Below are positions 1 to 56,333 of a DNA stretch of 56,333 nt, in pieces. The translations under genes were made by a program, and so were the position numbers. The stretch comes from Pedosphaera sp. (GTDB taxonomy: Bacteria; Verrucomicrobiota; Verrucomicrobiia; Limisphaerales; UBA1100): positions 1 through 56,333 of the forward strand of contig SIAW01000004.1 in the NCBI GenBank assembly GCA_009695465.1, written 5' to 3'. Each line of letters starts with the position of its first letter. The stretch's first letter is position 1. Under the pieces are notes generated by a model. It saw only the letters and a program-made list of their open reading frames with translations. It searched no databases and had not been told where the DNA came from.

Positions 1-36
1 GGGCCGATGCGGAAATTGGCGGCGAGCAGGCGGGGG

Positions 37-1149
37 TCAAAGTGCCGCCGCAATGGCGTCGCCCATCTCTCGCGTGCCGACTTTTTTCGCGGTGGGATCG
101 GCGGTGGAGTAGATGTCGCCGGTACGCAGGCCGTTGGCGATGGCTTTGCTGACGGCGGCGTCGATGGCGTCGGCAGCGGCGTTCTGTTTGAAGCTGTAGC
201 GGAGCATCAGCGCGGTGGAGAGGATTTGCGCGATGGGGTTGGCGAGGTTCTTGCCGGCGATGTCTGGCGCGGTGCCGCCGGCGGGTTCGTAAAAACCAAA
301 AGTCTGTTCGCCACTGGTCGCGCCGAGGCTAGCGCTGGGCAGCATTCCGAGCGAACCGGCGAGCGCGGCGGCTTCGTCGGAGAGGATGTCGCCGAACATG
401 TTTTCGCAGAGCATCACGTCGAACTGCGTCGGGCGCAGCATCAGTTGCATCGCGCCGTTGTCCACGAACATGTGGTCGAGCGCCACGTCGGGATACTGCT
501 TGGAAACCTTCGTCACCACATCGCGCCAGAGCACGCCGTTCTCCAGCACGTTCGCCTTGTCGATGCTGCAGACTTTTTTACGGCGAAGCTGCGCGGCCTT
601 AAACGCGACGTGCGCGATGCGTTCAATCTCCGGCGTGGTGTACACCATCGTGTCGATCGCGCGCAGATGGCCGTTGCCGATGTCCTCGGTCTTTTTCGGC
701 TGACCAAAATACATGCCGCCGGTCAACTCGCGCACGACGAGCATGTCGATGCCGTCGCCCTGGCGCTCCTTCGAGAGCGGGCAGGCGTGGGCGAGTTCCT
801 TGGGCAATCGCACGGGGCGCAGATTGGCGAAGAGACCGAACTCCTTGCGCAGACGCAACAGCGCGGCGCGCTCGGGACGTTCCTCCTTCGGGATGGACGG
901 ATCGCGATCGGGCAATCCGACGGAGCCGAACAAAATGCAATCGCTCAGTTTGCAAAGCGCGAGCGTGGCGTCGGGCAACGCCTTGCCCGCGGCGTCAATG
1001 CCCGCCCAGCCAACGGGCGCTTCGGTGATGTCGAACCGCAGCGCGAACTTCTTCTCGACTGCGCGCAGCACTTTGATGGCTTCGCGCATCACCTCGGGGC
1101 CGATGCCGTCGCCAGCGAGCGCGGCGATTTTGAAAACGGAGTTGCTCAT
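37..1149 (-). CDS. leuB: 3-isopropylmalate dehydrogenase
   Basis: Motifs GDGIGPEV, LRKEFGLFANLRP, VRELTGGMYFG, DKANVL, NMFGDILSDEA and EPAGGTAPDIAGKNLANP. Start moved to the ATG at 1149 (MSNSVFKIAAL). Confidence 0.96.
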   Translation of the reverse strand: MSNSVFKIAALAGDGIGPEVMREAIKVLRAVEKKFALRFDITEAPVGWAGIDAAGKALPDATLALCKLSDCILFGSVGLPDRDPSIPKEERPERAALLRLRKEFGLFANLRPVRLPKELAHACPLSKERQGDGIDMLVVRELTGGMYFGQPKKTEDIGNGHLRAIDTMVYTTPEIERIAHVAFKAAQLRRKKVCSIDKANVLENGVLWRDVVTKVSKQYPDVALDHMFVDNGAMQLMLRPTQFDVMLCENMFGDILSDEAAALAGSLGMLPSASLGATSGEQTFGFYEPAGGTAPDIAGKNLANPIAQILSTALMLRYSFKQNAAADAIDAAVSKAIANGLRTGDIYSTADPTAKKVGTREMGDAIAAAL

Positions 1150-1232
1150 AAAAACAGGCGGCGAGATTAGGCGCACCGCGCGGGTTGGTGAAGGAAATTT
1201 GCAGGCGCCGCGCGCTCGACGAACAAATTCCA

Positions 1233-1261
1233 TTGACCCTTGCACGGCGCGTTTCTACTGT
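1233..1261 (+). promoter_or_regulatory. Putative sigma70 promoter of the 1298 gene
   Basis: TTGACC-N17-TACTGT, followed by an AGGAA Shine-Dalgarno-like sequence at 1286-1290. Confidence 0.55.
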
Positions 1262-1297
1262 CGCGACCGGTAACCCTAACATATCAGGAAACAGACT

Positions 1298-1738
1298 ATG
1301 TCCAAATACGTTCCTCTCATCAGTTCCGGCACCAAAGGTCCGCTGGGTGTGCTGCATCTCCCGCGCCTCTGGCAAAAGGTCTCGCTGGAATGCGCCGGCA
1401 AGTTGGCGGATGGCTATCCCGGCATCGGCCAAGGCTACGACATGATGGTCATCAACGCGCTCGGCTTGAAGGCCGACGATGTGAAGCACTACATCCAAAG
1501 CCACAAGCCGACCTATCCGCAGTTCGAGGCGTGGGTGAAGAAGCACGCGACGCATCACACGCGCGCGGACATCCACAAGCTGAACGTGGCCATTGCCGGC
1601 TACATCCACAGCGATGAAACGCGCCACGCCATCTTGAAGGCCAACGACCTGCACGATGACGGCTCAGTGTTGCCCGACGCGGTGAACCTGAACAACCTCG
1701 ACGACTGGCACGAGTTCCACGCGGCAGTGTTGAAGTAA
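1298..1738 (+). CDS. DUF5069-like conserved hypothetical protein
   Basis: 146 aa with strongly biased codon use. The G.LHLPRLWQK...YPG..GYD pattern recalls DUF5069. It has its own promoter, RBS and terminator. Confidence 0.65.
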   Translation: MSKYVPLISSGTKGPLGVLHLPRLWQKVSLECAGKLADGYPGIGQGYDMMVINALGLKADDVKHYIQSHKPTYPQFEAWVKKHATHHTRADIHKLNVAIAGYIHSDETRHAILKANDLHDDGSVLPDAVNLNNLDDWHEFHAAVLK

Positions 1739-1761
1739 ACTGCCAAGGAAAGTTTTTACGG

Positions 1762-1794
1762 CCGGCGTGGGGCGACCCACGCCGGTTTTTATTT
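1762..1794 (+). terminator. Rho-independent terminator
   Basis: CCGGCGTGGG-GCGA-CCCACGCCGG forms a 10-bp stem with a GNRA loop, followed by TTTTTATTT. Confidence 0.8.
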
Positions 1795-3066
1795 GCAGCC
1801 GATGGATTGCAATGCGCGGCCCAATCGGGCGGCACCTTCGGCCAAATCGGCCAAGCTCGCGCTGCCGAAGCTCAGGCGCATTTCATGACGGGGCACCTTG
1901 CGCGCGGTGTCGGTTGCATAACACAAATCGCCGGGCACATAGAGCACGTCGTTTTGGAGCGCTGCCTTGAACAGGCGCGACTTCGCATCGGTGCGCACGT
2001 GCTGGGGCAATCGCGCCCAGACGTACAGCCCACCGGCTGGCGTCTGCCACGTGACCGACGGCGGCAGATGGCGGCGGAGCGCACTCGTCAACACGCGCGC
2101 CTTTTTTGCGTAGCGCTGCTGTAGCGTGCGAACCTGTTCGGCGTAGGCCCCCGAAGCCATCGCTTGGGAGAGCAACTGCTGCAGGAAATTGGCGGTGCCA
2201 AAATCGTGGTTGCCCTTTACGCGCAGCACGGCGTCACGCACGGGGTCGGGCAGCACGCCGTAACCCACACGCAGGCCGGTCGCAAAAGGCTTGCTGAAGG
2301 TGCTGGTGTAAATCACCCGGCGATCGGTGCTGTCCACCGTGAGGGCGGAGGGGATGTCCGCGCCGGCAAAACGCAGCTCGCGATACGCGGCGTCTTCCAG
2401 CAGGTAGATGGGATGCCCGGCCTCGCGTTCGTAACGGCGCAGCAGGCGCAGTGCAGCGGCCTTTTTCTGCAAGCTCGTCGTGGTGCCGGCGGGATTGCTG
2501 AAGTAGCTGACGAGATAAAGCAGCTTGAGCCGGGGCAGTTGGCGGCGCGCGCGCAGTCCTTCCAGCACCGATTCCAGATGCGCCAAGTCCAGCCCATCGT
2601 GTTCCATGCGGATGCCGCGCCCGACCAGCCCGTGGCTTTGCATGATGCCGAGGTAAACGAAATACGACGGGTCTTCCACCAGCACAATGTCGCCCGTGTC
2701 GCACAGGACTTCCGTGAGGATGTAGAGCAACTGCTGCGAGCCGTGCGTCACCACGATGTCGTCGGCTGCGCAAGCGCGGGGCTTGGCGGCAGCGCCGTCT
2801 TGCTCGCGCAAATGCTGGCCAATCAACTCGCGCAGGATGGGGTCGCCCGCAGTGGTGCCGTACTGCAACGCCGGTTGCGCGGTGCGGGGCGCGCGCAGCA
2901 GGCGCTGCGTCAAAACGCGTGCGGCGTGGACAGGCAGCGTGGGGTTGTCGGTGAACCCTGCCGCCAGTGAAATCAATTTGGGCTGCTGCAACGCTGCCTG
3001 CATCAGCCAGGAAATGGGCGGCGCGGTGGTGCGCTGGGCCAGTTGCGAGAGCGCGGTGCGTTTCAT
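1789..3066 (-). CDS. PLP-dependent aminotransferase, class I/II (LysN/ARO8/MocR-catalytic-like, no HTH)
   Basis: Motifs ISLAAGF, LQYGTTAG, GSQQ, SNPAG, EDAAY, STFSKPFATGLRVGY (PLP lysine) and MRLSF. Start at ATG 3066. Confidence 0.85.
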   Translation of the reverse strand: MKRTALSQLAQRTTAPPISWLMQAALQQPKLISLAAGFTDNPTLPVHAARVLTQRLLRAPRTAQPALQYGTTAGDPILRELIGQHLREQDGAAAKPRACAADDIVVTHGSQQLLYILTEVLCDTGDIVLVEDPSYFVYLGIMQSHGLVGRGIRMEHDGLDLAHLESVLEGLRARRQLPRLKLLYLVSYFSNPAGTTTSLQKKAAALRLLRRYEREAGHPIYLLEDAAYRELRFAGADIPSALTVDSTDRRVIYTSTFSKPFATGLRVGYGVLPDPVRDAVLRVKGNHDFGTANFLQQLLSQAMASGAYAEQVRTLQQRYAKKARVLTSALRRHLPPSVTWQTPAGGLYVWARLPQHVRTDAKSRLFKAALQNDVLYVPGDLCYATDTARKVPRHEMRLSFGSASLADLAEGAARLGRALQSIGCK

Positions 3067-3156
3067 GCCCAGTGCAGGATGGGGCAAGCGCACCGGACTG
3101 CCAACGCTTTTCAAAGCGCGCTCGACGCGCCAAACGCGAGCGCGTAATTTCCGGCC

Positions 3157-3942
3157 GTGGCCACACGCCTGCTCCAAATTGCCGACCGCACCTTTACCTC
3201 GCGCCTGCTGCTGGGCACGGGCAAGTTTGCCTCGCCGGAGTTGATGCGCGATGCGCTGGTCGCCAGCGGCGCGGAGATCGTGACGGTGGCGTTGCGCCGC
3301 GCCGATCTGTCCGGCAAAAAAGATCCCTTCGCCAACATTCTTGAATTCATTGATCCGCAGCGCTACCTGATTTTGCCCAACACCAGTGGCGCAATGAACG
3401 CGGCGGAAGCGGTGCGACTGGCGCGACTGGCCGCTGCGGCGGGGTTGCCCAAATGGGTGAAGCTGGAGATTCATCCAGACCCGCGTTATCTCCTGCCCGA
3501 TCCCATCGAGACTTTTATCGCCGCGCAACAGCTCGTGAAAGAAGGGTTCACCGTGTTGCCGTACATCAATGCCGATCCGGTGCTGGCCAAGCGCCTACAG
3601 GAAATCGGCTGCGCCACGGTGATGCCGTTGGGGGCGCCGATCGGTTCCAATCGCGGTGTGCAGACGCGTGATCAAATCCGAATCATCCTCGATCAAGCCA
3701 CCGTGCCGGTGGTGGTGGACGCAGGATTGGGCGCGCCCAGCCACGCTGCTGAGGCGATGGAACTGGGCGCCGACGCCGTGTTGATTAACACCGCGATTGC
3801 CGTTGCCGCTGATCCCTGCCGCATGGCGATCGCGTTCAAACAGGCGGTGGAGGCCGGCCGCGCCGCGTATGAGATTGGGATGGCGGAGCAATCCGCCACC
3901 GCCAATGCCACCAGTCCATTGACGGGGTTCCTCACGCAATGA
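3157..3942 (+). CDS. thiG: Thiazole synthase
   Basis: Motifs [34 protein letters not shown] and [18 protein letters not shown]. Confidence 0.96.
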
Positions 3943-4952
3943 GCGAACTTTCCCTACCACGCACCCGCGAGTTGTTGCATGCGGCAGTTCGCGCGCGTGT
4001 GCTGGTCGTGGGCGATGTGATGCTCGATCAGTTCATTCGCGGTCGCGTGGCGCGCATCTCGCCGGAGGCTCCGGTGCCCGTGCTGGATTTTGAGGATGAA
4101 CAATTCATGCCCGGCGGCGCTGCCAACGTGGCGCGCAACCTGACCGCGCTGGGTGCGCAGGCGGAAATCTTCGGTGTCGTGGGTGACGACCCTTCCGCTG
4201 CGCAGTTGCGCGGGTTGTTGTCGCGCGAAAAGGTGGGCGCAAAGGGACTGGTCGCCGAGCGCGGGCGCATGACCACGCGCAAGGTTCGCATCATCGCTCA
4301 TCATCAACACATCGCGCGGGTGGATCGAGAAACCCGCAGCATCATCCGCGACGACACGCAGCAGCGAGTGCTGGCAGCCGTGCGCCGCGCGTTGCCACGG
4401 GCTGATGCCGTCATCGTGGGTGATTACGGCAAAGGCATGATCACGCAGCCGTTGCTGAATGAACTCAAGCGACTGTGCCGCGCGCAGGGTGTGTGGCTGG
4501 GGCTGGATCCCAAGCCCGTGCACGCGATCAAACTGCAGGGGCTTTCGCTCATCACGCCGAACCGGAAAGAGACGTTCGAGTTGGCTGGCCTGTCCGACAC
4601 CACGCGCCATGCGGATCCGCTGCGTGATGCGGGACTGCGCCGGGCGGCGACACGATTGCTGACCAAGCTGCGGCCGGAGGTGCTACTGATCACGTTGGGC
4701 GAACAGGGCATGCTGTTGTGCCGTCGCGGCCAGCGTCCGTTGCATGTCGCTACGGCCGCGCGCGAGGTGTTTGATGTCTCCGGCGCAGGCGACACGGTGA
4801 TCGCCAGTTTCACATTGGCGATGACAGCGGGTGCGACGCCGGAGGAGGCGGCCGTGTTTTCCAATCACGCCGCCGGCGTGGTGGTGGGCAAGGTGGGAAC
4901 GGCGACAGTCACGCCGGCCGAGATGCTGGCCAGCTTCGCGTCGCAGCCATGA
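3939..4952 (+). CDS. rfaE1: D-glycero-beta-D-manno-heptose-7-phosphate kinase (RfaE domain I, PfkB family)
   Basis: Motifs [35 protein letters not shown] and DVSGAGDT. No C-terminal adenylyltransferase domain. Confidence 0.9.
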
Positions 4953-5493
4953 AGCGCGCGGTGTTTCTGGATCGGGACGGCACGTTGAATGTGGAGCGCA
5001 ACTATTTGTCGCGGCCGGAGGATTTGGTGTTGCTGCCCGGCGCGGGCGCGGCACTGCGCCGGCTGCAGGATGCGAATTTCTTGTTGTTCATCGTCACCAA
5101 TCAATCGGGCATCGGGCGCGGTTATTACACCGAGGCGGACATGCACCGGGTGAATGAACGGCTCGGCGCGGAGTTGGCGCGCGACGGAGTGCGCTTCCAG
5201 AAAATCTATTATGCCGCCGAGGCGCCCGAGCAGCCCAGTCGCGGCCGCAAGCCCAGCCCGCAGTTTCTGTGGGATGCGCGGGATGAGTTCGGTCTCGACC
5301 TTTCGCGCAGTTACATGGTCGGGGACAAGATGATTGATCTGGAGTGCGGCTGGAACGCGGGCGTGAAGGCGAGCATCCTTGTGCGCACCGGCTACGGCAC
5401 TGAAGTGGAGCAGGCGGCATCCCCCAATCTTTCGCGGGCAATCGTGAAGGATGATCTGGCGGCGACCGCAGCGTGGATATTGGAGCAGCAGGA

Positions 5494-5497
<4 letters not shown>
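4949..5497 (+). CDS. gmhB: D-glycero-D-manno-heptose-1,7-bisphosphate phosphatase (HAD family)
   Basis: Motifs FLDRDGT, VTNQSGIGRG, RKPSP and MVGDK. ATGA overlap with rfaE1. Confidence 0.9.
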
Positions 5498-7841
<2,344 letters not shown>

Positions 7842-7845
7842 TTCC

Positions 7846-9090
7846 GTGACCTATCGCGAGGCGACGGAGTGGCTGGGCGGACTTCGCCAATTCGGCGCTC
7901 GGTTGGGGTTGGACAACATGCGGGCACTGGCTGCGGCCAGCGACAATCCGCAAGACCACCTGCGCTTCATCCACGTGGCCGGCACCAACGGCAAAGGCTC
8001 GGTCTGCGCGATGCTGGCGAGCATCCTGCAACGCGCGGGCTGTCGTGTGGGTTTGTACACCTCGCCGCATCTGCTCAGTCTGCGCGAGCGCATCCAGATC
8101 AACGGCCAGTTGATTGGCGAAGTGGACTTCGCCACGCACGCCACCGCTGTGCGGCACGGACTGCCCGCGTCGCAGGGCGACCCCACGAGCACCTTATTTG
8201 AGGCTGCCACCGCGATTGCGTTGCGACACTTTGCCGCGCAACGCTGCGACTGGGTTGTTTGGGAAACCGGACTGGGCGGACGACTGGACGCCACCAACAT
8301 CGTCACGCCCGCCATCTCTGTCATCACCCACATCGCACTCGACCATCAAGATTGGCTGGGCCACACGATCGAGGCCATCGCCGCCGAAAAGGCGGGCATC
8401 ATCAAGCCCGCCGTGCCGGTGTTGAGCGGTGTGGATGTGACGGCAGCACGAGCAGTGATCGAACAAGTTGCACGCGAGCAACACGCCCCGCTGACGTGTG
8501 TGGCCGAGGAAGCCGACACGGCATTGCTGGGCGCGCATCAACGTCGCAACGCGGGTTTGGCCGCAGCGGTGGCGCGTCAACTAGGCATCGCCGATGAAAC
8601 AATCCGCGCGGGCTTGGCCACGGTGCAATGGCCGGGGCGAGCGCAACTCATCCATGTCAGTGGCGGCCGTCGCATCCTGCTGGATGGCGCGCACAATGTC
8701 GCGGGCGCAGAGGCGTTGGCGGCTTTGTTGAAGGCGCAGTTCGCGGGCGAAACCAAAACCCTCCTCATCGCCTGTTCCACTGACAAGGACTGGATGGGGA
8801 TGTGCCGGTGTTTATCACCGCTGGCCGCGCGCGTGGTGGCGGTGCCCAACTACACGGAGAAGGCCGTGCCGCCCGAGTCCATCGCCGAACAATGTCGGCT
8901 GACCAATCCGCGCGCGGAGGTGCTGGCCTGCATCTCCGTCGAGGAGGGATTGCGGGTGGCGGCCAACGATGCTTTCCTTGTGGTCACCGGATCGCTTTAC
9001 TTGGTGGGCGGCGTGATGGAATTGCTGGGTTGCGACCCGCTCTTGCCGCGCGGAGAAAGAGGATTGAATGAATGGGCAAAGGTTCGTTGA
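7846..9090 (+). CDS. folC: Folylpolyglutamate synthase / dihydrofolate synthase
   Basis: Motifs HVAGTNGKGS, YTSPHL, ETGLGGRLDATN, WPGR, LDGAHN and GSLYLVG. GTG start assumed at 7846. Confidence 0.93.
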   Translation: MTYREATEWLGGLRQFGARLGLDNMRALAAASDNPQDHLRFIHVAGTNGKGSVCAMLASILQRAGCRVGLYTSPHLLSLRERIQINGQLIGEVDFATHATAVRHGLPASQGDPTSTLFEAATAIALRHFAAQRCDWVVWETGLGGRLDATNIVTPAISVITHIALDHQDWLGHTIEAIAAEKAGIIKPAVPVLSGVDVTAARAVIEQVAREQHAPLTCVAEEADTALLGAHQRRNAGLAAAVARQLGIADETIRAGLATVQWPGRAQLIHVSGGRRILLDGAHNVAGAEALAALLKAQFAGETKTLLIACSTDKDWMGMCRCLSPLAARVVAVPNYTEKAVPPESIAEQCRLTNPRAEVLACISVEEGLRVAANDAFLVVTGSLYLVGGVMELLGCDPLLPRGERGLNEWAKVR

Positions 9091-11236
9091 TGCAGGGCTG
9101 GTGCTTGTGAGCGCGTTGTGCGCGGCCTGCGCCGTGACAGATTCCACGGCGCCGACGCTCACCGTGCCGCTGGTCTATCCCAAGACCCGCACGGTGGAAC
9201 AGGTGGACGTGCATCACGGCACGGCCGTGGCGGATCCGTATCGTTGGTTGGAAGACGCCGACTCGTCGGACACGCAGGCGTGGGTTGCCGAGCAGAATCG
9301 GCTGACGTTCGCGTGGCTGGCCGCCATCCCCGAGCGCGCGGCCATCCGCAGTCGGCTGCAGCGGCTTTGGAATTACGAACGACACAGCCTGCCCGTCAAA
9401 CGCGGCACCAACTATTTCTACACGCGCAACGATGGCCTGCGCAGTCAGCCGGTGCTGCATGTCACCGAGAGATTGGACAGCGACGGGCGCGTGTTGCTGG
9501 ATCCCAACCAGCTTTCTGCCGACGGCACCGTGGCGCTGGCGCGTTGGGTGCCCAGCCAGGACGGGCAGTTTTTGGCGTACGCCGTTTCTGCCGCCGGTTC
9601 GGACTGGCAAGAATGGCGCGTGCGCGACGTGCGCAGTGGACGCGACACCGACGACCGTTTGCGCTGGGTGAAATTTTCTGGTGCCGCTTGGCGTCGCGAT
9701 GGCAGCGGGTTTTATTACAGCCGCTACGATGAGCCTGCGGGGGGCCAGTCCATGCGCGGCCTTAACTACCACCAGAAATTATTTTTCCATCGACTGGGCA
9801 CGCCACAGTCGGCGGATGAATTGGTGTACCACAACCCAGCCCACAAAGAATGGGGCTACAGCGGCGATGTCACGGAGGATGGGCGGCATCTCATCATCAC
9901 CGTTCGGCAGGGCACCGACCCGCGCAACCGGATTTTCTACAAGAGCCTGACCGACGCCAACGCAACGGTGAAGCCGCTCGTGGAGGAGTTCGAGGCCGAC
10001 TACTCGTTCGTGGGCAATGACGGCGGGACGTTCTGGTTTCGCACCGACCTCAACGCCACGCGCGGCCGTGTGGTGGCGATGGAGCTGACCAAGCCGCAGG
10101 AAAAGAAGACTGTGATTGCCGAAGCGCCGGACACCTTGCGCGGGGTGAGTTGGATGAACGGCCAATTCGTGTGCAGTTACCTGCGCGATGCCCGCAGCCA
10201 AGTGCGGGTGTTTGGTCGGGACGGTCAGTTGGTGCGCGAGGTGGCGTTGCCGGGTATCGGCACGGCGAACGGGTTTGGCGGACAAGCGAGCGACAAGGAA
10301 ACATTTTTTGCCTTCACCAGTTTTAACGAGCCCAGTTCCACCTATCGCCTCGACTTGGCCAGCGGCAATAGCACGGCCCTGCGCAAGCCGCAGGTGGATT
10401 TCAATCCGGCGGATTTTCTCACGCGCCAAATCGTCTATCGCAGCAAGGACGGCACGCGCATTCCCATGTTCATCGCGCACAAACGCGGCCTCAAGCTTGA
10501 CGGCAACAACCCCACACTGCTCTACGGCTACGGTGGATTTAACATCAGCCTCACGCCCAGTTTTTCGCCCATGGAATTATTGTGGATGGAGATGGGCGGC
10601 GTGTACGCGATGCCCAATCTGCGCGGCGGCGGCGAGTACGGCGAGGCGTGGCATCGTGCTGGGACGAAATTGGAGAAGCAGAATGTCTTCGATGACTTCA
10701 TCGGTGCGGCAGAATGGTTGCAGGCCAACCTGTACACGCGACCGGAGAAACTGGCCATCGCCGGCGGCAGCAACGGTGGACTGCTCGTGGGCGCGTGCAT
10801 GACGCAACGGCCGGAGCTTTTCAGCGCCGCGCTGCCGGCCGTCGGCGTGATGGACATGTTGCGCTTCCAGAAATTCACCATCGGCTGGGCGTGGACTAGT
10901 GACTACGGCTCGGCAGAAAACGCGGCGGAATTCAAGGCGCTGCACGCCTATTCGCCCTATCACAATCTCAAGCCGGGCACGCGCTATCCGGCGACATTGG
11001 TCACGACGGGCGACCATGATGACCGCGTCGTGCCGGGACACAGTTTCAAATTTGCAGCGCGACTGCAGGCCGCCCATGTTGGTGAAGCTCCGGTGCTGAT
11101 CCGTGTGGAAACCCGCGCGGGCCACGGCGCAGGCAAGCCCACGAAGAAACGCATCGAAGAAGAGGCTGACCGACTCGCGTTCTTGGTGCAGGCACTACGC
11201 ATGAGTCCGGTTCTGCGCACCGACACGCAGCCGTGA
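9068..11236 (+). CDS. Prolyl oligopeptidase (S9A family), probably exported or a lipoprotein
   Basis: Motifs DPYRWLE, YGYGGF, GGSNGGLL (catalytic Ser), DDRV (Asp) and AGHG (His). Hydrophobic N-terminus with a Cys. Confidence 0.93.
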   Translation: MNGQRFVDAGLVLVSALCAACAVTDSTAPTLTVPLVYPKTRTVEQVDVHHGTAVADPYRWLEDADSSDTQAWVAEQNRLTFAWLAAIPERAAIRSRLQRLWNYERHSLPVKRGTNYFYTRNDGLRSQPVLHVTERLDSDGRVLLDPNQLSADGTVALARWVPSQDGQFLAYAVSAAGSDWQEWRVRDVRSGRDTDDRLRWVKFSGAAWRRDGSGFYYSRYDEPAGGQSMRGLNYHQKLFFHRLGTPQSADELVYHNPAHKEWGYSGDVTEDGRHLIITVRQGTDPRNRIFYKSLTDANATVKPLVEEFEADYSFVGNDGGTFWFRTDLNATRGRVVAMELTKPQEKKTVIAEAPDTLRGVSWMNGQFVCSYLRDARSQVRVFGRDGQLVREVALPGIGTANGFGGQASDKETFFAFTSFNEPSSTYRLDLASGNSTALRKPQVDFNPADFLTRQIVYRSKDGTRIPMFIAHKRGLKLDGNNPTLLYGYGGFNISLTPSFSPMELLWMEMGGVYAMPNLRGGGEYGEAWHRAGTKLEKQNVFDDFIGAAEWLQANLYTRPEKLAIAGGSNGGLLVGACMTQRPELFSAALPAVGVMDMLRFQKFTIGWAWTSDYGSAENAAEFKALHAYSPYHNLKPGTRYPATLVTTGDHDDRVVPGHSFKFAARLQAAHVGEAPVLIRVETRAGHGAGKPTKKRIEEEADRLAFLVQALRMSPVLRTDTQP

Positions 11237-11251
11237 GGGGACATTCGCTGT

Positions 11252-11872
11252 TCAACGCGGCGACTGCAGCGCTTCCAACTGGCGGTCGTGCATCTTCGTG
11301 AGGAGGAGTTGGCTGGCGAGCGCGCCGCCCAGACAGAGGAACATGTCCCACTGCGCGTCCCACGGATCGCCTTGCGTGCCGAGAAATTCGTGGGCGCTCT
11401 GCCCCAACGCCAGTGCAGTCCACCATTCGACCATCTCATAAACGGCACTGCTGGCCAGGCACACCGACAGGACAAGAAAGAAGAGCCATCCGCCCTGCTT
11501 CACCGGTGAGCAGCGCAGCAATACTTCGCGGGTGAGGATGGCCGGAATGAATCCCTGCGCGAAGTGCCCCACGCGGTCGTAGTGGTTGCGCGCGAGGCCG
11601 AGCCAGTCTTGCACCCAGTGGCCCAGCGGCACTTCGGCGTATGTATAATGCGCGCCCAGCATCAGGACGAGCGCGTGCAGGAACGCCAGTCGATACGCCA
11701 GCGGCGTCAGCGGGAAACGGCGGGCCGTGATGATTAACACCGGGAGCGCAATGAGGATGGGCGCAACTTCCAGCCACCATGTGAGGCGATCTTTTGGGCC
11801 GATGCCCGAGAGGATGAGCAGCACTGAGCCGAGGGCCAACAATACGAACGGCTCCTTCGCGCGTGCTGTCAC
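11252..11872 (-). CDS. DUF2238/YjdF-type inner membrane protein
   Basis: Motifs [32 protein letters not shown] and [15 protein letters not shown]. Confidence 0.85.
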
Positions 11873-11977
11873 CGCCGCAGATGTTGCCAGCCGGTGCGTT
11901 GTAGGTCAATGCAGCGCGCCGTGGCTCCAACCAATTTGCTTGCGAGCGAAGTTGGCAAAGTTAGCATGTCCACATCC

Positions 11978-13288
11978 ATGAAAACCGCATCCACCCGTCG
12001 TCGTTTCATCCAACAATCCACGGTCGCTGGCGCTGTCGGCTGGGCGGCGGCCAAAGGGTTTCCCTCTTTGCACGCACAGGATTCGCAGAAGAAGGTCGTC
12101 GTGGGTGTCATGGGTTTGGGGCGCGGGATGGGGCATGTGAGCAGCTACGCCACGCAGTCCAACTGCGATGTGGCTTACGTGTGCGATCTGGATTCGCGCC
12201 GGTTGGCCAGCGGGTTGAACGCCGCGCGCAACTTTATCAAAGACCAACCGGAGAAGCGCGAGCCTAAAGGCGTGACGGAGTTCCGCCGGATGTTGGAGGA
12301 CAAGAGTGTGGATGTCATCTCCATCGCTGCGCCGAATTTCTGGCACACGCCCGCCGCCATCATGGCCATGCAGGCGGGCAAGCATGTGTACGTGGAGAAG
12401 CCCGGCAGCCACAACTCGCGCGAGGCGGAGTTGATCGTCGCTGCGGCGCGCAAATATAAAAAGCAGGTGCAGATGGGCAATCAGCGGCGCAGTCAGCCGG
12501 GCATTATCGAGGGCATTGAGAAGGTGCGGTCCGGCGCCATCGGCCGCCCGTTGTACGCGCGGTGCTGGTACGACGGCGCGCGGCCGTCCATCAAGAAGGG
12601 ACAGATCGCCGCGTTGCCCGAATGGCTCGGGGTCGAGGGCTGGAAAAGCTGGCAAGGCCCCACGCCGGAGCGGCCCTACAAAGATAATATCGTCCACTAT
12701 AACTGGCATTGGATGTGGCACTGGGGCGGCGGCGAGATGCAGAACAACGGCCCGCATTTTCTGGACGTCGCGCGCTGGGGTTTGGGTGTGGATTATCCCA
12801 CGCGCGTCACCTGCGGCGGCGGGCGTTACCATTTCGAGGATGATCAGGAGACGCCTGACACGTCCTACGCCGTGTACGATTTCGGCAAGGTGGGCATCGC
12901 GTGGGAACAGAGCAGCAGTCACGCGCGCAAGCCGGAGAATCACCCGCTCGTCACGTTCTACGGCGAGAGCGGCACGCTTTCAATTATCGGCAGCGGCTAC
13001 AAAATCCACGACCTCGCCGGCAAGGAGACCGCCAACGTGCCGGGCAAGTGGAGCGATGGTTTTCACTTCGGCAACTTCCTCAACGCGGTGCGCTCGGGCG
13101 AGAAACTCAATGCGGAGATTGGCGACGCGCAGATCAGCACGCGGCTTTGTCATCTGGGCAACATCGCCTACCGCGCCGGGCGCACCATCAATTGTGATGC
13201 GAAGACCGGCAAGATTGTGGGCGACGACGATGCGGTGAAACAATATTGGGGCCGCGAATATCGTCCGGGCTGGGAGCCCAAAGTCTGA
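11978..13288 (+). CDS. Gfo/Idh/MocA family oxidoreductase with Tat signal
   Basis: TRRRF twin-arginine signal, G.G.G.RG, HVYVEKP and QMGNQRRS. Alternative start at 11966. Confidence 0.88.
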
Positions 13289-13339
13289 CTCGTGCCCGCG
13301 GCGTGCCGTGCTGCTTTGGCAACAGCAGCCGGTGATAAA

Positions 13340-16162
13340 TCAGGACTTCGGCACCGCCTCGACACAACGGCCGCAGAGGGTGGGATGGGCTGGGGCTGCG
13401 CCGATGTCGTCTTCCCAATGCCAGCAGCGCTCGCACTTGGCGCCGTCGGCCTTGGCAACGGTGACAGTGACTTTGTCCGCAGCACTGTCCTCGCGCCATT
13501 CGAGCTGCGAGACGTTGAGCAACTCGCGCAAGGTAGCGGCCTGCGCGCGCGCGGCGGCCAGCGATTCGGGGTTGCCGGTGAGTGTAACTTTCGCTTCGAG
13601 CGCTTTGCCGATGAGCTTGGCTTGACGCGCTTTTTCCAACTCGGGCAACGCCACTTCGCGCAGGGCGAAGAGCTGATTCCAATTATCGCGGTCGGCTTCG
13701 GATAAGGCGTTGCCGGTCGCGGGCCAGTCGGCCAGATGCACGGAGGGCACGCTGCGGCCAGGGATGAATTCCCACGCTTCATCGGCGGTGAAGGCGAGGA
13801 TGGGCGCGAGCATCTGGCAGAGGCCGGAGACGATTTTGTGCAGCGCGGTCTGCGTGGCGCGACGGCGCGGCGAATGGGCGGCGTCGGTGTAAAGCCGGTC
13901 CTTCACCACGTCGTGATAAATGGCAGAAAGTTCAACGGCGGCGAATTGGCTCACGCGCTGATAGACGACGTGAAACTCAAAGGCGTCGTACGCAGCGCGC
14001 ACAGCCACTTCGAGCGCGGCGAATTCGCCGAGCGCCCAGCGGTCCAGCGGCGTGAGTTGGGCATCGGGCACGGCGTGCGTTGCGGGGTCGAAGTCGAAAA
14101 GATTGGAGAGTTGATAACGCAGCGTGTTGCGCAGGTTGCGATAAGTCTCGCTGACCTTGCGGATGCGCTCTTCGCTCACGACGATGTCGTTGCGGAAATC
14201 CTGCGAGGCGACCCAGAGGCGCAACACATCCGCGCCGTGCGTTTTCACGTAGGCATCGGCCGTCTGCGGTTTCTCGTATCCGGTCTGTTTGCTTTTGGAG
14301 ATTTTCTCGCGGTCCGCATCCACCATGAATCCGTGGGTGATGACGGTCTTGAACGGTGCAGCGCCGTTGCCCGCCAGCGAGAGGAGCAACGAAGATTGGA
14401 ACCAGCCGCGATGTTGGTCGGAGCCTTCCAGATACACATCGGCTCGCCACGCAGCGGCAGGTTCAGCGCCTTCGCGTTCTGCGGCGTGCTGCAATTCCGC
14501 GCGGCGCATGAGCACGGCGCGAGAGGAGCTGCCCGAATCAATCCAGACATCGAGCGTGTCGTGCGATTTGGCGACGGGTTCGGGGCCGGTCCAGCCGGCA
14601 GGTTTCAAGAGCGCCCATAATTCGGCGGCGGATTTCTCGAACCAGACATTGCTGCCGTGCTTCTCAAAAAGATCGGCGGCGGCGCGCACGATGCGGGCGT
14701 CGAGAATGGGATTTTGTTGCGCGTCGTAAAAGGCGGGGATGGGCACGCCCCAACTGCGCTGGCGGCTGATGCACCAATCCGGGCGCGTGCCGACGGCCGA
14801 TTCGATGCGGCGCTGTCCCCAATCGGGCACCCAATGCACGTGGCCGATGGTTTCTTGTGCGCGCTGGCGAAAGCCGTCGTGGTCAATCTTGATGAACCAC
14901 TGATCCATCGCGCGGAAGATGACCGGCGTCTTGCTGCGCCAACAATGCGGGTAGCTGTGCGTGTAATTTTCCTGAAGCGCCAGCGCGTTGAGTTCGCGCA
15001 ACAAGGCGATGACCGCTTCGTTCGCCTCGCTCTTGCCGGCCTTTTCGAGAATGGCTTTGCCGATGAGACCGGCGGGCAACTGCTGCGCAGCGGGCAAGTC
15101 ACCGGTGTGTGCGAGGCGGCCCTCGTCGTCCACGGGCGAGTAGATGGGCAGCCCGTGCGCGCGGCCCAGATTGTAATCGTCGGTGCCGTGACCGGGCGCG
15201 ATGTGGACGAAGCCGGTGCCGGTGGAATTCTCCACGAACTCCGCCGCCAACAAACGTCCCGTGCGCGCGCAGAACGGATGCTGATATTCCAGCGTGGCCA
15301 GTTCATCGCCGTACACGGTGCGGATGATCTCGTGACTTTCCCAACCGCACGTGGCGGCGACTTTGGGCAGCAACATCGTCTCGACGAGATAGGTCTCATC
15401 GCCCACGCGCGCGAGTTGGTAGGTGAACTTGGTGTTAAAGGCGACGGCGAGATTGGCGGGCAACGTCCACGGCGTGGTGGTCCAGATGAGGACGAAGGTT
15501 TTGGGTTGGCCGACGACGGGGAATTTCACGAACACGCTCTGACTCACGTGGTCGGCGTACTCCACCTCCGCCTCGGCCAGCGCGGTGCGGCAGGGGATGC
15601 TCCAGTACACGGGCTTCTTGCCGCGATAAACAAAACCCTTCTCCACGATGTCGGCGAAGAGGCGCAGCTCGTCCGCCTCGTATTCCTTGTCGAGCGTGAG
15701 ATAGGGCCGATGCCAGTCGCCGAGCACGCCGAGGCGCTGAAATTGCGTGCGCTGCAGGTCGATGTATTTGCGCGCGTAAGCCTCGCACGCCTTGCGAATG
15801 GCGGCGGGTTCGGCCGAGGTGTCGCCGGCCTTGCGCATCTCCTGCGACACTTTGAACTCGATGGGCAACCCGTGGCAATCCCAGCCGGGCACGTACGGCG
15901 CATGACGTCCGCGCAGCGACTGGTACTTGAGGATGATGTCCTTGAGAATTTTGTTGAGCGCGGTGCCGACGTGAACATCGCCATTGGCGAAAGGCGGGCC
16001 GTCGTGCAACACGAACTTGGGCGCACCCGCGCGGCGTTGCTGGATCTGCGCGTAAAGACCGGCGGCTTCCCACTGCGCCAGTCGCTGCGGCTCGCGCGTG
16101 ACGAGGTCGGCCTTCATCGCGAAGTCCGTGCGCGGCAGATTGAGTGTGCTTTTATAGTCCAT
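13340..16162 (-). CDS. ileS: Isoleucine--tRNA ligase (type 1)
   Basis: Motifs LHDGPPFANG, HVGT (HIGH-like), GWDCHGLP, WTTTPWT, WCISRQR and KISKS (KMSKS-like). C-terminal CxxC...CxxC zinc finger. Confidence 0.97.
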   Translation of the reverse strand: MDYKSTLNLPRTDFAMKADLVTREPQRLAQWEAAGLYAQIQQRRAGAPKFVLHDGPPFANGDVHVGTALNKILKDIILKYQSLRGRHAPYVPGWDCHGLPIEFKVSQEMRKAGDTSAEPAAIRKACEAYARKYIDLQRTQFQRLGVLGDWHRPYLTLDKEYEADELRLFADIVEKGFVYRGKKPVYWSIPCRTALAEAEVEYADHVSQSVFVKFPVVGQPKTFVLIWTTTPWTLPANLAVAFNTKFTYQLARVGDETYLVETMLLPKVAATCGWESHEIIRTVYGDELATLEYQHPFCARTGRLLAAEFVENSTGTGFVHIAPGHGTDDYNLGRAHGLPIYSPVDDEGRLAHTGDLPAAQQLPAGLIGKAILEKAGKSEANEAVIALLRELNALALQENYTHSYPHCWRSKTPVIFRAMDQWFIKIDHDGFRQRAQETIGHVHWVPDWGQRRIESAVGTRPDWCISRQRSWGVPIPAFYDAQQNPILDARIVRAAADLFEKHGSNVWFEKSAAELWALLKPAGWTGPEPVAKSHDTLDVWIDSGSSSRAVLMRRAELQHAAEREGAEPAAAWRADVYLEGSDQHRGWFQSSLLLSLAGNGAAPFKTVITHGFMVDADREKISKSKQTGYEKPQTADAYVKTHGADVLRLWVASQDFRNDIVVSEERIRKVSETYRNLRNTLRYQLSNLFDFDPATHAVPDAQLTPLDRWALGEFAALEVAVRAAYDAFEFHVVYQRVSQFAAVELSAIYHDVVKDRLYTDAAHSPRRRATQTALHKIVSGLCQMLAPILAFTADEAWEFIPGRSVPSVHLADWPATGNALSEADRDNWNQLFALREVALPELEKARQAKLIGKALEAKVTLTGNPESLAAARAQAATLRELLNVSQLEWREDSAADKVTVTVAKADGAKCERCWHWEDDIGAAPAHPTLCGRCVEAVPKS

Positions 16163-16281
16163 CAGGCAGCCCAAGAAGCGGGGAAAGTATCAGCCGAAAG
16201 AGGCGCAATCAAGCGTCCAGCCAGAACGGAATGTATGGTTCGCCAGTTGGCAGCGCGGTTGCCGATGGCTACTCTGCCGAG

Positions 16282-17313
16282 ATGCAAAAGAGAGAGCGCA
16301 CGGCGGCAGAGATGGAGTTGACGCGGCGCATCGCGGAGCTGATCGCGTTGAAAGGCGGCGGGCACAACACGGACTTGGTCGCCGACATCATCGAGAACGC
16401 GCTGAAGTTGATGCGCGACGTGGAGCATCGCGGCGATGTACGCGTCATTCAGACCGCGCTGCGCGAGTTGCGCTACGCCTTCAAACTCTTCGCGCCGTAT
16501 TCGGCAACGCGCAAGGTGACCATCTTCGGTTCCGCACGCATCGCGCCGACCAAGGTGGAATATCAGCAAGCGGTGGAGTTCGCGCGGCTCAGCGCGGACG
16601 CTGGCTGGATGGTCATCACCGGTGCTGGCCCGGGCATCATGCAGGCGGGACACGAAGGCGCGGGGTTGGAGAAAAGTTTTGGCGCGAACATCCGCCTGCC
16701 GTGGGAGCAGGGCGCGAATCCCGTGATTGAGCACGACAAGAAACTCATCACGTTCAAATATTTCTTCACGCGCAAGCTCACGTTCATCCGGCACTCCGAC
16801 GCGCTGGCGCTTTTCCCCGGCGGCTTCGGCACGATGGACGAAGGGTTCGAGGCGCTGACGTTGATGCAGACGGGCAAGAGCCGGCTGATGCCGTTGGTGC
16901 TCGTGGATCGCCCCGGCGGCACGTACTGGAAAACGTGGGACCGCAACGTGCGCGATCATCTGCTGCGCGACCAACTCATCTCGCAGGATGATCTGAATCT
17001 GTACCAGATCACCGATGACCCGGCGCAGGCGGTGCGTTGGATTACGCGCTTCTACCGGAACTTTCACTCGACACGTTTCGTGCGCGATCAACTGGTGATG
17101 CGATTGCAGCGCGCGCCCACGGCCACGGCGTTGGCGGGCGTGAACGCGGATTTCGCCGACATCATCACCGGCGATGCGATGCGGCTCATCGGGCCGACAG
17201 ACGAGGAGCGCGATGACAACGATGAAGTGGCGCTGGCGCGGATGAGGTTCGGTTTTGACCGCAAGAGTTACGGGCGGCTGCGGGAATTGATCGACGTGCT
17301 CAACAATTTTTAG
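16282..17313 (+). CDS. LOG family (TIGR00730-like) nucleotide phosphoribohydrolase, long form
   Basis: Motifs VTIFGSAR, TGAGPGIM, YFFTRK and PGGFGTMDE. Confidence 0.85.
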   Translation: MQKRERTAAEMELTRRIAELIALKGGGHNTDLVADIIENALKLMRDVEHRGDVRVIQTALRELRYAFKLFAPYSATRKVTIFGSARIAPTKVEYQQAVEFARLSADAGWMVITGAGPGIMQAGHEGAGLEKSFGANIRLPWEQGANPVIEHDKKLITFKYFFTRKLTFIRHSDALALFPGGFGTMDEGFEALTLMQTGKSRLMPLVLVDRPGGTYWKTWDRNVRDHLLRDQLISQDDLNLYQITDDPAQAVRWITRFYRNFHSTRFVRDQLVMRLQRAPTATALAGVNADFADIITGDAMRLIGPTDEERDDNDEVALARMRFGFDRKSYGRLRELIDVLNNF

Positions 17314-17818
17314 TGCGCTCAATGGCGAGCAGGCGACGCTTCCATTCCAGTCCGCCGGAGAATCCGCCGAGCGTGCCGTCACTGGCGATGACGCGGTGAC
17401 AGGGAATGAGCAGCGGGATGGGGTTCGCGCCACACGCCGCGCCGACGGCCCGAGCCGCGCGTGGCCGGCTGGTGGCCGCAGCGATTTGAGCGTAGCTGCG
17501 CGTTTGCCCGCGCGGGATGCGCTGGAGTTGTTTCCAAACTTGAACCTGAAACAACGTGCCCGATGCGAGATCCAGCGGCGGCAGCACCGCGGGCGTGTTT
17601 CCTTTCAAGATGGACTCGATGGCTTTTGCCGTGGTGACGAGCCAACTTTGGTGCGCGGCGTTTTCGGGTTGTCGCGTGTGGATGGAGATTCGAATCGCGT
17701 TTGGAAAATACAGACACGCCAGCCCGACGTGAGTGAAAGTGACAGTGAAAATCCCCGCAGACGTTTGCAGTCGATGCCGGCTCAGAGCTGCGGGATGACC
17801 GTGGATAGCACCGCCCAT
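17300..17818 (-). CDS. ogt: Methylated-DNA--protein-cysteine methyltransferase
   Basis: Motifs GTLFQVQVW, IPRGQTRSY, RAVG and NPIPLLIPCHRV (active-site PCHR). Start uncertain. Confidence 0.88.
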   Translation of the reverse strand: MGGAIHGHPAALSRHRLQTSAGIFTVTFTHVGLACLYFPNAIRISIHTRQPENAAHQSWLVTTAKAIESILKGNTPAVLPPLDLASGTLFQVQVWKQLQRIPRGQTRSYAQIAAATSRPRAARAVGAACGANPIPLLIPCHRVIASDGTLGGFSGGLEWKRRLLAIERTKNC

Positions 17819-18267
17819 AATACGATGATGAGAATCAGCGCGAGGACAATCACGCGGTTGCGGGCCACTTTTTTTTCGCGGCGCAGTGCAGGCAGTCCGG
17901 CCACGGCGTTCACGGCGAGGTACGTGGTGAATTTGGGATTGGGCGGGCCGATGGGACCGAGGTATTCGCGCAGGCGCAGCCACAGACCGAAGAGATCGAA
18001 TTTGCGCATGCCCTGCGCGTTGTAGTGCGCGGCGGTGTTGAACTCCTCCACGGTTCGGCGCGGCGGCGTGCAGTCCATTTCCGGAATGGCGATGGGCGCA
18101 GCTTGCGGCGGCGGTTCCAACAATTGCGTGGTGGGCGGCGAGACGGGCGCGGTGTGGCCGAGCTGCGTTTGGAGCTGGGAAATCTTTGAGGTGAGATCGG
18201 CAATCTCAAGCTGCAGATCCTGCGCGCGGCTGGTGATGGCGGGAGTTTTATTTCGCTTCCAGAACAT
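17782..18267 (-). CDS. Hypothetical protein with N-terminal coiled coil and C-terminal TM anchor
   Basis: 161 aa. Heptad-like segment LQLEIADLTSKISQLQTQL and a hydrophobic C-terminal helix. Tight operon spacing. Confidence 0.7.
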   Translation of the reverse strand: MFWKRNKTPAITSRAQDLQLEIADLTSKISQLQTQLGHTAPVSPPTTQLLEPPPQAAPIAIPEMDCTPPRRTVEEFNTAAHYNAQGMRKFDLFGLWLRLREYLGPIGPPNPKFTTYLAVNAVAGLPALRREKKVARNRVIVLALILIIVLWAVLSTVIPQL

Positions 18268-18275
18268 CGCGGTGC

Positions 18276-18917
18276 TTAACGGGTGATGATGTAAAGAAAC
18301 ACGGCCATGCCCAGCAACAGCAACGGCCACGAAACGGCCAGTCCGATGAGACAGAGTTGGCCGAAGGTTTGCGGCAGCAGCGGATTGGTTGGGTGCGCGT
18401 TGTGTGCGCCGTCGGTTAAGACTGACGCGGGTAAAGATTGTGCCGAGAGCAGCGGCCATTTGATGCGCGCGGAGTTGAGTTCCATCCGGGCGTTTTCCAG
18501 CGTGGTGAGGTTGCGGGTGAGTTCGAGCTTCCACTCGTCGCGATGCGTGTCGATGTCGGCGAGCGATGCCACTTTTCCCAACGCCTCGCGCAGGTCCCCG
18601 ATGGTGCGGGCCATCTGTTCGGCATCACGGCGGCTGTTTTGCTCGGCCTCATTCAGCAGGCCCAGACTGCGCGTCATTTCGTTGAGCAACTCTTCGCGGC
18701 CGGTCTCAAACTCGCTGAAGCGGCGGCGCGATTCTTCCACCGTCGCACGTTCGCGTTCCGCGGTGGACAATTCACGCGTGAGGTCGGTGATGCGCTTCTG
18801 CAAATCCCCCACCTGCGTTTCCAATTCAGCCCTGTCGGCGGTGCGGGGACGCGGATTGGCTGCGATTGCGGGGAAATCTTCCTCCACCAAACTGCTGGAA
18901 CCATCGTAAGCCGACAT
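18276..18917 (-). CDS. Hypothetical long coiled-coil protein with C-terminal TM segment
   Basis: 213 aa. About 130 aa of E/R/L-rich heptads, then a hydrophobic tail. Confidence 0.72.
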   Translation of the reverse strand: MSAYDGSSSLVEEDFPAIAANPRPRTADRAELETQVGDLQKRITDLTRELSTAERERATVEESRRRFSEFETGREELLNEMTRSLGLLNEAEQNSRRDAEQMARTIGDLREALGKVASLADIDTHRDEWKLELTRNLTTLENARMELNSARIKWPLLSAQSLPASVLTDGAHNAHPTNPLLPQTFGQLCLIGLAVSWPLLLLGMAVFLYIITR

Positions 18918-18996
18918 GCTCGAACTATAGGCCAGCTCCCCGCCTTGTAAAGCAGATGTTGTGGGTGAGTCGCCAGTAGGCCACCGTATATTGTGG

Positions 18997-21456
18997 TCAC
19001 TGCTCGATTTCGGAGAGCTTTTTCCGCGCATACAGCAGCGGCAACAGTCCCAAACCGAGCGAGAGCAGCAGGAACAGACTGCGGGCTGCCAGTTTGACTG
19101 GGAAGGACGGCGGGCCAAACAGGTGCCACGGCGATTTCCACGGCGAACCCAAGCCCATGCAGATGACGCCGATGCCAATGTAGATGAAACTCAGCACGAG
19201 GCAGAAGGTGCCGCCGAAGCCGCTGACGATCTTGCTGGGATTTTCCTCGCGTAGATTGGGGTAGAGCACGCCCATGCTGATGGCCAGGCTGTTCAAGGTG
19301 AGAAGCATGATGAGGATGCCGCCGGAAAAATAGGCGATCTCGGCGGCGGGCAGATTGAGCATGCGCCCGGAGAGGATGATGAGCGGCAGCGAAATCATTG
19401 TCGAGACGGCCACGGCCAATCCCAGTTTGACCAACACGACCCGCGCCAGTCCCATCGGCGCCATGCCGACGATCCAGAGCCGTTTGCCTTCCAGCGAAAA
19501 TTGCGGGTACACAAAGCGCGTGGTCAATGTGGCGAGGTTGAGCGCGCACGCCGCCAGGTTCATATAGGCCACCACGTAGAGCCAGTAGTCGCTGGTGAAC
19601 TGCTGCGTGAAGTAGCGCAGGTTCATCATGTACACGCCCAAGATGCCAAAGAGCACGAGCGATTGCAGCCACTGGCTGGTGTCGCGCCAGAAGATGCGGA
19701 TGTCTTTGATCAAAAGCGCGCGCGTGGACGCCGCCACAAAGGGCACCCAACTGATCAACCGCTCCAGCACGCTGCGCGAGGATGCGGATTTTTGGGAGGC
19801 GGCCAGGCGTTGCCACAATCCGCTGGCCTCGGCGATCAGTCCTGCGCCGGCGAACAAGGTCAGCCACGCGCCGATGCCCAGATTTGCCAAGGAGGCGAGT
19901 CCTGCGTTGTATCCAAACCCCAGCATCACCAGTGACGGCAACAGTCCGGCCACGCAATACGCCGCGCGCCATCCTGTGATGAAAGCGAACGCCGCGGACA
20001 GCGGGATGGTCAGCAGGAGCAGGGCTGTGACTTGAGCGCCCCGTGATTCCGCGTTGACGATGCGCAGCGCCGACCGGTTGCGCAGCAGGTCCCATCCGGA
20101 AAGCTGCTCGCGGAATTGCTCGTTCAAGCGCAATTGAAATTCGGCCTGCAATGTTTCCAAGCCGACAAAGCCGCGGTGCTTTTCAATCCGCGGCATCAAC
20201 TCGCGATAGCCGGGCTGGATGGCCGCCACGGCTGATGGCGTCAACGCAAAATGGCCGAGCTGGCTGGGGCCAAGATTTCGGCCCAGTTCCTCGATGGCAT
20301 TGCTCATGCCCAACGCCACGACACTGGCCTCGTACGTGCCGACCTGGATGGGCAGCCATTGATTGGACTCGATGTTGGTCTGCGCTTGGGCGCACACGGC
20401 GGTCATGTCCGCCCGCGCGGCGCGCAGTGCGGGAGTGACGTTGAAGTAAGGCAGGAACACGCAGCCCAGCGCCATCACGGCGCAGGCGCGCCCGATGTGT
20501 TGCAAGAGCGTTTGCCAGCCGAGCAACAGATTGACGCCGCGACTGTGCGAGTCAGTGAGGGTGCGCAGAAAGAAGCCGCCGGTGCGTGTCATGCCGATGT
20601 ACCCGAAGAAGAGGGCGTTGCTCAGCAGCACCAGAAAATAAAATCCGGCCAGACTGTGCACGCCGTCTTTCCATTCCACGACAGACTTGGAGAGCCAGTA
20701 GCTGGGCATGAACGGGAACTGCGCGAAGCGCGCCTTGCTGAGCAGTCGCAGTCGCTCGCTGCCGGCTTGGATGGAGATCGCCTCGTCAAGCACCTCTGCC
20801 GGGCGCATGTACTGGTAAATCCCGATCAGCAATATCAGCAAGATGGGGATGCCAAAGATCCAGATCATGCGGCGCTCCAGATAGCGCGCCATCCCGATGG
20901 CCAGCCAACAACCCAGCACCGCCGGCAGCACGACGAAGAGCGCAACGAGGCAGAAGGTGAGCACATAAAAATGCCACGGCACCTGATAGTGCAGCCCGTA
21001 CGCCACCAGCAACGGGGTCACCAATAAGAGAAAGGCCCACGAAGCGACGATGGTGGATTCGATGAACTTCCATTGATAGATGGCGGACGCGGGGATGGGC
21101 AGGGTGGACAGCCACGAGGCTTCCCGGTTGCGGAAGAGATTGGAGTAGCCCACCACCACGTTGCTGAAGAGCAACATCGTGAACAGGAATGCGAAGAGCA
21201 GGAACACCATCTCCTCGATGAGCGTGCTGCCGATGCCTTGCGCGGTGGACAAGCGGCGCAGTCCCAGAGTGAACAGGCCCGCTGCGACGACTGGATAACC
21301 CAGGACGAAGAGGCTGATGATCCACGACAAAAACCGCGAGTGATTGGCGGCGGATTGGAGACGGCGACAGGCTTGCAGTGCGTTCACGCGCAGCAATAAC
21401 CCCAGCATGAAAACCTTTGTAGGTGGACTGGGCGGCGTGGAGGGACTGCTGGACAT
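18997..21456 (-). CDS. Putative ABC transporter permease (ABC-2-like, multi-TM) with internal insertion
   Basis: Many TM helices, KDIRIFWRD and RFVYPQFSLEG motifs, and position directly after an ABC ATPase. Confidence 0.75.
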   Translation of the reverse strand: MSSSPSTPPSPPTKVFMLGLLLRVNALQACRRLQSAANHSRFLSWIISLFVLGYPVVAAGLFTLGLRRLSTAQGIGSTLIEEMVFLLFAFLFTMLLFSNVVVGYSNLFRNREASWLSTLPIPASAIYQWKFIESTIVASWAFLLLVTPLLVAYGLHYQVPWHFYVLTFCLVALFVVLPAVLGCWLAIGMARYLERRMIWIFGIPILLILLIGIYQYMRPAEVLDEAISIQAGSERLRLLSKARFAQFPFMPSYWLSKSVVEWKDGVHSLAGFYFLVLLSNALFFGYIGMTRTGGFFLRTLTDSHSRGVNLLLGWQTLLQHIGRACAVMALGCVFLPYFNVTPALRAARADMTAVCAQAQTNIESNQWLPIQVGTYEASVVALGMSNAIEELGRNLGPSQLGHFALTPSAVAAIQPGYRELMPRIEKHRGFVGLETLQAEFQLRLNEQFREQLSGWDLLRNRSALRIVNAESRGAQVTALLLLTIPLSAAFAFITGWRAAYCVAGLLPSLVMLGFGYNAGLASLANLGIGAWLTLFAGAGLIAEASGLWQRLAASQKSASSRSVLERLISWVPFVAASTRALLIKDIRIFWRDTSQWLQSLVLFGILGVYMMNLRYFTQQFTSDYWLYVVAYMNLAACALNLATLTTRFVYPQFSLEGKRLWIVGMAPMGLARVVLVKLGLAVAVSTMISLPLIILSGRMLNLPAAEIAYFSGGILIMLLTLNSLAISMGVLYPNLREENPSKIVSGFGGTFCLVLSFIYIGIGVICMGLGSPWKSPWHLFGPPSFPVKLAARSLFLLLSLGLGLLPLLYARKKLSEIEQ

Positions 21457-21471
21457 GGCGGCAGCGGGGCT

Positions 21472-22266
21472 TTAAGGGCCAGATCCCGGCGCGGGTTTGC
21501 GCGGGACTTCCTGATGCAGTTGGCGCCGCGCCATCTCGCCTTCGTCATCCTCGCGCGTGAGAATCAGAAACGCCTCCTCCAACGCGCCGCCGCTGCCGCT
21601 CATCACGCGAAGCTCCTCCGCCGTGCCCAAGGCGATGAGCCGGCCGTTGTGGATGATGCCGATGCGGTCGGCCATTTCCTCGGCGACACTGAGTTGGTGC
21701 GTGGAGAGGAAGATGGTCATGCCCTGTTGCGTCTGCTCCTTGAGCACATCCTTCAACACCCGCGCATGATGCGGATCCAGTCCCACCATCGGTTCATCCA
21801 GCACGAACACCTCCGGCGCGTGCATCAGTGCTGAGACAATTGCCACGCGCTGCCGCGTGCCGTGCGAGAGGCTCTCGATGGTCTCGTTGAGATACGGTTG
21901 CAAACTGAAGCGCGGGATCAACTCCGAGGTACGCTTGTCCATCAGCTCGTCTGTCATGCCGAAGAGCTGGCCGGTGAATCGGAAGAATTCCATCGGCGTG
22001 AGTTTGTCGTAGAGGAACGGGAAGTCGGGCACGTACGCGAGGCGGCGCCGCACCTCCAACGGATGCTGCTCCACATCCCAGCCGCAGATGCGCGCGTGGC
22101 CTTCGCTGGGGCGGATGAGGCCGACGAGCATTTTGATGGTGGTCGTCTTGCCGGCGGCGTTGGGGCCGAGCACGGCGAAAAATTCGCCGCGCTTGACCGT
22201 GAGGCTGAGGTGATTAACGGCCGTCAGCGTGCCGAACCGTTTGACCAGATTGTCCAGCTCGATCAT
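21472..22266 (-). CDS. ABC transporter ATP-binding protein
   Basis: Walker A GPNAAGKTT, signature LSHGTRQ, Walker B VLDEP and H-loop STH. Confidence 0.93.
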   Translation of the reverse strand: MIELDNLVKRFGTLTAVNHLSLTVKRGEFFAVLGPNAAGKTTTIKMLVGLIRPSEGHARICGWDVEQHPLEVRRRLAYVPDFPFLYDKLTPMEFFRFTGQLFGMTDELMDKRTSELIPRFSLQPYLNETIESLSHGTRQRVAIVSALMHAPEVFVLDEPMVGLDPHHARVLKDVLKEQTQQGMTIFLSTHQLSVAEEMADRIGIIHNGRLIALGTAEELRVMSGSGGALEEAFLILTREDDEGEMARRQLHQEVPRKPAPGSGP

Positions 22267-23198
22267 TCGCGGGGTTTGCGTTGGGGATAATATTGCCGGT
22301 TGAGAATGTCCACGTTGACGACAGGAATGTGCGCGCGCAATAACTCCCCGCCGCGCCCGATGTACGCCACGATCTCCTGCGAACCCATCACCGGCGCGCG
22401 CAGCCGGTACACGCGCAGGCGCGGGCTGTAATCGGGCAGCATGGCGTAACGGCCTTCCCACTCCAGCGCGCTTGAGGATCGGGCCAGCGCCGGCGAGGCC
22501 GCATCGCCCGACCCGAACAACGTGGCCAGCAGATAGTCGGTCCATTGATTTTGGATGCCCATGCTCTGCGTCACCAACCACGTGGCGGTCTCCAGCCGCG
22601 CCTTCGACGTTTGCAATTGCGCGAATGTTTTCTCCACCGTGTTGGTGGTCCCGGTGCTGTTGCGCAGGGTGAAGGCGATTTTCTGGCTGGTGCTGTTGCT
22701 GTTGAGTTTGAGATCCCAACCATCCGCCACGCCGGGGCGCCCACTGCCCAAGGTCACGATGAAGGCGCGCCAATCAAGCTGCGCGTCAAAATCCAGATCC
22801 AGATCAAACGCCAATTGCTGGCCGCCGGGCAGCTCGACGGTGCCTGTCGTTTCCGGTGGCGTGCTATCCCAGTTGATTCCGTAGCCACCGACTTTGCGGA
22901 TGCGATTGTCCAGTTGGATAGCCCTGCCATTCTGATCGTACACTTGCCCCAGCCACGTGAAGGAACCGATGGGCGCATGATGCTGGCGCCAGTCGCCATG
23001 ATGATAGATGTCGAAATGCGAAATGGATTGCTCGGGATCCAGCATGCGCTTGGCGATGGTGAGCGGCGGCACCGGCGAGCCAAAGAACTCCGCCTGCCAC
23101 AGCAGATAGTTCATCACCAACCAAAACGCGGTGACGGCCACAAGACAGACGCGATGGAGATTGGACGCGGGCACGGCAGGAGATAATGGAGCGCCCAC
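22263..23198 (-). CDS. Hypothetical protein with N-terminal membrane anchor
   Basis: 311 aa with a single N-terminal TM helix. ATGA overlap with the ABC ATPase. Confidence 0.65.
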   Translation of the reverse strand: MGAPLSPAVPASNLHRVCLVAVTAFWLVMNYLLWQAEFFGSPVPPLTIAKRMLDPEQSISHFDIYHHGDWRQHHAPIGSFTWLGQVYDQNGRAIQLDNRIRKVGGYGINWDSTPPETTGTVELPGGQQLAFDLDLDFDAQLDWRAFIVTLGSGRPGVADGWDLKLNSNSTSQKIAFTLRNSTGTTNTVEKTFAQLQTSKARLETATWLVTQSMGIQNQWTDYLLATLFGSGDAASPALARSSSALEWEGRYAMLPDYSPRLRVYRLRAPVMGSQEIVAYIGRGGELLRAHIPVVNVDILNRQYYPQRKPRE

Positions 23199-23210
23199 CG
23201 CGCCGCGCTG

Positions 23211-24002
23211 TCAAGGACGGGGGATCGTCAGAGTCTGGCCGATGACCAGTCGTTTGGGATCCAATCCCGGATTGGCCGCGATCAAATCCTGCGCCTTGAT
23301 GCCGTACCGGCGCGCGATGCTGGTGGGATTTTCGCTGGCCCCCACCGTGTGTTTTTTGGCGGCAGTAGCGGATGTCACGGGCGCGGCGGTCGGTGCGGTT
23401 TGCTTGGCGGATTTATCGGCGGCCTTCGATGTGGGCGACTGCGGTGCGGGCGCGGGTGGTGTCGGCTGCGGTGGCGGCACGATGTTGGCCAGCGCGGGGT
23501 TGACGGTCTGCAGACGCTGACGCAGCACGTCGTTCTCGTGTTTTAACACGGTGTGCTGCTGCTCAAGTTGGGTGAGCTTGGCTTGCAGCTCCACGACCTC
23601 TTTGCGGCGCAGATCAATCGCGCCGGTGCGTTTCATCTCCTCCACCAAATCAATCTGGCAACCGGCGACGCGATCTTCGATGTCCTTGGCCAGCGGCGAT
23701 TCGGGCATCAATTTGAGGTAACGCCGGTAATGATAGATGGCCGCAGCGGGGTCGCCCTTGTGCTTTTCGTAGAGGATGCCCAGCTCTTTGTGCGCGGCCG
23801 CTGATTGCGGATTCAGTTCGAGCGCCTTGTGGAATGAGTTGATCGCCTCCTCATAATTGAGCTGGCGAACATGGTCTTGGCCTTTGAGATAAAACGGCTC
23901 GCGCTCATCATCGCCCGCACGATGAACAGCAGCCGGGCGATTGCAGCCCGTCACCATCGTCACCAGCAGGAAAACCTCCAACCAACGCACCCAGAACGTC
24001 AC
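23211..24002 (-). CDS. TPR-coiled-coil-LysM lipoprotein
   Basis: Lipobox VTGC, TPR segments (AINSFHKALELNP, AIYHYRRYLKLMP) and a C-terminal LysM (HTVGASENPTSIARRYGI...ANPGLDPKRLVIGQTLTIP). Confidence 0.85.
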   Translation of the reverse strand: MTFWVRWLEVFLLVTMVTGCNRPAAVHRAGDDEREPFYLKGQDHVRQLNYEEAINSFHKALELNPQSAAAHKELGILYEKHKGDPAAAIYHYRRYLKLMPESPLAKDIEDRVAGCQIDLVEEMKRTGAIDLRRKEVVELQAKLTQLEQQHTVLKHENDVLRQRLQTVNPALANIVPPPQPTPPAPAPQSPTSKAADKSAKQTAPTAAPVTSATAAKKHTVGASENPTSIARRYGIKAQDLIAANPGLDPKRLVIGQTLTIPRP

Positions 24003-24054
24003 GCACTGAACTTATCGAAAATTCTGCCGGGAGGCAATGCGTTGTTGTCCTCCA

Positions 24055-24966
24055 TCAAACATTGGGCGGCGGCTCGCCCGAGAATGGATTTGCGGGCGCG
24101 GCTTCGTCGGACGTCTGCGACGGTGCCGCGAATGGATTTGTTGCCGCAGCAACCGTCTCCAATTTCTCCAAATAGAATGGCGCCAAGAAAAGGTAGCCGA
24201 CGCTGACCACGAGGTGCAGTCCGTAAACCATCAGCACACCGATGAGCGGGAGCAATCCCAGCGCGTAACAAAGGATGCCCATGCCCATCAACGCCGCGCC
24301 GGGCATCAACGCTGCGCCGGCCAGTCGGCAGCAGGCGGCGTAGCCTCCTGCGCGGTCGGAGAAAAAGGCGACGGTGCGCACGGCCCACGCCGCAGCCAAT
24401 GCCAGCAGCGTCCACATGAACATGAGCACCGCCACGATGCCCGCGCCCAGTGCCGCCAGTAAAAATGGGCGGCGCGATCCCCACCACGGCGCCAGCCATT
24501 CGCGCTCCAGCCTCAAGTTGAACTGGGCGGGATACGCGACGCGTACAAAACCGAACAGCGACGCCAACTGCAGCCGGCGCTCCTGGAATTCCACCTGCAC
24601 GTCGGCCACTTGGCTGTGATCTTCCGCATTGAGCGGGTCCACGATGATGTGCAGAAAGGAAGGCTCCGTCAGCCGCGTCAACGCGCGCGGTTCATTGTCG
24701 GGCCACTGCAATCGGCCTTGTGCAATGGCACCGCCGGGAGTGGGCAGATGGGCGATCGCCTCGTCCACGACTGGCATCCATTGGCTGTGCACCAGCCAGA
24801 CGCATGTGCCCGCGATGAAGAGCGCCACCAACAATTGCGCCCGCCACAAGCACCACGTGGATGCGCGCGCGAACGCGGCCACGCCACGCGGGGTGAAGGG
24901 CTGCCAAGCAGCCGTTGGGTTTTCAGAGGGGACAGGCTGCGCGATCGCTGGCGGATCGGGGTCCAT
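24055..24966 (-). CDS. Hypothetical membrane protein
   Basis: 303 aa with 4-5 hydrophobic helices, inside a minus-strand operon. Confidence 0.65.
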   Translation of the reverse strand: MDPDPPAIAQPVPSENPTAAWQPFTPRGVAAFARASTWCLWRAQLLVALFIAGTCVWLVHSQWMPVVDEAIAHLPTPGGAIAQGRLQWPDNEPRALTRLTEPSFLHIIVDPLNAEDHSQVADVQVEFQERRLQLASLFGFVRVAYPAQFNLRLEREWLAPWWGSRRPFLLAALGAGIVAVLMFMWTLLALAAAWAVRTVAFFSDRAGGYAACCRLAGAALMPGAALMGMGILCYALGLLPLIGVLMVYGLHLVVSVGYLFLAPFYLEKLETVAAATNPFAAPSQTSDEAAPANPFSGEPPPNV

Positions 24967-24975
24967 GGCCAGCCA

Positions 24976-25407
24976 TCAAGCCTCCGGCTTCGCCTCGGGT
25001 GCTGCTGGGTTCGACGGGGCTTCCAGCACTGGCACGGGGAAACGCAGTTTGAGCACGTCATCCACGATGACTTCGATGTGGTAGATGCCCGGCTGTTGGA
25101 ATTCAATCTGGCCGAAGACCGACACGTTGGTGGCGCTGTGCGAGGGGCTCTGCAGTTGGAATTTCAACCGGCTCTCGCGCATCATCGTGGAGCCGTCGGG
25201 CGCGATGAGCCGGACGCATTCAGCGAACTGCCCGATCCCTGCCACCCAGCGGTTGAAGATGCAGAGCTTGAGCGCCGTCACCGGCAGCTTGGGCACAACG
25301 ATGTGATTGATGACGCCGAGCAGGATGAAGTTGCTGTTCATCTCCTGCCGGATATCTTCGCAGAGGACGGAGCATTGCAGGTCAGGCAGGATGCGAGTGG
25401 GTTCCAT
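24976..25407 (-). CDS. DUF6941-like hypothetical protein
   Basis: LCEDIRQE...ILLGV...FQQPGIY.IEV beta-sandwich pattern. Confidence 0.6.
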   Translation of the reverse strand: MEPTRILPDLQCSVLCEDIRQEMNSNFILLGVINHIVVPKLPVTALKLCIFNRWVAGIGQFAECVRLIAPDGSTMMRESRLKFQLQSPSHSATNVSVFGQIEFQQPGIYHIEVIVDDVLKLRFPVPVLEAPSNPAAPEAKPEA

Positions 25408-25409
25408 GG

Positions 25410-26318
25410 TCAGTCAATTTTGATTCCGAGGGCCTGCGCGGCGGCGCGGGCGGTGTTAGAAAGGAGCATGGCGATGGTCATCGGACCGACCCCGCCGGGA
25501 TTGGGTGTGATGCGGCCGGCCACTAGGCGCACGGCATCGAAGTCCACATCGCCGACCAGCTTGGAGCCGTTCGGCGCGGCGGCATCGGCCACACGATTGA
25601 CGCCCACATCAATGACGATCGCGCCGGGCTTGACCATGTCAGCCTTCACAAAATGGGCGACGCCCATCGCGGCCACGAGGATGTCCGCGCGTCGGCAATG
25701 TTCGGCAATGTGGCGCGTGCGCGAGTGGCAGAGCGTGACGGTAGCATCAGCGCCGCGCGCCTTTTGAAGCAGCAAAGCCGCCAGCGGTTTGCCCACGATG
25801 TTGCCGCGTCCCAGCACGACTACCTCCGCGCCGGCGGTGGCGATGCCGGTGCGCAGGAGCAGTTGCTGCACGCCGGCGGGAGTGCAGGGCACAAAGCCGC
25901 TGGGATCACCCAGCAGCAACTTGCCCATGTTCACCGGGTGAAAGCCGTCCACATCTTTGCCGGGCGAGATGGTGTTGAACACCGCAGCGCTGTCAATGTG
26001 CGCGGGCAACGGAGCCTGCACGAGGATGCCGTGGACGGTGGGATCGGCATTGAGTTCAGCGATGCGGCGCAGCAGATCTTTCTGCTCGGTGGCCTCGGGC
26101 AGCACCTCGGTACGGGAACGGATGCCCAGCCGCGTGCAGGTCTTCTCCTTCATCCCGACGTACACTTTGGACGCGGGATCCTCACCGACACGGATGAAAG
26201 CCAAACCCGGCTGCAGACCGTTGTCGTACAGCCGGGTGATAATCTGGCGAGTCTCTTGATGGATCTCCTCGGCGATGGCCCGACCATCGATGAGGTTGTC
26301 CGCTGTGACGGTGGTCAC
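25410..26318 (-). CDS. folD: Bifunctional methylenetetrahydrofolate dehydrogenase/cyclohydrolase
   Basis: Motifs YVGMK, GILVQAPLP, KDVDGFHP, PCTP, GRGNIVGKP and PGGVGPMT. Confidence 0.96.
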   Translation of the reverse strand: MTTVTADNLIDGRAIAEEIHQETRQIITRLYDNGLQPGLAFIRVGEDPASKVYVGMKEKTCTRLGIRSRTEVLPEATEQKDLLRRIAELNADPTVHGILVQAPLPAHIDSAAVFNTISPGKDVDGFHPVNMGKLLLGDPSGFVPCTPAGVQQLLLRTGIATAGAEVVVLGRGNIVGKPLAALLLQKARGADATVTLCHSRTRHIAEHCRRADILVAAMGVAHFVKADMVKPGAIVIDVGVNRVADAAAPNGSKLVGDVDFDAVRLVAGRITPNPGGVGPMTIAMLLSNTARAAAQALGIKID

Positions 26319-27818
26319 TTAGGGTTCAAGGTCGTCGGTGGTCTTGAGCGTCTTGACCTGCAACACCGGGGTGTCCGGCCAGCGCGGGTCAATGGCTTCC
26401 TCGCCCGTGATGAGCACGCGACGGCCGCGCAGCATTTTCAGCGGCAGCTTGGGATTGTCGAGCAGCAGGTAGTTGATGACCTTGCCGCTTTCCAGATGCT
26501 CCAGCACAAACGGCGCGGGGGCTTGGATGTTCAAGGTGCGCTGCACGATGCCTTCGCGGACGATAATGCGCACCGGCGGTTTCTCGGTGGGCACTTCGGT
26601 CTTGGTCACGGCGGGCACGGGAGCGGTGGGTGTGGTGGCCGCGGGCTTGATGGGCTCAACGGGCGGCACCACAGCAACAATCTTTGCCGGTTCCGTCGGC
26701 GCAGGAATCACGGGCAACGTTGGCGTGGTGACTGGCGGCGTGGGCGCGGTGACAACCTTGGCCGGCTCGGTCGGCTTGACGGTCTCAGTCGGTGCCGACG
26801 GATTATTGCCAGTGATTTTTGCCGGGGTTTCCTTGTCGGGAGTCGCAGGCGTCCCTGCCACTTTGGCGGGTGCCGGTGCCAAACCCGTCTTCGGGTTTTT
26901 CAAACCTGCCGGCGGGTTCGCCTTGATCGGAATGGGCGGCGCGGGGAATGCCTCGGACGGATCGGTGTTTTTGCGCGTGGGATCGAAGGATTCCAGCGGC
27001 ACGGAGATGATGGTGTCCGATGGCGGGCGGGTGTCCTTGCGGCCAGATGCTGCAGGATTCACTCCCGGATTGCCTTGGCTGGGGATCTTCGGCAGCACTT
27101 TGCTGAGGGTGGGATCGGGCAATGTCACCACATTGGAAACCAGCGGGCCTGTGCCAGCGGCTTGCTTGACGACCAATTCCGCAGCGACGAACACGAAGGT
27201 GTTCAACGGCGCGGCAATCTCCTGCCATTCGTTGACCTTGCGTGCCGTGACGAGCACCGTGTCACCTTTGACCAGTGTGCCGAGGACGGGGAAATTATCA
27301 CCGTGACCTGCGCGCACATTGAGCTTGGTGCCGGCGACGGTGAAGGTCTGCGGATTGGGGCCGGGCACAAGGAACTTGCTGTGCACCCACAGGCCGACAT
27401 TGCCGGGCACCTGCACGCGCAGCCACTGTTTGGGTTCGCCGGCCTTGACGTTTTTCAGCGTCACCTCTTCCAAGATGAACACCGGTTCGCCCTTCTCAAA
27501 TTTGAACACCGGATGGCTGAAGACAGTCGCGCCACCACGTGCCACCACACTGCCGCTGCCGATGGTGCCGATCCAGAGTGTGCCGGCCGGCGGCGCATCA
27601 GATGCAGCAAGCGCGGGTACGCCGGGCGCAGCGCCAGTATCAATAACGCCCGGTGGCAATGCTGCGGGCGGCGCTGCTATGGGCGCAGGTGCCGCTGGTG
27701 CAGCAACGGGTGCCGTAACAATCGGAGGTTTGGCAGGCGCGGCTGGCGCCGCTTGTGCCCACGCGGCGGCGGTCAACGCCGCCACCATTACTGGTGTGAG
27801 GATGTGGTTCGCTTTCAT
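26319..27818 (-). CDS. Secreted protein with tandem SH3b-like domains and a Pro/Thr-rich linker
   Basis: Signal peptide, LNVRAGHG...LG.L.KG...W SH3b pattern, a long P/T/A-rich linker and a compact C-terminal domain. Confidence 0.7.
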   Translation of the reverse strand: MKANHILTPVMVAALTAAAWAQAAPAAPAKPPIVTAPVAAPAAPAPIAAPPAALPPGVIDTGAAPGVPALAASDAPPAGTLWIGTIGSGSVVARGGATVFSHPVFKFEKGEPVFILEEVTLKNVKAGEPKQWLRVQVPGNVGLWVHSKFLVPGPNPQTFTVAGTKLNVRAGHGDNFPVLGTLVKGDTVLVTARKVNEWQEIAAPLNTFVFVAAELVVKQAAGTGPLVSNVVTLPDPTLSKVLPKIPSQGNPGVNPAASGRKDTRPPSDTIISVPLESFDPTRKNTDPSEAFPAPPIPIKANPPAGLKNPKTGLAPAPAKVAGTPATPDKETPAKITGNNPSAPTETVKPTEPAKVVTAPTPPVTTPTLPVIPAPTEPAKIVAVVPPVEPIKPAATTPTAPVPAVTKTEVPTEKPPVRIIVREGIVQRTLNIQAPAPFVLEHLESGKVINYLLLDNPKLPLKMLRGRRVLITGEEAIDPRWPDTPVLQVKTLKTTDDLEP

Positions 27819-28522
27819 TTTGTGTTTAGTACCGAGTTAATTTCCGTTTCGCTCAACATTCGCCATTTGCCAACGCGCAGTTCGCCTAACTTGATCGGGC
27901 CGATCTGTTCTCGCCGCAGCGCCAACACTTCGATGCCCAGCACTGCGAAAATCCTGCGCACCTCGCGGTTCTTGCCTTCGGCCAATTCCAATTCCACGAT
28001 GCTTCGGGTGTTGTTGGCCATGAGCAACCGCGCCGCTCGCGGTTGCAATCGTTCGCCTTGATGCTCCACGCCGCGCTTCAGCTTGGTCATCACTGCCGGG
28101 GTGACTTTGCCAGCCACTTCCGCCAGATAGACTTTCCCCATGCGGTGCCGCGGATGCGTCACACGCAATGCGAACGCCCCGTCATTTGTGACAAAGATCA
28201 ACCCCTCGCTATCCCGATCCAACCGTCCCACCGGGTAGAGGTGCTGCCATTCCGGCGGCAACAACTCGCCCAAGATGGGCCGATCCCGCTCATCGCTGCG
28301 CGTGCACACATGCCCGCGCGGCTTGTGGACTGCCACATAAAGCTTGCGCTTAAGTTGGATGGGATTGCCGCCGATGCTCACCATGTCAACCTGCGGATCA
28401 ACGCAGGTGCCCATGGTGCGGACGACTCGACCGTTAACCTTCACTTTGCCGGCGAGGATCATTTCCTCTCCAGCCCTTCGTGAAGCCACACCGGCTTCCG
28501 CTAGAAATTTCTGCAGTCGCAC
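27815..28522 (-). CDS. rluB: rRNA pseudouridine synthase (RluB/RsuA family)
   Basis: S4 domain RLQKFLAEAGVASRR, HKPRG, GRLDRDSEGL and EGKNREVRR. GTG start assumed. Confidence 0.88.
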   Translation of the reverse strand: MRLQKFLAEAGVASRRAGEEMILAGKVKVNGRVVRTMGTCVDPQVDMVSIGGNPIQLKRKLYVAVHKPRGHVCTRSDERDRPILGELLPPEWQHLYPVGRLDRDSEGLIFVTNDGAFALRVTHPRHRMGKVYLAEVAGKVTPAVMTKLKRGVEHQGERLQPRAARLLMANNTRSIVELELAEGKNREVRRIFAVLGIEVLALRREQIGPIKLGELRVGKWRMLSETEINSVLNTK

Positions 28523-28615
28523 AGTTGTGGGTAACGGACAACCAACCCCAATCTCCAACTGGAAACAGGCTCTCCCCTGGGCCAAAGCCCGCAACTAATG
28601 CGACTGCGCGCCGCT

Positions 28616-28771
28616 TTATACTGGCGGCTTGGTCTTGACCAAACCGATCACGCGCTCGCCGGCTTTCCAGCGACCACGTTGCTTGAGCAACGCCACCCGC
28701 TCATAGCGGCGAAGCACGTTGCGCTTGCCCCCAAGGGCACTAACTGCACGCAGACTGCGATGTTGCGACAT
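28616..28771 (-). CDS. Small basic protein, PVC-superphylum signature type (TIGR04137-like), not in ORF track
   Basis: Hand translation gives MSQHRSLRAVSALGGKRNVLRRYERVALLKQRGRWKAGERVIGLVKTKPPV* (51 aa). AAGGA Shine-Dalgarno 8 nt upstream. Confidence 0.88.
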   Translation of the reverse strand: MSQHRSLRAVSALGGKRNVLRRYERVALLKQRGRWKAGERVIGLVKTKPPV

Positions 28772-29030
28772 ATCCCGTTTCCTTAAGGCCACCTGCAGTC
28801 AGCACCGCGACAGTCATTAAACACCGTCACTGGCACCACCCACAGGCAGCAGGTTGGTTCTAACACTGTGCCCACAATAGGCAAAGCGAACTTGTTAACA
28901 CTATTGGCAGTGGTTCACAAATGATTTCTCTGGAAAATTCAGCGGGCCTGCTGGGTTGCGTCGGGGCACGCGCTGCGTTAGGCTACGTCCAGAAAATGGA
29001 GATGCGCAAAGAGCGTTTCAACTTCCGCTG

Positions 29031-29621
29031 ATGGCCGCCGCGCAACGGATCGGATTGTTTGGCGGGTCCTTCGACCCCGTCCACTTGGGGCACGTCATGG
29101 TGGCGCGCGCCGCGATTGAGGAGCTGCAGCTCACCCGGCTTTTTCTCATCCCCGCCGCGCGTTCGCCCTTCAAGACCGATGAAACGCCCGCCGCCGCGCC
29201 TCATCGTCTGCGCCTGTTGCGATTGGCGTTTGCCGGTTGGAACGATTGCGAAGTGGACGCGCAAGAGATGGCCCGCGACGGCGCCTCCGCGTCGTACAGC
29301 ATCAACACCGTGCGCGATTACGCTGCGCGATTCACGGGGGCGTCCCTGCATTATCTCATCGGTGCCGATCACGTCCCTACTTTGCCGCAGTGGCGTGAGG
29401 CTGCCGCGCTTGCTGCGCTGGTGACGTTCGCCGTCATGTCGCGTCCCGGAGAAACGCCGGTGGATTTCCCCGCGCCATTCCACGGCACTTGGCTGCGTGG
29501 CCAGCCGATGGCGGTGGCGGCTTCCGACATTCGCCGGCGCGCACGCGCTGGTTTGTCCATTGATCACTTGGTGCCAGCCGCCGTTGCCGGTGCCATCCGC
29601 GAATTGAAATTGTACACTTAA
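29031..29621 (+). CDS. nadD: Nicotinate-nucleotide adenylyltransferase
   Basis: Motifs GGSFDPVHLGH, SPFK, SYSINT, IGAD and ASDIR. Confidence 0.93.
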   Translation: MAAAQRIGLFGGSFDPVHLGHVMVARAAIEELQLTRLFLIPAARSPFKTDETPAAAPHRLRLLRLAFAGWNDCEVDAQEMARDGASASYSINTVRDYAARFTGASLHYLIGADHVPTLPQWREAAALAALVTFAVMSRPGETPVDFPAPFHGTWLRGQPMAVAASDIRRRARAGLSIDHLVPAAVAGAIRELKLYT

Positions 29622-29989
29622 TGAAACCCAAAGAACTCGCCCAACTCTGCCGTGAATATGCCGACTCTAAAAAAGCCGAGGACATCGTTGTGCTCGATGT
29701 GAGCGGCGTGTCGAGCATCACGGATTATTTTGTCATCGCCACTGCCAACAGCGAGCCGCACGTCCGCTCCATCTGGCATGAGATTGTGGATCGTTTGCAG
29801 CGCGACCACGGCCAGCACGCGGGCAAACCTGAAGGCGCGCAGCAAAGTCAGTGGGTCGTCGTTGATTACTTCGACGTCGTGGTGCACGTGATGGTGAAGC
29901 GCGTGCGCGAGGAGTATAACTTGGAAGGGCTGTGGAACGATGCCACGGCGGTGCGCCCGCCCGTTCGCCGTCGCGCTAAGAAGTTGTGA
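29621..29989 (+). CDS. rsfS: Ribosome silencing factor
   Basis: Motifs KKAEDIVVLD, TDYFVIAT, W..VD..DVVVHV and R..Y.LE.LW. Follows nadD with a TAATG overlap. Confidence 0.94.
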   Translation: MKPKELAQLCREYADSKKAEDIVVLDVSGVSSITDYFVIATANSEPHVRSIWHEIVDRLQRDHGQHAGKPEGAQQSQWVVVDYFDVVVHVMVKRVREEYNLEGLWNDATAVRPPVRRRAKKL

Positions 29990-30563
29990 GCACGCCCAGC
30001 CGTCCCCGTGCGGACTTATTGCGCGCGCCGTTGCCCACGACCCACGCCGTGGCACCGAAGTAAATCAACAGCAACGCCGCCGCTGCGACAAAGCCCCCTT
30101 CAGAAACCCGGTGCCACTTCGCGTGCTCGGCCGTGGCCGCTGTGGTGGCCGCGCTGGCAGGAGTGGCCGGACGCGCCGCTGCAGTCTGCGGCGTGCGCTG
30201 AAAATATTCTGGATACTTCTGGCGCAGCAACGACTCCATCTTGGGAGCCAGCCATTGGCCGCCGCCGCCCACCAATCCACCGATAAGCAGCAGCAAGAGG
30301 AGGCGCCATTTGGGAAATGCAATCTTGCCAATCCCCCACTCCAACAGCAGCAACGCAAGCGCCGCGCCTGCGCAGATGTACTGCGCCAGATAACAGCGCT
30401 GAAAGAAAATCTGGCCGGCCTGTCCCTTCGCCGCCTTCTCCGGCAGCAGGCTGTTGACCTCCGGCGCGGTGAAAATCGTCATCGCCACGATGAACATAAA
30501 CACCGCGATGCCCAGCCATACGCCCGTGTTGAGCAGAGAAAGATAACGCAGCAAGTTCACCAT
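29976..30563 (-). CDS. DUF4149/TMEM205-like membrane protein
   Basis: WLG...F..A..IF...AGQIFF...Y...H..S pattern with 4 TM helices. Confidence 0.6.
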   Translation of the reverse strand: MVNLLRYLSLLNTGVWLGIAVFMFIVAMTIFTAPEVNSLLPEKAAKGQAGQIFFQRCYLAQYICAGAALALLLLEWGIGKIAFPKWRLLLLLLIGGLVGGGGQWLAPKMESLLRQKYPEYFQRTPQTAAARPATPASAATTAATAEHAKWHRVSEGGFVAAAALLLIYFGATAWVVGNGARNKSARGRLGVLTTS

Positions 30564-30663
30564 CGGGCCGCACGGTACGAGATGCCCGCCGGAGTGCCAA
30601 GCCCTGATTGGCGCGAGGTTTTGGATTGTCACAAGGCGGCCGGCAGTGGTTTACTACTCGCGG

Positions 30664-33600
30664 ATGGCGAACAAGGAGGCCACGGAGAAACCCGTACAGG
30701 AAAGCTATGGCGAAGTCGTCGGCATGGTTTTGTTTTTTCTAGCGGTGCTGCTGTTGCTGGCCCTTTTCTCTTTCGACAAACACGACCTCGCCTTCAACGG
30801 CACACAGGTCAACGCCGCGCGGCACAACCTCGTGGGCGTGGTGGGCGCGTGGGTGGCGCAGATTGCTTTTCTCGCGGTGGGCGCTTCAGCGTACCTGCTG
30901 CCGCCGCTGCTGCTGCTCTTCGCGCTGGCCGCATTTTTTGAAAAGCTGGAGGCGATGCGCCGGCGCTGGCCGTGGGCGGTGGTGTTGGTGCTCAGTTGCA
31001 CGGCGGCGCTGAGTTTGCATCACGGACCATTCGATGAACTGGCCCGCCGATTGGGCGCGACGGATCCGGGAGGCTTCATCGGCACGCTGCTCAACCGCTA
31101 CATCTTCATCAACGTCGGCACGGTCGGCGCCAGTATCATCCTCATCTGTCTGTACGGAGTGAGCCTGCTGTTCCTCACCCATTTTCGTTTGGTGGAATGG
31201 CTGGGAGAACGATGGACTGCGTGGCGCGCGCCCCAGGACGCAGCGGCCGCGCCGCTCACCGCGGACGAAGCAGCATTGTCCGAGCGCGCTCAGGCGTTGG
31301 CGCAGCAATATCGCGAGTTGCAGAAGGAATTCGAGAAGGCCAATCAGACGCTCGGAAATATTGTCGGCAACAGCACCACCATCGCGCCCATGGCCAATCC
31401 TGCTGATCCCGTCGGGCCAAGTCTGGGTGCGGATTTGAAGCCGGTGCCCGAGCCGACCGTGCGCGATCTGAGCATGCCCGTGTCAAAGAAGCCCGCGACG
31501 GATGGCCCCACGCGTCAGCTCGCGGCCATCATGTTCACCGACATCGCCGGCTACACGCGCTTGTCCAACCGCGACGAGAAGGCGGCGATGAAACTCATCA
31601 AGCAGCAGCGCAAATTGCTGCGGCCGATCGTGGAGGAGTTCGAGGGCGAATGGCTCAAGGAGATCGGCGACGGATTGCTGCTGAGTTTCCCCAGCTCGCT
31701 CAACGCGGTGAACTGCGCGGTGCGCATTCAAGAGGCGGCGCGCGCGGTGCCGCATCTGAACCTGCGCATCGGTGTGCATCAAGGCGACATCGTGCGCGAG
31801 GGCGGCGACATTTACGGCGACGGTGTGAACATCGCTTCGCGCATCGAAAAATACGCGCCGGTGGGCGGCATCGCCGTGTCCGAAAAAATCCAGCAGGACA
31901 TCTCCAGCCATCCGGAGATCAATCTGGAACTGCTCGGCGAATTTGAATTGGAAGGCGTGGATCAGCGTGTGGAGGTGTTCACGGTCACCTCCAATCTGAA
32001 AGATCCGCTGGACGAAACCAAGTTGGTCGAGCCGTCGGCACCCGCTGTTCCGGTGGAGGCTGTGGCAAAAGGCCCCGCCACGATGGAGGAAATATTGGGC
32101 ATCGTGCCGGTGAAGTTCAAAGTTAAAGCGAAATCCAAACCGCTGGCCGTGGCGGCCACGCCGTTGATCGGCAATTACCAACTGCCGCCGCGCGAGCTCT
32201 TGAAGGTGCCCGAGCCGAGCAAGATCCCTTCAGAAACCAAAGAGGAGATGATGGCCAACTCGCGCCTGATGCAGCAGACGCTGGCGCAGTTTGGCATCGA
32301 GGTCGCGATGGGCGACATCACTAAAGGGCCGACCATCACGCGCTACGAATTGCATCCGGCGCCCGGCGTGAAGCTGGAAAAGATTGTCGCCCTCTCCAAC
32401 AACATCGCTGCGGCGCTGCGCGCGGAGCGCATCAATATCCTCGCGCCAGTGCCCGGGAAAAGTTCCGTGGGCGTGGAAGTGGCCAACCGTTCCAAGTGCA
32501 TGGTGTCGATGCGCGACTTGCTGGAGTCCGACGAGTGGAGCAAGACCAAGGCCCGCATTCCCGTGGTCATCGGCAAGGACGTTTACGGCAACGCCATCAT
32601 CTCCGATCTGGCCGAGATGCCGCATCTGCTCATCGCCGGCGCGACGGGCGCGGGCAAGAGCGTCTGCATCAACACCATCATCGCCTCGCTGCTCTACCGC
32701 TTCTCGCCCGACCAACTGCGCTTGGTGATGATTGATCCCAAGGTGGTGGAGTTGCAGATGTACAACACCCTGCCGCATCTGGTCGTGCCGGTGGTCACCG
32801 ATCCCAAGAAGGTGATCCTCGCATTGCGCTGGGTGGTGTTGGAGATGGAGAAGCGCTACAAGATTTTCGCCAAGGTGGCCGTGAAGAACATCGCCGGTTT
32901 CAACACCCGCTCGCGCGACAAGGTTGTGCTTGCGGTCGAGCAGGACCTGCCGCTGTACGCCGACAAGGAGAAGGGCGACGCCAATTCCAGCGGATTCGCC
33001 GTGGAGGTGGACGAGGAAATTGTGGTGCCGCGCGAGGAGGAGATTCAGATTCCCGATCAGCTCAGCTACGTCGTCGTGGTCATTGATGAGTTGGCCGATC
33101 TGATGTTGTCTGCGCCGGCCGATGTGGAGATGGCCATCGCGCGCATCACGCAGATGGCGCGCGCGGCGGGCATCCACTGCATCGTGGCCACGCAGCGTCC
33201 CAGCGTGGATGTCATCACCGGCGTCATCAAAGCCAACATCCCCGCGCGCATCGCGTTTCAGGTGGCGTCGAAGGTGGATAGCCGCACGATCATTGACAAG
33301 ATGGGGGCCGAGAAATTGTTGGGCAAAGGCGACATGCTTTACATGCAGCCCTCCGCCGCGCAGCCGATACGCGCGCAGGGTGCGCTGGTGACCGATCAGG
33401 AAATCCAAGCCATCGTGGATTTCATCGCCAAGCAAGGGAAGCCTTCGTACGAGATGGACATTCACCAGCAACTCTCCAAGCCGGAAAATGAATTTGGGGC
33501 TGGCTCCAGCGGAGAGGACGAAGAGTTGATCAACAAGTGCATCGAGGTCATCCGCTCTGAGCAGAAGGCCAGCGTGTCGCTGCTGCAACGCCGGCTGCGT

Positions 33601-33735
33601 TTGGGCTACACCCGCGCGGCGCGCATCATGGATGATCTGCAAGAGCGCGGCATCGTCGGGCCCAACAAGGGCGCCGAGCCGCGTGACATCTTGATTGATC
33701 TCGACGTCGCCGCCAACTTGCCGGCCCGCCACTAG
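30664..33735 (+). CDS. ftsK: DNA translocase FtsK with an inserted class III nucleotidyl (adenylate) cyclase domain
   Basis: N-terminal multi-TM domain (N..G.VGA), alpha domain (GPTITRYE), Walker A GATGAGKS, MIDPK, Walker B VVIDELADLM, ATQRPS and gamma domain ASVSLLQRRLRLGYTRAARIMD. Cyclase domain at about aa 283-442. Confidence 0.96.
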   Translation: MANKEATEKPVQESYGEVVGMVLFFLAVLLLLALFSFDKHDLAFNGTQVNAARHNLVGVVGAWVAQIAFLAVGASAYLLPPLLLLFALAAFFEKLEAMRRRWPWAVVLVLSCTAALSLHHGPFDELARRLGATDPGGFIGTLLNRYIFINVGTVGASIILICLYGVSLLFLTHFRLVEWLGERWTAWRAPQDAAAAPLTADEAALSERAQALAQQYRELQKEFEKANQTLGNIVGNSTTIAPMANPADPVGPSLGADLKPVPEPTVRDLSMPVSKKPATDGPTRQLAAIMFTDIAGYTRLSNRDEKAAMKLIKQQRKLLRPIVEEFEGEWLKEIGDGLLLSFPSSLNAVNCAVRIQEAARAVPHLNLRIGVHQGDIVREGGDIYGDGVNIASRIEKYAPVGGIAVSEKIQQDISSHPEINLELLGEFELEGVDQRVEVFTVTSNLKDPLDETKLVEPSAPAVPVEAVAKGPATMEEILGIVPVKFKVKAKSKPLAVAATPLIGNYQLPPRELLKVPEPSKIPSETKEEMMANSRLMQQTLAQFGIEVAMGDITKGPTITRYELHPAPGVKLEKIVALSNNIAAALRAERINILAPVPGKSSVGVEVANRSKCMVSMRDLLESDEWSKTKARIPVVIGKDVYGNAIISDLAEMPHLLIAGATGAGKSVCINTIIASLLYRFSPDQLRLVMIDPKVVELQMYNTLPHLVVPVVTDPKKVILALRWVVLEMEKRYKIFAKVAVKNIAGFNTRSRDKVVLAVEQDLPLYADKEKGDANSSGFAVEVDEEIVVPREEEIQIPDQLSYVVVVIDELADLMLSAPADVEMAIARITQMARAAGIHCIVATQRPSVDVITGVIKANIPARIAFQVASKVDSRTIIDKMGAEKLLGKGDMLYMQPSAAQPIRAQGALVTDQEIQAIVDFIAKQGKPSYEMDIHQQLSKPENEFGAGSSGEDEELINKCIEVIRSEQKASVSLLQRRLRLGYTRAARIMDDLQERGIVGPNKGAEPRDILIDLDVAANLPARH
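31510..31989 (+). other. Class III adenylate/guanylate cyclase catalytic domain within the FtsK linker
   Basis: RQLAAIMFTDIAGYT...WLKEIGDGLL...LRIGVHQGD...DIYGDGVNIASRIE...GGIAVSE...ELEGV. Metal ligands D293 and D336, specificity residues K332 and D382, transition-state residues N389 and R393. Confidence 0.93.
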
Positions 33736-33780
33736 GCTTTTGGCTTTCCGACTCGTGTGGCGGCGGGTAATCATTCTGCC

Positions 33781-34500
33781 ATGACCACCATCGCGACCGA
33801 ACCCGCCTACAAAGTCTGGGCCGTGGACGATGTCGTGTACGGGCCCGTATCGCAGTCGGTGGTGCTGGAGTGGATCGCCGAACAGCGCATCGTGGCGGGC
33901 ATGTGGCTCTATCCCATGGCCAGCAAAAAGTGGCTGAAGGCCGGCGACCTGCCCGAGTTGCAGGAGACGCTGGCCAGCGCACTCGCTGCGGGATTGACCG
34001 CGCCCGTCGTCGTGTCGCCGCTGGTCGCAGGCGTGCCGGTGGGGGCGCTGCGCAAGGTGGCGATGCTCTCGGCGATGAACGATCAACAGTTGGGCCGCTT
34101 CGCGCAGTTCATGGAAATCGCCAAGGTGACGCAGTTCGAGCTGGTGGTGGAGCACGGCGATCCGGGCGATGCGATGTACGTGGTGCTGGCCGGTTCGCTG
34201 CGCGTGCGCCAGATGGTGGCCGGCAAAGAAACGGTGATCGCCACGTTGCGCGTCGGCGATGTGTTCGGCGAAATCTCGCTGTTCGATCAAGGCCCGCGCT
34301 CGGCCGATGTGTTGGCCAACGAAGACAGCACGCTGCTGGTCATCGGGGCAGATCGCTTTGTGGAGTTCACGCAGAAGATGCCCGAGGTGGCGCTCTCGCT
34401 GTTGCTGGCGATCAGCCGCACGATGGCCAGTCGCATCCGCGCGGACAACGAGCGGCACAAGCAGGACCTGCTCGTGTTGCAAAACGTGAAGCAGCACTGA
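33781..34500 (+). CDS. Cyclic-nucleotide-binding domain protein (GYF_2/DUF4339-like N-terminus plus cNMP domain, no HTH)
   Basis: N-terminal YGPVS...L.EW....RI...W pattern, GDPGDAMYVVLAG and phosphate-binding cassette FGEISLFDQGPRSADV. Protein ends after the C-helix. Confidence 0.9.
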   Translation: MTTIATEPAYKVWAVDDVVYGPVSQSVVLEWIAEQRIVAGMWLYPMASKKWLKAGDLPELQETLASALAAGLTAPVVVSPLVAGVPVGALRKVAMLSAMNDQQLGRFAQFMEIAKVTQFELVVEHGDPGDAMYVVLAGSLRVRQMVAGKETVIATLRVGDVFGEISLFDQGPRSADVLANEDSTLLVIGADRFVEFTQKMPEVALSLLLAISRTMASRIRADNERHKQDLLVLQNVKQH

Positions 34501-34514
34501 CGGGCGCGCGTGCG

Positions 34515-35306
34515 CTAGATCGTCAGTCGCTGGTTGTCCTCCACGAACGTGAAGGGGATTTTTCCAAGCTGCGATTGGGCCAGCCCTATCAGTTCAGCGC
34601 GGCGTTCACGCCATTTCCCACCGACATGCGTGAAGGCGATTTGCTTGATGGGTTTGTCCGCCAAAAATTGGAAGAGCTGCGCCGGCTCGCAATGCGCGAC
34701 TTCGCACAGCAACAGATCCAGCGGTTGCGCCACCAACGGATGCAGGTCGTGCAAGCCGCCGATGTCGCCGCTGTGGGCGATGCGTTTGCCTGCGCCTTCG
34801 ATCGCGATGCCGAACGCCTCAAATTTCTGCGGGTGTTTAGCACCGTGCGCCGCGCGCAGTCCCTCCAAGTGCGTCGAGTAATGCGGCGTGAGAATCAGCC
34901 CGTCGCCGGTGATGGGCGTCGCGCATTGCCACGGCTGCCAGTCCGTGGCGAAGGCCAGCAGCTCGGGGAAGATGTACGAGGCATTGAGCATCTGGCGCAC
35001 GGGCGCTTCGCCTTCGGCGGGCAGATGGATGGTCAACGGCTTTTTGCGGCCGAGCAACCAGAAGCCCTGCATCAACATGAAAATCCCGCCGATATGATCG
35101 CAGTGCAGATGGGTGATGAGAATGCGGTCAATGTCGTCGGCGCCCACGCCATGCGCGCGCAGTTGGCGCGTGGCGGGTTCGCCGCAGTCCACCAAGAGCG
35201 TGACGCCGCCGAGCCGGTAGAGGAAGGCCGAGTGATTGCGATCCGCGCTGGGATGACCGTCGCCGGTGCCCAGACAAGTCAGGGTTGCCGTGTCCATCGT
35301 GCTCAT
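34515..35306 (-). CDS. Metallo-beta-lactamase-fold hydrolase (ElaC/RNase Z-like, short), putative phosphodiesterase
   Basis: Motifs LGTGDG.P, LVDCGE, THLHCDH (HxHxDH), SGD, CEVAH and THV. 263 aa. Confidence 0.85.
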   Translation of the reverse strand: MSTMDTATLTCLGTGDGHPSADRNHSAFLYRLGGVTLLVDCGEPATRQLRAHGVGADDIDRILITHLHCDHIGGIFMLMQGFWLLGRKKPLTIHLPAEGEAPVRQMLNASYIFPELLAFATDWQPWQCATPITGDGLILTPHYSTHLEGLRAAHGAKHPQKFEAFGIAIEGAGKRIAHSGDIGGLHDLHPLVAQPLDLLLCEVAHCEPAQLFQFLADKPIKQIAFTHVGGKWRERRAELIGLAQSQLGKIPFTFVEDNQRLTI

Positions 35307-35446
35307 CGTTGTGGCGTGACCATGCGCAATGCCCGGACATTCTCTCTGACGCGCCGACCAAATCCAGCGCAAAACAAACGCACGCCTCAGCAACTTTGGG
35401 ATAACTTTTTGTTTTCTGACTTTGGCGAGGCCACTAATTTTTCAGC

Positions 35447-35956
35447 GTGACAAGTGTCGCTGAACAATTGCGCGAGACGCGCAAGCAACGCGGTTGGACG
35501 GTAGCCGATGTGATGGCCCGGACCAATCTCAAGGCCGAACAGATCCAGTGGCTGGAGTCTGGGCGCTGGGACGCGTTTGCTGCGCCGGCCTACGTGCGCG
35601 GCTTTGTGCGTTCTTACGCGCAGCAACTCAAGCTGCCGCTGCAGGAGTTGAGCGGCCTGCTCGACGCGGAGTTGGGGCAGACGGAAAAATTCCGCGAGCT
35701 GCCCGACGTGGCCCATGCGCCCAAGACGTTCCTCAATCGGCTGATGCTCGCCTCCTCGCGCGTGAACTGGAGAATCGCGCTGCCGGTGCTGGTGTTCCTG
35801 GCTTTGGTGGCGCTCACGTATGTCGGTGTCCAAGCTTGGCAACAGCGTCGCCCAACGGACCCGCTCAAAAATCTGGGCACGGGCATGATTGACTTGGACA
35901 AAAAACACACCGACGTGGATCGCCTGCCGCCGAGTCCGGTGCCCACGACCCGTTGA
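35447..35956 (+). CDS. rodZ: RodZ-like HTH membrane protein
   Basis: LRETR...LE.G...YVRGFVRSYA..L.L HTH pattern plus one TM helix, upstream of rimO-pgsA. Periplasmic part is short. Confidence 0.75.
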   Translation: MTSVAEQLRETRKQRGWTVADVMARTNLKAEQIQWLESGRWDAFAAPAYVRGFVRSYAQQLKLPLQELSGLLDAELGQTEKFRELPDVAHAPKTFLNRLMLASSRVNWRIALPVLVFLALVALTYVGVQAWQQRRPTDPLKNLGTGMIDLDKKHTDVDRLPPSPVPTTR

Positions 35957-36019
35957 TTGCGTCCGTCTGCGGTTTCCAAGGTTGATTGCGTCCCGCCCTT
36001 GGCCTACGCTCTGACCCCC

Positions 36020-37606
36020 GTGTCAGAAAATGGAAAACTTCCCACGTTGCGTGTGGGCATGATTTCACTGGGCTGCGCCAAAAATTTGGTGGATGCCGAG
36101 GTCATGCTCGGCTCGTTGCTGGCCGGCGGCGTGGAGATCACCAACGATCCGGCCAACGCCGACGCGCTGATCATCAACACCTGCTCGTTCATCGGCGAGG
36201 CGCAGGAGGAAAGCGTGGACACCATTTTGGAATCGGCAGAGGTGCGCGCCGCGCGCCAGCCCGGGCAGGCGATCATTGTCTCGGGCTGTCTGCCGCAGCG
36301 GTTCCGCGAGGAGTTGCCCAAGTTGTTGCCGGAGGTGGACGCGTTCATGGGCGTGGATCAAGTGAGCGAGGTCGCGGGCATCGTGCGCAGCGCGGTGGCG
36401 CGGCGTCGTCAGATCGCGACCGTTCCGAGTGTCCCTCTTTCGCGCCGCAGGAAAATCGAACTCCCCGCAGTCGCACCCACTGTGCCGACTGCGCCGATCC
36501 ATCAAGTGACCGTGCGGCCCAAGTACGTGCCGGACTTTGCCACGCCACGCTTTCGTCTCACCCCGCGCCATTTTGCGTATGTGAAGATTGCCGAGGGCTG
36601 CAATCATCCGTGCAGCTTTTGCACCATCCCGAGGATGCGCGGCGGGCACCGCAGCCGCACGCAGGCTGATGTGGTGGCCGAGGTGCGGCAACTGCTCAAG
36701 GAGGGTGTCAAAGAGATCAATCTCATCTCGCAGGACGCTACCTATTACGGAATGGATCTGCGGCCGGATCATCGGCCGGGCATTTCCTCGCCCGCCAAAT
36801 TCACCGCCGCCGCCGGCGCGTTGACGGCCGACGCCACGACCTTGTGCACCTTGTTGCGCGAACTCAATGCACTGCCCGGCAAATTCTGGATTCGTTTGCT
36901 CTACACTCATCCGGCGCACTGGACCGATGAATTGATCCGCACCATTGCCGAGTGTCCGAAGGTGGCGCGTTACGTGGACATGCCTTTGCAGCACATCCAC
37001 GATCTGATGCTCGAACGCATGCGGCGCGAGACCGACAGCCGGCACATCCGCGATCTCATCGCGCGCATCCGCGCCGGCGTCCCGGGCATCGCGTTGCGCA
37101 CGACGTTCATCGTGGGGTTCCCCGGCGAGACGGAGCGGTGTTTTGAGACGCTCTTGGATTTCATTGGTGAAACAAAGTTTGAGCGGCTGGGCATCTTTGC
37201 CTATTCGCGCGAGGAGAGCACGCGCGCCGGCGGCATGCGCGGGCAATGCGCCGAGGCGACCAAACAGGAGCGGCGCCAACGCGCGATGGCGGCGCAACGC
37301 GAGGTGTCGCGCGCGATGGGCGCGGCGATGGTGGGCCGCCAGTTGAACGTGTTGGTGGAAGGCACGGCGGAAGGTGCCGCTGCTGAATCTGCCGAGGTGC
37401 GCTCGTGGGAGCACGGGTTGATCCGCCAATCTGCGCCGCGCCAAAAGGCGTTGGGCGCTGGAAAATATCTGGTCGCGCGCGGCGAGTCTGATGCGCCGGA
37501 CATCGATGGCCGTGTGTATGTGCGCGGCGATTTATCCGTGGGCGAATTCGCCGGGGTGCGGGTGGTGGGCCACACTGATTACGATTTGATCGCCGAACCG
37601 ATCTAG
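36020..37606 (+). CDS. rimO: Ribosomal protein S12 methylthiotransferase
   Basis: Motifs SLGCAKNLVD, NTCSFI, YVKIAEGCNHPCSFCTIP, RTTFIVGFPGET and DAPDIDG (TRAM domain). Confidence 0.94.
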   Translation: MSENGKLPTLRVGMISLGCAKNLVDAEVMLGSLLAGGVEITNDPANADALIINTCSFIGEAQEESVDTILESAEVRAARQPGQAIIVSGCLPQRFREELPKLLPEVDAFMGVDQVSEVAGIVRSAVARRRQIATVPSVPLSRRRKIELPAVAPTVPTAPIHQVTVRPKYVPDFATPRFRLTPRHFAYVKIAEGCNHPCSFCTIPRMRGGHRSRTQADVVAEVRQLLKEGVKEINLISQDATYYGMDLRPDHRPGISSPAKFTAAAGALTADATTLCTLLRELNALPGKFWIRLLYTHPAHWTDELIRTIAECPKVARYVDMPLQHIHDLMLERMRRETDSRHIRDLIARIRAGVPGIALRTTFIVGFPGETERCFETLLDFIGETKFERLGIFAYSREESTRAGGMRGQCAEATKQERRQRAMAAQREVSRAMGAAMVGRQLNVLVEGTAEGAAAESAEVRSWEHGLIRQSAPRQKALGAGKYLVARGESDAPDIDGRVYVRGDLSVGEFAGVRVVGHTDYDLIAEPI

Positions 37607-37612
37607 CCCGCC

Positions 37613-38278
37613 ATGAATCTGCCCAACAAAATCACGACCTCGCGATTTTTCATCACGGTGATTTTCGTGGTGGTGATGCTGTGGGAATTTCCGCACCACT
37701 ATTCGGTGGCCGCCGCGCTCTTTTTCTTGGGCGGCCTGTCGGACATCGCCGATGGCGAAATCGCGCGTCGTCGCAATCTCAAGACCGACTTCGGCGTGTT
37801 GATGGATCCGTTGATTGACAAGATCATGGTCTGCGCCGGTTTCATCATGTTGATCGCCGCGCCCACGCCCCCGGCGATGGCGCAGGCCATTGCGGCGCTG
37901 GGATTGCCGCACTGGCTGCAGATACCCGGGCCGACGTTGCTGATGCCCGCGTGGATGGTGATCATCATCGTCGCGCGCGAACTGGCGATCACCGGGCTGC
38001 GCTTGTTGGCGGCGAACAACCAAGTCGTGCTCGCCGCCGAATCCATCGGCAAACGGAAGACCAATCTGCAGGTCACCGCTGTCATCGCCATTTTGATTTG
38101 CGTCAGTTATCCGGATTGGGGCGCGGGCGCGCGCAGTTTTTTTGACGCCAAGGTGGGAGTGCTGCCGTGGTCGCTGTGGTTCACACTTTTGGTCACGTGG
38201 GCAGCCGTCGCGCTGACGATGGTCTCGGGCATCCACTATCTCTGGGGCAACCGCGCGCTCTTCTTGAAGGACATGTAG
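37613..38278 (+). CDS. pgsA: CDP-diacylglycerol--glycerol-3-phosphate 3-phosphatidyltransferase
   Basis: MNLPN start, D..DG.IAR....TDFG..MDP..DK motif and RELAITGLR. Confidence 0.93.
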   Translation: MNLPNKITTSRFFITVIFVVVMLWEFPHHYSVAAALFFLGGLSDIADGEIARRRNLKTDFGVLMDPLIDKIMVCAGFIMLIAAPTPPAMAQAIAALGLPHWLQIPGPTLLMPAWMVIIIVARELAITGLRLLAANNQVVLAAESIGKRKTNLQVTAVIAILICVSYPDWGAGARSFFDAKVGVLPWSLWFTLLVTWAAVALTMVSGIHYLWGNRALFLKDM

Positions 38279-38280
38279 CG

Positions 38281-38793
38281 ATGAACCGCGCGATCGTCTG
38301 GCTGGCGCAAGGCTGCGGCTTGGGCCGATTGCCCAAAGCGCCGGGCACGTGGGGATCGCTGGGCGGACTGGTGTGGACGGCGCTGCTGTATTGGCCCGGC
38401 TCTTTCTGGTTTTACACCGTGGGCACCGTGGTGGGATTGTGCGCGGCCGTGTGGATTTGCGGCGAGGCAGAACGTGCGATGAACCAGTCCGATCCGCCCT
38501 CGGTGGTGCTCGATGAAATCGCCGCCGTGCCGGTCTGCTTTCTTTTCCTGCTCGCCGCTGAAAGCGTTGTGCGCCCCGTCCTGCCAACCCTCGGTGAACT
38601 GGTCGCCAAACCCGCAGCGTGGTGCTGGCTGCTGGCGGGCTTTGGGCTGTTCCGTTTGTTTGATGTCACCAAACCGCTCGTGGTGGATCAGGCGCAGTCG
38701 CTGTCCGGCGGCTGGGGCGTGGTGATGGACGACGTGGTGGCCGCGATTTACGCGGCGGTCGCGTTGCAGTTGCTGGCCGTCCTGTTGCGCTAA
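38281..38793 (+). CDS. pgpA: Phosphatidylglycerophosphatase A
   Basis: Motifs APGTWGS, DP..VVLDE, FRLFDVTKP and GVVMDDVVA. Confidence 0.92.
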   Translation: MNRAIVWLAQGCGLGRLPKAPGTWGSLGGLVWTALLYWPGSFWFYTVGTVVGLCAAVWICGEAERAMNQSDPPSVVLDEIAAVPVCFLFLLAAESVVRPVLPTLGELVAKPAAWCWLLAGFGLFRLFDVTKPLVVDQAQSLSGGWGVVMDDVVAAIYAAVALQLLAVLLR

Positions 38794-38800
38794 CTGAAAA

Positions 38801-40015
38801 TCACTTCGCCGGTTCGAGCGCGAAGATCTTGCCCTCGAATCCCAACATGTAAACTTCGCCGTCACCATCTTCTGCGAAGCTGGCGATGAGACGGATGGGA
38901 TTGGCGGCGATCAATTCATCGTACGCCGTCACGGTCTTGCCGTCGTGGCGCAGGCCCCAGACGGTGCCCTGCTTGTAATCGCCGTAGAGATACAGGCCGC
39001 GCAGCGAAGGATGTTTTTTGCCGCGATACACGTAGCCGCCCGTGACGCTGAGGCCGTGGCTGTGCTTGTTGAACTTGCTCTCGGTGGCCAATCCCGGCAC
39101 GTGCGGATATTCGATGACAGGATCGATGTACGGCTGCGCCGGCACAAAGGTGGTCTTGAGCCACGGATGAAATCCCTCGCGCGCGCGCCAGCCGTAGTTG
39201 CCGCCTTTGACGATCAGATCAATCTCCTCCCACTTGTCCTGCCCGACATCGCCGGCCCACAACTGCCCCGTCTCGCGATCAAAGCTCATGCGCCACACAT
39301 TGCGCAGGCCGTTGGCCCAGATTTCGCCGCGCGCATCTTCGCGGCCCACAAACGGATTATCTTTGGGGATGCCGTAGGGCAACACACCCGTGCGCGTGTC
39401 CACGTCAATGCGCATGACGCAACCCAGCAGCGTGGTGGGGTTCTGCGCGTTGTCCAGCGGGTCATCGCGTTTGCCGCCGTCACCGTGGCTGATGTAGAGC
39501 TTGCCATCGGGCCCGAACACAATGCAGCCGCCGTCGTGATTCCAGAACGGGCGCACGATCTGCAGCAGCACGCGTTCGCTGGCCAAGTCCGCCTTGTTGG
39601 GATTGTCCTTCGCCACGGTGAACTCGCTCACCACACTGCGCATCGGATCCTGCATCGAGTAGAAAACGTAGAACTTTCCGTTCTCCTTGAACTTGGGGTG
39701 GAACGCCATGCCCAGCAGTCCCTCCTCGTCTTGCGCGTAGGTTTTGCGGCTGACGATGTCGAAGAACTCCGCGACCTCCGCACCCTGCCGATCTTTGGGC
39801 AGGATGACGATGCGCCCTTGTTGTTCGAGCAGGAAGATGCGGCCTGAGCCATCGGGCGCCTGTTCCATCCACAGCGGGCGTTTGAATTTCAGATTGGGCC
39901 AGGCATTCGCGAGCTTGAGTTTGGGCAACGGCGCTGCCGACGAGGAGCAAACCGAGAGAGCCACGCACAACGCCAGCACACCACGCGCCGCCCGACCGGA
40001 GAGGATGGATTTCAT
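38801..40015 (-). CDS. PQQ-dependent sugar dehydrogenase (glucose/sorbosone dehydrogenase family), secreted
   Basis: Signal peptide, EEGLLGMAFHP, NHDGG, GLRNVWRMSFD, GGNYGW and SVTGGYVYRG. Confidence 0.85.
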   Translation of the reverse strand: MKSILSGRAARGVLALCVALSVCSSSAAPLPKLKLANAWPNLKFKRPLWMEQAPDGSGRIFLLEQQGRIVILPKDRQGAEVAEFFDIVSRKTYAQDEEGLLGMAFHPKFKENGKFYVFYSMQDPMRSVVSEFTVAKDNPNKADLASERVLLQIVRPFWNHDGGCIVFGPDGKLYISHGDGGKRDDPLDNAQNPTTLLGCVMRIDVDTRTGVLPYGIPKDNPFVGREDARGEIWANGLRNVWRMSFDRETGQLWAGDVGQDKWEEIDLIVKGGNYGWRAREGFHPWLKTTFVPAQPYIDPVIEYPHVPGLATESKFNKHSHGLSVTGGYVYRGKKHPSLRGLYLYGDYKQGTVWGLRHDGKTVTAYDELIAANPIRLIASFAEDGDGEVYMLGFEGKIFALEPAK

Positions 40016-40140
40016 GCGCGCCAATTAACGCCGCCCCGCGAGCTTTGTCAAACACACCGGCTGCACTTCTCTGCTGTGAGCAAGAAAGCGTTGCGCCGTG
40101 TGCGCGGCAGCTTATCAATCTGGCACAGCGGAGACTTATT

Positions 40141-40743
40141 TTGAACGAGTGGAACATCCAGACCCGTGCCCATGCCTGTGCGGCTTGTGCGCGCCCATTT
40201 GCCGATAAGGAACCTTGCCACACCCTGTTGCTGGACGAGGCGCACGCCTATCAGCGGCAGGATCTGTGCTCGGCCTGCTGGCTGGCGCAGCATCCGGAGA
40301 ACGCGCCCGGGCCGCGCGCCTTCATGTCCCACTGGAAAGGCGTGCACAGCGTGCCGCCGCCGGTGACCGATATCATCCAAAAGGATACCGCCGAGTCGCT
40401 GCTGCGCAAATTGGTGGCCACGCGCGACGTGCGCTGGCGCGAGGCCAGCTACATCCTCGCCGTCATGCTGGAGCGCAAACGTATCTTGAAAGTGAAAGAG
40501 CAGTTGCGCGAAGAAGGGCAGCGCGTGTTTGTGTACGAGCAACCCAGCACGGGCGACCTGTTCACCATCCCCGACCCGCAATTGCGGCTGGAGGCTTTGC
40601 AGCAAGTGCAGGCCGATGTCGCTGCGCTGCTCGAATACGGTTTGCCCGTCGCGGGACAGCCTTGGCCGCCGACCGCCGTTGCGATGGGCGTGGCGGTTGT
40701 AGTTGCTGCGGCAGTCCGAGAACCCGCGGATGTACTTTCTTGA
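40141..40743 (+). CDS. Conserved hypothetical protein with CxxC...CxxC
   Basis: CAAC...CSACW and YILAVMLERKRILK. TTG start assumed. Ends 3 nt before rnc. Confidence 0.65.
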   Translation: MNEWNIQTRAHACAACARPFADKEPCHTLLLDEAHAYQRQDLCSACWLAQHPENAPGPRAFMSHWKGVHSVPPPVTDIIQKDTAESLLRKLVATRDVRWREASYILAVMLERKRILKVKEQLREEGQRVFVYEQPSTGDLFTIPDPQLRLEALQQVQADVAALLEYGLPVAGQPWPPTAVAMGVAVVVAAAVREPADVLS

Positions 40744-40746
40744 GTC

Positions 40747-41484
40747 GTGCAATGGCAGGCATCATTTCAAAAGCGACTGGGCTACACCTTCCGGCGGCCC
40801 GAGCTCTTGGTGTTGGCACTGACCCATCCCTCGGCGTGCGCGGAACAACAGGGGCCCGCGCAGAGTAATCAACGGCTGGAATTTTTGGGGGACGCCGTGC
40901 TGCAACTGGTGCTCAGCTCGGAGTTGTTCCGGAAATTTCCAGGCCGCGACGAGGGGGGCCTTTCCAAAAACCGCGCGTGGCTCGTCAACGGAGAGACGCT
41001 GGCCGCGCAGGGACGCGTGCTGCGGCTGGGCGAGATTTTAGTGCTCGGCCGGGGTGAAGAAAAATCCGGCGGGCGCGACCGTGACTCTTCGCTGGCCGAC
41101 GCCTTTGAGGCGTTGCTGGGCGCGATCTACATGGATGGCGGCTACACCAAAGCGCGCGCGGTCATCCTGCGGCAGTTCGGCGAGGCGTTGCACGGCGCCG
41201 ACGCCGGGCAATTTGTGGGCAACCCCAAAGGTGAACTGCAGGAATTGGTGCAGGCCAAGTCTGCCGCCGGTCCAGAATATCGGTTGGTGGACACGGTCGG
41301 GCCAGATCATGCCCGCGTTTTTGTCTGTGCCGTGCGGTATCAAGGAGAGGAATTGGCGCGGGGCAACGGCAAAAGCAAAAAGGCTGCGGAGGCTGCAGCG
41401 GCTGCGGCGGCGTTGGAAGTTTTGAGGGGCGCAAAAACGGGGCGCGGCAAAAAACGGTCCACGCCCGCTGCGGGGCACGCTTGA
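40747..41484 (+). CDS. rnc: Ribonuclease III
   Basis: ALTHPS, NQRLEFLGDAVL, ADAFEALLGAIY and a dsRBD (NPKGELQE...G.GKSKK.AE). Confidence 0.96.
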   Translation: MQWQASFQKRLGYTFRRPELLVLALTHPSACAEQQGPAQSNQRLEFLGDAVLQLVLSSELFRKFPGRDEGGLSKNRAWLVNGETLAAQGRVLRLGEILVLGRGEEKSGGRDRDSSLADAFEALLGAIYMDGGYTKARAVILRQFGEALHGADAGQFVGNPKGELQELVQAKSAAGPEYRLVDTVGPDHARVFVCAVRYQGEELARGNGKSKKAAEAAAAAAALEVLRGAKTGRGKKRSTPAAGHA

Positions 41485-41510
41485 CGCCGCCGCCGGCACT
41501 CCATTACGTT
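41481..41510 (+). promoter_or_regulatory. Putative sigma70 promoter for clpP-clpX
   Basis: TTGACG-N18-TACGTT, ending 21 nt before the clpP ATG. Confidence 0.4.
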
Positions 41511-41531
41511 GCTGCGGGGGATTTTTAGATT

Positions 41532-42182
41532 ATGGCAGGCCAAGTATTTCAGAACAACTATCTCATCCCGCACGTGGTCGAGCAGACCGGGCGCGGGGAA
41601 CGCGGCTACGACATCTTCTCGCGGCTACTGGTGGATCGCATCATCTTTCTGGGCACCGCGATTGACGACCAGGTGGCCAACGTGGTGATCGCCCAGATGC
41701 TTTTCTTGCAGATGACCGATCCCAAGAAGGACATCCATCTCTACATCAACTCGCCCGGCGGCCATGTCACCAGCGGCTTGGCGGTGTATGACACCATGCA
41801 GTTCCTCACCTGCGACGTGAACACGTACTGCATCGGGCAGGCGGCCAGCATGGGCGCGGTGTTGCTGGCCGGCGGCACGAAGGGCAAACGCTTCTCGCTG
41901 CCCAACGCCAACATCATGATCCATCAAGTGCTCGGCGGCGCGGAAGGTCAGGCCACGGACATGGAGATTCGCGTGCGCCACATGTTGGAATTGAAGAAGC
42001 GGCTCAACGGCATTCTCGCCAAGCACACGGGCCGTACGGTTGCGGAGGTGGACAAGGCTTGCGACCGCGACAATTTCATGGCCGCGCAAGACGCCAAGGA
42101 TTTTGGTTTGGTGGACGAAGTGGTGCAGTCGCGCAAACAGTTGCCGTCACTGCCGGAGAAGTCATCAGTGGACCTGAAATAA
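41532..42182 (+). CDS. clpP: ATP-dependent Clp protease proteolytic subunit
   Basis: Motifs [22 protein letters not shown] (Ser), MIHQ (His) and DRDNFM. Confidence 0.97.
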
Positions 42183-42191
42183 TTTCTCAAT

Positions 42192-43466
<1,275 letters not shown>

Positions 43467-43523
43467 CCGGACACGCTCGCCGGACTTGGCGCGCGCGAGG
43501 TTTTCCACTAGGGTTTGCCGCCC

Positions 43524-44699
43524 ATGACCGCTGCCGTTGACCGTTTGATCGCCGATCACGTCCAGGCCATCCCGCCTTCGGGCATCCGCGAATTTTTTGA
43601 CCTTGTGCAGGCGCAGAAGGACGTCATCTCGCTGGGCGTGGGCGAGCCGGACTTCGCCGCACCGTGGCGCGTTCGCGAAGCGGCCATCTACGTGCTGGAA
43701 CGCGGCCGCACCAGTTACACTTCCAATCTGGGCTTGCTGAAATTGCGCGAGGCCATCGCGGGTTATGTCGGCGAGCATTTCCACGTGAACTACGATCCGG
43801 CCGAAGAGATTCTCATCACCGTGGGCGTGAGCGAAGCGCTGGACTTGGCGTTGCGCGCGCTGATCAATCCCGGCGACGAGGTCATCTATCACGAGCCGTG
43901 TTACGTGAGCTACGCGCCGTCCATCGCGCTGGCGCACGGGGTACCGGTGCGCGTGTCCTGCACGGCCGAGAGCGGCTTCAGCGTCACCGCCCAAGCCATC
44001 GAGGCGGTCATCACGCCCAAGAGCAAGGTGCTGGTGTTAAATTTCCCGACCAACCCGACGGGCGGCACGATGACGCGCGCGGAGTTGCTGGCAATCGCCG
44101 AGGTGGTGACACGCCATAATCTCATCGTCATCACGGACGAGATCTACGCCGAGCTGACCTTCGAGGGCGAACACGTGAGCATCGCCGCACTGCCGGGCAT
44201 GCGAGAGCGCACACTTTTTCTGCACGGATTTTCCAAGGCGTACGCTATGACGGGATTTCGTTTGGGCTACGCCTGCGGCCCGGCGGGATTGATCGGCGCG
44301 CTCAATCGCATCCACCAATACAGCATGCTGTGCGCGAGCATCATCAGCCAGGAAGCGGCGGTCGAGGCCATCCTTCACGGCGGCGATGCTGTGGCGCAGA
44401 TGCGCGAGCAGTATCGGCAGCGGCGCAATTTGATGGTGGCCGCGTTCCGCGCGATGGGGCTGCAATGCCACCTGCCGCGTGGCGCGTTCTACGCTTTCCC
44501 CAACGTGCAGACCAGTGGGCTGGATTCAAAAACGTTCGCGCTGCGATTATTGCAGGAAGAAAAAGTGGCGTGCGTGCCCGGCACGGCGTTCGGCCCCACC
44601 GGCGATGGTTTCCTGCGTTGCTGCTTTGCCACGGCGCTGGACCGCATCGAAGTGGCGATGGAGCGGATGGATCGTTTCGTGAAACGAATGAAGGGCTGA
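43524..44699 (+). CDS. Aminotransferase class I/II (PLP-dependent)
   Basis: Motifs SLGVGEPDF, NFPTNPTG, DEIY and GFSKAYAMTGFRLGY. Confidence 0.9.
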   Translation: MTAAVDRLIADHVQAIPPSGIREFFDLVQAQKDVISLGVGEPDFAAPWRVREAAIYVLERGRTSYTSNLGLLKLREAIAGYVGEHFHVNYDPAEEILITVGVSEALDLALRALINPGDEVIYHEPCYVSYAPSIALAHGVPVRVSCTAESGFSVTAQAIEAVITPKSKVLVLNFPTNPTGGTMTRAELLAIAEVVTRHNLIVITDEIYAELTFEGEHVSIAALPGMRERTLFLHGFSKAYAMTGFRLGYACGPAGLIGALNRIHQYSMLCASIISQEAAVEAILHGGDAVAQMREQYRQRRNLMVAAFRAMGLQCHLPRGAFYAFPNVQTSGLDSKTFALRLLQEEKVACVPGTAFGPTGDGFLRCCFATALDRIEVAMERMDRFVKRMKG

Positions 44700-44717
44700 G
44701 TTTCCTCAGCCCTTCAT
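44688..44717. terminator. Perfect hairpin between the convergent aminotransferase and dnaA genes
   Basis: ATGAAGGGCTGAG-TTTC-CTCAGCCCTTCAT forms a 13-bp stem. No clear U-tract. Confidence 0.55.
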
Positions 44718-44746
44718 CCACCAACCCCTTGCGCTAGGCGCGACGC

Positions 44747-46171
44747 CTATCGCAACAATAGTTTCTCCAGGTAATTGACCGTCTGCCGGACGTTCGCATC
44801 AATCTCCATCCGGTCGCGCACAAGACGGCAAGCGTGCAGCACCGTGCCGTGATCGCGTCCGCCGTACGCCTCGCCAATGGCGCTGAGCGAATGATCGGTG
44901 AGCTGGCGCGAGAGGAACATCGCGACCTGCCGCGGGAAGGCGATGTTTTCCGGGCGGCGCTTGCTCGTCATGTCCGCCAAGCGGATGTCGTACTTCTCAG
45001 CGACCTTTTTCTGGATGAACTCGATGGTGATGGTGTGACGGCCTTCTTCCTGCAGGATTTCGCGCAGCAGATTTTCCACCATGTCATTGGTCAGATCCTT
45101 GCCGGTCAGATGGGCATAGGAAGCCACACGAATCAGCGCGCCTTCCAAGCGGCGAATGTTGGTGCGGATGCGATTGGCCAAGAACTGCAGCACTTCCTCG
45201 GGCAACGCCACGCCCATCGTCTTCACCTTGTTGCGCAGGATCGCCAAGCGCGTCTCCACATCCGGCGGCTGCAGATCGGTGACCAAACCCCATTCAAAGC
45301 GCGACACCAAACGATGCTCCAGATTCTGGATCTCGCTCGCCGGCCGGTCGCAGGTGAGGACGATCTGTTTGCGCGCCTCGTGCAACGCGTTAAACGTGTG
45401 GAAAAACTCCTCCTGAATCCGCTCTTTGCCGGCGAGGAACTGGATGTCGTCAATCAATAGCACGTCGGTCTGGCGATACTTCTTGCGGAACTTGACGAGC
45501 TGATTGTCCTGAATGGCTGCGATGTACTCGTTGGTGAATTTCTCCGAGGACAGATAGGTAACCTTGGCGGCCTTTTTGTTCTCCGCCACATGTTGGCCGA
45601 TGGCGTGCAGCAAGTGCGTCTTGCCCAGCCCCGTGCCGCCGTAGAGGAAAAGCGGATTGTAAGACTTGCCCGGCTGCTGTGATACCGCCAGCGCCGCCGC
45701 ATGCGCAAAGCTGTTGTTGTTGCCCACCACGAACGTCTCGAAGGTGTTGCGGGGGTTAAACACCGTATCGGGGTCCGGCAATTTCTTGGGTGCAAGCGTC
45801 GTCGGCACGCCGGCAGCCGCTTTGGCGACGTGGTTATGATTGTTCGTCGCCACCGCTCCCGGTGTCAGTCGGTTGGGCGCCGCTGGCGCGGCCTGCCCCG
45901 GCAGCGCCGGCGCCACCAAATCGGGGGCCACCTTGAACTTGATCTGCAACTTGCGACCAGTCGATTGGGTGAGCGAGTCCTGCAACAGTTGCAGGTAGTT
46001 GTCCTTGAGCCAGACTTCGGAGAAGTCGTTGGGAACCTCAAGGGTGATGGAGGTCTGGTTCAGCATCACCGGGCGGATGGAGGTGAACCAGAGGTTGTAT
46101 GTCTCGTTATTGAGAACGGTGCGGAGCTGCTTTTGCGCCCGGATCCAGATTGTTTCGGCTGATGCCTGCAT
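44747..46171 (-). CDS. dnaA: Chromosomal replication initiator protein
   Basis: Motifs YNPLFLYGGTGLGKTH, LLIDDIQF, QEEFFHTFN, NIRRLEG and domain IV GGRDHGTVLHA. Confidence 0.98.
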   Translation of the reverse strand: MQASAETIWIRAQKQLRTVLNNETYNLWFTSIRPVMLNQTSITLEVPNDFSEVWLKDNYLQLLQDSLTQSTGRKLQIKFKVAPDLVAPALPGQAAPAAPNRLTPGAVATNNHNHVAKAAAGVPTTLAPKKLPDPDTVFNPRNTFETFVVGNNNSFAHAAALAVSQQPGKSYNPLFLYGGTGLGKTHLLHAIGQHVAENKKAAKVTYLSSEKFTNEYIAAIQDNQLVKFRKKYRQTDVLLIDDIQFLAGKERIQEEFFHTFNALHEARKQIVLTCDRPASEIQNLEHRLVSRFEWGLVTDLQPPDVETRLAILRNKVKTMGVALPEEVLQFLANRIRTNIRRLEGALIRVASYAHLTGKDLTNDMVENLLREILQEEGRHTITIEFIQKKVAEKYDIRLADMTSKRRPENIAFPRQVAMFLSRQLTDHSLSAIGEAYGGRDHGTVLHACRLVRDRMEIDANVRQTVNYLEKLLLR

Positions 46172-46593
46172 ATTCGGTTGGTGACTGGGCTACTTACTCT
46201 GCAATTTATTCACGTGCCACTCTGGCAACAGGTGGCTGATATTTCAGCGCACCCCGATCTCTCCTCACGGAAAGATCCGTTTTCCAAAAACTCGCGACCA
46301 ATGAACGTCAGCAATGCCCTCAAACCGATTGTTTCCAACAGGTTGGGCGCTTCTGCGCCGCTGGTCCGCACCCACAAGCAATCTGCCTGATGCAGGCTTA
46401 CCTGGGACGCGGCGCCATGTGTATGGCAATCAATCTGAGCTTCACAGTTCAAGATGTTATCTTTTGTTCACGGGTTCTTCACACAGCCAATTCAGGCTGC
46501 GAAAAACAATTCTTAAAACACCCGCTTTGGCCGCCGTGCGCCAGCATTGTTCGCATCTGTCGCGCGGATTTGTAAATCAATGCGGAGATCAAT
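46172..46593. promoter_or_regulatory. dnaA upstream region with degenerate DnaA-box-like 9-mers (autoregulatory region or possible oriC part)
   Basis: About 420 bp, AT-enriched, no credible ORF. TTATTCACG at 46206, TTGTTCACG at 46464 and TTCTTCACA at 46475. Confidence 0.4.
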
Positions 46594-46845
46594 TCAGATG
46601 GCCGCATTGCCGGTTTCGCTGGTGCGGATATGGAGGGCGCTCTCGATGCGGCTGACAAAATCCAATTTCAGTTTCGGCAGAAAATCCACCGCATACTCGC
46701 TCCCCCGATAAATCTCCGCGTGCCCTTTCTGGCGGCCAAATCTTTTAACCTCGCTGACCGTCAATCCCGCGACGCCGGTCGCCGTCAAAGTGGACTTCAC
46801 TTCTTCCAGCTCGAACGGTTTGATAATGGCATCGATGCGCTTCAT
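46594..46845 (-). pseudogene. glnB: P-II nitrogen regulator with in-frame internal deletion (83 aa)
   Basis: MKRIDAIIKPF...FGRQKGHAEIYRGSEYAVDFLPK...IRTSETGNAAI. Lacks about 29 aa, including the B-loop TGxxGDGKI. Confidence 0.75.
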
Positions 46846-46983
46846 GACGGTCAGGTTACTGGACGCGATGTTAACAACCGGCCCCTTGCTGTAAACAGGG
46901 AAAGTGAAATCAATTTGTTGAGCACCCGCGCGGACACGCAGTCGGCGCTCGACACGCAGCGTCAGCTTGCGAAACATCCGCGC

Positions 46984-48072
46984 GTGGGTTGGTTTTATCG
47001 CACAGTGTTGCGTCCGGGATTGTTCCTCCAAGATTCGGAACGCGCCCATGACCGCGTGCTGCGCTGGCTGGCGTGGCTGTCGCAGCATCCCCGTTGCGCC
47101 GCACTGGCAACAGCGGGACTGCGCGCGCCGGAATTGCCGGTGGAAGTGGGCGGCCTGCGTTTCCCCAATCCCATCGGTCTCGCTGCGGGCATGGACAAAG
47201 GCGCGGTGGCCGTGCCGATGTGGTCGCGCTTGGGATTTGGTTTTGCCGAATTGGGCGGCGTCACGCAGCACGCGCAGCCGGGCAACGATGCCCCGCGCAT
47301 GTTTCGCGCAGTGGCCGATCGCGCGCTGGTCAATCGCATGGGCTTCAACAATCCCGGTGCGGCGACCGTGGCCGCGCGGCTTGCGCAGTGGCAACAGCGC
47401 AGGTTGTGGCCAGCGCATCCAGTGGGCATCAATCTCGGAAAATCCAAAGTCACCGCACTGGAAAATGCGGCAGCGGATTACGCGTCGTCGTTTCGGGCGC
47501 TGTTGCCGCACGCGGACTTCTTCGTCATCAACGTCAGTTCGCCCAACACGCCGGGCTTGCGGCAACTGCAGGACAAATCGGCACTGGCAGAAATCATCGC
47601 AGCACTCCGCGCCGTGGATGCAACAAAACCGCTGTGGGTCAAAGTCGCGCCGGATCTGGAGTGGGCGGCCGTTGATGAGCTGACAGCACTGGCGTTGGAT
47701 TGCGGCTTGGCCGGCGTGGTGGCCACCAACACCACACTCGCGCGGCCAGAAACCCGCGATCCCGCGCGGGCGCAGGTGTACGCACAGACTGGCGGGCTTA
47801 GCGGGGCGCCGTTGCGTGCGCGCAGCACGGAGATCATCCGGCACATCCATCGCAGTGCGCAGGGCAGACTGCCGATCATCGGGGTCGGCGGGGTGTTCAA
47901 CACCGAGGATGCGTGGGAGAAAATCACCGCCGGTGCCAGTCTCGTGCAGATTTACACCGGCCTTGTGTACGAAGGCCCGGCCATCGCCCGCGATATTGTC
48001 ACCGGCTTGCAGCGGAAGCTTACCGAACGAGGTATGAAAAACTTGCGCGACGCCGTCGGCACCGGCGCGTGA
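46984..48072 (+). CDS. pyrD: Dihydroorotate dehydrogenase (quinone)
   Basis: Motifs NPIGLAAGMDK, NRMGFNN, INVSSPNTPGLR, KVAPD and GGLSG. GTG start assumed at 46984. Confidence 0.95.
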   Translation: MGWFYRTVLRPGLFLQDSERAHDRVLRWLAWLSQHPRCAALATAGLRAPELPVEVGGLRFPNPIGLAAGMDKGAVAVPMWSRLGFGFAELGGVTQHAQPGNDAPRMFRAVADRALVNRMGFNNPGAATVAARLAQWQQRRLWPAHPVGINLGKSKVTALENAAADYASSFRALLPHADFFVINVSSPNTPGLRQLQDKSALAEIIAALRAVDATKPLWVKVAPDLEWAAVDELTALALDCGLAGVVATNTTLARPETRDPARAQVYAQTGGLSGAPLRARSTEIIRHIHRSAQGRLPIIGVGGVFNTEDAWEKITAGASLVQIYTGLVYEGPAIARDIVTGLQRKLTERGMKNLRDAVGTGA

Positions 48073-48081
48073 TGCCGGTGT

Positions 48082-48732
48082 CTATCTTCCCACCAGCGCG
48101 CGCTGGATTTCGGCGATGATACGCGCGCTCGTCTGCTCGGGGCTTTCTCCGGAATTATCAATGATGCGCGCGCCCTCGGCGATTTTCAGTGGGGCGACGG
48201 CGCGCTGGCTGTCCTTCTGATCTCGCGCAGCCAGGTTTTCCTGAACCCCATCGGCTTCGCGCCGGCGCTGGCGCTCGGCCGGATTGGCATCGAGATAGAA
48301 TTTGTAGGGTGTCTCCGGGAAAATATTGCTGCCGATGTCCCGGCCTTCCATCACCAAATGTCCAAAGCGCGCGCAGTCGCGCTGATGCAGTTTCATCCAG
48401 TGCCGCACCTCCGGCACGGCGGCGACGTGCGGCACGGCGGCGCTGACTTCGGCCGTGCGGATTTCCGCTTCCGGAAAATATCCGTCCACCAACAATCGCA
48501 CGTGACCTTCCACGCAGACCAGTTCGGCGCGCCACTCGCGGCAGACTTGGGCCACGGCTGATTCCTCGCGCACGGGCACGCCTCGTTGCAGGCAGTGCCA
48601 CGCCAGCGTGCGGTACATCGCGCCGGTGTCCACGTAAGTGTAGCCCAGCTTGCGCGCGATGAGCCGTGCGTTGGTGCTCTTGCCGCTGGCGCTGGGGCCA
48701 TCAATGGCGATGATGATGGGTGCCGTGTTCAT
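48082..48732 (-). CDS. cmk: Cytidylate kinase
   Basis: Motifs IAIDGPSASGKST, DTGAMYR, MEGRDIG and RD..DSQR..APL. Confidence 0.95.
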   Translation of the reverse strand: MNTAPIIIAIDGPSASGKSTNARLIARKLGYTYVDTGAMYRTLAWHCLQRGVPVREESAVAQVCREWRAELVCVEGHVRLLVDGYFPEAEIRTAEVSAAVPHVAAVPEVRHWMKLHQRDCARFGHLVMEGRDIGSNIFPETPYKFYLDANPAERQRRREADGVQENLAARDQKDSQRAVAPLKIAEGARIIDNSGESPEQTSARIIAEIQRALVGR

Positions 48733-49994
48733 GCGGCCAATTCGGATTGGGTCAGCGCGGCGCGCGTGTGGCCGTGGCGGATGATGGCTCCCAAACCTGC
48801 GGGCGGTTCCGCCGCGAGCTTCTGGAAAAAATTGGGAAACGTCTTCTGCACACAGGCGGGATTGCGCAGGCGGATGCCCGGCACTTTTAGTCCGAGCAAC
48901 GCGAAGCACATCGCCACGCGATGATCGTTGTACGTCTCGATCTCCGCGCCGTGCAATTGCGACGACGGCTCGACCGTCAGCGTGTCGTCGTCCTCAATCA
49001 CCTTCGCGCCGCATTTGGTAAGCTCCGTGCGCAGCGCGACGACGCGTTCGCATTCCTGCACGCGCAGTCGCGACAGATGCGTGAAGCGCACCGGGCGCGT
49101 GCCCAGCGGCGCCAGCACGATGGCCGTCATGATGCTGTCGCCCAGATCCGTCAGGCGCGACACCTCCGCCGGCAGTTTGAGGAAGCGCGGGAAGTCCGCG
49201 TCAATCTGCATGCCCGTCATCGGCCAGTGCGCCACCTCCACCGATTCTTTGAAAAGATTCACGCCCCAGAAATAACTGCCGCTGGACGCATCGGGTTCCA
49301 CGACGTACACGCCGCCGTGATTGGGAAACTGTCGCACCATGCGCTGCGTCATCTGCACGTAGGGCGCTTCATCAATGTTGGCGATGCCCGGCTCGACCAA
49401 CCACTGGCCGCGTGGCGCAGCAAGCAATAATGCCGAGGCGAATTGCGAACTGTCCCGCACGCTGACATTGCAAAAAGCGTTGCGCGGGCCGCTGCCGTGG
49501 ATGAGCGCGGGCAGCCGGTCCTCGGTGGCGTCCACGCGATAGCCCAGTTGGCGCAGCGCGTGGAAAAGTTCGGACTGCGGCCGCTGGTGCATCCGCTCCG
49601 TGCCGTGCAGGCGATAAACACCGTGGCCCAGACAGACCAGCGCCGCCAGAAATCGCGCCACGGTGCCGGCGTTGCCCACGAAAAGTTCCAGCGGCTTTTC
49701 TGGCGTGCCGGCGGCGGGGATGCGCCCGCTCTGTCCGTGAACGATGATGGTGCGATTGGCCGGCTCGGTCGCTTCGGGCCGCACCTCCACCGCAAAACCC
49801 AGTTGGCTCAACGCCTCCACCATCACCTGCGTGTCCTCGCTCCACAACGCGCCGATGAGCGTGACGGGTGCATCGGCCAACGCCGCCAGCACCAGCGCGC
49901 GGTTGGTGATGCTCTTGGAGCCGGGCACGGTGACGTGAGCGGAGAGCGCCGGGCCGGACAGCGGTTCAATTTCGATGAGGTCGGGCAGCGGCAT
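48729..49994 (-). CDS. aroA: 3-phosphoshikimate 1-carboxyvinyltransferase (EPSP synthase)
   Basis: Motifs PGSKSITNR, GNAGT, SSQFASALL, LRVQECER, DHRVAM and KTFPNFF. Confidence 0.93.
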   Translation of the reverse strand: MPLPDLIEIEPLSGPALSAHVTVPGSKSITNRALVLAALADAPVTLIGALWSEDTQVMVEALSQLGFAVEVRPEATEPANRTIIVHGQSGRIPAAGTPEKPLELFVGNAGTVARFLAALVCLGHGVYRLHGTERMHQRPQSELFHALRQLGYRVDATEDRLPALIHGSGPRNAFCNVSVRDSSQFASALLLAAPRGQWLVEPGIANIDEAPYVQMTQRMVRQFPNHGGVYVVEPDASSGSYFWGVNLFKESVEVAHWPMTGMQIDADFPRFLKLPAEVSRLTDLGDSIMTAIVLAPLGTRPVRFTHLSRLRVQECERVVALRTELTKCGAKVIEDDDTLTVEPSSQLHGAEIETYNDHRVAMCFALLGLKVPGIRLRNPACVQKTFPNFFQKLAAEPPAGLGAIIRHGHTRAALTQSELAA

Positions 49995-49995
49995 G

Positions 49996-50862
49996 TCAGG
50001 CTTTGCGTTGAAGCCAGTCGGCGCGCAGCTTTTGTCCGCGGGCAAAAAATTGTTCCAACGCCTGCGTGTCGCCGCGCCCCAATGCCTGTCGCAGCGCGCC
50101 CAACTCATCGGCCAATTCGCCCAGCGCTTGATCAATGGACTCGCGGTTGGCCAGCGCGATGTCGCGCCACATCGCGACGGAGCCATCGGCCAGCCGTGTG
50201 GTGTCGCGAAATCCTGTCGCGCAAAAATCAGACTGCCCGTTCACCGCGCGGCCCAGCACGGTGTTGACCAGCGCCGTGGCCACCGCGTGCGGCAGATGGC
50301 TGGCGCGCGCGACCAGCCTGTCGTGCTCCTCCGGGGAAAGATGGACGGGACGCGCGCCCAGCGCTCGCCAGAAAGTTTCCACGGTTGCAACCGCGGCGGG
50401 ATTGGTTTTCGGCGTGGCCGTCACGGCGCAGACCGCGCCTTCAAACAAATCGGCGCGCGCGTGGGCGACGCCTGTCTTTTCAGAGCCGGCCATCGGATGG
50501 CTGCCCACAAATTGCGGCAGCACAGTTTCCAGTTCCGCCACCACGCTGCCTTTGACACTGCCGACATCGGTGACGATTGCGTCGGCGCGCAGATGCGGGC
50601 GCAGTTGCTGCGCCAGTTCGCGCATCTGTCCCACGGGGGTGCACAGGATGACGAGCGCGGCATCGGTCACGGCGGCCGCCAAATCTTGCGTGGCCTCATC
50701 CACTGCGCCCGCGGCGAGGCATTCGGCAATCTGTTCCGGACGGCGCACGTAACCGGTCACGTGCCGGGCGATGTGGCGTTGGCGGACGGCCAATCCAATG
50801 GAGCCACCGAGCAAGCCGACACCCACGACCGTGATTTTGGGTAGATCCACCGCGGACATCAT
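49996..50862 (-). CDS. tyrA: Prephenate dehydrogenase
   Basis: Motifs GVGLLGGS, TDVGSVK, GSHPMAGSE, HD...A..SHLPH and GFRDTTR. Confidence 0.92.
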   Translation of the reverse strand: MMSAVDLPKITVVGVGLLGGSIGLAVRQRHIARHVTGYVRRPEQIAECLAAGAVDEATQDLAAAVTDAALVILCTPVGQMRELAQQLRPHLRADAIVTDVGSVKGSVVAELETVLPQFVGSHPMAGSEKTGVAHARADLFEGAVCAVTATPKTNPAAVATVETFWRALGARPVHLSPEEHDRLVARASHLPHAVATALVNTVLGRAVNGQSDFCATGFRDTTRLADGSVAMWRDIALANRESIDQALGELADELGALRQALGRGDTQALEQFFARGQKLRADWLQRKA

Positions 50863-50928
50863 GAGGTTGGGTTGAGCTTCTTTCAAAGTCCAAATTGCGC
50901 GGTGCGTCCTGCCCCGCCGTTGGCCCAA

Positions 50929-51804
50929 TCAAGCGACGGCCATCTCACGCACGCGTTCCAGAATCACTTCGGGCAGATGCGGTTCATCGCCAATGGCGCG
51001 GGTGTACCACAACCATTTGCCGTGACGCTCGGTGGGATTGTTCCACGTGGGTTGGCCGGCGGCCAATCGTTGCGCGACCGTCGCGGGCGATTCGCCCAGC
51101 AGCACGGGGATGTCCTCCACGGTGTGCAATCCGTCCGCGATGAAGAAGGGCACCAGCACGAGATGGCGTTGGGCGCTCATCGCGTAGCAGTCTTTGATGA
51201 ACGGCGCTTCTTCCATGAACACGGCATGCGCCTCTGCGTACTCGCCGCGGCGGCGGATGAGTTCCACCTGCGCCTCGATGGCCTCGCGCGACCGCCGGTT
51301 TTTCCCCGTGCCATGCCCGGCGATGAAGAGCGCGGTCTGGCTAGGCTCTGGGGCGTGCGGGAAGGGATGGGTCTGGACAATCTCCCGGGCGCGCCCCAGC
51401 AGCACATCGGTCATGCTCGGGTGCGTGCCGATGGGGTGACAATAGTGGACGCGTGTGCCGCCCAACTCCTGTACGCGCGCGTAATGACATTCATCGGCGG
51501 GACAGTCGCACTTGCCACGACGGCACAGGCCCAGTTGTTGCGGGATGGTGTCCTCGGTGAAATGCCCTTCGCTGATGGTGATGGGCACCACAAAGACCCG
51601 TGCGACCCGCGCGGCGATGAGGGCAGCGAGTGCCGGAGCAATCTTGGGCGTCTCCAGATTGTACGCCGTGCTGACCTGCGCGAACACTCCGCGCGCGCTC
51701 AGAATGTCGGCCAGCCGTTTGGTGGGCGCGCTGGACTGCGCGTTGACGGTGGACCCGTGCGCCACCAGCACCAAGGCTGAATCTGATAAATCATGGACAA
51801 ACAC
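50929..51804 (-). CDS. CbiX/SirB-family tetrapyrrole chelatase-like protein
   Basis: Two repeats (VLVAHGS...VVP..ISEGHFT..IP and IAGHGT...VPFFIADGLHT.EDIP) with a Cys cluster between them. Start uncertain. Confidence 0.75.
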   Translation of the reverse strand: MFVHDLSDSALVLVAHGSTVNAQSSAPTKRLADILSARGVFAQVSTAYNLETPKIAPALAALIAARVARVFVVPITISEGHFTEDTIPQQLGLCRRGKCDCPADECHYARVQELGGTRVHYCHPIGTHPSMTDVLLGRAREIVQTHPFPHAPEPSQTALFIAGHGTGKNRRSREAIEAQVELIRRRGEYAEAHAVFMEEAPFIKDCYAMSAQRHLVLVPFFIADGLHTVEDIPVLLGESPATVAQRLAAGQPTWNNPTERHGKWLWYTRAIGDEPHLPEVILERVREMAVA

Positions 51805-51963
51805 CGCGTTTTCAAATAGCGTACCGGCTCTCCAACTGCAAGAGCAGCCAGCAGTCTGGATGGTGAACAGGCGTAACACAGGCTGAAAGGCCGGCGTCTT
51901 GGCTCCGTCCAGAAGGTTGGACCACTAGCAGTAAACAACCAAACAACCCCAAAACCCCCATAC

Positions 51964-52239
51964 ATGAAAAAAATCCTACTCATCGCTGCGGCCCTGTGCT
52001 GCGCCGCCGTGCTCAGCGTCAATGGCGCTGACGAGAAGAAGCCCGAGAAAAAGGGCGAGAAGAAGAAGATCGAGTTGACCTCCGATCAGAAGGCGCTGCT
52101 CAAGGAGATCACCGAGAAGTACGACGCCAACAAGGACGGCAAGTTGGACAAGGACGAGCGCGCCAAGATCAGCGACGACGACAAGAAGAAGTTGGCTGAC
52201 GCCAAGCTGCCTGGCTTTGGTAAGAAGAAGGACAAGTAG
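51964..52239 (+). CDS. Small secreted Lys/Asp-rich EF-hand protein
   Basis: Signal peptide MKKILLIAAALCCAAVLSVNG and canonical EF-hand loop DANKDGKLDKDE. Confidence 0.8.
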   Translation: MKKILLIAAALCCAAVLSVNGADEKKPEKKGEKKKIELTSDQKALLKEITEKYDANKDGKLDKDERAKISDDDKKKLADAKLPGFGKKKDK

Positions 52240-52271
52240 TCATTTTACGGCGGCAACTTTGCCGCTGACAA

Positions 52272-52306
52272 AACGCCGCTCCTGCAAAGGGGCGGCGTTC
52301 TTTTTT
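52272..52306 (+). terminator. Rho-independent terminator
   Basis: AACGCCGCTCCT-GCAA-AGGGGCGGCGTT hairpin followed by CTTTTTT. A second small hairpin lies at about 52250-52265. Confidence 0.78.
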
Positions 52307-52335
52307 GCTCGCGACGTCTTCGCAGACATCACAAA

Positions 52336-53508
52336 TCACAGCGCGGCGCGATAGAGCCGGACGAAGTCTGCCGCCGCGATGGGGCGCGGATTGAATCCCG
52401 CTGTCCATTGCCGCGCGGCTTCTGCAGCCAGTTGTTCGATGGCCGGTTCATTCACGCCGCACGCCGACAGCCGGCGTGACAGCTCGGCGGTGTCCAGCAG
52501 CGATTCAATCAAGCTCGCCAACGTCTCGGCAGGCGCTTGGCCGTTGGCGGCGGTGCCAGCGGCAGAAAGCAATTCTTGATAGTGTGCGCACGCCGTTTCC
52601 AATTCGCCATTGAAGCGCACCACATGCGGCAGCATGAGGCCCACCGCGTGCCCGTGGATGAAATCAAAATGCGCCGTCAACGGATTGGCGGCAGAATGTG
52701 CCGCGCCGAGCATGCTGTGTTCGATGGCCGTACCCGCCAACGCTGCGCCCAGCAGCATGCGACTGCGCGCCTCCAAATTCGCAGGCTCGCGCAGCACCCG
52801 CGGCAGGCTGGACGCCAGCAATCCGAATGCGGCGTTGGAATATTTTCCGGAGATGACGTTGCGCTTGTTGGTGACGGCGGTTTCCACCGCGTGCGCCAGT
52901 GCATCAATGCCCGTGCAGGCACTCACGCGGGCGGGCTGCGAGAGGGTCAGCAGCGGATCCAGAATCGTCACCTTGGCCATCGCCTTGGGATCGCCGCAGG
53001 CCATTTTCTGGTGCGTGACATTGTCGGCAATCAACGCGAAGGACTGGCATTCGCTGCCGGTGCCCGCCGTCGTGGGGATCATGATGGACGGCAACATGGG
53101 CAGTTTGGCTTTGCCCACGCCCCAGTAATCCTGCATCTGCCCGCCGTTGGTGAGGATAAAATTGGTGCCCTTGGCCGTGTCCATCGAACTGCCGCCGCCC
53201 AAGCCGATGATGAAATCCACGCCCGCCTGTCGCGCGACGGCGACGCAATCCTCCACGCAAGCGGTGGTGGGATTTTCCTTCGCGCGATCGTAGAGGGTCA
53301 CTGCCACGCCCGCGCGTTCCAAGTGGCCGCGCACGGCGCCCGCGTGGCCCGCCGCCACGATGCCGGCATCGGTGACGAGCAACGCGCGCGTCGCGCCCAG
53401 TTCGCGCGCCCGCATGCCGGTTTGGGATGCGGTGCCCGCGCCGAACACGACGCACAGGTGCGGGTGGCGCTCAATCAACGAAGGGTCAATGTCCGCGGGC
53501 AAACTCAC
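52336..53508 (-). CDS. Iron-containing alcohol dehydrogenase
   Basis: Motifs ENP, GGGSSMDTAK, PTTAGTGSE, DALAHAVE, H...N and HG. Confidence 0.9.
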   Translation of the reverse strand: MSLPADIDPSLIERHPHLCVVFGAGTASQTGMRARELGATRALLVTDAGIVAAGHAGAVRGHLERAGVAVTLYDRAKENPTTACVEDCVAVARQAGVDFIIGLGGGSSMDTAKGTNFILTNGGQMQDYWGVGKAKLPMLPSIMIPTTAGTGSECQSFALIADNVTHQKMACGDPKAMAKVTILDPLLTLSQPARVSACTGIDALAHAVETAVTNKRNVISGKYSNAAFGLLASSLPRVLREPANLEARSRMLLGAALAGTAIEHSMLGAAHSAANPLTAHFDFIHGHAVGLMLPHVVRFNGELETACAHYQELLSAAGTAANGQAPAETLASLIESLLDTAELSRRLSACGVNEPAIEQLAAEAARQWTAGFNPRPIAAADFVRLYRAAL

Positions 53509-53579
53509 GGCAAACTCAGACGCGGCATTGCCGATGTGTGTTCAAGCTGCTGCGACGGCGCGCCATTTCGCGGCGCAGT

Positions 53580-54671
53580 CTAGTACACGCCCTCGACGAT
53601 TTTCTTGGAGAGTGCCCCGAAGGGACGCACCTCTGCGACGCCGTCCCACGGATAAAGATCAATCGGCTCGCGGCGGATGGCCTCGTCACGTTCCAGAAAG
53701 CGAGGCATGAAAAATTCCTTCGTCAACGTGGTCAACTCCACGCGGCCCCACTGTTCGTAGGGCACGGGCTGGTCGGTCTCGGAGTTGATCACGCGCAGTG
53801 TGGCACGCGGCTGCGGCGCGTAGTAGGTGATGGAATATTTGTCGGCGGGCGTGAGCGGGCGATGCCTGGCCAGTCCCATCAACGTGTTGCCGTAGGTGGG
53901 CACGAAGCCGATTTTGTTCTCCAACAATTCCTCGACGAGGAAGCGCGTGTACTGCGGATCCATCGTAGTGCCGCCGCAAAACACGCCGCGGATGCCGGCC
54001 TTGTGGAGGTCGATCCGTTCGGCGAGCGCCTCGAGCAGCTTGGGCGTGGTGAAGAGCGCGCTGACTTTGCGATGCGTCAAGATGGTGACGGCCTGGTCCA
54101 CGACGTGTTCCATGTACGCCTTGGCCTCATCGTATTTTTTATCAATGAGCACCCGCTTCACCCAACGCGGATCCAAGTCCACGAAGTAGCAGGAGCAGCC
54201 GCGCACGTTGGCCAAGTGCTCGATGGACAAGCGCAGGCGGCGCGGGCCGGTGGGGCCGACCATCAGCCAATAGTGGTCGCGCGGGAAATGCTCGTCCTTG
54301 AGCGTCTCAGAAAACTCGCTGTAATCTATTTTGTAATCTTCCCAGCCGATGCGCTGCTTGGGCATGCCCGTGGTGCCGCCGGTCTCAAAAATATTGAAGG
54401 GCCGCCCCTTGTACTGGCGCGGCACCCAGACTTCCGGCTGCATATCGCGCAGCCACTCGTCCTGGAAATGCGGGAACTTGGCGATGATGTCGGCGAAGCA
54501 CTTGACCTCTTGGGCGGGATCCCAGCCGGCCTTCTTCGCCCAGTCCAGCCAGAACGGGCAGCCGGTCTCCGGCGAGAAATGCCACTGGATAATCTCCCGC
54601 ACATGCGCGTCGAGTTGCTGCTGTGCGGCGTGGGTCTTTGCTTCCAAGCTGGCGGAATTAGCGGTTGTCAT
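53580..54671 (-). CDS. EhpF-like (phenazine-modification type) AMP-forming/acyl-activating protein
   Basis: WHFSPETGCPFW, FETGGTTGMPK (ANL P-loop-like), GGT, TYGNT, G.V.L and ERD. Start ATG at 54671. Confidence 0.65.
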   Translation of the reverse strand: MTTANSASLEAKTHAAQQQLDAHVREIIQWHFSPETGCPFWLDWAKKAGWDPAQEVKCFADIIAKFPHFQDEWLRDMQPEVWVPRQYKGRPFNIFETGGTTGMPKQRIGWEDYKIDYSEFSETLKDEHFPRDHYWLMVGPTGPRRLRLSIEHLANVRGCSCYFVDLDPRWVKRVLIDKKYDEAKAYMEHVVDQAVTILTHRKVSALFTTPKLLEALAERIDLHKAGIRGVFCGGTTMDPQYTRFLVEELLENKIGFVPTYGNTLMGLARHRPLTPADKYSITYYAPQPRATLRVINSETDQPVPYEQWGRVELTTLTKEFFMPRFLERDEAIRREPIDLYPWDGVAEVRPFGALSKKIVEGVY

Positions 54672-56333
54672 TGCTTTGGGATGATGAGGGATCGTTTGGA
54701 GTTGATGGCCGCTCCTGCCGCACCGGGTCGTCTTGCCTCGGCAAACGCGGAGTGGATGCCTGCGGTGTCGGGGAAGGATTTCCGGAGGGCTGCGCGGCCG
54801 GACGATCGGGCCGCTGCGAGGCATAACGCTGACGCTGATCCTGCTGCGGGCGTTGTTGGCCGGACTGCCGCTGCGGATTGTTCCGGGAATCACGCTGATC
54901 ACGTGAGTCACGCGGGTCGCGTGAATCGCGAGGGTCACGCTGATCACGTGAGTCACGCGAATCCTGCTGCGGCCGCTGCTGGGCATACGGGCGCGGATTA
55001 TTCCGGGAATCGCGCGAGCCTTGTTGCGATTGTTGCGAGCGTTGCGGGTTCTGACTTTGTTGCGGCTGCTGTTGGAGATGATTCTGCGGCTGCTGCTCCT
55101 GCGGCAGGTTGCCCACGAAATAGCGGCGCAAGATTTCATCCGCCGGCCGGGCGGTGAACCGCGAGACCAACAACAGCACCGCCGTGGACGCCGCAAACAT
55201 CGGCAACACCGGCAGCATCCCAAAAAATGTCGGCGAGGTGGCTGCACCGTCCGCCGCTCGGAGCAGCAACAGAACACCAACGACCATCGCTGCAGCCATC
55301 GCTGCGCCCACACCGACTGCCGTTGCACGCGGCCAGTACAGCGCCGCAAAGACAATCGGGAACAGCGCGGCAAAACCGCTCACGCACCAAACACCCAGCG
55401 TGGCCAGCCGCCCCGAATCGGCCAGCAAAGCGGCGGCGACGCAGGCCAACAGGGCGACCGCAGTCGTGACCCAACGGGCGGTGTCAATTTTTTCAGTATC
55501 ACTGGGGAACGCACGGCCGGACATCGCCAGCACCAGATCCTGCGTGATCACCGTACCCAGACTCATCAGCATTGGCACCACGCACACGCATGCCCCGGCG
55601 ACGGTCAGCACCGCAAAAATTCCCGTGAGCAATAATGAGGAGGACAGTTGCCCGAGCAACGCCGCCAGCACATCCGGAGTGGTGGCGACATCTTTCGCGG
55701 CCAACGCCGCCGCCACCGCCGCCGAGGTGGCAGAAGCCAGCACATCCGGAGTGGTGGCGACATCTTTCGCGGCCAACAACGTGCCTGCGGCCCAGATGCC
55801 CAAGAGCACGCAGGGCAGCCACAGGATTGCCAGCGCGATGGGATGCACGATGAGCGCGCGGCGAAACGTATCGGGCGAACGTGCGCCCATCCAAAACAGG
55901 AACATCTGCGGCAACACGCCCAGTGCCAGCGGCAGGAAGAGCGCGGAGAGGAATTGGACGTGCGACACGGTGCTTGTCGGTGCGGTGGGTTCCGATGGCA
56001 GGGTCGGTTCCGGGCCTTTCTTGCCGCCCAATTGCCACTCGGCTTTTTTGTTGGCCAACTCCACTTCCGCTTCGGTGTGGGCCTTCTGTTCGGCGGCAAA
56101 TTGTTTGGCGTTCTCTGGATGCACGCCCATCACCAGCAACCCGCGCGCGCGCGGTTGGTCGCCGGTCAGCTCTGTGGCGTGTTTGATGTTGGCCGCGACC
56201 GACCACGCTTTGCCTTCTTTCTTGGCGACATCACGGCTGATGCGATGGGCTGTGTACAACGTGGCGAGTAGTCCCGCCGCCAGCAATGCGACCGCGCAGA
56301 TCAGTGTGAAACGACTGGCCGCGCGCATGCCGC
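54658..56333 (-). CDS. Sodium:solute symporter family protein (5'-truncated at window edge) with low-complexity C-terminal tail
   Basis: Multi-TM, with GMRA, LPQMF..W..A, LYW.RAT..G and VS.FT patterns typical of the SSS C-terminal half. The frame is open to the window end. Confidence 0.7.
   Translation of the reverse strand, partial: GMRAASRFTLICAVALLAAGLLATLYTAHRISRDVAKKEGKAWSVAANIKHATELTGDQPRARGLLVMGVHPENAKQFAAEQKAHTEAEVELANKKAEWQLGGKKGPEPTLPSEPTAPTSTVSHVQFLSALFLPLALGVLPQMFLFWMGARSPDTFRRALIVHPIALAILWLPCVLLGIWAAGTLLAAKDVATTPDVLASATSAAVAAALAAKDVATTPDVLAALLGQLSSSLLLTGIFAVLTVAGACVCVVPMLMSLGTVITQDLVLAMSGRAFPSDTEKIDTARWVTTAVALLACVAAALLADSGRLATLGVWCVSGFAALFPIVFAALYWPRATAVGVGAAMAAAMVVGVLLLLRAADGAATSPTFFGMLPVLPMFAASTAVLLLVSRFTARPADEILRRYFVGNLPQEQQPQNHLQQQPQQSQNPQRSQQSQQGSRDSRNNPRPYAQQRPQQDSRDSRDQRDPRDSRDPRDSRDQRDSRNNPQRQSGQQRPQQDQRQRYASQRPDRPAAQPSGNPSPTPQASTPRLPRQDDPVRQERPSTPNDPSSSQSNDNR
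54880..54965 (-). repeat. 9-bp-period coding repeat, (RD[S/Q/P])n
   Basis: Encodes DSRDSRDQRDPRDSRDPRDSRDQRDSR. Exact 25-bp copies at 54890-54914 and 54935-54959. Confidence 0.85.
55664..55777. repeat. Exact 42-bp direct repeat (72-bp period) inside the symporter
   Basis: GCCAGCACATCCGGAGTGGTGGCGACATCTTTCGCGGCCAAC at 55664-55705 and 55736-55777, encoding LAAKDVATTPDVLA twice. Confidence 0.92.

What the first reader, a model, noticed from the sequence alone, without database searches (positions are those of the whole stretch)
30664..33735. FtsK DNA translocase with an apparently intact adenylate cyclase domain inserted in its linker
Seen: one uninterrupted 1023-aa ORF runs TM domain, coiled coil/linker, class III cyclase (about aa 283-442, nt 31510-31989), linker, FtsK alpha/beta motor, gamma domain. 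Established: class III cyclases use two metal-binding Asp, a Lys/Asp pair that selects adenine and an Asn/Arg pair that stabilises the transition state. All six are here with canonical spacing (D293, D336, K332, D382, N389, R393), which predicts ATP to cAMP rather than GTP to cGMP. These enzymes work only as dimers, FtsK localises to the septum and its motor hexamerises on DNA, and FtsK linkers are normally low-complexity spacers. Inference: clustering or hexamerisation of FtsK on trapped chromosomal DNA could dimerise the cyclase domains, making FtsK a septum-localised cAMP source that reports segregation or division status. I do not know of a described FtsK-cyclase fusion, but I cannot search for one here.
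Basis: partly seen in the sequence, partly recalled or inferred. Interest (0 to 1): 0.95.

Follow-up and report, generated by a model that had tools for sequence, protein, structure and literature searches.

The report
FtsK carrying an adenylate cyclase domain
One family of aquatic Verrucomicrobia has a nucleotide cyclase domain built into its only FtsK chromosome-segregation motor, with a cyclic-nucleotide receptor gene and a likely cAMP-degrading enzyme gene placed right beside it, which suggests a cAMP signal tied to cell division.

Summary
ORF 30664-33735 (1023 aa) is a complete FtsK (4TM, alpha, motor, gamma) with a Pfam Guanylate_cyc domain at aa 287-440, above the curated cut-off.

It is not an assembly chimera. 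The same architecture occurs in 48 protein clusters and in 23 of 24 other genomes of the same family. Independent DNA contigs bridge both junctions.

None of the FtsKs of the 16 other families sampled in the order has the insert, and no fused form turned up in 200 genomes sampled across the phylum.

The domain is as conserved as the motor (dN/dS 0.044), and all six canonical catalytic residues are invariant in 48 of 48 fusions.

New context: the genome's only cNMP-binding protein (GYF_2 + CNB) lies just downstream. Next to it lies a convergent YhfI-like MBL phosphodiesterase. This two-gene pair is beside ftsK only in the family that has the fusion.

Best reading: an FtsK-anchored cAMP module of synthesis, sensing and degradation. 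Catalysis and coupling to DNA or oligomer state remain untested. I found no paper describing it.

The parts
30664..33735 (+). ftsK-cyclase gene, 1023 aa plus stop. It is the only FtsK_SpoIIIE match in the 90.6%-complete genome.
30709..31200 (+). FtsK_4TM membrane domain, aa 16-179
   Evidence: 5.7e-29
31261..31356 (+). Long helix, possibly a coiled coil, aa 200-231, directly after the membrane domain
   Evidence: helix 200-231 with pLDDT blocks of 70-84 in an otherwise poor model. 'Coiled coil' is inferred from the sequence.
31423..31473 (+). Conserved linker motif 1, aa 254-270 (LGADLKPVPEPTVRDLS). It is also present in FtsKs of other families in the order.
   Evidence: 11 of 13 outgroup FtsKs
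31510..31992 (+). Class III cyclase homology domain, aa 283-443 (Pfam match 287-440). Metal Asp D293 and D336; substrate pair K332 and D382; N389 and R393; R368.
31951..31953 (+). Codon of E430, at the position of the conserved hairpin Lys. It is E, D or Q in 48 of 48 fusions and K in 71 of 72 nearest non-FtsK cyclase domains.
32077..32100 (+). Conserved linker motif 2, aa 472-479 (ATMEEILG). Related motifs occur in the linkers of outgroup FtsKs.
32182..32487 (+). FtsK alpha domain, aa 507-608
32509..33207 (+). FtsK/SpoIIIE motor (beta) domain, aa 616-848, with the Walker A motif GATGAGKS
33514..33696 (+). FtsK gamma domain, aa 951-1011
   Evidence: 2.3e-24
33781..34500 (+). GYF_2 + cNMP-binding protein, 239 aa from ATG 33781 (a GTG at 33757 would give 247 aa). 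The phosphate-binding cassette is intact and there is no DNA-binding domain. It is the only cNMP_binding match in the genome.
34515..35297 (-). MBL-fold hydrolase, 260 aa, with the HxHxDH motif, convergent with the CNB gene. Its fold is closest to the B. anthracis ELAC homologue 1zkp and to B. subtilis YhfI. Candidate cAMP phosphodiesterase.
35447..35956 (+). HTH_25 (RodZ-like) gene. This is ancestral context: it follows ftsK directly in two outgroup genomes.

Best explanation
This is the cell's single FtsK DNA translocase. In one family of aquatic Verrucomicrobia (records titled Verrucomicrobiales, Pedosphaera or Limisphaerales), a class III cyclase homology domain (CHD) was inserted into the cytoplasmic linker. 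The insertion lies between two older, order-wide linker motifs.

Shown: the fusion is real, family-wide and under strong purifying selection. It keeps both metal-binding Asp, the Lys/Asp pair typical of adenylate cyclases, the Asn/Arg pair and a further conserved Arg. In the same family, and only there among the genomes searched, a two-gene cassette sits immediately after ftsK. One gene encodes a GYF_2 + cyclic-nucleotide-binding protein with an intact phosphate-binding cassette; it is the only CNB protein in this genome. The other, convergent, encodes a YhfI-like MBL phosphodiesterase.

Inferred: the three parts form one cAMP module. The membrane-tethered CHDs are inactive as monomers and make cAMP when FtsK molecules cluster, because class III active sites form across a dimer. 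The CNB protein reads the signal and passes it on by protein-protein contact through its GYF_2 domain, since it has no DNA-binding domain. The MBL enzyme resets the signal.

The trigger could be septal clustering of the N-terminal domains or hexamer assembly on DNA; which one is open.

The clade-wide replacement of the hairpin Lys by an acidic or polar residue suggests altered, weaker or partner-dependent catalysis.
For: Architecture.

Not an artefact:
- 48 of the 120 listed hits carry both PF00211 and PF01580.
- 23 of 24 other genomes of the family have the CHD inside ftsK.
- Independent DNA contigs from two other studies cover 30400-32358, and RNA-library contigs cover 30661-32358.

Family-specific:
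- In all 16 other families of the order, FtsK aligns only over about 1-290 and 440-1015.
- 5 of 5 outgroup FtsKs scanned show no cyclase.
- No match spans CHD plus alpha domain in 200 genomes sampled across the phylum.

Selection:
- CHD identity is 0.75, against 0.26 and 0.39 for the flanking linkers.
- dN/dS is 0.044 against the same-genus orthologue, the lowest of the seven regions with a defined value.

Catalytic residues: D293, K332, D336, R368, D382, N389 and R393 are kept in 48 of 48 fusions. K332 and D382 align with the mutationally tested K101 and D157 of the active cyclase Ma1120.

Fusion CHDs form one clade (support 0.949).

Module context:
- There is one cNMP_binding match in the genome, 45 nt downstream of the ftsK stop counting from ATG 33781.
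- The PBC residues G171, R181, S182 and A183 are invariant and E172 is kept in 15 of 16.
- GYF_2 is matched by 14 of 16 family members.
- The CNB gene follows ftsK in 22 of 24 family genomes.
- The MBL gene lies beside the CNB gene in 23 of 24.
- In outgroups, homologues of both genes exist, but none lies beside ftsK and they are on contigs different from each other.
- In 2 of 13 outgroup loci, ftsK is followed directly by the HTH_25 gene, so the cassette looks inserted.

MBL enzyme:
- The model has pLDDT 93.6.
- Top folds are 1zkp and YhfI, with target-normalised TM-scores of 0.82-0.85.
- YhfI prefers cAMP and cGMP (PMC9117128 passages).
- PF12706 enzymes include the cAMP phosphodiesterases Rv1339 and CpdA (PMC9293780 passages).
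Against: E430 takes the place of the conserved hairpin Lys: E, D or Q in 48 of 48 fusions, K in 71 of 72 nearest relatives. I infer, from motif position and a numbering estimate, that this Lys is the equivalent of K1065 / Lys1184. A review describes that Lys as coordinating the beta and gamma phosphates (PMC9223806 passage). Activity could therefore be low or lost.

No enzymatic, binding or localisation data exist.

The MBL protein is also the genome's best, though far sub-threshold, RNase Z-like match (92 bits against a cut-off of 293). A tRNA or RNA role is not excluded.

The CNB protein family predates the fusion and occurs unlinked in other families, so it need not be dedicated to FtsK. 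The genome also has a HAMP-cyclase that could feed it.

Gene adjacency is correlative, and the family's genomes are kin, so the counts are not independent.

RNA-library contigs cannot prove transcription or co-transcription.
Confidence: 0.6

Rival explanations
1. The CHD is a pseudo-enzyme. It would be a dimerisation or docking module that helps FtsK or the divisome assemble, like the degenerate cyclase-like domain of A. baumannii AdvA, and it would make no cyclic nucleotide.
For: Charge reversal or loss at the inferred phosphate-binding Lys in 48 of 48 fusions. That position drifts among E, D and Q, as if unconstrained.

Clade-specific conserved surface residues K306, K310, K313 and H364 could form a binding face.

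There is a precedent: AdvA is a divisome protein with a cyclase-like fold that binds ZipA (abstract read).
Against: AdvA lacks the canonical catalytic and dimerisation sites (abstract). Here both metal Asp, K/D, N/R and R368 are invariant across 48 of 48 fusions, and dN/dS is 0.044. That is hard to explain without nucleotide and metal chemistry.

A CNB receptor gene and a YhfI-like phosphodiesterase gene were brought next to ftsK in exactly this family.
Confidence: 0.2
2. The domain is an active cyclase that makes a nucleotide other than cAMP (cGMP, cCMP or cUMP). With the CNB protein and the Apyc1-like MBL it could form a Pycsar-like phage-defence or other signalling unit.
For: Weak PADLOC matches: PycC at 24.6 bits for the CHD, and the CNB part of PycTIR for the neighbour.

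The MBL protein's best sequence match in the PDB is Apyc1, at 1.3e-11 over its N-terminal 70 residues only.
Against: The Lys/Asp pair matches adenylate cyclases and aligns with the tested K101 and D157 of Ma1120.

The CNB protein has no TIR, membrane or other killing domain.

The cyclase sits in the cell's only FtsK.

By fold the MBL is closer to 1zkp and YhfI (ranks 1-10) than to Apyc1 (rank 24). YhfI prefers cAMP and cGMP.
Confidence: 0.07
3. The fusion is an assembly or gene-calling artefact: a chimeric contig, or two genes read as one.
For: None found. The window is metagenome-derived, so the question had to be asked.
Against: One open frame with no stop.

The same architecture in 48 clusters from several sources and in 23 of 24 family genomes.

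DNA contigs from two other studies span 30400-32358 with 10 differing letters and no gaps.
Confidence: 0.01

Closest known systems
FtsK/SpoIIIE DNA translocases (for example E. coli FtsK; NCBIfam PRK10263)
   Same: 4TM anchor, linker, alpha/beta motor with Walker A, and gamma domain. It is the only copy in the genome. The gene order ftsK - RodZ-like - miaB is shared with relatives that lack the insert.
   Different: A folded 160-aa enzyme domain sits in the linker. The 16 sampled sister families have only a short spacer there, with the two conserved motifs.
Minimal and membrane-anchored class III adenylate cyclases (Ma1120 of M. avium; 3mr7; mycobacterial Cya/Rv1625c type)
   Same: The CHD fold and the canonical residue set. 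The K/D pair aligns with Ma1120 K101 and D157. Like Cya it is membrane-tethered, with a helix before the CHD.
   Different: The hairpin Lys is E, D or Q. About 50 poorly conserved residues plus a conserved motif separate the helix from the CHD. A whole DNA motor follows the domain.
N-terminal cyclase + TPR / kinase / WD40 proteins of Marinimicrobia, Fidelibacterota and Verrucomicrobia (nearest sequence relatives)
   Same: 50-68% identity to the query region, covering about half of it, which is the CHD. The catalytic residues are shared.
   Different: Their CHD is at the N-terminus (aa about 1-170) and keeps the hairpin Lys in 71 of 72. The FtsK CHDs form a separate clade with fixed changes P427F, K430E/D/Q, D387G and C440T.
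AdvA of Acinetobacter baumannii (divisome protein with a cyclase-like domain; bioRxiv 10.64898/2026.04.03.716176, abstract read)
   Same: A membrane-anchored division protein that carries a nucleotidyl-cyclase fold.
   Different: AdvA's domain is highly divergent and lacks the catalytic and dimerisation sites. Here the catalytic set is conserved, and receptor and phosphodiesterase genes are attached.
DisA, the DNA-scanning diadenylate cyclase of Bacillus (recalled from my own knowledge; no call)
   Same: In concept, a DNA-handling protein whose second-messenger synthesis could report chromosome status.
   Different: A different cyclase fold (DAC) and product (c-di-AMP). DisA has no translocase motor and no membrane anchor. 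The resemblance is functional only.
Atypical class II (PF12706) cNMP phosphodiesterases: B. subtilis YhfI, M. tuberculosis Rv1339, C. glutamicum CpdA
   Same: The neighbour gene at 34515-35297 has PF12706 and the HxHxDH motif. Its model superposes best on 1zkp and YhfI. YhfI prefers cAMP and cGMP.
   Different: Sequence identity to these is only 18-20%. Its substrate is untested, and weak N-terminal similarity to RNase Z remains.

Membership tests
FtsK/SpoIIIE DNA translocase | N-terminal 4TM domain, alpha domain, RecA-like motor with Walker A/B, and C-terminal gamma winged helix | tested here: met
   Pfam hits are all above their cut-offs. GATGAGKS and VVVIDELADL are visible in the translation. 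PRK10263 matches aa 489-1008 at 3.5e-135.
FtsK/SpoIIIE DNA translocase | Acts as the cell's division and segregation translocase (septal location, KOPS-guided translocation) | not testable with these tools
   It is the only FtsK_SpoIIIE match in a 90.6%-complete genome, which supports the housekeeping role only indirectly.
Class III nucleotidyl cyclase (PF00211) | Profile match above the curated threshold, and similarity to solved CHDs | tested here: met
   51.2 bits against a cut-off of 21.9. 3mr7 at 2.5e-23 and Ma1120 at 3.7e-19.
Class III nucleotidyl cyclase (PF00211) | Two metal-binding Asp, a substrate-selecting Lys/Asp pair, and a transition-state Asn/Arg pair | tested here: met
   D293, D336, K332, D382, N389 and R393 are kept in 48 of 48 fusions. 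They align with Ma1120 K101, D157 and R168.
Class III nucleotidyl cyclase (PF00211) | Conserved hairpin Lys that binds the beta and gamma phosphates (K1065 of AC2-C2 / Lys1184 of CyaC) | tested here: not met
   E430. The position is E, D or Q in 48 of 48 fusions and K in 71 of 72 relatives. It aligns with the K of 'ELKG' in Ma1120 and of 'VKG' in Cya 5o5k. The role of the Lys comes from a PMC9223806 passage. Its equivalence to K1065 is my inference from motif position and a numbering estimate.
Class III nucleotidyl cyclase (PF00211) | Head-to-tail dimer and measurable cNMP synthesis | not testable with these tools
No assay was possible.
Cyclic-nucleotide-binding (CNB, PF00027) receptor | CNB fold with the Gly-Glu ... 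Arg-Ser/Thr-Ala phosphate-binding cassette | tested here: met
   PF00027 at 6.5e-21. G171, R181, S182 and A183 are invariant and E172 is kept in 15 of 16. The best PDB matches are PKA- and PKG-type CNB domains.
CRP/FNR transcription factor | C-terminal helix-turn-helix DNA-binding domain | tested here: not met
   Only GYF_2 (14 of 16 members) and cNMP_binding are found. The CRP model matches only positions 9-136, which is its cNMP-binding part.
Atypical class II cNMP phosphodiesterase (PF12706; YhfI / Rv1339 / CpdA) | MBL fold with HxHxDH, short form, nearest structures of the YhfI type | tested here: met
   PF12706 at 5.4e-16. H63, H65, D67 and H68 are invariant in 44 sequences. Foldseek ranks 1-10 are 1zkp, YhfI and 8gyg.
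Atypical class II cNMP phosphodiesterase (PF12706; YhfI / Rv1339 / CpdA) | Hydrolysis of cAMP or cGMP | not testable with these tools
   The NCBIfam model cyc_nuc_deg_phdiest matches only weakly: 2e-6, 27 bits against a cut-off of 400.
RNase Z | Full-length match to the RNase Z equivalog models | tested here: not met
   95 bits against a cut-off of 293, covering model positions 2-105 only.
Pycsar anti-phage system | A dedicated pyrimidine cyclase plus a CNB effector that carries a TIR or membrane killing domain | tested here: not met
   Only weak generic-domain matches. The CNB protein has no effector domain. The cyclase is part of the sole FtsK.

The most novel reading that the evidence does not exclude
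FtsK in this family is an assembly-gated second-messenger source. The cyclase domains are crippled on their own by the Lys-to-acid change. They become active only inside the FtsK oligomer at the closing septum, through CHD dimerisation and possibly a basic residue supplied in trans by a neighbouring subunit or partner. Each division or chromosome-clearing event would then emit a local cAMP pulse. The adjacent GYF_2-CNB adaptor would read that pulse and the adjacent MBL phosphodiesterase would erase it. This would amount to a cAMP checkpoint linking chromosome segregation to division.
Probability: 0.2. Interest if true: 0.92.

Novelty: new variant of a known kind. Interest (0 to 1): 0.8.

Why it matters
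How bacteria tell the division machinery that the chromosome has cleared the septum is still largely unresolved outside a few model species. Here a diffusible-messenger synthase is physically built into the protein that does the clearing. The genome's only recognisable receptor and a likely degrading enzyme are wired to the same locus.

If the domain is active, cAMP would be a division- or segregation-linked signal, rather than the usual nutrient signal. The idea is directly testable with three small proteins.

If the domain is inactive, the locus would be a second, independent case of a cyclase fold recruited to the divisome, after AdvA. This one would be caught at an early stage, with its catalytic residues still in place.

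Tried and rejected
Chimeric assembly: rejected.

Second FtsK paralogue that could free this copy for a new role: none found in the own genome.

A stand-alone cyclase gene next to the CNB orthologue in outgroups, as a possible donor operon: not found. Neighbours of 9 outgroup CNB genes were looked at, 10 of them by Pfam. They included ArgRS in 3 loci, a Na/H exchanger-CNB protein, a REC-MBL protein and others. The REC-MBL protein in L035 is not an orthologue of the window's MBL.

Complex prediction, FtsK aa 225-500 (30-row alignment) with the CNB protein (16-row alignment): score 0.00 in both runs against a mark of 0.32. The verdict was 'no answer', and I use it neither for nor against binding.

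Full-length AlphaFold2 model: mean pLDDT 49.1, pTM 0.28. It is too poor for fold search or domain-contact reading. I used it only to note that helix 200-231 and the CHD are the best-defined parts and that 230-284 and 447-524 are low-confidence.

Pycsar or other defence reading: PADLOC matches are weak and generic.

RNase Z reading of the MBL: far below the cut-off.

Promoter and terminator scan of 30300-35600: 0 promoter-like sites and 5 terminator-like sites, against 4.9 expected. None lies between ftsK and the CNB gene. Uninformative.

tRNA and Rfam scans of the window: nothing.

Literature:
- Four searches for an FtsK-cyclase fusion found none.
- Most hits on 'FtsK' plus 'adenylate cyclase' appeared, judging from their titles and term counts (I did not open them), to come from two-hybrid methods.
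- The GYF_2/CNB search was useless.
- PMC5699072 had no passage on the hairpin Lys.

Full report
OBSERVATION

The window holds one open frame, 30646/30664-33735 on the + strand. From the ATG at 30664 it encodes 1023 residues. Homologues start at the equivalent Met.

Pfam finds these domains:
- FtsK_4TM, aa 16-179.
- Guanylate_cyc, aa 287-440: E 1.4e-13, 51.2 bits against a cut-off of 21.9.
- FtsK_alpha, aa 507-608.
- FtsK_SpoIIIE, aa 616-848.
- FtsK_gamma, aa 951-1011.

The cyclase segment alone matches solved class III cyclases: 3mr7 at 2.5e-23, Ma1120 at 3.7e-19 and Rv1900c at 4e-12.

NOT AN ARTEFACT, AND NOT A ONE-OFF

A search of the 5.8-billion-protein collection with aa 200-520 listed 120 best hits. 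Of these, 48 (P0002-P0049) carry both PF00211 and the FtsK domains, at 44-99% identity. They come from NCBI, JGI, ENA, Logan and Tara sources, and those that carry names are named Verrucomicrobiales or Verrucomicrobiota MAGs. The other 72 are non-FtsK proteins with an N-terminal cyclase domain.

In whole genomes, 23 of 24 other genomes of the window's family (five genera) have the cyclase inside ftsK. The exception, G009, is 69% complete and has no ftsK match at all.

Public runs from nine studies of freshwater and lake metagenomes hold the stretch 31200-32300. DNA contigs from two studies other than the possible source cover 30400-32358 with 10 differing letters and no gaps. They therefore bridge both junctions. 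RNA-library contigs cover 30661-32358 and the boundary between ftsK and the downstream gene. Such contigs prove neither transcription nor a single transcript.

WHERE THE INSERT SITS, AND ITS AGE

In all 16 other families of the same order (one genome each), FtsK aligns only over roughly aa 1-290 and 440-1015. Their proteins are 843-1004 aa long, and 5 of 5 scanned by Pfam have the plain four-domain architecture.

No match spans cyclase plus alpha domain in 200 genomes drawn evenly across the phylum.

The outgroup linkers carry two conserved motifs. The first has the form LGADLxPVPEPxVRDLS and its core is present in 11 of 13. The second has the form A-T-x-x-I-L-G. Both are also present in the fusion proteins, on either side of the cyclase. 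So a 160-aa domain was inserted between two pre-existing, order-wide linker motifs in the ancestor of one family.

The fusion cyclase domains form one clade (FastTree support 0.949) among 48 fusion and 72 nearest non-fusion domains. I dropped P0002 from that set because it is the window's own protein.

IS IT STILL AN ENZYME?

Arguments for:
- D293, K332, D336, R368, D382, N389 and R393 are identical in 48 of 48 fusion domains.
- K332, D382 and R393 align with K101, D157 and R168 of Ma1120. Ma1120 is an active adenylate cyclase, and mutating K101 and D157 shifts it from ATP towards GTP (PMC4215837 passages).
- The domain is as conserved as the motor: mean identity 0.75 against 0.79, and against 0.26 and 0.39 for the two flanking linkers.
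- Against the same-genus orthologue its dN/dS is 0.044, the lowest of the seven regions with a defined value. dS is near saturation in more distant pairs, so only that pair is reliable.

Argument against: the Lys of the C-terminal hairpin is K in 71 of 72 nearest non-FtsK domains, but E (32), D (14) or Q (2) in the 48 fusions. It comes with other fixed changes nearby: P427F, D387G and C440T. This position aligns with the K of 'ELKG' in Ma1120 and of 'VKG' in mycobacterial Cya.

A review describes Lys1065 of mammalian AC2-C2, equivalent to Lys1184 of cyanobacterial CyaC, as coordinating the beta and gamma phosphates of ATP and possibly aiding the first catalytic step (PMC9223806 passage; see also the PMC3591389 passage). 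That E430 is the equivalent of this Lys is my inference, from motif position and a numbering estimate on the 1wc0 alignment ranges.

I read this as six of six canonical residues kept, plus one conserved Arg, and one auxiliary phosphate ligand lost. The domain is probably still catalytic, but with altered, weaker or conditional activity.

THE NEIGHBOURS CHANGE THE PICTURE

The genome is 2.57 Mb in 130 contigs and 90.6% complete. It has one FtsK, two cyclase domains (this one and a HAMP-cyclase on another contig) and exactly one cNMP_binding match.

That single match is the gene immediately downstream of ftsK, at 33781-34500 on the same strand. It starts 45 nt after the ftsK stop if the ATG used by the database gene call is right. 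Its features:
- An N-terminal GYF_2 domain, matched by 14 of 16 family members, best E 3.5e-6.
- A CNB domain whose phosphate-binding cassette is conserved: G171, R181, S182 and A183 are invariant and E172 is kept in 15 of 16.
- No DNA-binding domain. It is therefore not a CRP-type regulator, and it must signal through protein contacts.

Convergent with it, 14 nt away, is a 260-aa MBL-fold protein at 34515-35297. The evidence on it:
- It has PF12706 and an invariant HxHxDH motif.
- A confident model (pLDDT 93.6) superposes best on the B. anthracis ELAC homologue 1zkp and on B. subtilis YhfI. RNase Z follows at rank 12 and below, and Apyc1 at rank 24.
- YhfI and a second B. subtilis MBL phosphodiesterase strongly prefer cAMP and cGMP (PMC9117128 passages).
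- PF12706 'atypical class II' enzymes include the cAMP phosphodiesterases Rv1339 and C. glutamicum CpdA (PMC9293780 passages).

THE LINKAGE IS SPECIFIC TO THE FUSION FAMILY

The CNB gene follows ftsK in 22 of 24 other family genomes. In G003 both genes lie at contig ends, and G009 lacks both. The MBL gene lies beside the CNB gene in 23 of 24.

Seven longer loci from all five genera show the same block: cytidylyltransferase - ftsK-cyclase - CNB - MBL - HTH_25, with miaB and/or the pgsA-like gene following where the fetched locus reaches them. A DUF4149 gene lies just before ftsK in three of the seven.

In the 16 other families:
- Homologues of the CNB protein at 29-57% identity occur in 10. Nine are full-length and one is partial.
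- Homologues of the MBL protein occur in 6.
- In no case does either lie beside ftsK, and the two are on contigs different from each other. The nearest case is G033, where the MBL gene is about 3.3 kb upstream of ftsK.

In 2 of 13 outgroup ftsK loci, the HTH_25 (RodZ-like) gene follows ftsK directly. The simplest history is that the cyclase insertion and the arrival of the CNB/MBL cassette between ftsK and the RodZ-like gene both happened in the family's ancestor.

These genomes are kin, so the counts describe one or a few events that were then retained, not many independent ones.

MECHANISM

Shown: the architecture, its conservation, its residue pattern and the gene linkage.

Established elsewhere and recalled: class III cyclases form their active sites across a dimer, and FtsK motors work as hexamers on DNA while the N-terminal domain targets the septum.

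Inferred: clustering of FtsK brings the tethered CHDs together and produces cAMP. The GYF_2-CNB protein senses it and relays it by protein binding. The MBL enzyme hydrolyses it.

I cannot tell whether the trigger is septal clustering of the membrane domains or motor assembly on DNA. I also cannot tell what the output is. The acidic residue at the Lys position leaves room for a requirement in trans.

My attempt to test docking of the CNB protein on the FtsK linker and CHD gave no answer.

COMPARISON AND NOVELTY

The protein is a member of the FtsK family and of PF00211. It meets the canonical six-residue definition of a class III adenylate cyclase but fails the conserved phosphate-Lys feature.

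The nearest functional analogies are membrane-anchored class III cyclases and, in concept, DisA, a DNA-scanning c-di-AMP synthase (recalled). AdvA shows that a cyclase fold can serve the divisome without catalysis (abstract), which is the main rival reading.

Four full-text searches found no description of an FtsK-cyclase fusion. The proteins are present in public databases under generic names.

I rate it a new variant of known kinds, of high interest, with catalysis and coupling still to be shown.

Noticed in passing
window 31423-31473 and 32077-32100; L021-L031, L033, L034: FtsK linkers across the whole order share two short conserved motifs: the LGADLxPVPEPxVRDLS type, present in 11 of 13 outgroup FtsKs, and an A-T-x-x-I-L-G type. 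These look like docking sites for an unknown partner and are independent of the cyclase.
   Followed up: partly
G000:C18:16400-16852 (L002:1378-3432, - strand): The genome's only other cyclase is a 684-aa HAMP + class III cyclase protein. Two cyclases therefore appear to share the single CNB receptor encoded next to ftsK.
   Followed up: partly
window 35447-38278: Downstream of the cassette lie an HTH_25 RodZ-like gene, a MiaB-type radical-SAM methylthiotransferase and a pgsA-like phosphatidyltransferase. At least the first two keep their position next to ftsK in some outgroups.
   Followed up: partly
L043:8685-10445 (- strand), outgroup genome G029: In one outgroup, the GYF_2-CNB orthologue sits directly after a Na+/H+ exchanger fused to a CNB domain. 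That is a second cNMP-linked neighbourhood for this receptor family.
   Followed up: no
L035:8685-10139 (- strand), outgroup genome G032: In another outgroup, the GYF_2-CNB orthologue is convergent with a response-regulator + MBL fusion (484 aa). This is not an orthologue of the window's MBL (BLASTP E 0.008), but it has the same fold in the same relative position.
   Followed up: partly
window 30661: A 1698-nt contig from an RNA library (run X9) begins at 30661, three bases before the proposed ATG of ftsK. Contigs cannot define transcript ends, so this is only a hint.
   Followed up: no
window 29976-30632 (- strand): A divergent DUF4149 membrane protein gene lies immediately upstream of ftsK. 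tblastn finds it beside ftsK in three of the seven longer family loci (L044, L046, L050), at 34-69% identity.
   Followed up: no
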